Source: a virus. From it: a DNA stretch of 43,116 nt. Both the position numbers and the translations under genes were made by a program. Every line of letters begins with the position of its first letter. Positions within the stretch are counted from its first letter, which is position 1. This document shows positions 1-43,116 of the stretch, piece after piece. The stretch is from the IMG/VR virus record IMGVR_UViG_3300030444_000009. One strand, written 5' to 3'. Below the pieces are notes generated by a model, which saw nothing but the letters and a program-made list of their open reading frames with translations, searched no databases and had not been told where the DNA came from.

Positions 1-99
1 CAGGTTTGAGCCCTGCCGGGAATGCCATTTGCGTGCCCTGTGAGGGGGCTGCGCAGATAGCCGGGCATCTGGCGGCGAAAGTTCCGGATGCAGCGGCGC
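1..99. repeat. Terminal overlap identical to 43018-43116. Implies a circular or circularly permuted 43,017-bp unit.
   Basis: 99/99 identity read directly at both window ends. Bases 1-27 repeat the 3' part of the tRNA-Trp that starts at 42969. Confidence 0.95.
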
Positions 100-161
100 T
101 CCACCCGTTTACGTTGTCCGAAAAACTGAATGTACGGAGCGCTGCTTATTTTGATAATTTG

Positions 162-192
162 ACCGTTCGGATTTCCGGGCGGTTTTTCTTTT
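162..192 (+). terminator. Rho-independent terminator closing the tRNA/ncRNA cluster upstream of terS
   Basis: ACCGTTCGG-ATTT-CCGGGCGGT hairpin (9 bp including 2 G-U pairs) followed by TTTTTCTTTT. Confidence 0.6.
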
Positions 193-217
193 GCGCAAGT
201 TTAGAGAGGTGGTGGCG

Positions 218-730
218 GTGGCCTACAGCAAAAACAAAAGGATAGGCAGACCGCCCGTCTTTGAGAGCAAAGAAGAACTTGAGAAAAAAATCGAAGAGTT
301 TTTCAAAAGCTGTGAAGGGACCGTCCTAGAAGACGAAGTCGGAAAGCCTGTTTTGGACAAATACGGAAACGTGATAAAAATCGACGAACGCCCAGAAACA
401 GTCACTGGCTTGGCTTTAGCATTGGGGTTTAAGTCTCGGCAATCTTTGATTGACTATCAAGGAAAGGCTGAGTTTTCTGACACGATAACGCGCGCGAAGC
501 TTCGATGCGAGAGATACGCCGAAGAACGGCTCTATGATCGCGATGGAAACGGCGGGGCAAGATTCAGCTTGCAGGTCAATTTCGGGTGGAGCGATAAGCC
601 GAAAGAAGCGGAGCAGGAAGAGCGTCACGATGATGGCTTGATAAAGGCATTGAATGCCGCCGCGGACCTCAGCCCGCCGGATGACGTGGAGATGCTTCCA
701 GAGGAAGAGGACGACAATGCGGAAAAGTAA
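218..730 (+). CDS. terS: Terminase small subunit
   Basis: N-terminal KNKRIGRPPVF and the HTH-like TGLALALGFKSRQSLIDY are typical of small terminases. It overlaps the start of terL. GTG 218 is preferred (AGAGAGG 8 nt upstream); the track ORF starts at TTG 191. Confidence 0.65.
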   Translation: MAYSKNKRIGRPPVFESKEELEKKIEEFFKSCEGTVLEDEVGKPVLDKYGNVIKIDERPETVTGLALALGFKSRQSLIDYQGKAEFSDTITRAKLRCERYAEERLYDRDGNGGARFSLQVNFGWSDKPKEAEQEERHDDGLIKALNAAADLSPPDDVEMLPEEEDDNAEK

Positions 731-1964
731 CGGTTTTCGCTGGAAAGCCCTCAGCCAGCGGCAAAAGCAGGTCTTGAGCTGGTGGACACCGCAGAGCGCA
801 TACAGCGGTTACAACGGCATTATTGCAGATGGCGCTATCCGATCGGGCAAGACCTTTGCCATGAGCTTTTCTTTTGTCCAGTGGGCTATGACCTGCTACA
901 GCGGCCAGCAGTTTGCCATGTGCGGAAAGACCATCGCCAGCTTCCGGCGCAACGTGCTGGGCACACTCAAGCAGCAGCTTGCAGCCCGTGGCTACAACGT
1001 CAAGGAGCATCGGGCAGAAAACTGCATGACCGTCAGCAAGGGCGGCAGAACCAACGAGTTTTACTTTTTCGGCGGCAAGGACGAGAGCAGCCAAGACCTG
1101 ATACAGGGCATTACCCTTGCCGGGGCATTCTTCGACGAGGTGGCCCTGATGCCGCAGAGCTTCGTCAATCAGGCCACAGCCCGTTGCTCTGTCACCGGGT
1201 CAAAGTTCTGGTTCAACTGCAACCCGGGCAGCCCGCAGCATTGGTTTTATCTGGAGTGGGTGCGGAAATGCCGTTCCCGCAAGATGATGTATCTCCATTT
1301 CACGATGGACGACAACTTGTCACTTTCCGAGGACATCAAGGCCAGATACCGCAGCCAGTACAGCGGCGTTTTCTATCAACGCTACATTTTGGGCTTGTGG
1401 ACGGTGGCCGAGGGTCTTGTCTACGATATGTTCGACCGTAAGAAGCACGTCATTGACAAGCTCCCGGCGCTGTATCCAAAGAGCGCTTATGTGGCGTGCG
1501 ACTTTGGAACCCAGAACGCAACGGTCTTCCTGCTGCTCCAAAAGCAGACCGATGCAGACTGCTGGATCGTCACCCGGGAGTACTACTACAGCGGGCGCGA
1601 GCAGAAGCGGCAAAAGACCGTGGGCGAGTACGTCACAGACCTGAAAGCGTGGCTGGACGGCCTGAAACCTGAGCGGGTCATCGTCGACCCCTCTGCCCTA
1701 CCCCTGATTACGGAACTGCGCAAGAATGGCTTTACCCAGACGCCCGCAAACAACGACGTCCTGAGCGGCATTCTGGACGTGCAGACCATGCTGCAGACCG
1801 GGCGGCTGAAGATCTACAAAGACTGCAAGCACACGCTGGAAGAGTTCGGGGTATACGCTTGGGACCCGGATAAAGACGACACCGTCCTGAAGGTCAATGA
1901 CCACTGCATGGACGCTATCCGCTATTTCGTGCGCACAAAGCGCCTTGTAAAACTGAGGAATTGA
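717..1964 (+). CDS. terL: Terminase large subunit (PBSX / phage_term_2 type)
   Basis: Walker A GAIRSGKT, Walker B-like GAFFDEVALM, C-terminal nuclease region. ATG 717 follows GAGGAAGAGGA and overlaps the terS stop; track ORF starts at 654. Confidence 0.9.
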   Translation: MRKSNGFRWKALSQRQKQVLSWWTPQSAYSGYNGIIADGAIRSGKTFAMSFSFVQWAMTCYSGQQFAMCGKTIASFRRNVLGTLKQQLAARGYNVKEHRAENCMTVSKGGRTNEFYFFGGKDESSQDLIQGITLAGAFFDEVALMPQSFVNQATARCSVTGSKFWFNCNPGSPQHWFYLEWVRKCRSRKMMYLHFTMDDNLSLSEDIKARYRSQYSGVFYQRYILGLWTVAEGLVYDMFDRKKHVIDKLPALYPKSAYVACDFGTQNATVFLLLQKQTDADCWIVTREYYYSGREQKRQKTVGEYVTDLKAWLDGLKPERVIVDPSALPLITELRKNGFTQTPANNDVLSGILDVQTMLQTGRLKIYKDCKHTLEEFGVYAWDPDKDDTVLKVNDHCMDAIRYFVRTKRLVKLRN

Positions 1965-3352
1965 TTTTGAGCACTGTATATACATTCCAGACATTTCAGC
2001 AGGCGCAAGCCGCCGGGGAACAGCCTGATTTCATCCGGCGGTTCGTGCAGCAGCACTGCGCTTCCGGGCCTTACAAGATGGCTCTGGACGCCGACCTGTA
2101 CGATGCCCAGAAAAACCCGGGCGCTGAACGCTTCGCACAGACTTACGCTTTGATGCTGAAACGCCTGTCCAAAAACACCAAGCCGGACACCCCACACCCC
2201 GATATGGTCAAGAGCAATCTTTTCCGGAGGCTCAACAAACAGCGGGCGACCTACTCCCTCGGCAACGGCGTGGTCTTTGCGGACGATGGCGTGGACAAGG
2301 AAAGGCTGGGGCAGAACTTTGACGAGCAGATCCAGAAGGCCGGATATTTCGCCCTGATCCACGGTGAGAGCTTCGGATTTTGGAACAACGACCATCTGGT
2401 GGTTTTCAAGCTGACCGAGTTTGCTCCCCTGTACGATGAAAAGACAGGCCTTTTGCAGGCAGGCGTGCGCTTCTGGCGACTGAACCCAGACACGGATATA
2501 CACTACATCCTGTACGAGCTGGACGGCTTTACCGAGTACACGGAAAGCCGAATCGGCAATGCGATAAAGGAGGCCGTGCCGAAGCAGGCATACAAGAGCG
2601 TGACCGTCACCACACCCGGCGGCGGGCTGGAAAGCATAGAAGGCGAAAACTACGGTGCTCTTCCCATTGTGCCGCTGTGGGGCTCAGACCTGCACCAGAG
2701 CACCCTTGTTGGGCTGAAAGCCTACATTGACAACACCGATCTGGTGATGTCTGGCTTCTGCAATGACCTGCAGGACTGCGCGCAGATTTACTGGCTTTGC
2801 GAGAACTTCAACGGAATGACCGATGATGAACTTGTGGAGTACCTCACCAAGCTGAATCTGTACCACATTGCAGGTGCAGACACCAGCGAGGGCGGCAAGA
2901 TCACCCCCTACACCACCGAGATTCCTGTGAATGCTCGGCAGACTCTTTTGGAGCTGCTACACACCCGGGTGTATGAGGACTTCGGCGGTCTGGATGTGCA
3001 CTGTGTCAGCGCAGACAGCACCAACGACCATCTGGATGCAGCCTATGAACCGCTGAACCAGAACGCGGACGACTTCGAGGCTCAGATCAAGCCGTTCATC
3101 CGGCAGATCTGCGCACTGGCTGGCTTTGACAATGCTATGCCGACATTCAACCGCAGCAAGATCACCAACACAGCTGAGCAGGTCGAAATGGTGATTTCTG
3201 AGGCGCCGATCATCGGGCAGGACATGGCCATTGACCTGCTGCCCAACCTGACCCCGGAGCAGAAGGAACAGGCAAAGTCCGCGCTGATGGCAGAGAGCGC
3301 AACGCGGGAGACCACAGACGAGGACGAGGAGGACAACGAGGATGAAAACTGA
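1961..3352 (+). CDS. Portal protein (SPP1 gp6-like size and position)
   Basis: 463 aa immediately after terL (TTGA start/stop overlap, GAGGA RBS), acidic C-terminus DEDEEDNEDEN, followed by a MuF-like gene. Confidence 0.8.
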   Translation: MILSTVYTFQTFQQAQAAGEQPDFIRRFVQQHCASGPYKMALDADLYDAQKNPGAERFAQTYALMLKRLSKNTKPDTPHPDMVKSNLFRRLNKQRATYSLGNGVVFADDGVDKERLGQNFDEQIQKAGYFALIHGESFGFWNNDHLVVFKLTEFAPLYDEKTGLLQAGVRFWRLNPDTDIHYILYELDGFTEYTESRIGNAIKEAVPKQAYKSVTVTTPGGGLESIEGENYGALPIVPLWGSDLHQSTLVGLKAYIDNTDLVMSGFCNDLQDCAQIYWLCENFNGMTDDELVEYLTKLNLYHIAGADTSEGGKITPYTTEIPVNARQTLLELLHTRVYEDFGGLDVHCVSADSTNDHLDAAYEPLNQNADDFEAQIKPFIRQICALAGFDNAMPTFNRSKITNTAEQVEMVISEAPIIGQDMAIDLLPNLTPEQKEQAKSALMAESATRETTDEDEEDNEDEN

Positions 3353-3359
3353 TAAAAGG

Positions 3360-3521
3360 ATGAAAATATTTTTCTGGATTTTCTTTGGCGTGTGCGTTGC
3401 GTTTATCATTGGAAGCGCAATTTTAAACGCCGTTTTAGCTGTTTACTACGTCAAAGGCGTTTTTAGCGCAGATATGCCTGAATGGGCTAAATGGGCGCTT
3501 GTGACTATTGCAGCGTCATGA
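3360..3521 (+). CDS. Small hydrophobic membrane protein (53 aa)
   Basis: My own translation: MKIFFWIFFGVCVAFIIGSAILNAVLAVYYVKGVFSADMPEWAKWALVTIAAS. The stop overlaps the next ATG (ATGA). Below the 60-aa cutoff of the ORF track. Confidence 0.45.
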   Translation: MKIFFWIFFGVCVAFIIGSAILNAVLAVYYVKGVFSADMPEWAKWALVTIAAS

Positions 3522-4555
3522 AACAAACTGACCTTGACCGCATCTCCACCCGGCAGCTGAACAGGCTGCGCCGCCGCATTTTGCGGGTATACGGAACAGC
3601 CCGCCGGGAGATGACCGAGCAGCTGACCGAGTTTCTGGAGCATTACCAGAAGCTGGACGCATACAAGCGCACGCAGCTGGAAGCTGGGAAGATCACCGAG
3701 AGCGACTACCGCACATGGCTGCGCAATCAGGTGTTTCAGTCCGAACTGATGCACCAGAAGCTGGACAACATCACCCAGACGTGCACCACAGCCCAGCAGA
3801 CGGCGTACAAGCTGGCGCGTGATGAACAGTATGATATATTTGCCCTTGGCGCAAACTGGGCGTTCTACGAACTGGAACAGGCCGCAGGCGTGTCGTTCGG
3901 TCTGACCTTGTACAACACCGAGGCGGTCAAGCGCCTGCTGCTGGAAAACCCCAAACTTGTGCCAAACAAGCGCATCAAGAGCGAGAGCAACAAAACCTAC
4001 GACGCCCGGGTGTTCAACCGGTACGTTACAAAAGGCATCATACAGGGCAAAAACGTCCATGACATTGCGGTGCAGGCTGTGCAGGGCATGGCAGACACGG
4101 AAGTGCACTGGGCGATGAACAACGCTATCACAGCCCTTACAGGCGCCCAAAACGCCGGAACGATGCAGCAGCTCCGCAATGCTCAGGCGCTTGGCATTGA
4201 GGTGCAAAAGCGGTGGAACAGCACTCTGGACTACCGCACCCGCGAGACGCACCGCCTGCTGGATCAGGAGACCGCAGACCTTAACGAGCCGTTTAAGGTG
4301 CAGGGCTATGAGATCATGTACCCGGGAGACCCCAACGCCGCCCCGGAAATGGTCTATCACTGCCGCTGCAAAGTGACCGGGGCGCTTGTAAAGTACCCAC
4401 GGCAGAACTCACAGCGGCGGGACAACACTACAAAAGAGGTCACATCTGACCTAACCTATACCGAGTGGTACAAGGCAAAGGGTGGCACGGAAGCCGAACA
4501 GATGTGGTGGGCAAAAGAGCGAAAACGCAGAAAGGAGAGTTCCAAAAATGAGTAA
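3518..4555 (+). CDS. Head morphogenesis protein, Phage_Mu_F / SPP1 gp7 family
   Basis: STLDYRTRETHRLLDQE and YPGDPNAAPEMVYHCRCKV motifs typical of the MuF domain; located after the portal. Start ATG 3518 is coupled to the upstream small ORF; track ORF starts at 3491. Confidence 0.8.
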   Translation: MKQTDLDRISTRQLNRLRRRILRVYGTARREMTEQLTEFLEHYQKLDAYKRTQLEAGKITESDYRTWLRNQVFQSELMHQKLDNITQTCTTAQQTAYKLARDEQYDIFALGANWAFYELEQAAGVSFGLTLYNTEAVKRLLLENPKLVPNKRIKSESNKTYDARVFNRYVTKGIIQGKNVHDIAVQAVQGMADTEVHWAMNNAITALTGAQNAGTMQQLRNAQALGIEVQKRWNSTLDYRTRETHRLLDQETADLNEPFKVQGYEIMYPGDPNAAPEMVYHCRCKVTGALVKYPRQNSQRRDNTTKEVTSDLTYTEWYKAKGGTEAEQMWWAKERKRRKESSKNE

Positions 4556-4940
4556 ACGAGGCTCTGGAAGTTCTACAAGGGCGAGCAGTGAGAAGACTAC
4601 GCTTGATGAATTTCTCGCAAAACGTGGCTTAAGTTCGCCCATCAGCGATTACATGGACGATAAGATGCGTATTCCTCACGGCTTGACACGCCGCCAAACG
4701 GAAAAAATGCAAAGGGAAGCCCACGAGGCCGCTGCACAGTATTCCGCAAGGCGAGAGTCTGCTATTGCAGAATACAAAGCGGGCGTTGCGTCTGGCACAA
4801 TCAGAGAAAAGAGCCGTGTTGAAGTTTTGATGGGCAAAGCGAAAGGGCATCCTGACAATCCTTCAACACAGGCAGCACGCCGTGCGCTGGAAAAACGTGG
4901 TTACAACTGGAAAACAGGAAAAAAACTCAAGAAAAAGTAA
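4548..4940 (+). CDS. Hypothetical basic protein with N-terminal MSKRGSGSSTRA leader
   Basis: ATG 4548 with AAGGAGAG upstream. 130 aa, Lys/Arg-rich. Shares its first ~12 residues with the ORF at 5575. Confidence 0.6.
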   Translation: MSKRGSGSSTRASSEKTTLDEFLAKRGLSSPISDYMDDKMRIPHGLTRRQTEKMQREAHEAAAQYSARRESAIAEYKAGVASGTIREKSRVEVLMGKAKGHPDNPSTQAARRALEKRGYNWKTGKKLKKK

Positions 4941-4958
4941 GGCTTGGAGGGATAAACC

Positions 4959-5582
4959 ATGATTCTGCCAATGGAAAACACCGAGAGGATGATATTTCCC
5001 GGTGTGGGCAAGTACGGCATCCCTGCTATCCAGCCTGAAACGGATATCCGCATTGACAAACTGGAATGGATCCCGGTCAATTATGCGCTGACCGCCAAAG
5101 ACAAGGCCACAAAAGGCGTGCATTTTTACAAGGACGATTACCAGTTTGAACGGTTCTGGAACAACCCAGACAAGTATATTCCTCTGCTGCAGCAGTTTGG
5201 GGCTGTGTGCTCGCCGGACTTTTCTCTTTACAGCAATATGCCGCTTGCAGTGCAGCTTTTCATGCACTACAAAAAGCACTGGTTGGCTGCTTACTGGCAA
5301 ATGCACGGAATCCATGTGATTCCAACGCTCTGTTGGTGCGGCGAGCAAAGTTATGACTGGTGCTTTGACGGAGAACCGACAAACAGCATTGTGAGCATTT
5401 CCAGCCACGGCACACAGTCCGACCCATACGAAGCAGAATGCTTTGCCAAGCACTGCCGCGTGGCGCTGGACAGGCTCAAGCCGACAAGTATTTTGTGGTA
5501 TGGCAAATGCCCGGCAGAATTTGACTGGAATGTCACAAAAATTAAGCCATTTCAATACGAGAGGAGGCACTACCGTGAGTAA
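4959..5582 (+). CDS. DUF4417-like protein
   Basis: GVHFYKDDYQFERFW, PDFSLYSNMP and HGIHVIPTLCW motifs match my recollection of the DUF4417 pattern. GGAGGG RBS 8 nt upstream. Confidence 0.55.
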   Translation: MILPMENTERMIFPGVGKYGIPAIQPETDIRIDKLEWIPVNYALTAKDKATKGVHFYKDDYQFERFWNNPDKYIPLLQQFGAVCSPDFSLYSNMPLAVQLFMHYKKHWLAAYWQMHGIHVIPTLCWCGEQSYDWCFDGEPTNSIVSISSHGTQSDPYEAECFAKHCRVALDRLKPTSILWYGKCPAEFDWNVTKIKPFQYERRHYRE

Positions 5583-5994
5583 AAGAGGTTCGGGCAGCTC
5601 CGCGAGAGCGGGCGGCGGAAGCGCTGATGAGCACAAGTTTGAATCATTTGTAAATGGCCGCTGGATAACAGACGACAGAAAAGTTGAAGCAGAACGGCAA
5701 AGAAAGCTTGCGACTATTGTTGACAATTCGAGATATAAGAAATCACACAACGAAACCATTGACTTTGTGAAAAAGCAAGTTGGCGTTGACCTTAACAAAT
5801 ACAGAACTGGTGATGGTTCTGAACCTTACATGACAACATTTTGGGAAAAAGGCCCAAAAGTTGCATTTGATTTCAAAGGAATGTCTCGCAGCGACTGGGA
5901 CAAGTTAATGCAGCTAACAACAAAGCCGTATGGCGTTACTTTTGAACAGGGCAATGCGTGGATTGGCTACATCTCCAGAAAGAAGAAAAAGTGA
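5575..5994 (+). CDS. Hypothetical protein with N-terminal (V)SKRGSGSSARA leader
   Basis: GTG 5575 after GAGAGGAGG. 139 aa. The body (about 5640-5990) is visibly AT-richer than its flanks. Leader is paralogous to the ORF at 4548. Confidence 0.55.
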   Translation: MSKRGSGSSARAGGGSADEHKFESFVNGRWITDDRKVEAERQRKLATIVDNSRYKKSHNETIDFVKKQVGVDLNKYRTGDGSEPYMTTFWEKGPKVAFDFKGMSRSDWDKLMQLTTKPYGVTFEQGNAWIGYISRKKKK

Positions 5995-5997
5995 GCC

Positions 5998-6450
5998 ATG
6001 AAATTTGATTACGACATCAAATTCACCGACAACACCCCGCAACTCCATGAAGCGCTGGAAGCGTGGGTGGAGCGGGTGCTGACCATCTGGGGCATGAAGG
6101 TGCAGGACTATGCACAGCTGCTTGTTCCCACCGGCACGGCAGACAGCACCGGAATAGAAGGCTATGTGGGCGGTGCGCTGAAAGCGTCCATTACCTACGT
6201 TGTATCTGCAGCGCAAAAGACCGTGACCATCGGTTCTAACTTGCTATACAGCGCCTATGTGGAGTTGGGCACCGGTATCTTTGCAGAGAAGGGAAACGGA
6301 CGCAAAACGCCGTGGGTCTGGCAAGACTTCAACGGCAAATGGCACTTTACCCGGGGCATGGCTCCCCGCCCCTTCCTACGCCCGGCGGTAGAAGATCATA
6401 TCAAAGAACTGCAAGAGATTGCGGTGGAAGAAGCGAACAAGGAGGCGTAA
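5998..6450 (+). CDS. HK97 gp10-family neck/tail-completion protein
   Basis: GGALKASITY...IGSNLLYSAYVELGTG...PRPFLRPAVED matches the gp10-family pattern. Unusual position upstream of scaffold and capsid. Confidence 0.55.
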   Translation: MKFDYDIKFTDNTPQLHEALEAWVERVLTIWGMKVQDYAQLLVPTGTADSTGIEGYVGGALKASITYVVSAAQKTVTIGSNLLYSAYVELGTGIFAEKGNGRKTPWVWQDFNGKWHFTRGMAPRPFLRPAVEDHIKELQEIAVEEANKEA

Positions 6451-6453
6451 TTC

Positions 6454-6669
6454 ATGGATTTGGAGAAAATGTTCAAAACACCAAAAGAAAAGTTCCTGCC
6501 CGATGATGTGAAAACTGCGCACTGCGAGGCAGAAGACCTTTTCCTTGAACTTGCAACGCAGCTTGACGCGCTTCCTGAAAGCCGAGAAAAAAGTCTGTGC
6601 ATGACAAAATTACAGGAAGCGAAGTTTTGGGCGGTCGAATGTATCACCAAAGTTGCACGCAAAAACTAA
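6454..6669 (+). CDS. Hypothetical small protein (71 aa)
   Basis: ORF with tight spacing to the previous gene, followed by a terminator. Confidence 0.5.
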   Translation: MDLEKMFKTPKEKFLPDDVKTAHCEAEDLFLELATQLDALPESREKSLCMTKLQEAKFWAVECITKVARKN

Positions 6670-6675
6670 ATACTC

Positions 6676-6708
6676 AGCGGTTGGCGCACAGCGTCAGCCG
6701 CTTTTTTA
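6676..6708 (+). terminator. Rho-independent terminator
   Basis: AGCGGTTGGCGC-ACA-GCGTCAGCCGCT hairpin followed by TTTTTT. Confidence 0.7.
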
Positions 6709-6709
6709 T

Positions 6710-6785
6710 GCCGTTTTCGCACAACTGGCAGTGCTCCCGGCTCATAACCGGGTAGTTGCAGGTTCGAGCCCTGCAAGCGGCACCA
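6710..6785 (+). tRNA. tRNA with CAT anticodon (Met elongator-type or Ile2-lysidine type), CCA encoded
   Basis: Hand-folded: acceptor GCCGTTT/AAGCGGC; D arm GCAC-AACTGGCA-GTGC; anticodon arm CCCGG-CTCATAA-CCGGG; variable TAGTT; T arm GCAGG-TTCGAGC-CCTGC; discriminator A; CCA. Confidence 0.85.
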
Positions 6786-6860
6786 CACCGGCAGCACGTC
6801 CGGCAAAATAACCTGATTGCCAAGCATGGCAGCCCAAGCAAGGGCAGAAAGGACACACAC

Positions 6861-7448
6861 ATGGCACTCAAAAGAGCAGATATCCGCAAGATTCTGGAAA
6901 ACGCCGAAACCTCCAACGATGACAAGGCAAAAGCCATTCTGGACGCCTTGCACGAGGAGACCGACGCCCTCCGGGACGAACTGGATACCGAAAAAAACGC
7001 CCGCGTTGCAGCGGAAAAAGAACGGGACGCGGCCAACAGCGGTAAGCAGACCGCAGAGCAGGCGCTGACCGACTACAAGACCCAGCAGACCAACAAGGAC
7101 GCCCATGCAGCCAAGGAAGCAAAGTTCCGGGAGCAGCTAAAGGCCGCAGGCGTGCTGGAAAAGTACTTTGACCGCATCGTGCGCTTGTCTGGCGAGGACA
7201 TCGACAAGATGGAACTGGACAGCAAGGGCAATGTGAAGAACGCGGACAAGCTGGCTGAGAGCCTGAAAACCGATTGGAGCGACTATGTGGGCAGCACCTC
7301 AACCAAGGGCGCACCGGTGGACAACCCGCCCGCAAACACCGGTTCCAAAATGACCAAAGACCAGATTTTTGCAATCAAGGACGCGGGCGAGCGTCAGGCA
7401 GCGATTGCAGCAAATGCCGACCTGTTTACAGGCGGCGGGAAGGAATAA
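6861..7448 (+). CDS. Scaffolding protein
   Basis: 195 aa, highly charged coiled-coil sequence (AEKERDAANSGKQTAEQALTDYK) directly upstream of the major capsid gene. ATG 6861 with AAAGGA RBS; the upstream part of the track ORF overlaps the tRNA. Confidence 0.7.
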   Translation: MALKRADIRKILENAETSNDDKAKAILDALHEETDALRDELDTEKNARVAAEKERDAANSGKQTAEQALTDYKTQQTNKDAHAAKEAKFREQLKAAGVLEKYFDRIVRLSGEDIDKMELDSKGNVKNADKLAESLKTDWSDYVGSTSTKGAPVDNPPANTGSKMTKDQIFAIKDAGERQAAIAANADLFTGGGKE

Positions 7449-7451
7449 TCT

Positions 7452-8351
7452 ATGGCAGCAAAAGAAAATCTGATTACCACCACTGAGATCACCGTCAACC
7501 CCCGGGAGATCGACTTTGTGACCCGTTTCCAGCGTAACTGGGATCATCTGCGGGATATCATGGGCATCATGCGCCCCATCCGTATGCAGCCCGGCACCGT
7601 GCTGAAGAGCAAATATGCACAGGGCACCCTGCAGAGCGGCACCGTGGCAGAGGGCGAGGAGATCCCTTACAGCCAGTACACCGTCAAGGAGAAGGATTAC
7701 GGCAAGATCACCATCGAGAAGTACGCCAAGGCCGTCTCCCTGGAAGCAATCCAGAACTATGGCTACGACGTCGCTGTGCAGAAGACCGACGACGAGTTCC
7801 TGTACGACCTGACCGCAAAGGTCACCGACAAGTTCTACAAGTACCTGAACACCGGTAGCCTGAAGGGCACGCCCAAGACCTTCCAGATGGCTCTGGCAAT
7901 GGCAAAGGGCAGCGTGGAGAACAAGTTCAAGAACATGCACCGCACTGTCACCGGCGTGGTGGGCTTTGCAAACGTTCTGGATGTGGCCGAGTATCTGGGC
8001 ACCGCAAACATCACCATCCAGAACCAGTACGGCTTCCAGTACATCAAGGACTTCATGGGCTACAACACTATCTTCCTGCTGTCCGACGGCGAGATCGCAA
8101 AGGGCAAGGTCATTGCCACCCCCGTGGACAACATCGTGATGTACTATGTTGACCCCTCCGACAGCGACTACGCAAAGGCCGGTCTGGTGTACACCACCGC
8201 AGGCGAGGCAAGCAACCTGATCGGCTTCCATACGCAGGGTAACTACACCACTGCCGTGTCCGAAAGCTTTGCCATCACCGGCGTGACCCTGTTTGCCGAG
8301 TATCTGGACGGCATCTCTGTCCAGACCATTACCCCGGGCGAATCGGTCTGA
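7452..8351 (+). CDS. Major capsid protein
   Basis: 299 aa, positioned after the scaffold. Strong codon bias and no low-complexity sequence. Size typical of SPP1 gp13-like HK97-fold capsids. Confidence 0.8.
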   Translation: MAAKENLITTTEITVNPREIDFVTRFQRNWDHLRDIMGIMRPIRMQPGTVLKSKYAQGTLQSGTVAEGEEIPYSQYTVKEKDYGKITIEKYAKAVSLEAIQNYGYDVAVQKTDDEFLYDLTAKVTDKFYKYLNTGSLKGTPKTFQMALAMAKGSVENKFKNMHRTVTGVVGFANVLDVAEYLGTANITIQNQYGFQYIKDFMGYNTIFLLSDGEIAKGKVIATPVDNIVMYYVDPSDSDYAKAGLVYTTAGEASNLIGFHTQGNYTTAVSESFAITGVTLFAEYLDGISVQTITPGESV

Positions 8352-8372
8352 CCTGCAAGGAGGTGACCCCGC

Positions 8373-8834
8373 ATGACTGTGCCAGAACTGTGCGTTTACA
8401 CACACAATTTTTTTGACCGGTACGATGCACCATTTACAGGGCGGTTCATCATTGGCACGGACTATATCTGGGATGCGATCAACTTCAACACGGACGTGCT
8501 TGCAGAGGATCCCGAAAACATCCTGTCCGGGCTTGCGCCGCACCAGTTCTACAAAATAGAGGGCTCTATCTTCAATGACGGAGTACATCAGGTGGGCGAG
8601 CCTCTGACCCCCGAAACCTTCACCGGCACGGTACAGCCTATGCGGGTTCCCAACGTGTTTGTGGAGCTTGCCAAGAAGATCACCGACTACGATGCAGCCA
8701 CCCCCGGAGGTGGGCGCTATGTTTCCCAGTCCTTCAACGGATGGAGCGGCACAATGGCCACCGGCACGGACGGCTTGCCCGCAGACGGCTGCACCCACTA
8801 CCGCCGGGAAATCAACCAATGGAGGAAACTGTAA
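8373..8834 (+). CDS. Putative head-tail connector / head completion protein
   Basis: 153 aa immediately after the capsid gene, AAGGAGG RBS. Call rests on position only. Confidence 0.4.
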   Translation: MTVPELCVYTHNFFDRYDAPFTGRFIIGTDYIWDAINFNTDVLAEDPENILSGLAPHQFYKIEGSIFNDGVHQVGEPLTPETFTGTVQPMRVPNVFVELAKKITDYDAATPGGGRYVSQSFNGWSGTMATGTDGLPADGCTHYRREINQWRKL

Positions 8835-9205
8835 TGCCTGTAAACGATTTCACTAAATTCACCGTGATGGAGAATTTCACAAAGAAGTTCTGCTTTATGG
8901 TCAAAAAGCTGGTATCGGACGGCCTGTTTGGCTCTACCACCACATGGGAGGACGGTATGGAGTTCCTCGCCGTAGAGCGCCACGACCAGACCATTGAAGC
9001 GCAGCAGGCAGAGCAGCAGGGCACGGCATCCACCTACTCCCTCTATGTGGATAAGGGCATCAAGCTGTCCCCCTTCGACCGCATCAAGCGGCTGGACGAT
9101 GGGCAGACCTATGAGGTGACCACCGCGAGCAGCGACAAGATTTCTCCCGCCGAAAGCCAGATGAATCTTGCCGTTGTGCAGTGCAAAAAGGTGGTGCTTT
9201 CCTGA
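8834..9205 (+). CDS. Putative head closure / head-tail adaptor protein
   Basis: 123 aa, TAATG coupling to the previous gene. C-terminal RIKRLDDGQTYEVT pattern resembles head-closure proteins. Confidence 0.45.
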   Translation: MPVNDFTKFTVMENFTKKFCFMVKKLVSDGLFGSTTTWEDGMEFLAVERHDQTIEAQQAEQQGTASTYSLYVDKGIKLSPFDRIKRLDDGQTYEVTTASSDKISPAESQMNLAVVQCKKVVLS

Positions 9206-9582
9206 TGGGCGCAGCAGAAGCCATTACCACGGCGCTGAACAGCTATTTTACGCTGTTCAATATTCCGGTATACCCGGAGGATTTCGTGCCGCAGGGCACT
9301 TCCCTGCCCTATATCACGGTGCTGCCGGTCATCCCCAAAGGTTTTGACGAGAGCAGCACCTTTCATGCGCGGCTGTGGTATCCGGTAGACGGCGGCAAGC
9401 TACCCATCATCCGCAAAACAGATGAGATGCGCGCTGCCCTCGGGGATGGGCTTACCATCGAGTGCGAGGGCGGCGCAATTCTTTTATGCGCGGGCAATCC
9501 GTGGGCGCAGTCTATGGACAACCCCCCGGAAAAATACCTGTGCACATACCTTACTTTTGACGTCACATCCTTTGTGGTGTGA
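9205..9582 (+). CDS. Putative tail completion/terminator protein (DUF3168-like)
   Basis: 125 aa, TGATG coupling. LNSYFTLFNIPVYPEDFVP...LPYITV pattern. Directly upstream of the major tail gene. Confidence 0.4.
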   Translation: MGAAEAITTALNSYFTLFNIPVYPEDFVPQGTSLPYITVLPVIPKGFDESSTFHARLWYPVDGGKLPIIRKTDEMRAALGDGLTIECEGGAILLCAGNPWAQSMDNPPEKYLCTYLTFDVTSFVV

Positions 9583-9595
9583 GAAAGGATAACGC

Positions 9596-10156
9596 ATGAA
9601 CAAAATGTATCACGCCATTTCGGCAGATGCTTTCAAAAAGCTTCAGTTTCAGGCTGGCGCACTGCTGAAGAAGTTCGACCCGGCGGGCACTACCCCCATT
9701 GCAGCGGAGGATATGATCTGCCTGACGTCCGGCGGCATCACCGTCAGCTGCAAGCCCAACACCATTGATCTGGGCGAGGATCTGGACGAAGTGCCCGAGA
9801 ACACCTATCAGCTCAAGCACATTACCAGTTGGGATTGTGGTCTGTCTACCACCTGCATGACCGTGAGCGCCGACACCATCAAGCTGGAACTGGGCGCTGC
9901 GGATGTGGAAACAAACAAGATCACCGTCCGCGAGGACTACAAAAACGAGGACTTCCAGGATATCTGGTGGCATGGCAATCTGATCGGCGGCGGCTATGCT
10001 GCGGTCAAGCTGATGAAGGCCGTGAGCGATGGCGGCCTTGAACTGAAAACCACCAAGGACGGCAAGGGCAACCTCAACCTGAGCCTGAAGGGCCACTACG
10101 ACATGACCGACACCAGCAAGGTGCCTATGGAGTTCTACGTCAAGGAGGCAGAGTAA
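9596..10156 (+). CDS. Major tail protein
   Basis: 186 aa between the connector genes and the chaperone/tape-measure genes, the canonical siphovirus order. Confidence 0.65.
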   Translation: MNKMYHAISADAFKKLQFQAGALLKKFDPAGTTPIAAEDMICLTSGGITVSCKPNTIDLGEDLDEVPENTYQLKHITSWDCGLSTTCMTVSADTIKLELGAADVETNKITVREDYKNEDFQDIWWHGNLIGGGYAAVKLMKAVSDGGLELKTTKDGKGNLNLSLKGHYDMTDTSKVPMEFYVKEAE

Positions 10157-10629
10157 TGATCCTTACCATCAATCTTGACCCCGTGGAAGCCCTGCCCAAG
10201 CTGTATGACGCGGTGGACGGCATCACCCGCATGATCATGGACGCAAAGGACAACGTGGACAACCCGGAGACCAAAGCCGCCCGGGAGACCATCGTTGCCA
10301 ACGCCATGAAGCTGCTGGGTGCAGAGCCTGCCGAAACCGCAGAGGGCAAGAAAAAGCTGACCCCGCGCGAGTTTGCGCTGGCTGCGCTGGACTTTATTAA
10401 GCCCCTGATGAAGCTTGACCCGCAGCGCACCATGAACGCCCTGCACCAGTTGTACACGCTGGAAAAGGGCGAGAAGGACACCTTGCCCAAGGCATTCACC
10501 TCGCTTACCAAGTCCGTGATGCAGGAGGATATGCAGGATTTTTTGTCATCGCTGGCCGACTTGAACGGCCTGAGTTTTGGCACTACCTCTGCCGCGCCGA
10601 CCTCCAGCATCTCCGCGCCTACGGAATAA
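10156..10629 (+). CDS. Tail assembly chaperone (G-like)
   Basis: 157 aa, acidic, between major tail and tape measure. Contains a slippery heptamer near its 3' end. Confidence 0.6.
   Translation: MILTINLDPVEALPKLYDAVDGITRMIMDAKDNVDNPETKAARETIVANAMKLLGAEPAETAEGKKKLTPREFALAALDFIKPLMKLDPQRTMNALHQLYTLEKGEKDTLPKAFTSLTKSVMQEDMQDFLSSLADLNGLSFGTTSAAPTSSISAPTE
10539..10545 (+). promoter_or_regulatory. Candidate -1 programmed frameshift site T-TTT-TTG
   Basis: Zero frame reads GAT TTT TTG. The -1 frame is open from here to the TGA at 10896-10898. Confidence 0.5.
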
Positions 10630-10898
10630 AGTATTTCGTCTGGTTTGTCATCAGCGAGATGCGCGAACGCCACCGCACAAAGGCATACCAGCTGTATACG
10701 GCTGATATGCTTTTTCTTTGTGCTGTATCGCTGGGGCAGCAAGTGGAGCAGTCCTTCAGCGAGATCATGGCAGAGTATGACAAGCCGCTATCTGAGCGCC
10801 GACACGAAACAACACTGGAAGAAGCGCAGGCGTGCTGGGAAAAGACGCTTGCAGACAGTAAAAAAGCCGCAGAGCAGAACGGAGGTGGTGAGACCTGA
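10539..10898 (+). CDS. T-like extension of the tail assembly chaperone (G-T fusion via -1 frameshift; the track lists 10659-10898 as a separate ORF)
   Basis: The -1 frame relative to 10156-10629 has no stop between 10539 and 10898. No convincing RBS precedes ATG 10659. Confidence 0.5.
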   Translation, partial: FFVIAGRLERPEFWHYLCRADLQHLRAYGIKYFVWFVISEMRERHRTKAYQLYTADMLFLCAVSLGQQVEQSFSEIMAEYDKPLSERRHETTLEEAQACWEKTLADSKKAAEQNGGGET

Positions 10899-10912
10899 AT
10901 ATTTTTAATTTG

Positions 10913-13603
10913 ATGGCCACTTTGGGGCTTGATACCTCCGAGTATGAGCAGGGCATCGAGCAGGCCAGAAAAGAGACGCAAAGCGCCGCAAACTCGCTGA
11001 ACCGCAGCGCAAACACCGCCGGGAGCGGCGTTTCTGGCATGGCAAGCCAGTTTGCAGCAGCCAGCGCAAAAGCGACTGTCCTTGCAAATATGCTTACTTC
11101 GCTTGGGACAAAGGCGGTAGGCCTTGCAAAGGGCTTTGTGGAGATGGGCATTTCTTATAATGCCCAGATAGAAAAGTACACCACCGGCTTTACCAATATG
11201 TTGGGCAGCGCACAGGCCGCGCAGGAAGCCATGCAGGCTATTCAGGAGGACGCAGCCCGCACCCCGTTTGACGTGGCATCCCTGACGCAAGCAAACCAGT
11301 TGCTCATCAGCGCAGGCGAAAATGCTGCGTATTCCCGCAAGGTCATCAATGCACTGGGCGATGCAGTTTCCGCAACTGGCGGCGGCAACGCCGAACTATC
11401 CCGCATGGCTGCAAACCTGCAGCAGATCGCAAACGTGGGCAAGGCTGCAACGATAGACATCAAGCAGTTTGCCTATGCCGGCATCAATATCTATCAGATT
11501 TTGGCAGACTACACCGGCAAATCGGTGCAGGAAGTCCAGAATATGACCATTAGTTACGACCTTCTTTCACAGGCGCTCATAGCAGCCAGCGAGGAGGGCG
11601 GGCGTTACTATAACGCCATGGACACCCAGAGCCAGACCATGAACGGGCGTATATCCACCCTGAAGGATAACGTCAGCCAGCTGGCTGGACTTATGACCGG
11701 CGACCTTTCCTCCGGCATCGGCGTTGTGATAGGCCACCTGAACGACATGGTTGTCGCAGCGCAGGAAGCCTACAAGGAAGACGGCTGGAAGGGTCTCGGG
11801 AACGCAATCCTTGAACTGGATAATCCCATCAGTGCTATCATCAAAAAGTTTGGGCAGCTTGGCAGCGCGGCCGTTAGTGCACTGGATAAGGCAAGCTACT
11901 ATCTGAACAAGGCACTGGGAAAAAACGCTTATTCTGGTTACGACAGCTACGAGGACTACAGAGAGGATCAGCAAAAGCAAAGCAACAGGAACCGGCTGCG
12001 GCAGAACGCTCTTTCCGGCAAAAGCGTAAGCAATAAAAGCTGGTCTGAGCGACAAGCAGAAGCAGCGGCCGCGAGCGGCGGCAGCTCCATCGTCACAAGC
12101 CCTTCCAGTTCTTCCGGCAAGAGCACCGGCACAAAATCCAAGACTGAAACCGTCATAGCGTCCGTGTCGCACACCGCCACCACCACCGCACAGAACGCGC
12201 TTGGCGCCGTGACTACAAGCGTTGAGACCTTGCAGGAGAAGGTAAAGGACGCAGCGGGCAACATCAAAGACCGCGTGACCGAGACCACCACCGAGACCGG
12301 TAAAGAGATGGTCAACGGTGTTGCTACTACCTATACGCTTGTGACCAAGAAAGTTACGGACGCGAACGGCAAGATAAGCACCACGACCAAGAAGGTCTAC
12401 GCCGATATGTCCAAGACCCTGCTTGGCACCCTGACCACCATTGCAGAAAAGACCTTCAACGGCATCACCACCACTACGCAGCAGGCTGTGGAGACCTACG
12501 CGGACGGCAGCCAGCACATCAAAACAACCGCCACCGAGACCGGCGAGCGCATTGTGGACGGCGTGCGGCAGACCTACACCAAGGTCATCAGCTACATTGA
12601 CGGCGTGCAGGACAAGGTGACAGAGACCGCGCAGAACATCGACAAGAGCATCAAGGCGACCCAAAAGCGCATTGAAGAGAATCTGAGCAAAGCACAGCAG
12701 CAGCTTAACAGCGGTATCTTCAAGATTGGAAAAAATCTGTATACCGACCTGAAAAATCAGGACTGGGCAGCGCTTGGGCTGGATATCGTCAACATGATGT
12801 GGGGCGAGGTGTCGCAGGAGCAGCGCGAAGTCCTGTCTGACTGGGCAAACAAGGCGCTGGAAGCCATCAACGAAGCTTATTCCGGCGGCGGTCTGAGCGA
12901 GGCGTTCAATGCTTTTAAGCAGATCATGTCCAACGGCATCAAAGCAGATGCGGACGGCGTTACCACAAGCGTAGACGGGCTGAGCAAAGTGTTTCAGGAT
13001 TTGGGCATCAACGTTTCCGATGTCGGCAGCAAGATCATGGGTGTGCTGAACACCATTGGCTCCGGCATGGGCAGCTTTGCCCTCAACGCGGGCACGGATA
13101 TTGCAAACCTTGCCGGGAGCATGGGCAGCCTTGGCACGATCGCCGAGGGCGCAGGCGGGCTGATCGCAAAGGTGGGCAGCCTGATTATGGCAAACCCGGA
13201 GGTCGCCGCGATCATCGCCATTGTGGCGGGCGTGGTGGCGCTGGGCGTGGCGCTGTGGGCAAAGTTTGGCAAGGGCAAGAGCAGCGGCACTACCAGCACG
13301 CAGCACGTGCACTCCTACAAGGATATTCAGGACGCTTACTGGTACGGCAACGAGCGTGCTTTTGCAGGCTACGACTACCGCACCGACCCCTACGTCATGA
13401 ACCCGGACAACAACGCCATGCTGACCTATCAGGCCAAAATGCAGGCGCAGATGGAGCGGCTCTACGGTGTGGTGGAGAAATATCTGCCGGAAGCCGGAAA
13501 CAGCGTGATTGCGCTTGACGGCGAGCAGGTAGGCCGCATCATTACCCCCAGCGTAAACAGAAGCCTGGGAGACCTTACGGTGCTGAGCGAACGAGGGAAC
13601 TGA
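10913..13603 (+). CDS. Tape measure protein
   Basis: About 896 aa, Ala/Gly/Thr-rich with a C-terminal hydrophobic segment (AAIIAIVAGVVALGVALWA). Canonical position. Confidence 0.85.
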   Translation: MATLGLDTSEYEQGIEQARKETQSAANSLNRSANTAGSGVSGMASQFAAASAKATVLANMLTSLGTKAVGLAKGFVEMGISYNAQIEKYTTGFTNMLGSAQAAQEAMQAIQEDAARTPFDVASLTQANQLLISAGENAAYSRKVINALGDAVSATGGGNAELSRMAANLQQIANVGKAATIDIKQFAYAGINIYQILADYTGKSVQEVQNMTISYDLLSQALIAASEEGGRYYNAMDTQSQTMNGRISTLKDNVSQLAGLMTGDLSSGIGVVIGHLNDMVVAAQEAYKEDGWKGLGNAILELDNPISAIIKKFGQLGSAAVSALDKASYYLNKALGKNAYSGYDSYEDYREDQQKQSNRNRLRQNALSGKSVSNKSWSERQAEAAAASGGSSIVTSPSSSSGKSTGTKSKTETVIASVSHTATTTAQNALGAVTTSVETLQEKVKDAAGNIKDRVTETTTETGKEMVNGVATTYTLVTKKVTDANGKISTTTKKVYADMSKTLLGTLTTIAEKTFNGITTTTQQAVETYADGSQHIKTTATETGERIVDGVRQTYTKVISYIDGVQDKVTETAQNIDKSIKATQKRIEENLSKAQQQLNSGIFKIGKNLYTDLKNQDWAALGLDIVNMMWGEVSQEQREVLSDWANKALEAINEAYSGGGLSEAFNAFKQIMSNGIKADADGVTTSVDGLSKVFQDLGINVSDVGSKIMGVLNTIGSGMGSFALNAGTDIANLAGSMGSLGTIAEGAGGLIAKVGSLIMANPEVAAIIAIVAGVVALGVALWAKFGKGKSSGTTSTQHVHSYKDIQDAYWYGNERAFAGYDYRTDPYVMNPDNNAMLTYQAKMQAQMERLYGVVEKYLPEAGNSVIALDGEQVGRIITPSVNRSLGDLTVLSERGN

Positions 13604-13604
13604 T

Positions 13605-15581
13605 ATGTACGAGATCTACGCATACCCCTTTGGCAACCCGGACGCAAAGCTGCTGCTCTATCGTCCCAACGACCCGCAGGCACTGGTGCTGTCCCCCAAG
13701 CTGACCCGCGAGGTCAGCAAGGGCGGCAGCCTTGTTTTTACCATGACGCGGGATCATACGCAGTACGATATGCTGCAAAAGCTGAGCACGGTGGTGCAGG
13801 TGCGGCGGGATGGCAAAGAAATCTGGCGTGGGCGGGTGCTGAAGCATGAAGCCGATTTTTACAACCGGCGGGTGGTGTACTGCGAGGGCGCGCTGAGCTA
13901 CTTCAACGACAGCAGCATCACCCCATTTAACTACAAGGGCACCCTGCGCCAGTTTTTGCAGCACATCGTTGCCGCCCACAACGAGCAGGTAAAAAGCAAG
14001 ATGAAATGCTTCCAGCTGGGCACGGTAACGGCGGCGCTGGGCAATTTGCAGGTGCAGTTTGGCGATGCCGACCAGTACGGTGTTGGCGAGGATTACGGCA
14101 AAGTGTGGGACATTCTGGACAAGCTGGTGCTCAAAGTGTTCGGCGGTTACTTCTACTGCGGCTTTGACGCGGCTACCGGCTACAACGTGCTGAACTATTG
14201 CGATCAGGCAGTGGAAGCCAAGCGGCAGACCGCCCAGAAAATCGAGTACGGACGCAATCTGCTCAACCTGAGCGAAACCACAGACGCCACCGACCTTTAT
14301 ACCCGCATCTATCCTATCGGCAACAAGCACACAGTGGACACCTCCAAGTGGTACTACAAGCTCATGTGGTGGCGGGACCCCTCCAAGGATAAGCACGAAG
14401 AGCGTTGGGGCATCATGGAAGCAGATGCCGCTACCGTTGCGCAGTATCTGCCTGCATCGGGCTACTCTTACAACTTGGAAGAGGGCTGGATCCAGAACGA
14501 CACCGCGGTGCAGAAGTTTGGCATCATTACCCGCATCGTGGAACTTGACACCGACAGCGCAAACGACACCTTTGCAGCCGGTGTGCAGGCATTGCAGCAG
14601 AACTACGCTATGAAGACCAGCTACGTCATCCGGGCGGTGGATCTCGTAGACGCAGGCTACGATACAGACCGGCTGGATTTTTCCATGTACTCCCATATTA
14701 TCAGCAAGCCGCACAGTGTGGATGCCGTCATGCTCTGTACCAAGCTGGTGGAACCGCTGGAAAAGCCTGCGCAGAAAGAGTTCACATTTGGCATGACCCG
14801 CCGCACCCTGACAGACCGTCAGGTGGCCAATATGGGCACGACAAATCTGCTGGTGGAAAGCGCTTACACCTCCGAAAAATACCATCAGGATATGCTGAAA
14901 CGGCTGTTTGCCGCCTCCGAACAGGCAAAAAAGGATTCCGATGAAGCCGCCAAGACCGCCACAAACTTTTTGGAGTACACCCCGCAAAACGGCCTCATTG
15001 TCCGGCACGATTCTCTGCCCGGCAAGCAAGTGCAGATCCTGAACGATGGCATCCGGGTCATGGATGGCAGCAGCATGGTCAATATCCAGGCCAACGCCAT
15101 CTCCATCACGGACGGCATGGGCAGCTGTTCCATCAATAGCGGTTCAATTATTTTCAACGGCATTCGCAACAGTAAAATTTTTGAATGGCCTTATCAAAAG
15201 GATTCTCATGGCAACCGAATAGGAGAATTTACTGCACAAACAACAAAAATCGACCTTTCTTCCTACTCGTCTGTAATGCTGGTCTATGACACGCATAAAG
15301 GCGGAACATGGTTTGCAAGTGGAGGCAGTGCTGGTAGACTTACGGTCGTTCTTCCTGTTAATGGGCAAACGTACTCTTATGCTTATCCGTGGAATACCGT
15401 CCATTGGAGAACCGTCAAAGTGAGCGACACGGGAATAACGTTTGGTAGCGGAAACGAAAGAACATCCGACTATAAAAATAACGTTATAACTGGCGTGATA
15501 CATTTGGAAGTTCCTATTACTGATGGTGTTACGAAAAACGATGAGGTTTGCCGCCCGTTGGAACTATACGGTTTTATGTGA
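13605..15581 (+). CDS. Tail/baseplate structural protein (minor structural protein N-terminal domain type; Dit/Tal-like)
   Basis: 658 aa directly after the tape measure. The C-terminal ~145 aa (from about 15140) is visibly AT-richer. Confidence 0.6.
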   Translation: MYEIYAYPFGNPDAKLLLYRPNDPQALVLSPKLTREVSKGGSLVFTMTRDHTQYDMLQKLSTVVQVRRDGKEIWRGRVLKHEADFYNRRVVYCEGALSYFNDSSITPFNYKGTLRQFLQHIVAAHNEQVKSKMKCFQLGTVTAALGNLQVQFGDADQYGVGEDYGKVWDILDKLVLKVFGGYFYCGFDAATGYNVLNYCDQAVEAKRQTAQKIEYGRNLLNLSETTDATDLYTRIYPIGNKHTVDTSKWYYKLMWWRDPSKDKHEERWGIMEADAATVAQYLPASGYSYNLEEGWIQNDTAVQKFGIITRIVELDTDSANDTFAAGVQALQQNYAMKTSYVIRAVDLVDAGYDTDRLDFSMYSHIISKPHSVDAVMLCTKLVEPLEKPAQKEFTFGMTRRTLTDRQVANMGTTNLLVESAYTSEKYHQDMLKRLFAASEQAKKDSDEAAKTATNFLEYTPQNGLIVRHDSLPGKQVQILNDGIRVMDGSSMVNIQANAISITDGMGSCSINSGSIIFNGIRNSKIFEWPYQKDSHGNRIGEFTAQTTKIDLSSYSSVMLVYDTHKGGTWFASGGSAGRLTVVLPVNGQTYSYAYPWNTVHWRTVKVSDTGITFGSGNERTSDYKNNVITGVIHLEVPITDGVTKNDEVCRPLELYGFM

Positions 15582-15589
15582 GGAGAACT

Positions 15590-15850
15590 ATGAAACACTT
15601 TAAATTCAAGTGTAAGGTCTGCTCTGATGGGCGGCTGTATGCAGGCGGCTGGTGCCACGAAAGCGTCATTCCGAACCCGCTGCCGCCTGATGAGATTCTT
15701 CTGGATGATCTGTCCGGTATCACGCAGGGGTTCTACACAGATTATCTCTGGGACGGCGAAAAGCTGATCTATCGTCCGCCTGAACCATCTGCTGAGCATG
15801 CCCAGGCAGTACAGACTTCCGATGACGGAACCGAGGTGACCTACACATGA
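15590..15850 (+). CDS. Hypothetical tail-module protein (86 aa)
   Basis: ATG 15590 after GAGGAGAA; coupled (ATGA) to the next gene. Confidence 0.5.
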   Translation: MKHFKFKCKVCSDGRLYAGGWCHESVIPNPLPPDEILLDDLSGITQGFYTDYLWDGEKLIYRPPEPSAEHAQAVQTSDDGTEVTYT

Positions 15851-16350
15851 GAGACTATGCCGCACTGGAAGCGCTCGCCGCCCAAAACCCCCGCATGAAC
15901 GATATGCGCATCACAACGCCGACCAAGACGTTCTCCATGCGGTCTGACTTTGGGCTGTGGCTCAAGCGCGGCTCTCCGCAGATCGGCAAACCGGAAACCG
16001 ATTCTATGCTTGTGGAAGTGCCCGGCGCAGATTTTCTGCTGGATCTGACCCGCGCCGTAGATGGCAGCGTGCACCACAAAAAGCGGAAGATCACCATGGA
16101 CTTTGTCTGCGACCGGCCTAAAACACAATGGGCATATATCCGGTCTAGACTGGAAGCGTTGCTGCAGGGGCAGTGGCTGCACTTCTATTTTGTCCGGGAC
16201 GGCGAGGTCTGGGCTGGGCAGCTGGACGTAGAGATGACCCCCGGCGAGTATAAAGCTGCCGTGAAGATCACCGCGACCTGCGACCCGTGGCCGAAAGATC
16301 ATTACTTTATTCTGGACGCTTCCAAGCTGGATACAGACAAAATTGCATAA
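15847..16350 (+). CDS. Putative tail family (Dit-like) protein
   Basis: FSMRSDFGLWLKRGSPQIGKPETDSMLVEVPGADFLLDLT resembles the N-terminal pattern of distal tail proteins. Confidence 0.35.
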   Translation: MRDYAALEALAAQNPRMNDMRITTPTKTFSMRSDFGLWLKRGSPQIGKPETDSMLVEVPGADFLLDLTRAVDGSVHHKKRKITMDFVCDRPKTQWAYIRSRLEALLQGQWLHFYFVRDGEVWAGQLDVEMTPGEYKAAVKITATCDPWPKDHYFILDASKLDTDKIA

Positions 16351-16359
16351 GGAGGATAC

Positions 16360-16929
16360 ATGGGTTATCAGAAACAGAATTTCGTTTCAGGTCAGGTGCT
16401 GAACAGCGCTCACCTGAACCACATCGAGAACGGCATTGTGGAGGTCGAATCTTCCGTATCCACTTCCATTGTGGACAAAGTCACAAAGGAAGAGCTTAAA
16501 AACACGATCGACCCCACCCTCTCCGTCGAGGGTAAGGCGGCGGATGCAAAGGCTACTGGTGACGCGGTTCAGGGCGTAAAGGATGACCTTGCCGCCGAGA
16601 CCGCTCGCGCGGAAACAGCGGAAAAAGCCAACGCGGACAACATCGCGGCTGAGGTCAAGCGCGCACAAGCCGCCGAAAGCGCCCTATCCACTAAAATCAC
16701 GGAGGAAACGGAGCGGGCAAAGGCGGCTGAACAGGAGAACGCGGAAGGAATTGCCGCCGAAGCATCCCGCGCCAAGGGTGAGGAGCAGCGCTTGGACACT
16801 GCCATTGCCGCCGAAAAGACCCGCGCGGAACAGGCAGAGCAAGCGCTGGATGCGCGCACCGCAGCTCTCGAATCCTGCGGATTTGTCGTGGTTGACGGCA
16901 AAGTCTGCATGAAATATGTTAAATCCTGA
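16360..16929 (+). CDS. Tail fibre protein (coiled-coil shaft)
   Basis: N-terminal FVSGQVLNSAHLNHIENGI motif common in phage fibres, then a long Ala/Glu/Lys-rich coiled coil. Confidence 0.65.
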   Translation: MGYQKQNFVSGQVLNSAHLNHIENGIVEVESSVSTSIVDKVTKEELKNTIDPTLSVEGKAADAKATGDAVQGVKDDLAAETARAETAEKANADNIAAEVKRAQAAESALSTKITEETERAKAAEQENAEGIAAEASRAKGEEQRLDTAIAAEKTRAEQAEQALDARTAALESCGFVVVDGKVCMKYVKS

Positions 16930-16943
16930 AAGGAGCAAAACAC

Positions 16944-18197
16944 ATGGCTGAAACTATGGTAACCGATCCGGTCTATCTGGATCAGACCGCAAAAGACAAC
17001 GGCAGAAAGCTTGACCAGATGACCGCCGCCCTGCTGGGTATGTCCAGCTCGCTGGGCGTGATTGCGCGGGCACAGACCGGCGTGGTGGAGGAGATGGACT
17101 ACAACGCCATCAAGTCGGTGGTGGCTGCCGGTAATGCACCGGCGGTTTTCCCGGTTGGCACGCAGCTTGTCAACACCTACACCGGCAAGGACGGCAAAGC
17201 CTACGACTGCCCGTGGGACGTAGTGAAGTCGGACGATACCGCAGAGGGTGAGACCGGCACCACCGCGCCTGCAATGGTGCTGCAGATGCACTACGCATCT
17301 CTGGAGGATATCCAGTTTTCTGAGTATCAGGCTTTTTATGTGGTGCAAGAATCCGGCCTTGCTGCTGGTACCTACAACGTCAAGATGGGTCTGGACTGGG
17401 GCACCAACGTCAAAAACGGCACTGTCTATCAGTTCACGTTGACCAAGAACGCCCCCGCAGGCGCACGCCTGACCGGCTTCTACAACGCCCCGGATACCGC
17501 ATCCACCAACTGGAAGGTGTACGTCTATAAGGATCAGCAGAAGTCTGAACTGCTGGAGACCTGCAACGTCTCTGCTGGCAGTGCGGGCATGAACCTCGGC
17601 ACGTTTTTGGCTAAGCCCAACGGCAACCTGAACGGCTTGCATCCGGTTAGCTACGGCGACAACCGGTGGTGGAAGTCCGCGTATCGTCAGTACCTCAACA
17701 GCGATGCACCCGCTAAAGAGTGGTGGGCTCCGCAGGACGAGTGGGACATGAAACCCGATCAGGCAGACACCGTGCCCGGCTTCCTTGCGGGCTTCTCTGA
17801 TGACTTCAAGGCTGCCCTGACCCGCGTGAAGGTCGTGACCTACGGCAACACCGTCACCGATGACGGCAGCGCTGTGGTGACCTATGACAAAATCTTCCTG
17901 CCCTCGCTGGAGGAGATCTACTGTTCTCCGCAGGTCAGTGGCGAGGGTACATACTGGCCGTACTGGAAGGAGCGCACCGGCGCAAAGACCCCGCAGGCTC
18001 TGTGGCAGACCTACCCGCTGCGTATCACCCGCGACCTTGCACAGCGCACTGTGGGCCGCGGTGTGCGGCTGCGCTCTGCGTTTCGTGGCTCCGGCGGCAA
18101 TGCCTTCACCGTGAACTCCATCGGCTACGTCGGCCACTGGCACGCGGTCACCGCGACTCGCTGCGCCCCGGCTTGCGAAATGACCAATCTTAAATAA
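16944..18197 (+). CDS. DGR target protein: receptor-binding tail protein with a C-terminal variable region
   Basis: 417 aa. The last ~45 codons are the VR copy of the downstream template repeat; ends ...RCAPACEMTNLK. Confidence 0.85.
   Translation: MAETMVTDPVYLDQTAKDNGRKLDQMTAALLGMSSSLGVIARAQTGVVEEMDYNAIKSVVAAGNAPAVFPVGTQLVNTYTGKDGKAYDCPWDVVKSDDTAEGETGTTAPAMVLQMHYASLEDIQFSEYQAFYVVQESGLAAGTYNVKMGLDWGTNVKNGTVYQFTLTKNAPAGARLTGFYNAPDTASTNWKVYVYKDQQKSELLETCNVSAGSAGMNLGTFLAKPNGNLNGLHPVSYGDNRWWKSAYRQYLNSDAPAKEWWAPQDEWDMKPDQADTVPGFLAGFSDDFKAALTRVKVVTYGNTVTDDGSAVVTYDKIFLPSLEEIYCSPQVSGEGTYWPYWKERTGAKTPQALWQTYPLRITRDLAQRTVGRGVRLRSAFRGSGGNAFTVNSIGYVGHWHAVTATRCAPACEMTNLK
18052..18175 (+). repeat. DGR variable repeat (VR)
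   Basis: 124-bp match to 18675-18798 at constant offset 623. 19 mismatches, 18 of them opposite TR adenines. Confidence 0.9.
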
Positions 18198-18198
18198 T

Positions 18199-18222
18199 CA
18201 CCGGGCAATCCCTTGCCCGGTG
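18199..18222 (+). promoter_or_regulatory. Perfect 10-bp GC-rich hairpin with 4-nt loop just 3' of the VR and target stop (DGR target-recognition hairpin candidate)
   Basis: CACCGGGCAA-TCCC-TTGCCCGGTG, with no T-run after it. Confidence 0.6.
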
Positions 18223-18241
18223 AGAAAGTGAGTGCTATCCC

Positions 18242-18652
18242 ATGGCAATGCGTAAAGACCAGATACCGGACAATAAATTCACGCTGCCGCTTGACGCGCG
18301 TGAGCTGGCACTGTATACCAGACAGATCACCAAAAACGCGAAAGTGTTTGACCTCGAAATTGACGCAAGCCTTCCCGGTCAACTGCGCGCTACGGCAGAC
18401 CGGATATTTTTTGATATCTTCGGAGCAAACGACCTCCGGCTGGACAAGCCGAACGAAAGAGAGGAGCGCTTTAAGCTTCAAAGACAAGCTGTCCGGCTGT
18501 GCACCGTCCTTTTGGCGGAGATAGACATGGCGAAAGCCAGCTATCACCTTTCCGGCAAACGGTGCTCTTTCTGGGGCAACACTGTGCGCGATATCCGGCA
18601 GCGTTGCCGGGACTGGCACGAGAGTGATGCAAAGCGTGCAAAAGCGCTTTGA
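18242..18652 (+). CDS. avd: Accessory variability determinant (Avd-like helical bundle protein)
   Basis: 136 aa, basic and predicted helical, located between VR and TR as in BPP-1-type DGRs. Confidence 0.6.
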   Translation: MAMRKDQIPDNKFTLPLDARELALYTRQITKNAKVFDLEIDASLPGQLRATADRIFFDIFGANDLRLDKPNEREERFKLQRQAVRLCTVLLAEIDMAKASYHLSGKRCSFWGNTVRDIRQRCRDWHESDAKRAKAL

Positions 18653-18674
18653 CATAAAAATGGCTGTAGGCTAA

Positions 18675-18798
18675 TGGGCCGCAATGTGCGGCTGCGCTCT
18701 GCGAATCGTGGCAACGGCAACAATGCCTTCAACGTGAACTCCAGCGGCAACGTCAACAACTGGAACGCGATCAACGCGAATCGCTGCGCCCCGGATTG
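18675..18798 (+). repeat. DGR template repeat (TR), non-coding template RNA
   Basis: Adenine-rich (AAC/AAT at the variable codons) copy of the VR. Reads GRNVRLRSANRGNGNNAFNVNSSGNVNNWNAINANRCAPD in the VR frame but has no RBS or gene context. Confidence 0.9.
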
Positions 18799-18954
18799 GA
18801 CGGCAGCACGCCCACAAAAGCCCCTGCATAGCAGAGGCCGGGCAAAAACTGCCGTGCAAGGAGCCGAGTGCCATGTCTGTCCTCTGGCAGACGAACAATA
18901 TCAGCCGGACGTGGCCACCCTGCGGGGTGTTGACCGCTATCACCCGGCAGATCC

Positions 18955-20019
18955 TTGCGAGGAGAGCTGAAAAAATCAGTGCAAGAAGAAGAAATAATAA
19001 TCGGGTTCGATGCCCTGTATAATTCCGAGGGCAAGTGCGCCAAAGGCGTGTGCCGCAAGGCAAGCGTTGGACGGTTTCACCTGTTTCGGATGGACGAGAT
19101 CCTGAAACTCCAAAAGGAGCTCGCGACAGGTACATACAAGGCACGGCCAACAATCAAAGTTAGAATCACCTATCCCAAGCCCCGCACAGCGGTTGCGAAT
19201 GGCTTTCGGGATAGGGTATACCAGCGCTCTCTCAACGACAATGCTGTTTATCCAGCAATGACACGGAGCTTCATCCGGCAAAACGCGGCCTGTCAGACCG
19301 GCAAAGGTACCGACTGGGCGCGCAAGCAGGTCAAGCTCATGATGGAGCGCGAATACCGGCAGCACGGCGCTGATGGCTATGTGCTGTTGGTAGATATCCG
19401 GCACTATTACGACACGATGCCCCATGACGTGGCAAACCGCTGCTTTGAGCGGCATCTGCCGCCAAGTGTGCATAACCGCGTGCGTGAGGTTCTGGATCGT
19501 CAATATACCGGCGAGGCCGGTTATAATCCGGGCAGCCAGATGGTGCAGCTTGCCGGGATCTCGGTGCCCGACCCCATAGATCACTACATCAAGGAGCGCC
19601 TGCGGGCGAAAAAGTACGTCCGTTTTATGGATGATAGCCTCATCATCCACCACGACAAGGCACGGCTTGAGGAGTGGCGGGAGGCGATCCGCGCCCGGTA
19701 CGCTGCCGATGGCATGGAGCTGCACCCGACCAAGACCAAGATCGTCAGGCTAAAGGATGGATTCCGTTTTCTAGGTTTCATCTACCGCTTGACCCCGGCG
19801 GGCAAGGTCGTTATGACCGTTGACCCGCAGAATGTCAAGGCCGAGCGCAAGCGCCTGTTTCGGCTTGCCCAGCTCATCAAGGCAGGAGAGAAACCGGCAT
19901 CTGCCCTGTATGAGCAGTATGGATCATGGAAAGCCCATGCCGCTAAAGGCAACTCGCAGCAGCTGCTGCAGCGCATGGATCAATACGTTAAAACTCTGCT
20001 GGAGGGGATAACTACATGA
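18955..20019 (+). CDS. DGR reverse transcriptase
   Basis: YVRFMDDSLII (YxDD box), GSQMVQLAGI motif, LLVDIRHYYDTM. 354 aa, positioned after the TR. Exact start uncertain (TTG 18955 or GTG 18979). Confidence 0.85.
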   Translation: MRGELKKSVQEEEIIIGFDALYNSEGKCAKGVCRKASVGRFHLFRMDEILKLQKELATGTYKARPTIKVRITYPKPRTAVANGFRDRVYQRSLNDNAVYPAMTRSFIRQNAACQTGKGTDWARKQVKLMMEREYRQHGADGYVLLVDIRHYYDTMPHDVANRCFERHLPPSVHNRVREVLDRQYTGEAGYNPGSQMVQLAGISVPDPIDHYIKERLRAKKYVRFMDDSLIIHHDKARLEEWREAIRARYAADGMELHPTKTKIVRLKDGFRFLGFIYRLTPAGKVVMTVDPQNVKAERKRLFRLAQLIKAGEKPASALYEQYGSWKAHAAKGNSQQLLQRMDQYVKTLLEGITT

Positions 20020-20180
20020 AAATTGTTCACAACACTGGCGACATCAAGACCGCCGCCGAAAACGAAAACCGGGACGCGGATTTGGCACAGATCGCGTCTA
20101 TGGTGGACTTCCTGTGCATTCTGGCCGATGTGCCCATTGAGGACGAGGCTGCAGACAAGGAGGGCATGAGCCATGAGTGA
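20016..20180 (+). CDS. Hypothetical small acidic protein (54 aa)
   Basis: My own translation: MKIVHNTGDIKTAAENENRDADLAQIASMVDFLCILADVPIEDEAADKEGMSHE. ATGA coupling to the RT stop. Confidence 0.4.
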   Translation: MKIVHNTGDIKTAAENENRDADLAQIASMVDFLCILADVPIEDEAADKEGMSHE

Positions 20181-20325
20181 TAAGCACAGCGCGATCTTCG
20201 GCAAAGCGAAAGACGAGTACGAGGCGGGCCGCTGGTCTAAGGCCATGCTGCGAATCCTTGTGCAGCGCAAGCCCCAGCGCCTGACCGCAGAAGAGTATGA
20301 AGAGATTACCGGCGAAAAGTATTAA
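20173..20325 (+). CDS. xkdX: XkdX-family small protein (50 aa)
   Basis: My own translation ends ...GRWSKAMLRILVQRKPQRLTAEEYEEITGEKY, the XkdX-like (W..., IT.EEY.EITG) pattern. Sits just before the lysis genes. Confidence 0.5.
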   Translation: MSDKHSAIFGKAKDEYEAGRWSKAMLRILVQRKPQRLTAEEYEEITGEKY

Positions 20326-20335
20326 GGAGCAGAGT

Positions 20336-21013
20336 ATGAGACCTATCATGGACGTTTCCCGCTGGCAGGGTAACATCGACTGGGACAATGTCAAGGCAAG
20401 CGGCCTTGTCTCCGGCGTGATGCTGCGGGCGCTGGGCAACAGCGCGAAAGACGCGCCCAGCAAGCCGTACATCGACCCCACCTTTGAGCGCAACTACCGC
20501 GAGTGCCAGCGGCTGGGCATCCCCTGTGGCGTGTACTACTACTGCAAGGCGGTCAACACGGAAGAAGCTGACGCAGAACTTGCCCTGCTGCGCAAGGTGC
20601 TGACCGGCAAGACAGTGCAGCTGCCGGTGGCGGTGGACATTGAGGACAAGTATGTGCAAGCTCCGCTGGACAAGCAGACCCTGACGAACATTGCCGCTCA
20701 TGCGCTGGGCACGGTGGAGCGCTGGGGCTTTTACGCCATGCTATACACCGGGCTGTACTTTGGCCGTGATAACATGTACATGACCGGCGCGGCGCTCAAG
20801 CCGTATGACGTGTGGCTTGCAGCCTACCGCAGCAAAAAGCCCGCGCCGGAATGGAAATTCGGGCTGTGGCAGTACACCAGCAAGGGCAAGATTCCCGGTG
20901 TTGTGGACGCGATCCCGGGCAAGATTTCCGGCGTGGACTTGTCTGTGCCCTACAAGGACTATGCCAAAATCATTGCAAAGAAGGGTCTGACCCGTCTTCG
21001 GGAGGGCAAATGA
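20336..21013 (+). CDS. Endolysin, glycoside hydrolase family 25 muramidase
   Basis: MDVSRWQGNIDWDNVKASG... and VAVDIED motifs typical of GH25. AAGGAG RBS 6 nt upstream of ATG 20336. Confidence 0.85.
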   Translation: MRPIMDVSRWQGNIDWDNVKASGLVSGVMLRALGNSAKDAPSKPYIDPTFERNYRECQRLGIPCGVYYYCKAVNTEEADAELALLRKVLTGKTVQLPVAVDIEDKYVQAPLDKQTLTNIAAHALGTVERWGFYAMLYTGLYFGRDNMYMTGAALKPYDVWLAAYRSKKPAPEWKFGLWQYTSKGKIPGVVDAIPGKISGVDLSVPYKDYAKIIAKKGLTRLREGK

Positions 21014-21399
21014 CCGAAAAAGAAGCTTTGCTGTGGGTGCTGGGCATCTTGGGCAGCCTGTGCGCTGCTGCCATCACGATCGACAAGGTGCTGGAAATCA
21101 TCCATAAGTACATCAAGAAGGCACAGGAGCCGGACAACGCGCAGAACAAGCGGCTGGATGAGCTGGACAAGCGCGTCGGCACCTTGGAACAGGGGCAGCT
21201 CCAGCATACACAAGCCCTTGCAAGAGACCTCCGGCGATTTGACGGCATTGACGAAGAAATGCGACTTGTCCTCGTTGGCGTGCAGAACCTTTTGGATGCG
21301 CAACTATCCGGCAACAACCGGGAAGGTATGCAAAAAAGTAAGACCGACATTAACAATTACCTGCTGAAAGGAGTAACCAATCATGGAAGCAATCCGTAA
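21010..21399 (+). CDS. Lysis-module membrane protein (N-terminal TM plus coiled coil; holin or accessory)
   Basis: ATGA coupling to the endolysin stop. LLWVLGILGSLCAAAITI transmembrane segment. Confidence 0.5.
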   Translation: MTEKEALLWVLGILGSLCAAAITIDKVLEIIHKYIKKAQEPDNAQNKRLDELDKRVGTLEQGQLQHTQALARDLRRFDGIDEEMRLVLVGVQNLLDAQLSGNNREGMQKSKTDINNYLLKGVTNHGSNP

Positions 21400-21724
21400 C
21401 ACCATTCTTACCCCGATGCCCGCATGGCTGGCGCTGGTACTCATCGTTGTTGGCGCTGTTTCGCTTGCGTTGGGGCTTATCCGTCTGGGCTACGGCGCAG
21501 CGGTCAAGACGCTGGTGCTTGACCTCATCGACCAAGCGGAGCGAGAAATTCAGGGCACGAAACGCGGAGCAGAGCGCAAGGCGTGGTGCGTCAAGATGCT
21601 GCGCACTTATCTCAATAACAGCCGGTGGGGCAAGCTGGTCAGCTGGGCTATCACCGAAGAGACCATGAGCAAGGTAATTCAGTTTTTCTTTGACCGCATG
21701 AAAGCGGCACTGCAAAAGCAGTAA
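21383..21724 (+). CDS. Putative holin (LL-H-like)
   Basis: N-terminal TM PAWLALVLIVVGAVSLALGLI, then an amphipathic region with GTKRGAERKAWCV. Adjacent to the endolysin. Confidence 0.5.
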   Translation: MEAIRNTILTPMPAWLALVLIVVGAVSLALGLIRLGYGAAVKTLVLDLIDQAEREIQGTKRGAERKAWCVKMLRTYLNNSRWGKLVSWAITEETMSKVIQFFFDRMKAALQKQ

Positions 21725-21734
21725 GGAGGATATC

Positions 21735-21917
21735 ATGGCAAGCACTACATACGAGCATTTTTCCGGGTATGGCGAAACGGTGACAAAACGTCACCAGTTT
21801 GCCAGCATTGGCAATATGGTGCGCAACGCCGGACAGCTGCCGCAGCCTTTTTGGCTCGGCGGTGCTGCCTGTGGCGGCGGCTCGCGTAGTGCTGCCCACT
21901 GCGCTGCAAGGACTTGA
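21735..21917 (+). CDS. 5' part of a split sigma-70 region-4-like regulator gene
   Basis: Excellent RBS (AAGGAGG, 5 nt spacing) but only 60 codons. The frame changes at a T5 run (21848-21852). Confidence 0.4.
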   Translation: MASTTYEHFSGYGETVTKRHQFASIGNMVRNAGQLPQPFWLGGAACGGGSRSAAHCAART

Positions 21918-22095
21918 CCGACAGCAAATGACTGCCGCTATCAAAAGCGCACCGCTTGGGAGGGTAGACCGTAAGATAGCCTTACTGCGGTATGTTGAGC
22001 GGCTCCCACTGCCGGACATTGCAGCGCAGACACATTACAGTCGGACGGCGGTAGGCTACCGGCTGAAAGGCATTGAAAAAATGCTGGATGTGTGA
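21799..22095 (+). CDS. 3' part of the split regulator: sigma-70 region-4 / LuxR-type HTH
   Basis: LQGLDRQQMTAAI...RKIALLRYVERLPLPDIAAQTHYSRTAVGYRLKGIEKML. No RBS of its own. Confidence 0.45.
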   Translation: MPALAIWCATPDSCRSLFGSAVLPVAAARVVLPTALQGLDRQQMTAAIKSAPLGRVDRKIALLRYVERLPLPDIAAQTHYSRTAVGYRLKGIEKMLDV

Positions 22096-22145
22096 TATAC
22101 TAATCTTGTATATGGATTAGTTTTGAGCTTTTGCTCTGACAATTC

Positions 22146-22183
22146 AAAAGCGGCAGGCTTTCGGGTCTGCCGCTTTTCTTTTT
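22146..22183. terminator. Bidirectional rho-independent terminator
   Basis: AAAAGCGGCAG...CTGCCGCTTTT hairpin flanked by an A-run and a T-run. Confidence 0.7.
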
Positions 22184-22251
22184 GCACGATTTGCGGCATT
22201 GCCTGTGGGCGGTTCCGCTCTTGATTTTAGACTTCGCCGTTTTGGCGGCAT

Positions 22252-22326
22252 AAAAAATCCCCCACTTTGCCTACAAAGCACCCCGCGTGGCACGCAGGGC
22301 TTCGGCAAAGCAGGGGATTTTTTTGT
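22252..22326. terminator. Long hairpin terminator downstream of the minus-strand cassette
   Basis: AAAAAATCCCC-A-CTTTGCC...GGCAAAG-C-AGGGGATTTTTTT. Confidence 0.6.
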
Positions 22327-22327
22327 T

Positions 22328-22651
22328 TTACAGCAGCTTGTAGTGTTCAGCCAACAAAAAGCGGACGTATGCCGGGCAGCCCCGGCTTCCGGCACACCAG
22401 TTCTGCACCGTGCGCAGCGGAATGCCCGCGCATTTTGCAAAAGCGGTCTGCGACATTCCGGTGCGGGAGATCAGCTCCCGCATGGACAGGTTCGCCAGAT
22501 CCCAGATGACGGACAGCCGCTCCTTTTCGGCGTCTAGGTCGATGCAGCCATCAGCGCCATCCTCGGCGCTGAGCGTCACGTTATTCAGAAAAATCTCCTT
22601 TACGGCTCGCGGATTGCTCGCCATAATAAAAAGTTCAGCGTTGCTATACAT
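22328..22651 (-). CDS. HTH (XRE-like) DNA-binding protein
   Basis: C-terminal MSQTAFAKCAGIPLRTVQNWCAG HTH. AAGGAGG RBS. Second gene of a two-gene minus-strand unit. Confidence 0.65.
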   Translation of the reverse strand: MYSNAELFIMASNPRAVKEIFLNNVTLSAEDGADGCIDLDAEKERLSVIWDLANLSMRELISRTGMSQTAFAKCAGIPLRTVQNWCAGSRGCPAYVRFLLAEHYKLL

Positions 22652-22663
22652 GGTATCCTCCTT

Positions 22664-23011
22664 TCAAATGCGGTCTTTCACGGACAGGCTGATTTTGCGC
22701 ACAAAGCCATCAGGGAACTTCTCACCGCTCCAGAGAGAGCCGAGCTCTCCATCGCTGCCGTTGTCGCGGGGATACTCATAGAAGGCTGTCATGCCCAGAC
22801 TATCGTTGACGCGGCGCAGCTTCACGATGCGGTCGGGAGCAAGCGCGATTTCCCGGGTAAGCTTGCCGTTTTTGTCCAGTGCATCCTCGCACAGCCACTG
22901 AAGCGCCGAGATAAACTCGTCCATCGTGATGGTAGAGTGGGCAGCCCAGTCTTTAAAAATGCGGCTGTCGCCTGCAAGAACGATCTTCTTTTTAGTCTCA
23001 AAGCTGGTCAT
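22664..23011 (-). CDS. Hypothetical protein (115 aa), partner of the downstream HTH gene
   Basis: ORF with promoter-like TTGACT-17-TATATT upstream. No motif recognised. Confidence 0.55.
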   Translation of the reverse strand: MTSFETKKKIVLAGDSRIFKDWAAHSTITMDEFISALQWLCEDALDKNGKLTREIALAPDRIVKLRRVNDSLGMTAFYEYPRDNGSDGELGSLWSGEKFPDGFVRKISLSVKDRI

Positions 23012-23060
23012 GGTAGCTATTTCCTTTTTTTGTGCGATTTTGGTTTCCTTTACTGTCTAT

Positions 23061-23089
23061 AATATACACCCATTGGGTGCAAAAGTCAA
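23061..23089 (-). promoter_or_regulatory. Sigma-70-type promoter for the 23011-22328 unit
   Basis: Minus strand reads TTGACT, 17 nt, TATATT. Confidence 0.5.
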
Positions 23090-23128
23090 GCTTTTTTCAA
23101 AAATATTATACCCGATGAACGTATTTTT

Positions 23129-23165
23129 GCCCACGCTGCCCTTTTGCAGTGTGGGCACTTTTTTG
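23129..23165 (+). terminator. Hairpin plus T-run in the leader of the accessory island
   Basis: GCCCACGCTGC-CCTTTT-GCAGTGTGGGC then ACTTTTTTG. Confidence 0.5.
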
Positions 23166-23237
23166 TCCTTCGTTGTACCTTCGTTGTCTCTCCCGGTGTG
23201 GCATTCTGGTACGATAAACGCAAAAGGAGGAGCGCTC

Positions 23238-23615
23238 ATGTGGCACAAGTTCAACCCAAACCCGCGCGGCAGCAGCGTCGGTGACTGTGCAGTGCGAGCC
23301 GTTGCAGCTGCCACCGGGCAAAGCTGGGAGCAGGCATACATAGGGCTTGCGATGATGGGCTACGCACTGGGCGACATGCCAAGCGCCAACCGCACATGGG
23401 GCGCGTACCTCCAAAAGCGCGGATTTAAGCGCCGCCTTGTCGAGGCAGACTGCTCCACCTGCTACACCGTGGAGGATTTTGCAAGGGAGTACCCGCGCGG
23501 GATCTACGTTCTGGGCTGCTCTGGCCACGTTCTGGCTGTTGTCAATGGCGAGTGGATTGATAGCTGGGACAGTGGCGCAGAGTGCCCGATTTATTACTGG
23601 TACAAGGAGGACTAA
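23238..23615 (+). CDS. Hypothetical protein with conserved Cys/His (possible papain-like fold)
   Basis: MWHKFNPNPRGSSVGDCAVRA...GCSGHVLAVVNGEWIDSWDSG. AAAGGAGG RBS 7 nt before ATG 23238; the track ORF is N-terminally over-extended. Confidence 0.6.
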   Translation: MWHKFNPNPRGSSVGDCAVRAVAAATGQSWEQAYIGLAMMGYALGDMPSANRTWGAYLQKRGFKRRLVEADCSTCYTVEDFAREYPRGIYVLGCSGHVLAVVNGEWIDSWDSGAECPIYYWYKED

Positions 23616-23618
23616 GCA

Positions 23619-24056
23619 ATGCCATACATTCCATACGGATACCAGCCCGGCTATTATGGGCAGGCAATGCCGGATCAGCTTGCACAGCTGCGGCAAAACG
23701 CATACCAACCGCCGACAATGCCCGGTCAGGCTGCGCAGCAGGCGGCGCCGTCCATCATCTGGGTGCAAGGCGAGGAGGGAGCCAAGGCGTACATGGTTGC
23801 CGCCGGGAACAGCGTTTTGCTGATGGACAGCGAAAACAGTGCTTTTTATATCAAGAGCACGGATGCAAGCGGGATGCCGCTTCCTCTCAGGACGTTTGAC
23901 TACAAGGAGCGCACCACAGCCGCAAAAACGCCGCCACAAACGGCGCAGCAGCCCGGCGTGGAGTTTGTCACCCGGGCAGAGTTTAACGCGCTGGCAGCCC
24001 GCTGTGCGGCGCTTGAGAAGCAAGAGCCTGCAAAACCTGAAACGGAGGTCAAATAA
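23619..24056 (+). CDS. Hypothetical Pro/Gln-rich protein
   Basis: 145 aa, AAGGAGG RBS. Core reads IIWVQGEEGAKAYMVAAGNSVLLMDSENSAFYIKSTD. Confidence 0.6.
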   Translation: MPYIPYGYQPGYYGQAMPDQLAQLRQNAYQPPTMPGQAAQQAAPSIIWVQGEEGAKAYMVAAGNSVLLMDSENSAFYIKSTDASGMPLPLRTFDYKERTTAAKTPPQTAQQPGVEFVTRAEFNALAARCAALEKQEPAKPETEVK

Positions 24057-24058
24057 GT

Positions 24059-24283
24059 ATGGCAAACCCTCTTTTTAACGCACTGGGCGGCGGTATGCCC
24101 GCCATGCCAAACCCTATGGGTCAGTTCGGGCAGATGATGCAGCAGTTCCAGCAGTTCCGTGCAAACTTTCAAGGCGACCCGAAAGCAGAGGTGCAAAAGC
24201 TGCTGCAATCCGGCAAAATGTCACAAAACCAGCTGAACCAGCTGCAGGCGATGGCGCAGCAGTTTCAGCAGTTCCTCCATTAA
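24059..24283 (+). CDS. Hypothetical Gln/Met-rich small protein (74 aa)
   Basis: ORF with RBS GGAGG; QQFQQF repeats. Confidence 0.55.
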   Translation: MANPLFNALGGGMPAMPNPMGQFGQMMQQFQQFRANFQGDPKAEVQKLLQSGKMSQNQLNQLQAMAQQFQQFLH

Positions 24284-24346
24284 GTCGTAACCGTGGCCAC
24301 GGTTCAAGCATAAAAATCATTTAAAACACACGAAAGGAGTACAAAA

Positions 24347-25123
24347 ATGTCTCTTTCTTCCGATTCTGCGGTTCTGACCATGCCTGTTCAGCCCGCAAAC
24401 ACCAACGGCGGCAACGGATTTGGCTTTGGCAATGATGGCGCATGGTGGATCATCATCCTGTTCCTGTTTGCCTTCTGCGGCGGCTGGGGCGGCAACTGGG
24501 GCGGCAATGGCAACACCGGTGCCGGTGTCGTTGACGGCTACGTCCTGACCTCCGATTTTGCCAACATCGAGCGCAAGATGGATGGTATCAACAACGGCAT
24601 GTGTGATGGCTTCTACCAGCAGGCGCAGCTTGTCAACGGCGTGCAGCAGACCGTGAACAACGGCTTTATGTCCGCAGAGATCAGCCGCGCAAACCAGCAG
24701 GCGGCGTTCATGCAGCAGCTGTTTGCCATGCAGATGCAGCAGCAGGAGTGCTGCTGCGAGAACCGCTCTGCCATTCAGGGCGTCAACTACAATCTGGCCA
24801 CCCAGTCCTGCGAGACCCGGAACACGGTGCAGAACACCACCCGGGACATCATCGACAACCAGAACCAGAACGCCCGCGCCATCCTTGACGCCCTGACCGC
24901 ACAGCGCATCGAGGCAAAGGACGCAAAGATCGCCGAGCAGGGGCAGCAGCTGTTCGCAGCACAGCTGGCGGCATCTCAGGCAGCCCAGAACGAAACGCTC
25001 AAGGCCTACATGAGCGGTCAGCTGGCCTACTACAACCCCCGCCCTGTGCCCGCTTTCCCGGTACCCGCACCCTACCAGTACGGTAACTGCGGCACCGGTT
25101 GCGGCTGCAACGGTTGCGCTTAA
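24347..25123 (+). CDS. Hypothetical membrane-associated low-complexity protein
   Basis: Gly/Trp-rich N-terminus flanking a TM segment (GAWWIIILFLFAFCGGWGGNWGGNGN), Gln-rich coiled middle, Cys-rich tail GNCGTGCGCNGCA. Confidence 0.6.
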   Translation: MSLSSDSAVLTMPVQPANTNGGNGFGFGNDGAWWIIILFLFAFCGGWGGNWGGNGNTGAGVVDGYVLTSDFANIERKMDGINNGMCDGFYQQAQLVNGVQQTVNNGFMSAEISRANQQAAFMQQLFAMQMQQQECCCENRSAIQGVNYNLATQSCETRNTVQNTTRDIIDNQNQNARAILDALTAQRIEAKDAKIAEQGQQLFAAQLAASQAAQNETLKAYMSGQLAYYNPRPVPAFPVPAPYQYGNCGTGCGCNGCA

Positions 25124-25190
25124 TCGAATAACGGCAACTGACTACAATTTGTAGCCTGTTCAGCCCCTGAGCTGATTTTGCAAACCAGAG

Positions 25191-25217
25191 CGCCGGGGCA
25201 AAAGTCCCGGCGTTTTT
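25191..25217 (+). terminator. Rho-independent terminator
   Basis: CGCCGGG-GCAAAAGT-CCCGGCG then TTTTT. Confidence 0.65.
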
Positions 25218-25237
25218 CTATGAAAGGAGCCGATAAA

Positions 25238-25660
25238 ATGGCCGAATTTAGCAACTCTAACACCGTCAGTGTGGCGGCGGGTGAAAACCTTCCCCTGACC
25301 GAGACCGCGGTAAAGGCCCCTGCCTGCATCGTACACCGTGCTGGCAGCGGCCTTGTGACCCTGCGGGGTCTGACCAATCAATGCAAAGCGCGCTTCAAGG
25401 TAAGCTTTGGCGGCAATATTGCCATTCCCACCGGCGGCACTGTCGGTGCTATCTCTGTTGCGCTTGCTGTCGGAGGCGAGGCGCTTAACAGCGCAACCGC
25501 AATTGTCACCCCCGCAGCAGTGGATCAGTACAGCAACGTCTTTACGGCGGTGTTCGTGGAAGTCCCCCGGGGCTGCTGCGTTACTGTGGCGCTCAAAAAC
25601 ACTAGCACGCAGGCAATCAGCATTGCAAACAGCAATCTGATTGTTGAGCGGGTAGCATAA
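25238..25660 (+). CDS. Hypothetical beta-rich protein (BclA-C-terminal / C1q-TNF-like jelly-roll pattern)
   Basis: 140 aa. Pattern of alternating beta-strand sequence ending NSNLIVERVA. AAAGGAG RBS before ATG 25238. Confidence 0.5.
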   Translation: MAEFSNSNTVSVAAGENLPLTETAVKAPACIVHRAGSGLVTLRGLTNQCKARFKVSFGGNIAIPTGGTVGAISVALAVGGEALNSATAIVTPAAVDQYSNVFTAVFVEVPRGCCVTVALKNTSTQAISIANSNLIVERVA

Positions 25661-25675
25661 GGAAAGGAGTACAAC

Positions 25676-26074
25676 ATGAGTAAGAATCTCTATGATCTGC
25701 GTGAAATGCTCTGCGAGGAGCTGGACGAGTACAACCGCGATGCAAAGAACGGCCTGAACGAGCGCACGCTGGACACCGTGCACAAGCTGACCGACACCAT
25801 CAAGAACATCGACAAGATCATGATGCTGGAGGACGGCGATTATAGTCGCACCGGCGAATGGGAAGCCGATATGCGCGGCAACTACGGACGCACCGAAAAC
25901 TACAACCGTGGCAACAGCTACGCAAACCGTGGTCGGCATTATGTGCGCGGTCACTACTCGCGCGGCGATGGTCGGGAGCGGATGATTTCTGACATCGAAA
26001 ACATGATGCAGGACGCAACCGGCGCCGAGCGTGACGCATACAAGCGTGCTCTGGACATCCTGAACAATATGTGA
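25676..26074 (+). CDS. Hypothetical protein with Arg/Gly/Tyr/Asn-rich centre
   Basis: 132 aa. Helical ends flank GNYGRTENYNRGNSYANRGRHYVRGHYSRGDG. Confidence 0.55.
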   Translation: MSKNLYDLREMLCEELDEYNRDAKNGLNERTLDTVHKLTDTIKNIDKIMMLEDGDYSRTGEWEADMRGNYGRTENYNRGNSYANRGRHYVRGHYSRGDGRERMISDIENMMQDATGAERDAYKRALDILNNM

Positions 26075-26091
26075 TAAGGGGGGCGGCAGGC

Positions 26092-26430
26092 ATGGACATC
26101 GTGGAGATAAACGAGCACATCCGCAAACTGAAATGCGAAGAAACGAACTGGCAGAGCGTGGAAAAGCTTGCCGCCCTCTGCACTGTGCGAAATGAGTTGA
26201 GCGAAGCGGAAAGCCCGGAAAACGGCCACGCTCCGCAGCCTGAACCAGTCATGCAGATGGAGTATTCCACAAGACCGCAAGAACCGCAGAGTGAATTTGT
26301 AGAGGCTGCAAGCGCTGTGCCGTTCGGCGGGCTGATGGAGGTACTGGACAGGCACATGAACGCAATAAAGCTGGTGTACCCGAAAGAGTATGAGCTAGTA
26401 ATGCGGAAGATCGTCTCTTTGTCTGAGTGA
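26092..26430 (+). CDS. Hypothetical protein (112 aa)
   Basis: ATG 26092 after AAGGGGGG. Ends ...HMNAIKLVYPKEYELVMRKIVSLSE. Confidence 0.5.
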   Translation: MDIVEINEHIRKLKCEETNWQSVEKLAALCTVRNELSEAESPENGHAPQPEPVMQMEYSTRPQEPQSEFVEAASAVPFGGLMEVLDRHMNAIKLVYPKEYELVMRKIVSLSE

Positions 26431-26498
26431 CGATGCCCAATAGGCTGAAGGCACAGGGAAAGTAAGTCGCCCAGCCAAAAAAAAGCCATACATAGCAG

Positions 26499-26537
26499 CA
26501 GCCCCGGGGATCCTGACGGTTCCTCGGGGCTGTTTTT
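26499..26537 (+). terminator. Rho-independent terminator ending the accessory island
   Basis: CAGCCCCG...CGGGGCTG stem then TTTTT. Confidence 0.7.
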
Positions 26538-26565
26538 GCGTTTATAAAGCTGTTTTTCAGCGGTG

Positions 26566-26585
26566 TGTTACCAAAAATGTTACCA
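26566..26585 (+). repeat. Paired TGTTACCA direct repeats (candidate integrase arm-type sites)
   Basis: TGTTACCAAAAATGTTACCA; the same octamer pair recurs at 26775-26794. Confidence 0.5.
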
Positions 26586-26593
26586 CGATAAAG

Positions 26594-26631
26594 AAAAGGA
26601 CGTCAATTCTCAACGAAATGGCGTCCTTTTT
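26594..26631 (-). terminator. Hairpin plus T-run immediately 3' of the tRNA fragment (minus strand)
   Basis: AAAGGACG...CGTCCTTT stem with A/T runs on both sides. Confidence 0.55.
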
Positions 26632-26634
26632 ACA

Positions 26635-26658
26635 TGGTGGAGGCGATGGGAGTCGAAC
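26635..26658 (-). mobile_element. attP core candidate: 3' fragment of a tRNA gene
   Basis: Minus strand reads GTTCGACTCCCATCGCCTCCACCA (T-loop, T-stem 3' strand, acceptor 3' strand, A73, CCA). No 5' half is present. Confidence 0.65.
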
Positions 26659-26774
26659 AATTAAAAATGATGGATTGTCGTCAAAAATTCATCTGGGATG
26701 CACGAAAGGACGAAGGAATAATACGGATTTGTTGGGTTATGCCCGATTCGTTTTTTGACATTTAGAAAAAAGAG

Positions 26775-26794
26775 TGTTACCAAATGTGTTACCA
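26775..26794 (+). repeat. Second pair of TGTTACCA direct repeats
   Basis: TGTTACCAAATGTGTTACCA, abutting the integrase stop codon. Confidence 0.5.
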
Positions 26795-26797
26795 GAA

Positions 26798-27934
26798 TCA
26801 CCCTTGAGCCTTCCTGAATGCAGCGGTCGTTGCAGCCGCCAAATCTTCTCGCTGGCCCTGCAATTCATGATGGTACACGCCGGAAGTATCCATGTTCTTG
26901 CTGTGACCAACCAGCATTTTTAGCTGGCTGTCAGTCAGGACGCTTGATTCAACGCTAACAAAGGTGTGCCGCAGCTCGTAAAGTGAGACTTTCGGCTCAA
27001 GCCCGTTTGCTTCCTGATACGATTCCCAGCGGCGATAGAGCGTATGCTCTGACGGAATCTGAAACAGCGGCGTATTGTATTGTAGCAGTATGCCTTGAGC
27101 CTTTAGGAGCTGTACCTGCGCCTCATAAGCATCCCGTGCTTCCTTGCCCATGTCAAAAGAGCGGATGGCGTTTTCATTCTTTCCGGTGGTCTGCTCCCGG
27201 TGCACGTTGATGCTGCGCCGAAGGCTGACCGTGTTCCCCTTGATGTCACCATACCAGAGACCAATCAGCTCCCCGGGGCGCAGGCCGGTCGCAACTGCAA
27301 ATCGGTAGGCGTAGATATATTCATCAAATACCAGTTTTCCATAGTAGGTGCGGGTGTCTACGCTAAACAGAACCTTCAGGGCGGTGGGCTGCAAGATCGT
27401 GCGTTTCCCCATCCTGGCATTCTTCGGGATAGCCAGGTCGGGGTGGAGCGTGGTGTACCGGTTTTTCCTGCACCACTTGACAAAGGCGGTTTCCGCAGCC
27501 CGGATCGTCATAAGCGTCTTTCGGCTCAACGGCTGGTTTGAGATGGGCTTGCGCTGGTTCTTTTTCTGTGAGCGCTTCCGGAACGAAACGTCGATTGCCT
27601 TTTGAAGATCGCCCTCGGTCAGCTCGTCAATGCGGATATTCCCACAGGTCGGCAGGATGTAGCAGTCTCCGTAACGCTGGCATTGTGTCACATAGGACGT
27701 CCCGCAGGTGAGCTTCAGCTCTTCTACCCACTCTGAATAGAGTGCAGCCACCTTCTTCCTGCCGTCCCGAATGCTATCATCAAGCCATGCATCCGCTTTT
27801 GCGTTTGCTTCCCGTTGTCCTGTCCGGCCCGGCGTGCTGCTGTAAAACCGTTTGCGGGTGCCGTTCTTCTGAACCGCGATGCACCAGCGCTTTTCCTTTT
27901 CCACCCAAAATGCCGTGTTGACCCGTTTTTTCAT
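26798..27934 (-). CDS. int: Tyrosine integrase
   Basis: ATGLRPGELIGL (Arg), YELRHTFVS (His-x-x-Arg box) and GHSKNMDTSGVYHH (catalytic Tyr). ATG 27934 with GGAGGTGG RBS; the track ORF is over-extended to 28093. Confidence 0.9.
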   Translation of the reverse strand: MKKRVNTAFWVEKEKRWCIAVQKNGTRKRFYSSTPGRTGQREANAKADAWLDDSIRDGRKKVAALYSEWVEELKLTCGTSYVTQCQRYGDCYILPTCGNIRIDELTEGDLQKAIDVSFRKRSQKKNQRKPISNQPLSRKTLMTIRAAETAFVKWCRKNRYTTLHPDLAIPKNARMGKRTILQPTALKVLFSVDTRTYYGKLVFDEYIYAYRFAVATGLRPGELIGLWYGDIKGNTVSLRRSINVHREQTTGKNENAIRSFDMGKEARDAYEAQVQLLKAQGILLQYNTPLFQIPSEHTLYRRWESYQEANGLEPKVSLYELRHTFVSVESSVLTDSQLKMLVGHSKNMDTSGVYHHELQGQREDLAAATTAAFRKAQG

Positions 27935-28101
27935 AAAATCCACCTCCATACACAAGAGTACACTGTGCCGCTGCCCTTGGGACGGCTGCGCTTTTTTCTT
28001 TGCTGCGGAACGGCTTCCGGCTGCTTCTTCCCGAACCACGGACAAAAAGAAGCACCATCCGGGATCTCCTTCCGGCAGCATGATCTCACGCATTTCATGG
28101 C

Positions 28102-28689
28102 TTACTCCTTTTTCTTCCCGATATATCCAAAGGCACCATTTTCAGCAGCGGCCCTTCCGGCCTTGTAGTTGATCTTCAGGTCGTCAATGGGAGGTTGTGG
28201 AGCGTCCGGGCATGGGTCAAGGCCCGCGATCTGCGCATAGGTATACTGGTCTATGATGGTCCCGCACACGCTGGCCCGGTTATTCAGAGGGCAGTGCAGG
28301 TTTGCAGCTATTTCCGATATGACAGCAGGCGGGCTGCTGCCGTGACGGCCCTTCAATATGAAGAGAAGCAGCCTTTTCGTCAGCGGCGGCAGGTTTACCA
28401 CGAGACGGCACAACTCCGCGTTTAGCTCATCGTTGGCCTTGCCGTCATCCGGCACCGCGTACAATTCCGGGTGCAGTACCTCCATAAATACCGCGATGGG
28501 CGACACCCCGCAGGAAGAGCACCAATCCATGATCTCGTCACTGTCCGGACTGGACTGCCCTTTCTCCCAGTTCTGCACGGTGCGCTCGTTCTTCCCTATC
28601 AAAATCGCCATCTCGCGTTGGCTCAAACCCGCTTTCACACGCGCCTTTGCCAGAGCAGCACCAATTTTCGCAGCTGTAAAATAACTCAT
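28102..28689 (-). CDS. XRE-family HTH repressor-like protein with a C-terminal domain
   Basis: ALAKARVKAGLSQREMAILIGKNERTVQNWEKG HTH. Divergent from the small plus-strand genes. Confidence 0.75.
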   Translation of the reverse strand: MSYFTAAKIGAALAKARVKAGLSQREMAILIGKNERTVQNWEKGQSSPDSDEIMDWCSSCGVSPIAVFMEVLHPELYAVPDDGKANDELNAELCRLVVNLPPLTKRLLLFILKGRHGSSPPAVISEIAANLHCPLNNRASVCGTIIDQYTYAQIAGLDPCPDAPQPPIDDLKINYKAGRAAAENGAFGYIGKKKE

Positions 28690-28853
28690 ACACACCCTTC
28701 CCCCTCAAATATAATGCGTGAAAAAAACAAAAAATGGCGCAGAAAAAATCTGCGCCATTCGACAAAATTTTCTCTGATTTCATTTTCCAATGGCGCATGG
28801 TAGAATTTGGTACATAAGTTGACACAATTACCAAAAATCAGGAGGAAAACAAA

Positions 28854-28964
28854 ATGAAAAACGGCCAAACCAGCAACAAAGACCCGGAAATGACCATCAT
28901 TGACGGAATGCCCGCCAGCGTGCTTACCGGCACAGCCAAAACCCCGCAACCTTGGGAGGATTGA
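28854..28964 (+). CDS. Small ORF (36 aa)
   Basis: AGGAGGAAAA RBS. My own translation: MKNGQTSNKDPEMTIIDGMPASVLTGTAKTPQPWED. Confidence 0.35.
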   Translation: MKNGQTSNKDPEMTIIDGMPASVLTGTAKTPQPWED

Positions 28965-28967
28965 ACC

Positions 28968-29186
28968 ATGACCAACAAAAAGACCGCCTGCTTCTGCAAC
29001 CACATCCGCGCCGCGCTTGCCTGTTACGTTGATATGACCCCGGAGCAGCAAGCCCTTGCCGCCATGTACGCCAACCGCAAGATCACCGGCTTGCACACCC
29101 TGCGCGCCGCAGCGGTAAGCCCCGGCGGGGAGTGCGCCGCCAAGTTGTTGCAAAAAATTCAGCAGCTGGACAACGGCGACCAGTAA
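28968..29186 (+). CDS. Hypothetical small protein (72 aa)
   Basis: ORF with GGGAGG RBS, divergent from the repressor-like gene. Confidence 0.5.
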   Translation: MTNKKTACFCNHIRAALACYVDMTPEQQALAAMYANRKITGLHTLRAAAVSPGGECAAKLLQKIQQLDNGDQ

Positions 29187-29309
29187 CAAAGCGCATATTT
29201 TGCGCGAAGTAAGCGTAAACCGCGCGTTTTTCGCTTAAAAGTGCGCGTAAATCGCGCGATTCAGCGCAAATGTCAAATTTTCAGCGCATTTTTGTGCAAT
29301 TAAAATCGA

Positions 29310-29338
29310 TTGACACTTACGCCAAACGGTTGTACAAT
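29310..29338 (+). promoter_or_regulatory. Near-consensus sigma-70 promoter TTGACA-17-TACAAT
   Basis: Read directly. Points into the 3' end of the minus-strand gene 29355-30089. Confidence 0.5.
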
Positions 29339-29354
29339 GCAGTTGTAAGCAAGT

Positions 29355-30089
29355 TTACGCATTGGCTCTGTACATAACCTCAAGACCTTGGCTCGGAGCG
29401 AAAGTCCAAGTAACCGTAACATGGTCAAAAATTTCTTTTTGCCGCCCATCCACTGCACGAGTGTTACCCATCTCCTCATAAAGCCATTCTGGCAGACCAA
29501 GTGCTTTGTTGGTAAGCTTTATTCTGTCTATTGCATCGTATTTAAAAATAAAGGAGTTTTTTATATTAAGCGGATTTGTATCTATTGTCATGGAAGAACC
29601 ATCGGAGGAAACGGAAACGACAGCACCAGCATCGTATAGTTCTCCAAATAGTTTAAAGTTTGGAGTTTCGCCTTCCTTGTAAAGCAAAGGAGCAACGTAA
29701 TTTTCTAGTTTGTATACAGTATTTTTCCCATCTTCCCTGTTTACTTCCCAAATCGGAAGAATAACGTTTGAGCCGTCACCTGCTGTTTCGTGATAAGAGC
29801 CCTTAAACATAACGTCTTTGTCCGCAAAGGCAGCTCTGTAATATTCATACAGATCTTCCTTTACTGCTGCATATGTGCGGACGCCATCATTCACAACGGA
29901 GAAACACTTATAATTTACTTTTTTGGTAGAGCCGACAGTATAGGTGTAGTAGTAGTCAAAATCTGTATGTCCAGAAAATTCAACATACTCACCTGCACTA
30001 TACTTTTCACCTTCCGCAAACGCGGTCATTGCAAAAGGAATGGACAGAGCCGCGGTCAAACCAAGTGCAAGAAATGTTCTTCTTTTCAT
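29355..30089 (-). CDS. Secreted protein of unknown function (Sec signal peptide)
   Basis: MKRRTFLALGLTAALSIPFAMTAFA/EGE signal. AT-rich gene. GAGGTGG RBS before ATG 30089. Confidence 0.7.
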   Translation of the reverse strand: MKRRTFLALGLTAALSIPFAMTAFAEGEKYSAGEYVEFSGHTDFDYYYTYTVGSTKKVNYKCFSVVNDGVRTYAAVKEDLYEYYRAAFADKDVMFKGSYHETAGDGSNVILPIWEVNREDGKNTVYKLENYVAPLLYKEGETPNFKLFGELYDAGAVVSVSSDGSSMTIDTNPLNIKNSFIFKYDAIDRIKLTNKALGLPEWLYEEMGNTRAVDGRQKEIFDHVTVTWTFAPSQGLEVMYRANA

Positions 30090-30103
30090 GATAACCACCT
30101 CAT

Positions 30104-30132
30104 AAACAAAAATAGGCAGCCAAACAGCTGCC
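30104..30132 (-). terminator. Terminator-like hairpin in the leader of the secreted-protein gene
   Basis: Minus strand reads GGCAGC-TGTTTG-GCTGCC then TATTTTTGTTT, ending about 6 nt before the RBS. Confidence 0.4.
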
Positions 30133-30177
30133 GGAAACCTTAAATTATCAATGATCTAGCCAAAGGGGGAAAATAAA

Positions 30178-30306
30178 GTGCAAGATACTAGCACAAAATT
30201 GATGAAATCAACACCGGAATGTGTTATACTTGAGAAAATCAAGCTTGCACTTTCCCTTGGTATCGACGTGGACAAACTTTTAAAGGAGGCAATGCAAAAT
30301 GTCTGA
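30178..30306 (+). CDS. Short ORF resembling the C-terminal end of an XRE HTH protein (possible remnant)
   Basis: GTG after AAGGGGGA; ...ILEKIKLALSLGIDVDKLLKEAMQNV. Confidence 0.3.
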   Translation: MQDTSTKLMKSTPECVILEKIKLALSLGIDVDKLLKEAMQNV

Positions 30307-30646
30307 TAGCACATTTCTTCTTTACATTATCGCCGTGCTAGTTACAGCAATACTTCTTATCCTCGCAGACGATATTTTTGACTTGGGCGATGTTTCGCTT
30401 TTTCACAAAAAAACAAAATATCACACAATTCCAGCAGAATGCTTTCCTAAAAAGGTCACGCTGGGCGACCTCTGCGAACTTTGCCCCGAAACTATTTTCA
30501 GGGCATCAGATGGCTGTTATGGGACGATTGTTATTGACACTCAAAAAATAGACGATGAAAAGATGAAAGTTTACAAAACGCTTGCTGTCTACAATCTGGA
30601 TGCAAAAAATCACAAACTGGAAGTTTCTGACCCATCGCTCTTATGA
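30299..30646 (+). CDS. Membrane-anchored hypothetical protein
   Basis: N-terminal TM FLLYIIAVLVTAILLILA; AT-rich; 115 aa. Confidence 0.55.
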   Translation: MSDSTFLLYIIAVLVTAILLILADDIFDLGDVSLFHKKTKYHTIPAECFPKKVTLGDLCELCPETIFRASDGCYGTIVIDTQKIDDEKMKVYKTLAVYNLDAKNHKLEVSDPSLL

Positions 30647-30990
30647 CCGATAAACCACGTTACCAGTGAGCCTACAACTGCTCCAAATAAAGCAATAAAG
30701 GCATTTTGCATAAACTGGTTTCTTGTGATCGTCTTTTTGCTCTGCTTATCAATAAAATAAGTTTTGCCTTGAGGGGTCAACCGTATCGGACATTCCGAAC
30801 GGCTGACCTCTTTGTATTTGCTGCCAACAACCACAAGGCCTTTTGCTTCCAAGATGTTTACAGTATTATCAGGATTCTTTATTCCACCCCGGTGCAATCC
30901 AGAAATGGTTACATAACTGGATTCTGGATGCGTTTCGTAAAAATCACACAGAACGTGCATAACCGCATCAAGTTGCTTTTCACTGACCAT
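30610..30990 (-). CDS. Hypothetical protein with C-terminal TM segment
   Basis: 126 aa, AGGAG RBS, C-terminal AFIALFGAVVGSLVTWFI. Overlaps the upstream XRE gene by 11 nt. Confidence 0.55.
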   Translation of the reverse strand: MVSEKQLDAVMHVLCDFYETHPESSYVTISGLHRGGIKNPDNTVNILEAKGLVVVGSKYKEVSRSECPIRLTPQGKTYFIDKQSKKTITRNQFMQNAFIALFGAVVGSLVTWFIGHKSDGSETSSL

Positions 30991-31345
30991 TCTTTTTCTC
31001 CTGTGCAGCTATAGCAGCATCCAGCATACTCTCAAACATGGCCTGTGTTGCCGGGTCAAGCATATTATACTTATCTAATATAGCCTGCCCGTGCGATTCA
31101 CGCTCAGCATCCTCCGGGGTGCTGGGCTTTTCTTTTTGCCTATCGTCGCCAGAAACCAACGATTCAACGCTTAATTCAAAATAATTAGCGATTTTTTCAA
31201 GCGTCTCGTACTTTAGCGTCTGCTTTCTACCAGACTTCAAATCGGATAAAGAACCACGACTTGCACCGGAATCTCTGCACATCGTGGTTACATTGACACC
31301 ACGCTTTTTGCAAAGGTTTTCGATATTGTTGTACAAGTTTGCCAT
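30980..31345 (-). CDS. XRE-family repressor (CI-like)
   Basis: NIENLCKKRGVNVTTMCRDSGASRGSLSDLKSGRK HTH. Divergent from the Cro-like gene. ATG 31345 chosen over the extended track start. Confidence 0.75.
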   Translation of the reverse strand: MANLYNNIENLCKKRGVNVTTMCRDSGASRGSLSDLKSGRKQTLKYETLEKIANYFELSVESLVSGDDRQKEKPSTPEDAERESHGQAILDKYNMLDPATQAMFESMLDAAIAAQEKKNGQ

Positions 31346-31402
31346 AATTCCAGACCTCAAATTGTGAGTTGCGCCGAAATTACGCGAACGCTTAAAAAAG
31401 CC

Positions 31403-31431
31403 TTGCATTTTACGCGAAAGCGTATTATACT
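31403..31431 (+). promoter_or_regulatory. Promoter TTGCAT-17-TATACT overlapping the palindrome TACGCGAAAGCGTA (31411-31424)
   Basis: Read directly. Located in the divergent intergenic region between the repressor and the Cro-like gene. Confidence 0.5.
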
Positions 31432-31522
31432 AAGACCATACCGCGATGGCGTAATACATGATTTCTAGCAATTTCATTATATTACACTTATGCGTAAAAA
31501 TCAATAGCTTGGAGGTGAAAAA

Positions 31523-31744
31523 ATGACAGAAAAGAAGCCTCTTTGTGAATTTGGCAAGCAAATCGAGATTGCACTGATTCAAATGGACAAGCGCAATGAT
31601 TGGTTGATTGAGCAGGTCAAAGAGGACACGGGTAGATATTTCGACCGTTCATATCTGCACAAGGTCAAGACGGGAGAAATCGAGACCCCCGGGATTTTGA
31701 AGAGCATCAGCAAAATACTGAACATCAGCACCCATACAACTTAA
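31523..31744 (+). CDS. Cro-like small HTH regulator
   Basis: 73 aa, GGAGGTG RBS, first gene of the rightward early operon. Confidence 0.6.
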   Translation: MTEKKPLCEFGKQIEIALIQMDKRNDWLIEQVKEDTGRYFDRSYLHKVKTGEIETPGILKSISKILNISTHTT

Positions 31745-31758
31745 AAAGGAGGAAGCAA

Positions 31759-31956
31759 ATGCCTGATTTTGAAACATTTCTGCTTGCGCTTGCATCGATC
31801 GTTGTCATCATTGTTGCCTTTGGCTTTTCGTGGGCGATTATAGCCGGTCTTTGGTGGCTCATTTGCTGCTTAGTCGGATGGCAGTTCACTTTCGGCGTGT
31901 CCACGGCAATCTGGGTTGCGGCGATGCTTCTGAAATGGGTAACAAGCCATGATTAA
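31759..31956 (+). CDS. Small membrane protein (2 TM)
   Basis: FLLALASIVVIIVAFGFSWAIIAGLWWLICCLVGW. Confidence 0.55.
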   Translation: MPDFETFLLALASIVVIIVAFGFSWAIIAGLWWLICCLVGWQFTFGVSTAIWVAAMLLKWVTSHD

Positions 31957-32158
31957 ACCGGAAGCATGGACAGGCCACCTTATTTGCCGTATGCACAATA
32001 ATTGCGTCACGCTGGAACAGCTTGCAGAACGTCTGGGATGGACAAAGAGCTATTGCTCTCTGATCCTGAACAGCAAGCGCAAGCCGCGCGGCATCCGCGA
32101 GAAGATGGAAGCCGCAGTAAGCGAACTGATTAAGGAAAAGGAGGGCAAAACGGTATGA
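31949..32158 (+). CDS. Small HTH-like protein
   Basis: VTLEQLAERLGWTKSYCSLILNSKRKP. Confidence 0.5.
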   Translation: MIKPEAWTGHLICRMHNNCVTLEQLAERLGWTKSYCSLILNSKRKPRGIREKMEAAVSELIKEKEGKTV

Positions 32159-32286
32159 ACAACGACAAAAAGCCCAGCCGCAAGCACGACTGGACTACAA
32201 CAAGGATTCTGGCTTTGACGCTTTGCATTCAGGTTGCAACACTTGTTTTGCAGATCGTCAATCTGGTGCGAAAGCTTAGAGGATAA
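32155..32286 (+). CDS. Tiny hydrophobic peptide (43 aa)
   Basis: ATGA coupling; ...RILALTLCIQVATLVLQIVNLVRKLRG. Confidence 0.35.
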   Translation: MNNDKKPSRKHDWTTTRILALTLCIQVATLVLQIVNLVRKLRG

Positions 32287-32306
32287 ACGCAAGGAGGCAA
32301 GCAACT

Positions 32307-32384
32307 GTGAAGAATCACGAAATTCAGTTCATCGCTCTTTGCATTCAGATTTTGGCTTTGGTGGTCATTTTACTAAAGAAATAA
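32307..32384 (+). CDS. Tiny hydrophobic peptide (25 aa), paralogous core LCIQ
   Basis: GTG after AAGGAGG; VKNHEIQFIALCIQILALVVILLKK. Confidence 0.3.
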   Translation: MKNHEIQFIALCIQILALVVILLKK

Positions 32385-32655
32385 TCATGGATGCGATGGC
32401 AACACCGATTGCAAGGAGATCATAAAGCCGGTCAATTTGCTTTTCTTTTGCTTGTTCGCGGTCTTTGATTTCCTGCTTTTGCTGGCTTTCTTCAAACTGC
32501 TGGCGCAGCTGCTTCAAATCTTCCGCATACCGCCGCTGTACATCATACAGTGTAGGCTGCTGCGAGACTTGCGGACCGGAATAATTCACTTTGCTGGCGT
32601 TCAGAATGCGCTCTATTTCATCTGTACGCTGGTTCATGGATCCCCGCTGATTCAT
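32365..32655 (-). CDS. Hypothetical coiled-coil protein with C-terminal TM
   Basis: GGGAGGGGG RBS. 96 aa, ends LLAIGVAIASMIISLVK. Confidence 0.55.
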   Translation of the reverse strand: MNQRGSMNQRTDEIERILNASKVNYSGPQVSQQPTLYDVQRRYAEDLKQLRQQFEESQQKQEIKDREQAKEKQIDRLYDLLAIGVAIASMIISLVK

Positions 32656-32722
32656 TTTTTCACCCCCTCCCGCTCAAGTATAGCACAGGAGGGGCAGAGT
32701 ACAAGGAGGACAAAACAAGACT

Positions 32723-33469
32723 ATGACAGACATCATCTTATCTACCCAGAACGGCGAGCCGGTGGCATCCAGCCGCCAGATCGCCGAGAGTTTCGGCAAG
32801 GAGCACAAGCACGTTCTGGATTCCATCAAAAATCTGGTGGCCGAAAATTCGGCTGCCAAATCCATGTTCTACGAGACAACGTTTGAGAACCGCGGCAAAC
32901 AGTACCCCATGTACCTGATGAACCGTGACGGCTTTACGCTGCTGGCTATGGGCTTTACCGGCAAGGCAGCGCTGGAATGGAAGTTGAAGTACATCCAGGC
33001 GTTCAACGCGATGGAGAAGCAGCTGGCACAGCGCCCGCAGCTTTCCCGGGCTGAACTGATGGCGCAGGCTCTGATTGCCGCCCACGATGAACTGGAGCAT
33101 AAAGACCGGCAGATCGCGGAACTTACGCCCAAGGGCATCTTTGCAGACGCGGTAAACGCCAGCAAGAAGAGCATCCTTGTGGGCGAACTTGCAAAGCTGC
33201 TGTGCCAGAACAGCGTGCAGATCGGGCAGAACCGGCTGTTTGTCTGGATGCGCGAGCACGGATACCTCATCAGAGACCCCAAGCGCAGCGACTACAATAT
33301 GCCCACGCAGCGCGCCGTGGAGCAGGGTCTGTTTGAGATCAAGGAGACCACCGTGGTGCACTCCGATGGGCACACCAGCATCAACAAGACGCCCAAGGTG
33401 ACCGGCAAGGGTCAGATCTACTTTGTGAACCTGTTTTTGAAAGACAAAGCCAAGCAGTTGGACGCATGA
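32723..33469 (+). CDS. Antirepressor: Rha-family N-terminal domain plus KilAC/ANT C-terminal domain
   Basis: PVASSRQIAESFGKEHKHVLDSI (Rha pattern) and ILVGELAKLLCQNSVQIGQNRLFVWMREHGYL (KilAC pattern). Confidence 0.75.
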   Translation: MTDIILSTQNGEPVASSRQIAESFGKEHKHVLDSIKNLVAENSAAKSMFYETTFENRGKQYPMYLMNRDGFTLLAMGFTGKAALEWKLKYIQAFNAMEKQLAQRPQLSRAELMAQALIAAHDELEHKDRQIAELTPKGIFADAVNASKKSILVGELAKLLCQNSVQIGQNRLFVWMREHGYLIRDPKRSDYNMPTQRAVEQGLFEIKETTVVHSDGHTSINKTPKVTGKGQIYFVNLFLKDKAKQLDA

Positions 33470-33678
33470 AAAAAGGGGATTTCCTGATGAACGGGTTCAA
33501 TAAGTACTGGCGGGAAGCCCGCTGGGACAAGAACCAGCCTGCACGGCTGGCACACATCAAAGAAAAGAGGTCGAAAAAGCATGATGAAGGTCATACAGGG
33601 CAGCTTCCGGCAGATTCCGTACTGGAAACTTCGGGGCAGGTTCCACAGCTGCGGCTACCGCGATCAGGAAGTCGCTAA
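33466..33678 (+). CDS. Possible small basic protein (overlaps the next ORF by 98 nt)
   Basis: ATGA coupling to the upstream stop. Extent uncertain. Confidence 0.25.
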   Translation: MKKGDFLMNGFNKYWREARWDKNQPARLAHIKEKRSKKHDEGHTGQLPADSVLETSGQVPQLRLPRSGSR

Positions 33679-33838
33679 GTATATCGGCATTGGCCGGGAC
33701 ACCATGAGCGGCAGGATGCAGGGGCACAATCCGTGGACAAGCGCAGAGATCACAGCAATGTGTGAACTGCTGGACATCCGACAGGATGAGATCGGGGAAC
33801 TGTTTTTCCCCTCACTTGAGAAAGGAGAATCCGCATGA
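33581..33838 (+). CDS. DUF739/XRE-like small HTH protein
   Basis: YRDQEVAKYIGIGRDTMSGRMQGHNPWTSAEITAMCELLDI. Confidence 0.55.
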   Translation: MMKVIQGSFRQIPYWKLRGRFHSCGYRDQEVAKYIGIGRDTMSGRMQGHNPWTSAEITAMCELLDIRQDEIGELFFPSLEKGESA

Positions 33839-34119
33839 AGATCAAATCCACTACTTACTACTGGCTGGCTGTCATTTTAGGCGGCGTTGGAATGGGCGCA
33901 GCTATGGGTGCAGAGGGCACAGCGCAGACCACCGGATACATCTCCGGCACGCTGTTTTCGGTGTCGCTGGTGCTGATTTTGGCCGCTGTTCTGCTGGCTC
34001 GTATGGGCTTTGCCGCAGAGGACAGGGAGAGAGCCGCAAAGCGGCGCAAGTACGGCAAGATCAACCGCACCCACGCCCGCAACCCGGAGTACCCGGAGAA
34101 TCAGGAGCGTGGGGCATGA
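33835..34119 (+). CDS. Membrane protein (2 TM)
   Basis: YYWLAVILGGVGMGAAMGA and LFSVSLVLILAAVLLA. Confidence 0.55.
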   Translation: MKIKSTTYYWLAVILGGVGMGAAMGAEGTAQTTGYISGTLFSVSLVLILAAVLLARMGFAAEDRERAAKRRKYGKINRTHARNPEYPENQERGA

Positions 34120-34325
34120 TGACGGCCAAAGAGTACGTTGAGGGCAAAGTAAAGTCCTACACGCGGCTTGCCGAACGTTGCAGGCGAGAAGCCGAAGCCT
34201 CAGATGACATTGTTGTCCGGGCTGGATACTCCGCACGAGCAAACGTCTGGGAGATGTGCGCCGAAGAAATGGACAACGTGCGGGAGATGCTGCAAGAGGA
34301 ATCTGAGGAGATCACGTATGCCTGA
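34116..34325 (+). CDS. Hypothetical small acidic protein (69 aa)
   Basis: ATGA coupling; MMTAKEYVEGKVKSYTRLAERCRREAE... Confidence 0.5.
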   Translation: MMTAKEYVEGKVKSYTRLAERCRREAEASDDIVVRAGYSARANVWEMCAEEMDNVREMLQEESEEITYA

Positions 34326-34605
34326 CACTGTCCACCATGTCATGTGGTACACCGTGTACGATGCAAAAACTGGCAATCTTCTTACATCCGGCACATCTGA
34401 TATGTGCGCCCGGCGTCTTGGCTATAAAAGTGCAAACAGTTTTGCATCCTCGGTTTATCATTGCCGCAAGAAAAAGAGAAAGCCGCACAAGTATTCCTTT
34501 TTTCAAGAAGTCATAAAGCGCGATGAGGTGGACAGTCTGCCGCCGATACGCCGCAAAAAAAGAAGAGCCTGCCCGTGCGCCAACACGGACAAGCCAAAAG
34601 GGTGA
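34318..34605 (+). CDS. Hypothetical basic protein (95 aa)
   Basis: ATG 34318 overlaps the previous stop; Lys/Arg-rich C-terminus. Confidence 0.5.
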   Translation: MPDTVHHVMWYTVYDAKTGNLLTSGTSDMCARRLGYKSANSFASSVYHCRKKKRKPHKYSFFQEVIKRDEVDSLPPIRRKKRRACPCANTDKPKG

Positions 34606-34669
34606 TGAGTCTATCCGCCCATCACCACAAAAATACCACAACGTGCGGCAAACCGCAAGGAGGTAAAAC

Positions 34670-34750
34670 GTGAAAACCTTAATTTTTATCGTTCTGTGCG
34701 CAAACCTTGGGTACATCGCCCTTGGCTGGCGGCACAATAACAGGAGGTGA
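34670..34750 (+). CDS. Tiny hydrophobic peptide (26 aa)
   Basis: GTG 6 nt after AAGGAGG; VKTLIFIVLCANLGYIALGWRHNNRR. Confidence 0.3.
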   Translation: MKTLIFIVLCANLGYIALGWRHNNRR

Positions 34751-34754
34751 GCGG

Positions 34755-34931
34755 ATGGCGCTTTTAAAGGTCTATGATGTTACCAAAAAGCAGCCGGATG
34801 ACCTTGTTTCATCGCAGAATATCGCAGACGTTTCGGACGCGATCATCATTGCTGACGAACTTGTAAAGCGAGAGCCCGCCTATTTGTACAAGGTATTTGA
34901 TTCCAGCATGAATGTTGTTTATATGAGGTGA
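34755..34931 (+). CDS. Hypothetical small protein (58 aa)
   Basis: ATG after CAGGAGGTGA. Confidence 0.5.
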   Translation: MALLKVYDVTKKQPDDLVSSQNIADVSDAIIIADELVKREPAYLYKVFDSSMNVVYMR

Positions 34932-34937
34932 ATTTTT

Positions 34938-35564
34938 ATGCAAAGCGATTCACAAAAGCGCCTTGCAAGGCGTGCCAATATCAAGGAACTTTCCAACAAG
35001 GCCGAGGGCATCTATTACTACATCAAGCCGCAAAATATGCTGTTCAGGCTTATCAGTGCTGGCAATGAACTTGCCAGCTCAATCAACGGCGCAGTGGCAT
35101 ATTTCACACATTTTGCACAGAACGGCAGTATGGATGACACCGCGAGCCGCGAGGTCATAGACCGCATCTATCGCAAGGTGGGCAACATGATGTGCGATAT
35201 CGACATCATCCACGCTGCAGGCGGTGCAGAAATCATGCCTGAACCGTATGAAAGCATAGATTTTTGTTACATGATTGAGTTCCGCACCCTTCTGCGGGAA
35301 GCAGTTATCAATGGTCTTCCGGATGATTACAAAGGCGTGCAGCAGAACCCGACACAGATCAGCCTCATAAAGCCGAGCGTTGCGTACAATGTCGCAATCC
35401 CGGACGAGTATGATGACCCGTTTTTTGACCAGTTTGTCCGCAAAGAAGAGCAGCGAGACCGGAAAATCGTATTCCGGTGCACAAAGTCAGAGCTTGACGC
35501 TATCAAGCGTTATGCACATATCATCGATGTAAAATACACTGAGGAGGAGATCCATCATGCCTGA
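34938..35564 (+). CDS. Hypothetical protein (208 aa)
   Basis: Long ORF in the early operon; no motif recognised. Confidence 0.6.
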   Translation: MQSDSQKRLARRANIKELSNKAEGIYYYIKPQNMLFRLISAGNELASSINGAVAYFTHFAQNGSMDDTASREVIDRIYRKVGNMMCDIDIIHAAGGAEIMPEPYESIDFCYMIEFRTLLREAVINGLPDDYKGVQQNPTQISLIKPSVAYNVAIPDEYDDPFFDQFVRKEEQRDRKIVFRCTKSELDAIKRYAHIIDVKYTEEEIHHA

Positions 35565-36249
35565 GACCAAAATCGAAAAGACCCCTGTTGAGCAGCTTCA
35601 GAAGCCCGCAGCGCCCGCCGAACCCCTTACTCCTGTCAATCCCCCTGCCGCTCCCGCACAGCGCGCCCTCTCCTACGCCGAGAAAGTGCAGGGTTTGACC
35701 ACAGACGAACGCATCTGGCAGTTGGCAAAATCTAAGGCCGTTGCACTGTCCAATCTGCCGGACGGCTGGCTGCCCAAGACCTACGCGGGAAACGTTGGTG
35801 CCTGCGCCATTGCCTGCGATATGGCACAGCGCATGGGCACCACCGAACTGTTTGTGATGCAGAACCTTTACGTCGTCTACGGCCAGCCCACTTGGAGCGG
35901 CAAAAGCTGCAAAGCACTTATCGACAACAGCGGACAGTTTGCAGGGCGTTCCCGCTATCGCATGGAAGGTCAAGAGGGCACGGACGCATGGGGCTGCCGC
36001 CTGATCGCCGTGGACAAGCTGACCGGCGAAAAGGTAGAAGGGCCGAAGGTCACGGTGCAGATGGCAAAGGATGCAGGATGGTGGAACAAAAACGGCAGCT
36101 ACTGGCCGAAGATGACCGAGATGATGCTCAAGTACCGCGCCGCCGCATATTTTGCCCGCGCTGAGTGCCCGGAAGTGCTGATGGGCGCAAACATCGACTA
36201 CGAGGCAGGAGTTGGCGACAGCGCAGAGGAGGAACCGAAACATGCTTAA
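35557..36249 (+). CDS. recT: RecT-like single-strand annealing protein
   Basis: VMQNLYVVYGQPTWSGKSCKALIDNSG and WPKMTEMMLKYRAAAYFARAECPEVLMG resemble the RecT-family core. Adjacent to SSB. Confidence 0.6.
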   Translation: MPETKIEKTPVEQLQKPAAPAEPLTPVNPPAAPAQRALSYAEKVQGLTTDERIWQLAKSKAVALSNLPDGWLPKTYAGNVGACAIACDMAQRMGTTELFVMQNLYVVYGQPTWSGKSCKALIDNSGQFAGRSRYRMEGQEGTDAWGCRLIAVDKLTGEKVEGPKVTVQMAKDAGWWNKNGSYWPKMTEMMLKYRAAAYFARAECPEVLMGANIDYEAGVGDSAEEEPKHA

Positions 36250-36715
36250 CGTTGTAGCAATCATGGGTCGCCTTGTGGCAGACCCGGAACTCCGCACCAC
36301 CACGAATGGCGCCAACGTGTGTACCTTCCGCATTGCCTGCGAGCGCAGCTATACCCCGAAAGGCCAGCAGCGTCAGGCTGATTTTGTGGATATCGTGGCA
36401 TGGGGCAAGACCGCCGAATTTATCTGCAAGTTCTTCCAGAGGGGCAGCATGATCGCCATTGATGGCAGCCTGCAGACCCGGAATTATCAGGACAAGCAGG
36501 GCAACAAGCGCACGGCGGTGGAGGTTCTGGCAAACAATATCAGCTTTGCAGGCGCAAAGGCGGCAGATAAGCCCGCTGCACGCGATTTTGACCAGCAGAC
36601 GCAAACTTACACCCACGAAGCAAAAACCGCACAGAGCGCCCCGCAGCCCGCCCAAACGCAGGGCAGCATGGACGACTTTTCCGTGATCTCGGACACCGAC
36701 GACCTACCGTTCTGA
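36242..36715 (+). CDS. ssb: Single-stranded DNA-binding protein
   Basis: MLNVVAIMGRLVADPELRTTTNGANVCTFRIA OB-fold start, Gln/Ala-rich linker, acidic tip DDLPF. Confidence 0.9.
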   Translation: MLNVVAIMGRLVADPELRTTTNGANVCTFRIACERSYTPKGQQRQADFVDIVAWGKTAEFICKFFQRGSMIAIDGSLQTRNYQDKQGNKRTAVEVLANNISFAGAKAADKPAARDFDQQTQTYTHEAKTAQSAPQPAQTQGSMDDFSVISDTDDLPF

Positions 36716-36717
36716 TT

Positions 36718-36966
36718 ATGGGTAAAACCGATTTATTCGCAGAGCGGCTGAAAGAGCTGCGCAAACTAAGTGGTGATTCCCAAAGAAAACTTGGGAAAAA
36801 GCTTTTTGTTTCGCAGGTCACCGTTTCCTGTTATGAGCATGGGCGAGCAAGACCGAGTTTTGAAACGTTGGTGGCTATATGCAAACTATACGGAACATCA
36901 TCCGACTACTTGCTTGGGTTGACAGATGATGACCCATCCGACGAGTTCAGAAAGAACCGGCATTGA
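36718..36966 (+). CDS. XRE-family HTH protein
   Basis: FAERLKELRKLSGDSQRKLGKKLFVSQVTVSCYEHGRARPS. Confidence 0.7.
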   Translation: MGKTDLFAERLKELRKLSGDSQRKLGKKLFVSQVTVSCYEHGRARPSFETLVAICKLYGTSSDYLLGLTDDDPSDEFRKNRH

Positions 36967-36998
36967 CATAAACAAAAACTAAGGAGGAAATGCAAACA

Positions 36999-37934
36999 AT
37001 GAGCGTAAAAGGATATAAAGTTTTTAATTCTGACTGGACGTGTCACGGCAAACAGTATTCTTGCCCGGGAATCTTTGAAGAATTTGTAAGTCCGTCTGTC
37101 TGCAATGTGGGTATGCACTTCTGCAAGAATGCTGCCGACTGTTTCCGTTACTATGATTTTGACCCGAACAACCACGTTGCTGAAGTGATCGCCCACGGCA
37201 CGGTTGTAGAGGGCGAGAATAAGTGTGCAACGAACAAGTTGGAAATCGTGCGGGAAATCCCTTGGGCTGAAGTCCTTGAGGTTGTGAACACGGGAAAGGA
37301 TTGCACTGGACGTTGCAACAGCGGCAACTGGAATAGCGGCAACTGGAACAGCGGCGACTGGAACAGCGGCGACTGGAACAGCGGCAACAGGAACAGCGGC
37401 GACTGGAACAGTGGCAACAGGAACAGCGGCAACTGCAACAGCGGCGACAGGAACAGCGGCAACTGGAACAGCGGCAACAGGAACAGCGGCGACTGGAACA
37501 GTGGCAACAGCAACAGCGGCAACTGCAACAGCGGCGACAGGAACAGCGGCAACTGCAACAGCGGCGACTGGAACGCTACATCCTTTTCCAATGGCTGTTT
37601 CAATACGGTATCGCCCAAAATCTATATGTTCAACAAGCCTACCGACTGGACGTTTGAGCGGTGGTTTAACTGCCGTGCCCGGCGTTTGCTGAGCGATATT
37701 GACGATTGCCAGCTTGAATACGTTTATCTGTCTGATATGACCGATGAAGAAAAGGCAGCGCACCCTGAAGCTGAAACGACTGGCGGTTATTTGAAGGAGC
37801 GCACCACAGCGGACAACGCCCGGAAGTGGTGGGCGGGGCTTAGTGCCGATGATCGAAACGTTATACTCAGTTTGCCGAACTTCGACGCGGCGATTTTCAA
37901 GGAAATCACGGGGATTGACGTAAGCAACGGCTGA
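36999..37934 (+). CDS. DUF7666-like N-terminal domain protein with an NSG(N/D)(W/R/C/S) pentapeptide repeat array
   Basis: N-terminus GYKVFNSDWTCHGKQYSCPG...GMHFC pattern, then 17 pentapeptide units encoded by a 15-bp tandem repeat. Confidence 0.7.
   Translation: MSVKGYKVFNSDWTCHGKQYSCPGIFEEFVSPSVCNVGMHFCKNAADCFRYYDFDPNNHVAEVIAHGTVVEGENKCATNKLEIVREIPWAEVLEVVNTGKDCTGRCNSGNWNSGNWNSGDWNSGDWNSGNRNSGDWNSGNRNSGNCNSGDRNSGNWNSGNRNSGDWNSGNSNSGNCNSGDRNSGNCNSGDWNATSFSNGCFNTVSPKIYMFNKPTDWTFERWFNCRARRLLSDIDDCQLEYVYLSDMTDEEKAAHPEAETTGGYLKERTTADNARKWWAGLSADDRNVILSLPNFDAAIFKEITGIDVSNG
37317..37571 (+). repeat. 17 tandem copies of a 15-bp unit (AACAGCGGCRACWGS)
   Basis: Counted directly. A 90-bp (6-unit) higher-order duplication matches 37391-37470 to 37481-37560 at 78/80. 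Confidence 0.95.
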
Positions 37935-37994
37935 TACACTTCAAGAGCTGCGCTATCTGGCTATACGGGCGTGCGGAAGTGGGCAACCGTTCCG

Positions 37995-38026
37995 GCAAGT
38001 TACCAGCAAGTTACCGGCAAGTTAAA
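37995..38026 (+). repeat. Three GCAAGTTA(CC) direct repeats phased at 11 bp
   Basis: GCAAGTTACCA GCAAGTTACCG GCAAGTTAAAA immediately upstream of the DnaD-like gene. Confidence 0.8.
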
Positions 38027-38051
38027 ATCAAAAAGCGTGAGGGGGTGAATT

Positions 38052-38831
38052 ATGGCAGAGAAAAAACGCAGCAGTTTTATTCTGCTGCTGGAACACATCC
38101 ATACGATGGAAGAACTGACCGATGAGGAATTTGGCCAATTTGTCCGCGCCTATGCAGCGTATGTGGAAACCGGAGCAGACCCGGAGTTTTCAGACCGTTC
38201 CATGCGGATGATGTGGAAAACCGTGAAAGCGTTCGACAAGATGAACACGCAGAAATACTCTAGCACATCGGAAGCACGCTCAGAAGCCGGAAAACGTGGA
38301 ATGAAAAGTCGATGGGGCGCAAAATCAGAAGATAGCAAAGAGAAAAAGGTTATAACAAACGATAACAAAAATAGCAAATGTTATTTTGTTAATAACAAAA
38401 ATAACTTATCTGTATCTGATTCTGTATCTGATTCTGTATCTGTTATACCACCTATCGGTGGTATAGAAAGAGACGTTCCCGCTGCCGTGGACATGGAACT
38501 GTCAAAAATCGTCCAGCATTATCAGCAAACCATCGGAGACTTCCCACGTTCTGCTCTGGATAAGCTGCAAAAGTGGCGGCAGGAGTATAGCACAGAAATG
38601 ATCCTGCTGGCCATCGACAAAGCCGCAGAAGCTGGGAAGAGGTCATGGAACTACATAAACGGCATTCTTTCCGGGTGGCAGCGGGATGGCATTCAAACGC
38701 CGGTGGACGTTTTGGCAAACGAACAAAGCCGACAAGCCAGACCGAGAGGCAAGCAACCAACCGAAACCGTAGACGACCAGCTTGCCCGGGTACTGGCAAA
38801 AATGGATCGAGAAAGAGGGTTTGAGACATGA
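38052..38831 (+). CDS. Replisome organiser (DnaD-domain protein)
   Basis: C-terminal half ...LQKWRQEYSTEMILLAIDKAAEAGKRSWNYINGILSGWQRDGIQT fits the DnaD/DnaB_2 pattern. An internal AT-rich repeat block is present. Confidence 0.7.
   Translation: MAEKKRSSFILLLEHIHTMEELTDEEFGQFVRAYAAYVETGADPEFSDRSMRMMWKTVKAFDKMNTQKYSSTSEARSEAGKRGMKSRWGAKSEDSKEKKVITNDNKNSKCYFVNNKNNLSVSDSVSDSVSVIPPIGGIERDVPAAVDMELSKIVQHYQQTIGDFPRSALDKLQKWRQEYSTEMILLAIDKAAEAGKRSWNYINGILSGWQRDGIQTPVDVLANEQSRQARPRGKQPTETVDDQLARVLAKMDRERGFET
38340..38465 (+). repeat. Origin-like block inside the organiser gene: AT-rich ATAACAAAAATA repeats, 3 x 12-bp TCTGTATCTGAT, and the palindrome TATACCACC-TATC-GGTGGTATA
   Basis: Read directly: 12-bp units at 38409, 38421 and 38433; palindrome at 38444-38465. 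Confidence 0.6.
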
Positions 38832-39403
38832 CACGGGAGGACGTGGCAAAGCTGATCCGAATGAATTTCACGCTGTATAAGCTTGGTGCAAAGCCTCTGA
38901 CCGACGAGGAGATGGAAACCACCATTGACGTGTGGGCTTACCAGTTTGGCGATTATGACGGCGATACTGTCAAGAGGGCTTTTCTGGCTGCAAACCGGGT
39001 GTGCGTCTACCCTATCACGGTAGCTGACATCTTTAAGCAGCTTTCCCAGAGCCTTGACCCAGAAGCAGAGTGGGACGCGCTGGCCGATGCAGCCCGCAAG
39101 GCACAGAAATACATGAGCTGGAAAAACTTTCCGATGGTGACCGGCATTGACGAGAAGGGCGGGCTTATCCGTAGCGATGGCACGGAAGAGCTGCAAGTGC
39201 TGTACGACAGCCTCCCACCGGCGGCCAGAACTTACGCCGGGAGCGTGGGCGGCCTGAAGGAGCTGGCCATGACCCCGGACCTGACCTATCGCCGGGTCGA
39301 GTTTCTGAAGCAGTCGCGGGAGGACATTACGACCGCGCCCCGGGAAGCTGCTCGTCTGCGCAGCGGACCGGAACCGACGAGACTGGAGGCTGCAAATGAG
39401 TGA
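38828..39403 (+). CDS. G39P-like helicase loader/inhibitor domain protein
   Basis: N-terminus ...TIDVWAYQFGDYDGDTVKRAFLAANRVCVYPITVADIFKQL matches the SPP1 G39P-type pattern. ATGA coupling. Confidence 0.5.
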   Translation: MTREDVAKLIRMNFTLYKLGAKPLTDEEMETTIDVWAYQFGDYDGDTVKRAFLAANRVCVYPITVADIFKQLSQSLDPEAEWDALADAARKAQKYMSWKNFPMVTGIDEKGGLIRSDGTEELQVLYDSLPPAARTYAGSVGGLKELAMTPDLTYRRVEFLKQSREDITTAPREAARLRSGPEPTRLEAANE

Positions 39404-39776
39404 TGTCAAGAAACCAATCCGTCTGGTCGATGTTGGCGAGCTGGAAGCTGATCTGAAGAAGGACCTCGCCGAAGAAGAGGCCAAGGGCAAGGCCGCCGAC
39501 ACCCTGTTCTGTGAAAGCATCAGCGATGCGCTGAGCGACCTGAGCAATCTGCCTACCATCGACCCAGAGAGCTTGCGCGGTCATGCCAAGTGGGTGAAGG
39601 ACAAGGAATTGAAGTTTATCATCGTCGATGATGAAGACAACAGTCACGAGGAACCGGCAATTTGCTGTACCCATTGCAAGGCCAAGATTTCGCAAAGCGA
39701 TTTCGACAGTTGGGTCTGGAACTTCTGCCCGGTCTGCGGGTTCAAAATGGAGGATGCGACAAATGGCGATGATTGA
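39396..39776 (+). CDS. Hypothetical protein with C-terminal zinc ribbon
   Basis: CCTHCKAKI...CPVCGFKM. Confidence 0.55.
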   Translation: MSDVKKPIRLVDVGELEADLKKDLAEEEAKGKAADTLFCESISDALSDLSNLPTIDPESLRGHAKWVKDKELKFIIVDDEDNSHEEPAICCTHCKAKISQSDFDSWVWNFCPVCGFKMEDATNGDD

Positions 39777-40236
39777 CCGTGAAAAAGCCATCGCAAACAT
39801 CAAAGCGGCATATTGCGGTGGCTGCGAACATTACAACGGCGTAAGATGCCGCGCGTGTCAGATTATGGACGCGATGGATGTGCTGGAAGATGCCCCGGAA
39901 GTCGTCCCGGATGCCCAGCGCTGGCGCAATCCTGAAACCGACCCGCCGAAGGTTGAAACCGAAGTACTGGTGCTGGTTGACTGTGGGAAAGGATACTGCA
40001 TCACAACGGCCTTTTATGAGGACGGAACTGTTTCTCAGTACGAAAGCCTCTGGCAGTGGGAAGATGTTGATGATTACGGCATTTATGACGAAGAAGATGA
40101 TTTGTATAGGCTCCCGAAAGGCTGGTGGGAATACCGCCACTTTACACCAGAAGATACACTGGAATGTCCGATAGATAAGCCGGTCGTAGGCTGGATGCCG
40201 CTTCCGGAGAAGCTGAAAAAGGAGGGCGTGGCATGA
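39763..40236 (+). CDS. DUF551-like protein
   Basis: WRNPETDPPKVETEVLVLV...PVVGWMPLPE pattern; N-terminal Cys cluster. Confidence 0.5.
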   Translation: MAMIDREKAIANIKAAYCGGCEHYNGVRCRACQIMDAMDVLEDAPEVVPDAQRWRNPETDPPKVETEVLVLVDCGKGYCITTAFYEDGTVSQYESLWQWEDVDDYGIYDEEDDLYRLPKGWWEYRHFTPEDTLECPIDKPVVGWMPLPEKLKKEGVA

Positions 40237-40457
40237 GCAATGACAACATGAGCCGGAACGCCGAGCATTATGCTGACCCGACCCCTGCCGCAGCTATGCG
40301 CAACATCTGCCGGGACGAGTACCAGAAGGAAGCCGCCCGGCTTGACAAAATCGGAGACATCGTTCCCCTGCTGCGCCAGATGGCCGACATCGCAGGGTTC
40401 GAGATCATAGGCCGCATCCCGCTGAGGGACAAGGCCACCGGAAAGGAGTATCGGTAA
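40233..40457 (+). CDS. Hypothetical small protein (74 aa)
   Basis: ATGA coupling; AEHYADPTPAAAMRN. Confidence 0.5.
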   Translation: MSNDNMSRNAEHYADPTPAAAMRNICRDEYQKEAARLDKIGDIVPLLRQMADIAGFEIIGRIPLRDKATGKEYR

Positions 40458-40458
40458 A

Positions 40459-40932
40459 ATGACGCAGAGAGAGATTCAGGAAAACCTCATTCGCACCGTT
40501 CGCGATATGCTGCTCACCTCCTGCGAGAAGATGGGCGCTCAGAGCATCGAACATTGCTGGACGCGGCACGATGGCACGGAGGTAAAGCTGGCCCTTTCCA
40601 TTCACCCGGCTGGTGAGAAGGAAGAAAAGCCGGAGGATGAGCTGTACACCTATGCGAGAGCTGCTGTCCAGAAATTCGGCATGAACAAGCAGGTCGATAT
40701 GGCTATCGAGGAGATGTCCGAGCTTACCAAAGCACTGCTCAAGCACCGCCGGGCGTCGGATTGCGCGACTACTGTAAAGAGCGGCGACAACATCCGTGAA
40801 GAGATGGAAGATGTCAGAATAATGCTGGCCCAGCTCGACTGCATCTATGGCCGTAGTCCTCAGTGGGCCGAAAAGAAGCTGGCCCACCTCAAGGAGCTGG
40901 TCAAGGGCGAGGAAGGTGATGGAGATGTCTGA
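40459..40932 (+). CDS. Possible MazG-like all-alpha NTP pyrophosphohydrolase
   Basis: MAIEEMSELTKALLKHRR...IREEMEDVRIMLAQL resembles the EExxE...ExxD pattern. Confidence 0.35.
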   Translation: MTQREIQENLIRTVRDMLLTSCEKMGAQSIEHCWTRHDGTEVKLALSIHPAGEKEEKPEDELYTYARAAVQKFGMNKQVDMAIEEMSELTKALLKHRRASDCATTVKSGDNIREEMEDVRIMLAQLDCIYGRSPQWAEKKLAHLKELVKGEEGDGDV

Positions 40933-41089
40933 GCATTTCAAAATTGATTGTAACCTCGTGGAGGACCGGAAAGCGTTGGTCGTCGTCCTGTCGATGAACG
41001 GCTACACCGTCCGCATGGGCAAGGAAAAGCGCAGCGGAAAATCCACTTTGACCTATTTCGTGGAGTATTGGAGGGCTGACGATGAATGA
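40925..41089 (+). CDS. Hypothetical small protein (54 aa)
   Basis: ATG after GAGGAAGGTG; the upstream part of the track ORF is implausible. Confidence 0.4.
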   Translation: MSEHFKIDCNLVEDRKALVVVLSMNGYTVRMGKEKRSGKSTLTYFVEYWRADDE

Positions 41090-41276
41090 TCAAGCGAAAT
41101 CTAACCCTGAAACCGACACTATGAGTCCGGAGGAAATGGCCCGTTATTTGATGGGGTTTTGCCGTTGCTATTTGGCGACAGGAAATGGTTGCCCAGGTTG
41201 CCCATTCGATAAGCCGACCAGTAACGATGGCGATGGAGAATGCCGTCTCGGTGTTCCTTCCGACTGGGACTTTTGA
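41082..41276 (+). CDS. Small Cys-rich protein (64 aa)
   Basis: CRCYLATGNGCPGCPF...GECR. Confidence 0.5.
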   Translation: MNDQAKSNPETDTMSPEEMARYLMGFCRCYLATGNGCPGCPFDKPTSNDGDGECRLGVPSDWDF

Positions 41277-41293
41277 GGAGGAGGAATTGAGCA

Positions 41294-41857
41294 ATGAATA
41301 ACCGAAGAACGGCGGCTAGCATTCGCCGCAGCTATACCGGTGCCCGAAGCCGCGCGGAAGGTGCAGGTTTTGAGGCCATTATCAGCTCCGCTTGCGACTA
41401 CTACCGCGCAATCGGGCGGGCAGACATCGAGAAAACCCCGGAGCCAATGAAGCCCCTCGGTGGTGCAGATCGCTCCGGCAGATTCATCGCCTGCTACACC
41501 AAGCAGGCCCAGCCAGACTACAAAGGCGTTCTCTCAGGCGGAAGAGCGGTCGTTTTCGAGGCGAAGCACACCGACACCGGTCGTTTGTTGTACGACCGCG
41601 TATCAGCCGAGCAAGCCGCCTGTTTGCGCCGGATATCGCAGCTGGGCGGTATCGCGTTCGTTCTGTGCTCGTTCAATGGCCGGGAGTTCTACCGCATTCC
41701 GTGGCCGATCTGGGAGGACATGAAGAACGTATTTGGCCGGAAGTACATCACCCCGGCGGATTTGGCAGAGTACCGTATCCGCGTTGCGGTGCCCGGAGTG
41801 TTGCTATTTTTGGAGGGAGTAAAGGAGAAAAAAGATGGCTCGAAGATGGACACCTGA
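41294..41857 (+). CDS. recU: RecU-like Holliday junction resolvase
   Basis: GAGFEAIISSACDYYR...PDYKGVLSGGRAVVFEAKHT...EQAACLRRISQLGGIAFVL matches the RecU pattern. Confidence 0.65.
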   Translation: MNNRRTAASIRRSYTGARSRAEGAGFEAIISSACDYYRAIGRADIEKTPEPMKPLGGADRSGRFIACYTKQAQPDYKGVLSGGRAVVFEAKHTDTGRLLYDRVSAEQAACLRRISQLGGIAFVLCSFNGREFYRIPWPIWEDMKNVFGRKYITPADLAEYRIRVAVPGVLLFLEGVKEKKDGSKMDT

Positions 41858-42341
41858 AAGTGAGAATGAAAAGCCTCCCCAGAATAAAAAAGCGCAGCTA
41901 GTCAGAGGGTGGTTTGAGCGCCTGCCCCGGATGCGGGAACAGATACAGCAGCAGGAAGAACGCATTGTAGATCTGCAGTGCATTGCTACCGCGACCACAT
42001 CTAACGTCTCATCTGCACCCGGACGTTCTGGAACCAGCGATAAGGTGGGAAATGGAAGCACTGCAATCGTTGAAGCAAAGGAAAAGCTCGCTGCACTCAA
42101 GTGCGAGTACGTAGAAATGCAGAAAGCGGCAATTGATACGGCATACCTGCTGAACGCTGACCAAGCGTCAATCCGCCGCAGCAAGTGCATCATCCTGTGC
42201 TATGTAGAGGGAAAGACGCGCGAGCAGGCCGCTGCTGAGGTGGGCTTTGCACAGGCACATACGGCATCCAGAGCAATTACAGCCGGGTTTGAAGCCCTTG
42301 CGGAGATCTGGGAAGCAACGCCTTTTTGCAATTTTGACTAA
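41835..42341 (+). CDS. Late-gene transcriptional regulator, sigma-70 region-4-like (DUF1492/ArpU-like position)
   Basis: C-terminal SKCIILCYVEGKTREQAAAEVGFAQAHTASRAITAGFEAL HTH. Last gene before the tRNA cluster and terminase. Confidence 0.55.
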   Translation: MARRWTPESENEKPPQNKKAQLVRGWFERLPRMREQIQQQEERIVDLQCIATATTSNVSSAPGRSGTSDKVGNGSTAIVEAKEKLAALKCEYVEMQKAAIDTAYLLNADQASIRRSKCIILCYVEGKTREQAAAEVGFAQAHTASRAITAGFEALAEIWEATPFCNFD

Positions 42342-42540
42342 AGCGCATAAAAATCACGCATTTTTTTGTATTGCTTCGGGTATGTATGCGGTATGTACAG
42401 ACACCATGAAAAAGTGATTCAATAATATCATCGGCAAAGCCGTAAAGGCAAACCGATCTGCGCAGTCTCCGAAACGAATCCCCCTCCTCCCAAGGCTTGA
42501 CATGCATTTTTCTTCCTCTCGTTTCGCGGGCTGCTTCTAT

Positions 42541-42677
42541 GCCGTTATAGCTCAACTGGCAGAGCGCCGCCCATTTAAGGCGGGACAACGCTGGTGACAC
42601 ATCTCGGACATCACTGCGCACTTAACCAATGCGCATATACAGACTTGATGGTGCCGGTTCGAATCCGGTTAACGGCT
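42541..42677 (+). tRNA. tRNA-like gene with canonical acceptor, D and T arms but a 69-nt insertion at the variable-region position and an atypical anticodon loop CATTTAA
   Basis: GCCGTTA/TAACGGC (7/7); D arm GCTC-AACTGGCA-GAGC; CCGCC-CATTTAA-GGCGG; insert 42584-42652; T arm GCCGG-TTCGAAT-CCGGT. Confidence 0.5.
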
Positions 42678-42886
42678 CCGACACGCTGCTCTCCCGAAGC
42701 AGCGACCACCTGACGCATGGGCTGACATCCCGATTGTGGCTGCGTGTAGAGTGGCAGGGTATCCTTACCTGTCCTCACAACCTCCGCACGCACCGGAGGC
42801 CACATAATCCGTACACCGGTTTCCATAAACCCCCGGCAGGATGTGCGTCAACAGAACCAGCATGGAAACGTGCTGGTTTTTCTTTT
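42678..42886 (+). ncRNA. Structured non-coding transcript segment between tRNA-like genes, ending in a strong terminator
   Basis: Hairpins at 42684-42704 (7-bp stem, loop CTCCCGA), about 42753-42773 (GGCAGG/CCTGTC) and 42781-42799 (CCTCCG-CACGCAC-CGGAGG). No plausible ORF. Confidence 0.35.
42855..42886 (+). terminator. Rho-independent terminator
   Basis: AACCAGCA-TGGAAACG-TGCTGGTT then TTTCTTTT. Confidence 0.8.
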
Positions 42887-42893
42887 GTTATAT

Positions 42894-42962
42894 GCCGCCT
42901 GAGCGCAGTTTGGAGCGCGGCGTGTGTGTGTAGACACGGCTGGTTCGATTCCAAGGGCGGCT
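42894..42962 (+). pseudogene. Degenerate tRNA-like element
   Basis: Acceptor GCCGCCT/GGGCGGC, D arm GCGC-AGTTTGGA-GCGC, stem CGTGT/ACACG with 8-nt loop GTGTGTAG inside a (GT)5 run, T-loop TTCGATT with only a 3-4 bp stem, 1-nt variable region. Confidence 0.35.
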
Positions 42963-42968
42963 TTTTAT

Positions 42969-43044
42969 ATTCCCGTAGTTCAAGTGATGGAACAGCGGTC
43001 TCCAAAACCGCAGGCTGCAGGTTTGAGCCCTGCCGGGAATGCCA
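42969..43044 (+). tRNA. tRNA-Trp (CCA anticodon), CCA end encoded
   Basis: Acceptor ATTCCCG/CGGGAAT; D arm GTTC-AAGTGATG-GAAC; anticodon arm GCGGT-CTCCAAA-ACCGC; variable AGGCT; T arm GCAGG-TTTGAGC-CCTGC; discriminator G; CCA. Confidence 0.85.
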
Positions 43045-43116
43045 TTTGCGTGCCCTGTGAGGGGGCTGCGCAGATAGCCGGGCATCTGGCGGCGAAAGTT
43101 CCGGATGCAGCGGCGC
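43018..43116. repeat. Terminal overlap identical to 1-99
   Basis: 99/99 identity. Confidence 0.95.

Follow-up and report, generated by a model that had tools for sequence, protein, structure and literature searches.

Our results point to positions 16944-20019 of the window (the whole 43,116-nt viral stretch that was analysed, record IMGVR_UViG_3300030444_000009) being a complete diversity-generating retroelement (DGR), in the order target gene with its variable repeat (VR), avd, template repeat (TR) and reverse transcriptase (RT), a reading to which we give a probability of about 0.93. The element closes the tail module of a temperate Faecalibacterium prausnitzii phage, in which the tape measure, Prophage_tail and three small open reading frames, one of them coiled-coil and fibre-like, are followed by the target gene and then by the lysis genes. 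The avd-TR-RT order corresponds to architecture B1 (survey by Wu et al.), and the likeness to the mtd-avd-TR-brt order of Bordetella phage BPP-1, proposed in a first-pass annotation of the sequence, is indeed found in the window. All the components that this annotation had named are present, and each of them behaves as that of a DGR. They are arranged as follows:

16944-18197, + strand: DGR target gene, 417 aa, consisting of a helix at the N-terminus, a beta-rich domain in the middle and, at the C-terminus, a DUF6273/C-type-lectin-like domain that carries the VR
18052-18175, + strand: VR, variable repeat, with its diversified part at 18060-18157
18158-18175, + strand: IMH-like constant 3' segment of the VR, TCGCTGCGCCCCGGCTTG, without variation among relatives
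18198-18223, + strand: perfect hairpin/cruciform, with an 11-bp GC-rich stem and a 4-nt loop TCCC, starting one base past the target stop
18242-18652, + strand: avd-like accessory gene, 136 aa, pI 9.47, predicted four-helix protein
18675-18798, + strand: TR, template repeat, which contains 29 adenines and, when read in the target frame, 13 AAY codons; its end, 18781-18798, is IMH*-like
18799-18978, + strand: TR-RT spacer, presumed structured 3' part of the DGR RNA, by analogy with BPP-1
18979-20019, + strand: DGR RT, 346 aa from GTG 18979 (the alternative TTG 18955 gives 354 aa)

Adenine-specific variation of the repeats

VR and TR form, as first described, a 124-nt repeat at an offset of 623, with 85% identity in pairwise alignment, and only one VR is found within the 43-kb window. 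The 19 mismatches between them were recounted base by base, and the TR does contain 29 adenines, 18 of them substituted and 11 unchanged. The changes at adenines are A>G (7), A>C (7) and A>T (4), the sole non-adenine mismatch being a G>T (TR 18744, VR 18121). The probability that at least 18 of the 19 mismatches would fall on the 29 TR adenines is 2.9e-13 (hypergeometric). The earlier statement that 18 of the 19 mismatches lie on TR adenines is therefore right as a count, but one of these (18795/18172) is a fixed difference (see below) and not a product of mutagenesis, to which 17 mismatches are then left. Read in the target frame, none of the 18 adenine mismatches touches a third codon position, and the TR and VR peptides initially read are correct on retranslation. 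The VR encodes residues 370-411 of the 417 of the target, and the TR adenines are located at positions 1 and 2 of 13 AAY codons, one ATC and one AGC codon, so that about 3e16 stop-free protein variants are reachable.

VR diversity among related contigs was used as a population-level proxy for a read-pileup test, 54 related loci being recovered from public contigs and 42 VR copies compared. Across these relatives, 41 of the 42 VRs are distinct, the opposite of the monomorphic VR that had been thought to argue against current activity. Their variation is restricted to TR-adenine columns: 629 of the 1176 adenine cells are substituted (53%) versus 8 of the 3990 non-adenine cells (0.2%), and the former proportion is similar to the 52% of template adenines at which bRT misincorporates in vitro. 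As 41 of the 42 related VRs are mutually different, activity is likely to be frequent in the lineage. The TR sequence is identical in 25 related loci, and the TR of the window is the lineage consensus.

Many other related TRs are short of adenines, which have been lost in blocks and replaced by the bases of their own VR. Public assemblies seem to hold every stage, namely TRs lacking 1 to 17 adenines, a VR/TR fusion, and relatives without avd-TR-RT.

It could be, although we consider it unlikely, that this genome carries the element, a DGR by its descent, in a silent or inactive state, its VR being the frozen product of past activity. The exact target protein, and hence the exact VR, is present on 7 contigs, which indicates that this variant is at least transiently stable. 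Moreover, some Faecalibacterium phage DGRs have been reported to lack VR read variation in culture (PMC11792537), and the related phages L024 and L027, which are without avd-TR-RT, have retained a diversified VR. Silence is nevertheless difficult to reconcile with the integrity, in the window, of the RT, Avd, TR (29 of 29 adenines), IMH-like end and hairpin, or with a TR that is the lineage consensus and related VRs of which all but one differ mutually. Activity of the element in this very genome is presumed.

Proteins of the element

The RT of 354 aa and the spacer of 156 nt initially proposed had to be revised, as they rest on a TTG at 18955 without ribosome-binding site. Public gene calls take GTG 18979, which lies downstream of AGGAG, gives an RT of 346 aa and a spacer of 180 nt, and is the more likely start. 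The RT matches Pfam RVT_1 and PHROG 1423 (E = 4e-68). Its best PDB match is bRT (8ub7, E = 1.4e-15, residues 21-343) and the next one is a group II maturase (E = 5e-7), over part of the protein, retron RTs being absent among the matches listed. Its relatives in the phage database belong mostly to DGR-bearing groups and include Shimadzu, Toutatis, Brigit, Lelie, VP585 and Bordetella phages. The catalytic FMDD (YxDD box), the PKPR motif and the equivalent of bRT R74 are all kept. On the basis of these sequence comparisons, the RT would belong to the DGR clade and not to the group II intron, retron or defence RTs; clustering with group II intron or retron RTs, the outcome that the first-pass annotation had set against its own reading, is not observed in the profile, PDB and Rfam searches.

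The RT departs from the canonical signature in one motif. DGR RTs carry [I/V/L]GxxxSQ and other RTs QGxxxSP (PMC7826257). Here the motif reads PGSQMVQ, with Pro for I/V/L, Val for Ser and Gln kept, and it is also unlike QGxxxSP. The stretch G[YF]NPGSQ[MIL][IV]Q[IL]AGI is conserved in 114 RT relatives, down to 51% identity, and PGSQMVQ appears to be a clade-wide variant of the motif. The motif may also align otherwise, as AGYNPGSQ, with a one-residue insertion.

It is hardly credible that the repeats are an ordinary duplication that diverged randomly, beside an unrelated RT of a group II intron, retron or defence system. The best NCBIfam score of the RT is indeed that of a group II intron RT/maturase model (TIGR04416), and weak Drt matches are found too, but this score is only 74 bits versus a curated cut-off of 300. 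No Rfam intron or retron RNA is detected at gathering scores in the whole window, nor at E<=1 in 18000-20100. Random divergence itself was rejected, since it accounts neither for the adenines under 18 of the 19 mismatches (P = 2.9e-13) nor for the 629 adenine-cell versus 8 non-adenine changes across relatives.

The open reading frame at the Avd position ends 22 nt before the TR and is, as had been noticed, basic and helical (pI 9.47; K+R 26 versus D+E 20; four helices predicted). Its proposed Avd identity is upheld by the PHROG profiles, with a match to PHROG 3206 'Avd protein of DGR' (E = 1.3e-7, residues 3-135), but not by the Avd-type models of Pfam and NCBIfam, in which no family is matched; similarity to canonical Avd or PF05635-type families is absent at the HMMER level, and a PDB sequence search, with the single sequence or a profile, gives no match. 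A near-identical copy in nr is named 'Avd-like-generating retroelement protein', and a homologue of 41% identity occupies the same position in the distant cassette L001 (described below). The AF2 model, of moderate confidence (mean pLDDT 66.7), consists of four helices, and its top Foldseek matches are 2gsc and 2rld (five chains each), with probabilities of 0.94-0.99 and TM scores of 0.44-0.66 but weak E values (0.1-0.4). 2rld is of the S23-ribosomal-protein family, and Avd is described as an S23-like pentamer (BPP-1 literature). The model thus suggests that the 136-aa product is a divergent Avd-like four-helix protein, whose binding to the RT and pentameric assembly are putative.

In the target protein, Pfam DUF6273 is found at residues 234-348 (E = 7e-11, 42.7 bits versus a gathering cut-off of 23.5). 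The AF2 model has a mean pLDDT of 91.8, and its C-terminal domain corresponds to the N-terminal one of 9qa6, in profile comparison (E = 2.5e-6) as well as by Foldseek (E = 4.4e-6). The latter domain is described by the authors of 9qa6 as a C-type-lectin-like core resembling Legionella Lcl (8Q4E); 8q4e, CD94 and CD23 give weak local structural matches only. As the structure search gives no direct match to Mtd or TvpA, the link of the target to the C-type-lectin fold is indirect and runs via 9qa6 and its authors' description. By this route, the C-type-lectin-like fold expected from the outset is recovered, and the VR is predicted to be displayed on the C-terminal part of the domain. Viral structural matches of the target are named DUF6273 (E down to 6e-25) and also include proteins named tail-collar fibre and receptor-binding protein. 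The exact protein is present in nr as 'MAG TPA: hypothetical protein [Caudoviricetes sp.]'.

The DUF6273 domain most likely binds a ligand, which would be found on the host surface or in the environment, and the role of receptor-binding tip attributed to the target in the first-pass annotation would follow from its gene position and fold. We regard it as rather improbable that the diversified protein is, instead of a receptor-binding tail tip, a virion decoration or adhesin for environmental ligands, e.g., mucus glycans (cf. Hoc-like DGR targets). The target does match PHROG 10993 'Hoc-like head decoration' (E = 3e-13), DUF6273/C-type-lectin-like domains are not confined to phage proteins, being present for instance in the IgA peptidase of a gut bacterium, and no function was assigned to such targets by the authors of the Faecalibacterium study (PMC11792537). 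Decoration is however at odds with the location of the target gene at the very end of the tail module, just before the lysis genes, with the tail-collar fibre and receptor-binding names of the viral structural matches, and with the tail-fibre-like N-terminal domain borne by a Pioen homologue (PMC11792537).

Constant 3' segment, hairpin and proposed mechanism

At the end of the repeats, TCGCTGCGCCCCGG[C/A]TTG is invariant across relatives, the bracketed base being a fixed C for VRs and a fixed A for TRs. Of the 42 related VRs, 39 have C at the equivalent of VR 18172, almost every related TR has A at that of TR 18795, and the CCGG[C/A]TTG difference is found again in L001, at 41-49% protein identity. 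For these reasons, the A/C at 18795/18172 is a fixed difference of the IMH/IMH* type in the constant 3' segment. The IMH/IMH* hallmark of DGRs (a GC-rich start, a location 3' of the mutagenised region and a slight VR/TR difference) is present, its role in homing being putative.

The hairpin that follows the VR has a DNA folding energy of -14 kcal/mol (z = -5.15, equalled by none of 200 shuffles). It is kept in 37 of 39 VR 3' flanks, and the sequence 3' of the TR differs from this flank. On the + strand, no T-tract is found after it. A GC-rich inverted repeat downstream of the IMH is found in 34% of DGRs and is required for efficient BPP-1 homing (Wu et al. survey). In the TR-RT spacer, a long-range stem is predicted just 3' of the TR, but with a z of only -1.61 versus shuffled sequence, so that no structure is demonstrated.

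By analogy with BPP-1, an RNA extending across the avd end, the TR and the spacer would be bound by an RT-Avd complex. The TR would be copied faithfully save opposite adenines, where any nucleotide could be inserted, and the resulting cDNA would replace the VR, with a 3' limit in the GC-rich TCGCTGCGCCCCGG, beside the fixed C/A difference and the downstream hairpin. All variants would consequently fall in the C-terminal strands and loops of the DUF6273 domain.

One further possibility, finely balanced but to our mind slightly on the doubtful side, is that the 'invariant' TR of the lineage is itself rewritten at adenines with sequence that the DGR has produced, through gene conversion of the TR by the VR or through cDNA that now and then homes into the TR. 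Heritable TR variants would then fix chosen VR residues in the template, which would gradually lose its mutable adenines. If true, natural DGR decay, or 'commitment', would run blockwise via the element's own machinery or repeats, in contrast to the slow spontaneous mutation assumed by current theory.

Significance and closest known systems

A very prevalent F. prausnitzii prophage is now annotated with a complete DGR, the exact RT and the product of a spurious open reading frame of the TR being each found on at least 1000 public contigs. The approximately 3e16 variants of a C-type-lectin-like tail-module protein bear on host range and phage-host dynamics of a key gut commensal. The element is a textbook case that adds little scientifically on its own. 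Owing to its abundance in public data, it is nevertheless well suited as a natural system in which to address three open questions: (i) how DGR RTs devoid of the canonical [I/V/L]GxxxSQ yet reach about 50% adenine substitution, (ii) which base(s) tell IMH from IMH*, here a single conserved C/A difference plus flanking sequence, and (iii) the route by which template adenines are lost in nature.

As in BPP-1, the VR forms the 3' end of a gene of the tail module, and it departs from the TR specifically at adenines, on AAY codons. Both elements also have a constant 3' segment that is GC-rich and holds a difference between TR and VR, and a GC-rich inverted repeat, with a loop of 4 nt, that follows the VR but not the TR. 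Its RT aligns to bRT nearly over the full length, with R74 and YxDD kept. It differs by its RT motif (IGSLTSQ in BPP-1, PGSQMVQ here), by an accessory protein without HMMER-detectable similarity to Avd, and by a DUF6273 C-type-lectin-like target for which a match to Mtd is not detected. Furthermore, its TR/VR homology extends for 18 nt beyond the last variable adenine, the reported length of the BPP-1 IMH being 34 bp, and the host of the phage is a Gram-positive gut anaerobe.

Closer in host are the DGRs of the Faecalibacterium prophages Roos, Pioen, Lelie and CP11, which have DUF6273 targets with the VR at the domain C-terminus, and two of which are active in reads (Microbiol Spectr 2024, PMC11792537). 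The host genus, the temperate context and the DUF6273 target with a C-terminal VR are shared with our element, as is the diversification seen when cognate IMG/VR genomes are compared (PMC11792537). DGRs with such targets in Faecalibacterium prophages being already published, that of the window adds one member. It is carried by a genome of about 43 kb, versus 51.9-54.3 kb for Roos, Pioen and Lelie, and has one VR, whereas Lelie and CP11 have two. Among the matches listed in the phage collection, only Lelie of these phages is found for the RT (35% identity over 80% of the RT), and none of them for the target.

Finally, locus L001 (MT835491.1, an unverified, unannotated human fecal phage scaffold) shares the order target-avd-TR-RT-orf54-XkdX with our element. 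Its TR and VR differ at adenines only, and it has the CCGG[C/A]TTG discriminator as well. Its target and Avd are each 41% identical to ours and its RT 49%, and its VR is one codon longer than its TR. Judged from sequence, L001 would represent an independent replicate, at 41-49% protein identity, of the DGR architecture and of its hallmarks.

Adenine-confined variation of the VR and its constant end

The element is, with a probability of about 0.93, a real and complete diversity-generating retroelement (DGR) that had been correctly interpreted, its current activity in the window's own genome being less certain. Its parts are arranged as follows:

16944-18197, target gene (417 aa), with the VR at 18052-18175
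18198-18223, perfect hairpin starting one base past the target stop (11-bp stem, 4-nt loop)
18242-18652, Avd candidate (136 aa)
18675-18798, TR
18979-20019, RT ORF (346 aa), from a GTG start with AGGAG upstream, as in public gene calls
19546-19566, RT motif residues GYNPGSQMVQLAGI

A repeat finder and pairwise alignment both recover exactly the 124-nt VR/TR repeat, with its offset of 623, that the first-pass annotation had described, and the peptide readings proposed for the two copies are correct. The base-by-base count also gives the same 19 mismatches, 18 of them on the 29 TR adenines (A>G 7, A>C 7, A>T 4), the only other being a G>T change (TR 18744, VR 18121). The chance of at least 18 of 19 mismatches falling on adenines is 2.9e-13, and every adenine mismatch affects the first or second codon position in the target frame. 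The variable part of the TR contains 13 AAY codons, one ATC and one AGC, which gives 28 variable adenines, from which about 3.1e16 protein variants, and no stop codon, can be reached. A search of the window with a TR query degenerate at all adenines, at full length and as halves, found no second VR.

As a proxy for the read pileup that had been proposed, IMG/VR was scanned with a query of 66 nt from the 5' end of the TR, each A being replaced by N. This yielded 54 loci, and in most of them there are two matches, separated by 623 or 626 nt. The repeat copies were assigned to VR or TR by their flanks. The 42 VR copies thus sorted comprise 41 distinct sequences. Upstream of the GC-rich end there are 28 adenine columns, in which 629 of 1176 cells have been substituted, the bases present being A in 47%, G in 30%, T in 15% and C in 8%; the 95 non-adenine columns have only 8 differing cells out of 3990. 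The TR is the same as the window's in 25 loci. One adenine, at TR 18743 in the AGC codon, is invariant across related VRs. The substitution level of 53%, which is a post-selection figure, is close to the 52% misincorporation described for bRT-Avd in vitro. The variation of the VR among relatives is confined to adenines, so that diversification in the lineage is just what would be predicted for a DGR.

One of the 18 adenine mismatches has to be read differently, even though the count itself stands. The base at 18172 is C in 39 of 42 VRs and its equivalent at 18795 is A in nearly all TRs, and the same CCGG[C/A]TTG difference is present in the distant L001 locus, from the unverified human fecal phage scaffold MT835491.1. 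Because the difference is fixed in relatives and shared with L001, this position belongs to a constant IMH/IMH*-like segment, TCGCTGCGCCCCGG[C/A]TTG, and is not a product of mutagenesis.

The hairpin that follows the target stop (-14 kcal/mol, z = -5.15) folds better than all of 200 shuffles and is kept in 37 of 39 VR 3' flanks of relatives; the sequence 3' of the TR is different and the hairpin is absent there. A role as terminator of the target gene was rejected, as no T-tract is found on the + strand. In published DGRs, the IMH starts GC-rich and sets the 3' limit of mutagenesis, and in about one third of them a GC-rich inverted repeat follows the IMH and not the IMH*; in the reference DGR of BPP-1 this repeat is needed for efficient homing. 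The constant segment and hairpin of the window match this description. In one related locus the hairpin loop is inverted, with GGGA for TCCC at the position homologous to window 18209-18212 and the same stem, as would be expected of flipping at a perfect palindrome. The fold of the TR-RT spacer is not significantly better than that of shuffles (z = -1.61), and close relatives are too alike in the spacer to reveal any covariation.

Proteins encoded by the cassette

The assignment of the RT to the DGR type holds. The ORF matches RVT_1 and PHROG 1423 (E 4e-68), and its best match among all solved structures is 8ub7_A (E 1.4e-15, residues 21-343), which is identified as the Bordetella phage bRT because R74, I181 and Q187 stand at the positions published for bRT; the text of the bRT-Avd structure preprint does not give the 8ub7 code. 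The next solved-structure match, a group II maturase (5e-7), covers part of the protein only, and with the NCBIfam group II intron model the score is 74 bits, where the cut-off is 300. Retron RTs are absent from the solved-structure matches listed, and Rfam found no intron or retron RNA. A protein search gave 86 records of relatives among deposited phages, with a maximum identity of 48.5%. They include Roseburia phage Shimadzu, Faecalibacterium phages Toutatis, Brigit and Lelie, Vibrio VP585, and Bordetella, Bacteroides and crAss-like phages. The length first given to the protein (354 aa, after a 156-nt spacer) is probably too great, as the GTG start leaves 346 aa and a spacer of 180 nt.

The signature motif of DGR RTs is [I/V/L]GxxxSQ (PMC7826257), and the PGSQMVQ of the window differs from this strict form. 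The longer motif G[YF]NPGSQ[MIL][IV]Q[IL]AGI is kept in each of the 114 relatives that were examined, with identities as low as 51%. In bRT, I181 promotes adenine mutagenesis; its equivalent in the window RT is a proline, yet about 53% of VR adenine sites are substituted. The equivalent of bRT R74 (PKPR) is conserved, and so is the catalytic box, FMDD in the window and YMDD in most relatives. Since the clade clearly performs adenine mutagenesis, the motif variant characterises a DGR sub-lineage and does not speak against membership.

The first-pass annotation had placed Avd at 18242-18652, and here profile and family searches diverge. This basic protein (pI 9.47) matches PHROG 3206, "Avd protein of DGR", across its length (E 1.3e-7), L001 encodes a homologue at the corresponding place, and a near-identical copy in nr is labelled "Avd-like-generating retroelement protein". 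It has no Pfam or NCBIfam match, including to PF05635 and TIGR-type four-helix-bundle families, and no PDB sequence match, canonical Avd included, either as a single sequence or as a family profile; the family is small (23 clusters). Its model consists of four helices (mean pLDDT 66.7), and the top structural matches, 2gsc and 2rld, reach probabilities of 0.94-0.99 but E-values of only 0.1-0.4. Both are five-chain entries, 2rld being in the S23-ribosomal-protein family, and Avd has been described as an S23-like pentamer. From profile and predicted fold, the ORF is called a putative, divergent Avd-like protein.

Residues 234-348 of the target match Pfam DUF6273. For the C-terminal half of the protein, an exhaustive search retrieved 1476 representative proteins of 133 to 1568 aa, in which the DUF6273-type domain is almost always at the extreme C-terminus and which share the scaffold VRLRSA..R......W.V..SG.V......A....R.APAC, with variable codons interleaved. 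The AlphaFold model, for which 57 diverse full-length relatives were the input (mean pLDDT 91.8, pTM 0.87), starts with an N-terminal helix, which is followed by a beta-rich domain (about 74-221); the VR maps to the last strands of the alpha/beta domain (about 225-417). As a single sequence, the target has no match among solved structures at E<=10; only a profile of diverse relatives reached 9qa6 (E 2.5e-6), which is also the top Foldseek match of the model (E 4.4e-6). According to the authors of 9qa6, the matched domain is a C-type-lectin-like core that resembles the C-terminal domain of Legionella Lcl (8Q4E). Weak local Foldseek matches of the target include 8q4e, CD94 and CD23. The expectation of a DGR variable-protein fold is thus borne out through 9qa6, the link of the C-terminal domain to the C-type-lectin fold being indirect. 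Viral predicted structures (DUF6273, tail-collar fibre, receptor-binding protein) also match the target, up to E 6e-25. Foldseek gave no match to Mtd or TvpA-type DGR proteins, the multi-domain model having probably cut sensitivity.

Directly upstream of the target lies another ORF:

16360-16929 (+), 189-aa ORF with a 54-nt-periodic alanine/glutamate-rich repeat (families D2-D4)

The repeat suggests a coiled-coil fibre-like protein, which may connect the target to the tail.

Possible erosion of the template and relatives lacking the core

The TR was surveyed in 46 copies having bona fide TR flanks on both sides, from the related loci L002-L055. The window's own TR is intact. Of the 46 copies, 19 carry 1-17 substitutions; these amount to 119, all of them in adenine columns, and the 95 non-adenine columns are unchanged. 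The substituted base is that of the same contig's VR at 68 of 90 comparable positions, against a mean of 27 and a maximum of 42 when matched to other contigs' VRs in 5000 permutations. RT and Avd are intact in the eroded-TR loci. According to current theory, the TR changes by ordinary mutation only, adenine loss being predicted in stable environments; TR variants have been noted in Treponema.

Spontaneous mutation was rejected as the source of the erosion, as it cannot give an adenine-only, VR-matching pattern. Two routes can yield such a pattern, VR-to-TR gene conversion and the homing of cDNA into the TR with subsequent rewriting of the VR, and our results suggest that the template is rewritten in blocks by one of these routes. 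Gene conversion is favoured in the case of L055, because the 5' part of its TR is converted and the 3' adenines are untouched. Assembly artefacts may be behind the eroded TRs in individual contigs; one eroded TR (G95, T104) occurs in two IMG datasets with different VRs, both of which carry those bases, and in an independent census TR-ORF variants at adenine-containing codons recur on 12, 9 and 3 contigs.

The ORF used in that census is called by public gene callers over the TR and spacer:

18674-18970 (+), spurious 98-aa ORF, MGRNVRLRSANRGNGNN...

It is in nr as a hypothetical protein, its intact form being found on at least 1000 contigs, and it is an artefact that arises because the TR is a copy of coding sequence.

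The following relatives depart from the full arrangement:

L024, about 2090-3511, and L027, about 2020-3442: syntenic loci with the target followed directly by orf54-XkdX-lysin, without avd, TR and RT
L045, about 6541-6687: a single repeat copy with a VR-type 5' flank and a TR-type 3' flank, avd being missing between

The L024 and L027 targets are 88-92% identical, with the VR still diversified, and the orphan VR of L024 has four non-adenine changes. The avd-TR-RT core behaves as a presence/absence module. For L045 there are two readings, a deletion through VR/TR recombination and a collapse of the assembly.

The phage genome and known DGRs

The window is the genome of a temperate siphovirus-like phage, encoding terminase, portal and major head protein, tape measure and Prophage_tail, three small ORFs, the DGR, XkdX and a GH25 lysin, an integrase on the minus strand and replication genes. 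RNA features were also recorded:

6710-6785 (+), tRNA-Met (CAT)
22256-22319 (-), strong Rfam match to DUF3800-VIII RNA (80 bits against a gathering threshold of 40), downstream of the lysis genes
42541-42677 (+), Rfam tRNA match of 137 nt with no ARAGORN call, which may be an interrupted or degenerate tRNA
42969-43044 (+), tRNA-Trp (CCA)

The exact RT is annotated in Faecalibacterium prausnitzii genomes and occurs on at least 1000 contigs of up to 250 kb, and nr contains the exact target, as a protein from a Caudoviricetes MAG. Parts of the cassette already carry partial DGR-type labels in public databases. The TR pattern gave no match in species-representative genomes, and the host was assigned from the exact-protein match. 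DNA searches of phage collections returned only fragmentary matches (unannotated fecal scaffolds, FP_Lugh endolysin), one of them a 116-nt match of the TR to MT835491.

As DGRs are a well-studied type of element and there are published Faecalibacterium prophages rich in them, this DGR is ordinary for the field; the value of a follow-up lies in the abundance of the lineage in public data and in the TR-erosion pattern. Identity with the Faecalibacterium phages Roos, Pioen, Lelie or Mushu was rejected on protein identity and genome size. The prophages Roos, Pioen, Lelie and CP11 have DUF6273 targets with the VR at the C-terminus of the domain, and two of these DGRs are active in sequencing reads (PMC11792537). 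The cassette has architecture B1 of the published DGR survey (avd-TR-RT). L001 (MT835491.1 36501-44616) has the same gene order, but its target, Avd and RT share only 41%, 41% and 49% identity with their counterparts in the window; its VR (about 3336-3462 in locus coordinates) has one codon more than its TR (about 3994-4117), in the AAC-repeat part.

What the first reader, a model, noticed from the sequence alone, without database searches (positions are those of the whole stretch)
42541..42677. tRNA gene with canonical ends but a 69-nt internal insertion and an anticodon loop lacking U33
42541-42583 folds as acceptor 5' strand GCCGTTA, D arm GCTC-AACTGGCA-GAGC and a 5-bp stem CCGCC/GGCGG closing the 7-nt loop CATTTAA. 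That loop has A at position 33, which is almost invariably U.

42653-42677 is a textbook T arm (GCCGG-TTCGAAT-CCGGT) plus acceptor 3' strand TAACGGC, complementary 7/7 to the 5' strand.

Between them lie 69 nt (42584-42652), where tRNAs have 4-5 nt (at most about 20 in class II). The insert carries two hairpins of its own: GTGA-N13-TCAC (42594-42614, loop containing GG) and TGCGCA-CTTAACCAA-TGCGCA (42615-42635, 9-nt loop containing TTA/TAA), followed by 17 nt.

It is too short for a group I intron and is not at the canonical 37/38 intron site. Possibilities are a disrupted tRNA, a tRNA with an unusual intervening element, or a tRNA-scaffolded regulatory RNA. It sits in a phage tRNA cluster between the late regulator and the terminase.
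Basis: seen in the sequence. Interest (0 to 1): 0.7.

Follow-up and report, generated by a model that had tools for sequence, protein, structure and literature searches.

The report
Phage tRNA mimic with giant variable arm
This is not a broken tRNA gene but one member of a conserved family of gut-phage tRNA-shaped RNAs that carry a large folded extra domain and a deliberately abnormal anticodon arm, most likely used to counter bacterial defences that attack tRNAs, although its function has not been tested.

Summary
Window 42541-42677 scores as a full tRNA (Rfam, 47 bits) with a 69-nt insertion in the variable region and the anticodon loop CAUUUAA, a tRNA-Lys(UUU) loop with U33 changed to A.

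It is not a pseudogene. More than 150 gut-phage contigs and a Faecalibacterium prophage carry homologs. Across them 95.8% of base-pair cells stay paired, and 19 of 35 pairs show changes on both sides, including 7 of the 8 pairs at the base of the insert.

No copy lacks the insert, and none on this scaffold has U33. The anticodon switches: UUU (Lys), GUU (Asn, again with A33), and a third paralog with GAU (Ile) or GGU (Thr) whose anticodon helix is 8-9 bp long. All of these read ANN codons. One phage can carry two paralogs, or an odd copy plus a normal tRNA-Lys.

The gene is an accessory cassette, present in 46 of 77 phages sampled through TerS. The discriminator base varies. No ribozyme or consistent intron model fits.

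Best reading (about 0.4): a non-decoding mimic of the tRNA anticodon arm, acting as a decoy or nuclease-proof stand-in against tRNA-targeting immunity. I classify it as a new variant of non-canonical tRNA-like RNA.

The parts
42530..42540 (+). 5' leader motif GCTGCTTCTAT, directly in front of the tRNA 5' end
   Evidence: The same motif, GCTGCTT(A/C)TAT, precedes the element in every genomic context. In L001 it also precedes another tRNA-like gene. I infer a processing leader or cassette boundary.
42541..42547 (+). Acceptor stem, 5' strand (GCCGUUA)
   Evidence: Pairs 7/7 with 42670-42676. Across the family, pair 5:68 is UG, UA or CG and pair 6:67 is CG, UA or UG.
42550..42565 (+). D arm GCUC-AACUGGCA-GAGC, with A14, A15, G18, G19 and A21
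   Evidence: Rfam alignment. The stem is 100% paired, with one CG-to-UA double change in the family.
42567..42583 (+). Anticodon arm CCGCC-CAUUUAA-GGCGG. A33 is at 42573 and the UUU anticodon at 42574-42576.
   Evidence: The loop is identical in 117 of 117 copies sampled without reference to this arm, and the stem changes are compensatory. The loop equals the normal phage tRNA-Lys loop CUUUUAA with U33 changed to A. Relatives have GAGUUAA or AAGUUAA instead.
42584..42599 (+). 5' linker of the variable domain, GACAACGCUGGUGACA, the most conserved part of the insert
   Evidence: Consensus GACAACNNUGGUGAYA in insert types A, B and C. It is still recognisable (UAACAUUGGCGAUAC) in the diverged third paralog.
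42600..42603 (+). Basal stem of the variable domain, 5' strand (CAUC)
   Evidence: Pairs with 42647-42650. Type A has CCAC/GUGG at these positions, which gives two double compensatory changes. Family-wide, 7 of 8 basal-stem pairs show changes on both sides.
42604..42614 (+). Internal loop, 5' side, containing UCAC (42611-42614), which may pair with GUGA (42594-42597)
   Evidence: Conserved in sequence in types A and B; type C has UUAC. Column 73 varies A/C/U in close relatives, so the pairing is only tentative.
42615..42635 (+). Apical hairpin UGCGCA-CUUAACCAA-UGCGCA
   Evidence: A 6-bp stem in all types. Its fourth pair is A.C (most copies), G-C or A-U. The loop is 9 nt with a conserved A-R-C-C-A core.
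42636..42646 (+). Internal loop, 3' side (UAUACAGACUU)
   Evidence: The most variable stretch among type B copies.
42647..42650 (+). Basal stem of the variable domain, 3' strand (GAUG)
   Evidence: Partner of 42600-42603.
42651..42652 (+). GU junction before the T stem. It occupies the place of tRNA positions 46 and 48, or alternatively pairs with 42597-42598.
   Evidence: Nearly invariant. RNAalifold pairs the equivalent bases in type C. Pairing of column 58 with column 111 is C-G or U.G in all copies (read from the alignment).
42653..42669 (+). T arm GCCGG-UUCGAAU-CCGGU
   Evidence: 100% paired. Pair 51:63 is UA (42), CG (33) or UG (5) across the family.
42670..42677 (+). Acceptor stem, 3' strand (UAACGGC), plus discriminator U (42677). 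No CCA is encoded.
   Evidence: The discriminator is A, U, G or C in different copies.

Best explanation
Window 42541-42677 encodes a stable, tRNA-shaped RNA of an accessory family found in temperate Faecalibacterium-type gut phages.

**Shown.**
- It keeps the tRNA body: acceptor, D and T arms and the conserved core bases.
- It carries a 68-87-nt folded domain in place of the variable loop: a conserved single-stranded linker, a basal stem, an internal loop and an apical hairpin.
- Its anticodon arm displays a genuine ANN-reading anticodon loop (here Lys UUU) but departs from normal decoding geometry. In the Lys and Asn paralogs, A replaces the near-universal U33. In the Ile/Thr paralog, the anticodon helix is 8-9 bp.

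**Inferred mechanism.**
1. The RNA is transcribed with the tRNA cluster at the head of the late operon and trimmed by RNase P and the host 3' processing enzymes.
2. It then acts as a mimic of particular host tRNAs rather than as a normal decoder.
3. It binds a host factor that reads the anticodon arm of ANN-decoding tRNAs. The most likely factor is a defence nuclease of the kind that cuts tRNA-Lys, tRNA-Thr or tRNA-Asn (PrrC, PARIS AriB or Schlafen type).
4. The RNA is either not cleaved or not depleted, so phage translation is protected.
5. The A33 change or the long helix, together with the bulky variable domain, keeps the mimic out of the ribosome and away from productive cleavage.
For: **It is a real structured RNA family.**
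- The Rfam tRNA model gives 47 bits.
- Family-wide, 95.8% of pair cells are paired against 33-40% in slid controls, and 19 of 35 pairs change on both sides.

**The insert is obligatory.** There are 0 copies without it. Three insert types share one architecture.

**A33 is selected.**
- 117 of 117 copies sampled independently of the arm have CAUUUAA.
- There are 0 copies with another base at 33.
- A33 is retained when the anticodon switches to GUU.

**Anticodon identity matters and evolves.**
- UUU, GUU, GAU and GGU are seen, all with U36-A37.
- Two paralogs occur in one phage in L391, L342 and L053.

**It is not redundant with a decoder.** 11 loci carry an odd Lys-type copy within 1.5 kb of a canonical tRNA-Lys(UUU).

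**Signs that it is not an ordinary aminoacylated decoder.**
- The discriminator varies A/U/G/C and no CCA is encoded, whereas many normal tRNAs in the same clusters end in A-CCA.
- The third paralog has an 8-9 bp anticodon helix.

**It behaves like an accessory gene.** It is present in 46 of 77 TerS-anchored relatives, with exactly empty slots, or a normal tRNA-Thr(UGU), in others.

**Literature context.**
- tRNA-Lys(UUU) is cut by PrrC, PARIS AriB and bacterial Schlafen.
- Phage tRNAs with altered anticodon arms neutralise these systems (PMC12409363, PMC13056530, PMC10264068).
- The canonical accessory tRNAs of these phages include Lys(UUU) and Thr(UGU).
Against: - Nothing here shows expression, processing, charging or any interaction.
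- No tRNA-targeting nuclease has been identified in the Faecalibacterium host.
- Known phage counter-measures are ordinary, decoding-competent tRNAs with one or two stem changes. None needs a 69-nt domain, and the decoy idea does not specifically explain that domain.
- The tRNA body, the T arm and (in the third paralog) an encoded A73-CCA end are what a chargeable tRNA would have, so a decoding or amino-acid-carrier role is not excluded.
- The match between the anticodon set and the PARIS target set is suggestive, not statistical.
- Many contigs are near-identical gut samples, so the counts are not independent events.
Confidence: 0.4

Rival explanations
1. It is a working, nuclease-proof decoder. 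The RNA is charged by LysRS (AsnRS in the GUU version) through its anticodon and is used on the ribosome. A33, the G39-G40 stem sequence and the bulky variable domain only serve to stop a host anticodon nuclease from binding or cutting.
For: - The tRNA core and T arm are intact and the Rfam score is above threshold.
- With the insert removed in silico, ARAGORN calls it tRNA-Lys(ttt).
- Class IIb synthetases recognise mainly the anticodon (established knowledge). Anticodon switching with the scaffold kept is what a decoder family would show.
- Class II tRNAs show that the ribosome tolerates a variable arm.
- T5 tRNA-Lys resists AriB through changes at positions 39 and 41 (PMC12409363). Here 39-41 is GGC, not UCA.
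Against: - U33 is close to universal in elongator tRNAs and forms the U-turn.
- The domain is 3-4 times longer than any known variable arm.
- The discriminator is not conserved and CCA is not encoded.
- 11 loci also carry a canonical tRNA-Lys(UUU), so the odd copy is not simply the phage's Lys decoder.
- The homologous third paralog has an 8-9 bp anticodon helix, which does not fit the fixed anticodon-to-acceptor distance.
- AAN codon use in the phage is unremarkable.
Confidence: 0.2
2. It is a non-translational tRNA: either an amino-acid carrier or a regulator. Either it is charged and donates Lys or Asn to a non-ribosomal reaction, as Fem-type transferases or phage Mu Mom do. Or it acts uncharged on a host system that senses tRNA anticodons, such as T-box leaders, synthetases or the t6A37 and other modification enzymes. 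A33 and the big domain exclude it from the ribosome.
For: - All anticodons seen have U36-A37, the signature of t6A37 substrates and of ANN decoders.
- The anticodon loop is under strong constraint while the discriminator is not.
- There is precedent for tRNA use outside translation by a phage enzyme (Mom uses Gly-tRNA; PMC13219725).
- From my own knowledge: dedicated non-proteinogenic tRNAs exist (Staphylococcus tRNA-Gly; Bacillus cereus tRNA-Other).
Against: - No candidate partner enzyme turned up among the window's proteins I scanned (transferase, synthetase-like, ligase or CCA-adding enzyme).
- A variable discriminator argues against both efficient charging and T-box pairing.
- Switching the amino-acid identity in the same slot, and carrying several identities in one phage, is odd for a dedicated donor.
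Confidence: 0.17
3. The 69 nt are an intervening element (a mini-intron or self-cleaving ribozyme) that is removed or cut after transcription. That would yield either a normal-length tRNA or two tRNA halves.
For: - The insert is compact, structured and flanked by a stem that brings its ends together.
- Its helix order (linker strand, basal strand, partner of the linker, hairpin, basal partner) recalls the nested P1/P2 arrangement of HDV-like ribozymes.
- HDV-like theta ribozymes are known next to gut-phage tRNAs (PMC10879173).
- ARAGORN calls the region only when introns are allowed.
Against: - No Rfam ribozyme or intron family matches, even at E <= 10.
- Only 2 nt separate the two strands where HDV-like ribozymes need P3 and L3 (alignment).
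- The linker pairing itself is not supported by covariation.
- ARAGORN's intron models give six different isotypes and splice points across homologs.
- Bacteria lack the archaeal/eukaryal tRNA splicing endonuclease (established knowledge).
- Removing the insert would still leave A33.
- The three insert types differ in length by up to about 18 nt (68-70 nt against 82-87 nt) but keep the same junctions. This fits a structural arm better than a catalytic core.
Confidence: 0.06
4. It is a decaying tRNA pseudogene, or merely an RNase P/Z processing signal (tRNA punctuation) in the late-operon leader, with no role for the anticodon or the insert.
For: - It lies in a leader region with other degenerate tRNA-like genes.
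- About 21 related phages do without it.
Against: - The anticodon loop is invariant within each paralog.
- All helices, including the insert's, show compensatory changes.
- No insert-less or U33 versions exist.
- Loop types and insert types occur in several combinations.
Confidence: 0.03

Closest known systems
Class II tRNAs and tRNA-Sec / allo-tRNAs (long variable arm)
   Same: The extra helix emerges between positions 45 and 48 of an otherwise normal cloverleaf. Its base is a covarying stem, and the tRNA core bases are kept.
   Different: - Known variable arms are roughly 10-24 nt and form a single hairpin. They belong to Leu, Ser, Tyr or Sec (PMC7609411).
- This one is 68-87 nt, with a conserved single-stranded linker of about 13-16 nt, an internal loop and an apical hairpin.
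- It sits on Lys-, Asn-, Ile- and Thr-type anticodons.
- It is combined with A33 or an 8-9 bp anticodon helix.
[quoted passage not shown]
   Same: - It is phage-encoded, accessory, and clustered with other tRNAs.
- The isoacceptors are the same (Lys UUU, Asn GUU; the canonical neighbours include Lys UUU and Thr UGU).
- The changes are concentrated in the anticodon arm (PMC12409363, PMC10264068).
   Different: - The known examples are canonical, decoding-competent tRNAs of about 76 nt with point changes at the cleavage site.
- None lacks U33 or carries an added domain.
- Their protective effect has been shown experimentally. Here it is only inferred.
HDV-like theta ribozymes associated with gut-phage tRNAs
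   Same: Small structured RNAs in tRNA clusters of human-gut Caudoviricetes, near late genes (PMC10879173). There is a superficial similarity in helix order.
   Different: - Theta ribozymes lie immediately 3' of the tRNA, not inside it.
- They have a P3/L3 element and a catalytic C in J4/2.
- The insert has no room for P3/L3 and no Rfam HDV match.
tmRNA and other tRNA-like RNAs with large insertions
   Same: A tRNA-like acceptor/T-arm module carries a large structured insertion.
   Different: - tmRNA has no anticodon arm and contains a tag ORF and several pseudoknots.
- ARAGORN's tmRNA search and Rfam find nothing of that kind here.
- This RNA keeps complete D and anticodon arms.
Phage T4 'species 1 / species 2' stable RNAs and non-proteinogenic tRNAs (Staphylococcus tRNA-Gly, Bacillus cereus tRNA-Other). 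Recalled from my own knowledge, not tested here.
   Same: Stable RNAs of unknown or non-translational function, encoded in tRNA clusters or resembling tRNAs. The T4 RNAs are about 120-140 nt.
   Different: - No sequence comparison was possible with these tools.
- None of them is known to combine a Lys or Asn anticodon loop lacking U33 with a giant variable domain.

Membership tests
tRNA (Rfam RF00005) | Covariance-model score at or above the gathering score (29 bits) over the whole model | tested here: met
   47.1 bits, model positions 1-71, E = 4e-7. Homologs score 38-50 bits.
tRNA (canonical elongator) | 7-nt anticodon loop with U33 (U-turn) on a 5-bp stem | tested here: not met
   The loop is 7 nt on a 5-bp stem, but position 33 is A in all 117 sampled copies and in all Asn-type copies. 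The third paralog has U33 but an 8-9 bp helix.
tRNA (canonical elongator) | Variable region of 4-5 nt (class I) or about 10-24 nt (class II) | tested here: not met
   69 nt here, and 68-87 nt across the family.
tRNA (canonical elongator) | Detected by a standard tRNA gene finder | tested here: not met
   ARAGORN with default settings calls it in none of 121 loci. With introns allowed it gives mutually inconsistent models.
tRNA (canonical elongator) | Aminoacylation and use on the ribosome | not testable with these tools
   Indirect only: the discriminator is variable and no CCA is encoded.
Class II tRNA | Long variable arm as a single stem-loop on Leu, Ser, Tyr or Sec isoacceptors | tested here: not met
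   The position of the arm is the same. However, the arm is multi-segment and 3-4 times longer, and the anticodons are UUU, GUU, GAU and GGU.
HDV-like / theta ribozyme | Nested double pseudoknot with P1, P2, P3/L3, P1.1 and P4, and a catalytic C in J4/2 | tested here: not met
   Only 2 nt lie between the basal-stem 5' strand and the UCAC segment, where P3/L3 would have to sit. There is no Rfam HDV hit at E <= 10.
HDV-like / theta ribozyme | Self-cleavage in vitro | not testable with these tools
   No assay was possible.
Other small self-cleaving ribozymes (hammerhead, twister, pistol, hatchet) and group I introns | Match to the family covariance model | tested here: not met
   Permissive Rfam scans of 42480-43116 and of the contiguous cluster in L391 list only tRNA-clan matches and noise.
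tRNA with a canonical or archaeal-type intron | A consistent intron position and splice junctions across homologs | tested here: not met
   ARAGORN -i gives Val, Cys, Leu, Gln, Lys and Glu with different intron positions for ten homologs. A bulge-helix-bulge motif was not tested formally.
tmRNA | tRNA-like domain without an anticodon arm, plus a tag reading frame | tested here: not met
   ARAGORN's tmRNA search finds none, and a full anticodon arm is present.
Phage anti-defence tRNAs | Phage-encoded tRNA of an isoacceptor that immune nucleases target, altered in the anticodon arm | tested here: met
   Lys(UUU) and Asn(GUU) loops with the U33A change, and 39-41 = GGC. The targets are listed in PMC12409363 and PMC13056530.
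Phage anti-defence tRNAs | Resists cleavage and rescues infection in the presence of the defence system | not testable with these tools
   No experiment was possible, and no host nuclease has been identified.
Prophage att site derived from a tRNA gene | A partial tRNA copy at the prophage ends or next to the integrase | tested here: not met
   There is a single internal copy in the Faecalibacterium prophage contig (L122 and L124 are the same site). The integrase is about 14 kb away, at 26798-28093.

The most novel reading that the evidence does not exclude
These RNAs are a new class of phage counter-defence molecule: RNA decoys built on a tRNA scaffold. Each displays the anticodon arm of a specific ANN-decoding tRNA (Lys, Asn, Ile or Thr) in a form that cannot be cleaved or used for decoding. 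It then uses a dedicated folded variable domain to trap or block a tRNA-targeting immune nuclease or sensor. Phages swap anticodons and cassettes to track the specificity of the host's defences.
Probability: 0.33. Interest if true: 0.85.

Novelty: new variant of a known kind. Interest (0 to 1): 0.72.

Why it matters
Phage tRNAs have recently been recognised as weapons against bacterial immune systems that cut tRNAs. Every known example is an ordinary tRNA with a few point changes.

This family would extend that repertoire. It keeps the tRNA shape but breaks two near-universal rules: U33, and a short variable region or a fixed anticodon-helix length. It also adds a conserved domain about as large as the rest of the molecule.

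If it is a decoy, it would be an RNA-only inhibitor of tRNA-directed immunity. It would also be a ready-made probe for finding such systems in Faecalibacterium, an abundant human-gut genus that is hard to study.

If instead it decodes, it would show that the ribosome tolerates far larger tRNA appendages, and loss of U33, than is assumed. That would matter for tRNA engineering.

There is also a practical point. Standard tRNA finders miss these genes, so phage tRNA repertoires are being under-counted.

Tried and rejected
- **ARAGORN.** Default settings give no call in 121 loci. With introns allowed it gives calls that are inconsistent between homologs, which I rejected as artefacts.
- **Known RNA families.** Rfam at gathering threshold and at E <= 10 on the region, and on a contiguous cluster in a relative, finds only tRNA.
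- **HDV-like / theta ribozyme fold.** The helix order is partly similar, but there is no room for P3/L3 and the linker helix lacks covariation.
- **Pseudogene or simple insertion.** Rejected by the conservation pattern and by zero insert-less or U33 copies.
- **att site.** There is a single internal copy in the prophage.
- **Ochre suppressor** (reading UUA at positions 35-37). 11 of 30 ORFs end in TAA, the window's long ORFs read through in the standard code, and the third paralog does not fit.
- **Shifty tRNA for the tail-chaperone frameshift.** There is no A-rich slippery site in 10500-10960, and the only candidate is T TTT TTG.
- **Codon supplementation.** AAN codon usage is unremarkable.
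- **Insert as a mobile element found elsewhere.** The insert alone, and the diverged paralog, have no BLAST match in 50,697 GenBank phage records. All non-tRNA matches to the linker pattern were chance hits in coding sequence.
- **Loose IUPAC scans.** Two of them were swamped by chance matches and had to be filtered in a script.
- **Extra tertiary pairs.** A mutual-information scan gave only lineage-level signals.
- **Partner proteins.** I searched for an RNA ligase, CCA-adding enzyme or synthetase-like protein in the window and found none.
- **Literature.** I found no description of such tRNAs.
Full report
**1. The observation**

- A 7-bp acceptor stem: GCCGUUA with UAACGGC.
- A D arm, GCUC-AACUGGCA-GAGC.
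- A 5-bp anticodon stem, CCGCC/GGCGG, closing the loop CAUUUAA.
- A textbook T arm.
- 69 nt (42584-42652) between the anticodon stem and the T stem.

The Rfam tRNA covariance model matches the whole stretch end to end. It scores 47.1 bits against a gathering score of 29, with E = 4e-7 for the window, and treats the 69 nt as one insertion in the variable region. ARAGORN with default settings calls only tRNA-Met (6710-6785) and tRNA-Trp (42969-43044) in the window. When I delete the insert in silico, ARAGORN calls the body tRNA-Lys(ttt).

**2. It is a family, not an accident**

A GenBank gut-phage fragment (MT839005) carries a 136-nt homolog. It has the same anticodon arm, a compensated acceptor stem and a diverged insert of the same length.

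In the species-representative genome set it hit only a prophage in a Faecalibacterium MAG and a 24-kb contig binned as Oxalobacter. The host is therefore probably Faecalibacterium.

The window itself is a complete, circularly assembled temperate siphovirus-type genome.
- Bases 1-96 repeat 43021-43116.
- It encodes TerS, TerL, an SPP1-type portal, an integrase, a CI-like repressor, Rha/ANT, a DnaD-like protein, RecT, RecU and a reverse transcriptase.
- It has no cultured close relative. TerL is at most 55% identical to any named phage.

**3. Structure**

The copies fall into three insert types that share one architecture.
- Types A and B are 68-70 nt. The window is type B.
- Type C is 82-87 nt.
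- Each has a conserved linker GACAACNNUGGUGAYA, then a basal stem, an internal loop, and an apical 6-bp hairpin with a 9-nt loop whose core is A-R-C-C-A.
- Two nucleotides (G, U) then lead into the T stem.

The pair statistics support all the nested helices.

| Alignment | Cells paired | Slid controls | Pairs changed on both sides |
|---|---|---|---|
| 71 unique type A/B copies | 95.2% | 31-40% | 7 of 40 |
| 81 distinct rows of 100 aligned copies, all types and paralogs, model-based | 95.8% | 33-40% | 19 of 35 |

In the family-wide alignment, 7 of the 8 basal-stem pairs change on both sides. RNAalifold on 18 type C copies independently returns a cloverleaf with one long, three-segment variable arm.

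In the window the basal stem is CAUC (42600-42603) with GAUG (42647-42650). Type A has CCAC/GUGG at the same positions, which is two double compensatory changes.

The fourth pair of the apical stem is A.C in most copies, G-C in some and A-U in a few. This is how a tolerated A+.C wobble behaves.

Its sequence is conserved, but the pairing is not established.
- The A of UCAC varies to C or U in close relatives.
- Type C has UUAC at that place.
- The one variable linker position (column 58) fits pairing with G111 (C-G or U.G in all copies) better than pairing with column 70 (C.A in 52 of 71).

A scan for further covarying columns gave only lineage-level signals.

The tRNA core bases U8, A14, A15, G18, G19 and A21 are invariant, as is the G of the G-U junction before the T stem; its U is nearly invariant. 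I therefore infer an L-shaped body with a large appendage at the usual variable-arm position.

**4. The anticodon arm**

Canonical tRNA-Lys(UUU) genes in related phages have the loop CUUUUAA. The odd loop CAUUUAA is that loop with U33 changed to A.

To avoid circularity I sampled copies through a pattern taken from the insert linker. All 117 tRNA-like hits had CAUUUAA. The few stem changes kept the pairing: C28:G42 to A:U, and C28 to U.

Tighter scans gave three results.
- No copy has another base at 33, whatever the anticodon.
- No copy lacks the insert.
- No A33 copy has a base other than U at position 35.

The anticodon is nevertheless not fixed.
- Fifteen IMG/VR contigs, with the same flanks and layout as the window, have GAGUUAA (A33 with GUU, an Asn anticodon) on insert types B or C.
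- Metagenome copies add AAGUUAA.
- A third, more diverged paralog of 143 nt (L446, L342, L053) keeps the linker, basal stem and apical hairpin. It has a canonical loop with U33, CUGAUAC (Ile GAU) or CUGGUAC (Thr GGU).
- That loop sits on an 8-9 bp anticodon helix, and the gene has an encoded A73-CCA end.

All four anticodons read ANN codons and share U36-A37.

Paralogs coexist in single phages.

| Locus | Combination |
|---|---|
| L391 | Lys-type and Asn-type |
| L342 | Asn-type and Ile-type |
| L053 | Lys-type and Thr-type |

In addition, 11 loci have an odd Lys-type copy within 1.5 kb of a canonical tRNA-Lys(UUU).

**5. Genomic behaviour**

The element lies in a non-coding cluster between a transcriptional regulator (41835-42341, phrog_36) and TerS.
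- The motif GCTGCTT(A/C)TAT always precedes it directly.
- In most relatives an intrinsic terminator follows within about 20 nt.
- The discriminator base varies (A, U, G or C) and no CCA is encoded. Many canonical tRNAs in the same clusters end in A-CCA.

I fetched relatives through TerS, independently of the RNA. Covariance model R1 finds a full-length copy in 46 of 77 of these loci.
- About 21 loci with at least 2 kb of upstream sequence have none.
- Many of those show an exactly empty slot (...CTTAT|TTTGATATT...), and some have a canonical tRNA-Thr(UGU) there instead.
- The window has that downstream slot empty (around base 150) and carries its copy in an upstream slot.
- In MT839005 the upstream slot holds a different aberrant tRNA-like gene.

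So this is an accessory, shuffled cassette.

**6. What it is not**

- No ribozyme, intron or other Rfam family matches, even at E <= 10.
- HDV-like theta ribozymes, known beside gut-phage tRNAs, lie 3' of the tRNA and need a P3/L3 element. The insert has only 2 nt at that place (PMC10879173).
- ARAGORN's intron models give six different isotypes for ten homologs.
- It is not an att site.
- It is not a stop-codon suppressor: 11 of 30 ORFs end in TAA, and the window's long ORFs read through in the standard code.
- It is not linked to the tail-chaperone frameshift site.
- The insert alone has no match in GenBank phages.

**7. Most likely mechanism**

*Shown.* This is a conserved, structured, tRNA-shaped RNA gene family. 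Its anticodon loop is under strong constraint and its anticodon arm is aberrant in two different ways. It has an obligatory large variable domain. It uses only ANN-type anticodons, which switch. It is distributed as an accessory gene, and it is not redundant with a canonical tRNA-Lys.

*From the literature.*
- tRNA-Lys(UUU) is the recurrent target of PrrC, PARIS AriB and a bacterial Schlafen nuclease, all of which cut in the anticodon arm.
- Phage tRNAs with altered anticodon arms neutralise these systems (PMC12409363, PMC13056530, PMC10264068).

*Inferred.* The RNA is made with the late-operon tRNA cluster and is processed like a tRNA. It then serves as a mimic of specific host tRNAs. It occupies a nuclease or sensor that reads the anticodon arm, without being productively cleaved. 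A33 or the over-long helix, together with the bulky domain, keeps it out of translation. I put this at about 0.4.

The main rivals are listed below.

| Rival | Confidence |
|---|---|
| Nuclease-proof but genuinely decoding tRNA | 0.2 |
| Non-translational carrier or regulator acting on synthetases, T-boxes or t6A37 enzymes | 0.17 |
| Removable or self-cleaving insert | 0.06 |
| Pseudogene or mere processing signal | 0.03 |

The specific role of the variable domain is unexplained under every model.

**8. Comparison and novelty**

In where the extra arm sits, the RNA resembles class II tRNAs and tRNA-Sec. In context and isoacceptor choice, it resembles phage anti-defence tRNAs. It fails defining features of a canonical tRNA (U33, variable-region length, detection by a gene finder). 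It also fails those of class II tRNAs, HDV-like ribozymes, tmRNA and intron-bearing tRNAs.

I found no description of such tRNAs in the searchable literature. I classify it as a new variant of a known kind, a non-canonical tRNA-like RNA.

**Caveats**
- All functional statements are inferences.
- Many contigs are near-identical gut samples, so the counts are not independent events.
- The collection scans were capped, so the list of anticodons may be incomplete.

Noticed in passing
window 42892-42963 (+): A second aberrant tRNA-like gene lies 5 nt upstream of tRNA-Trp. It has a 7-bp acceptor stem, a D arm and a covarying 5-bp 'anticodon' stem (CGUGU/ACACG, UCAGC/GCUGG, CGUGG/CCACG). Its loops, however, are 6 or 9 nt and non-canonical, and its T stem is only 3-4 bp with a C.A mismatch. 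It is conserved in nearly all relatives. The only Rfam match is a weak tRNA-Sec hit (18 bits), and ARAGORN is silent.
   Followed up: partly
L001 (MT839005) 887-956: A third kind of aberrant tRNA-like gene: GCGAUAC...GUAUCGC acceptor stem, a normal T arm, and a Met/Ile2-like CUCAUAA motif inside a 10-nt loop. It is preceded by the same gggctgcttctat flank and occupies the slot where the window has the odd tRNA.
   Followed up: partly
window 43045-43116 continuing into 97-150: A conserved non-coding element of about 100-130 nt follows the CCA end of tRNA-Trp. In L446, L342 and L053 it follows the CCA end of the third odd-tRNA paralog. It has a covarying outer stem and a conserved hairpin, UCUGG-CGGCGAAAGUU-CCGGA. 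There is no Rfam match. My attempt to fit an HDV-like fold was not supported across relatives.
   Followed up: partly
window 42678-42890 (+): A conserved segment of about 210 nt lies downstream of the odd tRNA. It starts with the hairpin GCUGCU-CUCCCGA-AGCAGC and ends in an intrinsic terminator (42853-42880). It is also present after the Met-like tRNA-like gene in L001 and in all Asn-type loci. It may be another small RNA.
   Followed up: no
window ~140-160 (+): This is an empty cassette slot. GCGCTGCTTAT|TTTGATAATTTGACCGTTCGG equals the flanks that surround the odd tRNA in most relatives. The tRNA cassettes therefore move between at least two slots, bounded by the ...CTT(A/C)TAT motif.
   Followed up: partly
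window 1-96 and 43021-43116: A 96-nt terminal direct repeat. The window is a circularly closed assembly of a whole phage genome of about 43 kb.
   Followed up: yes
two IMG/VR relatives among L003-L121 (sequence listed): In these two relatives the tRNA-Trp(CCA) position is occupied by the same tRNA with anticodon CUA, an amber suppressor derived from tRNA-Trp. In the window, none of the 30 ORFs I tabulated ends in TAG (19 TGA, 11 TAA).
   Followed up: no
window 18955-20019 (+): A reverse-transcriptase gene (RVT_1, E = 1e-13) lies just downstream of the tail-gene region. It is probably part of a diversity-generating retroelement. I did not look for template and variable repeats.
   Followed up: no
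window 22256-22319 (-): A strong match to the Rfam DUF3800-VIII RNA motif (80.3 bits, full length) in the region between the lysis and lysogeny modules.
   Followed up: no
window 6710-6785 (+): A canonical tRNA-Met(CAU) gene lies inside the structural-gene module, away from the main tRNA cluster. Its acceptor and D arms (GCCGUUU...) resemble those of the other phage tRNAs.
   Followed up: no
related loci: [quoted passage not shown] They look like one tRNA lineage diversified by anticodon switching.
   Followed up: no
window 36990-37934 (+): A DUF7666 plus pentapeptide-repeat protein is encoded in the early region. Pentapeptide-repeat proteins can mimic DNA, so this is a possible anti-defence candidate.
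   Followed up: no
L055 1259-1379 (-): One copy of the odd tRNA (121 nt) lacks exactly the apical hairpin loop and its 3' strand. The deletion lies between the UGCACA and UGCGCA repeats. It may be a natural deletion variant or an assembly error.
   Followed up: no
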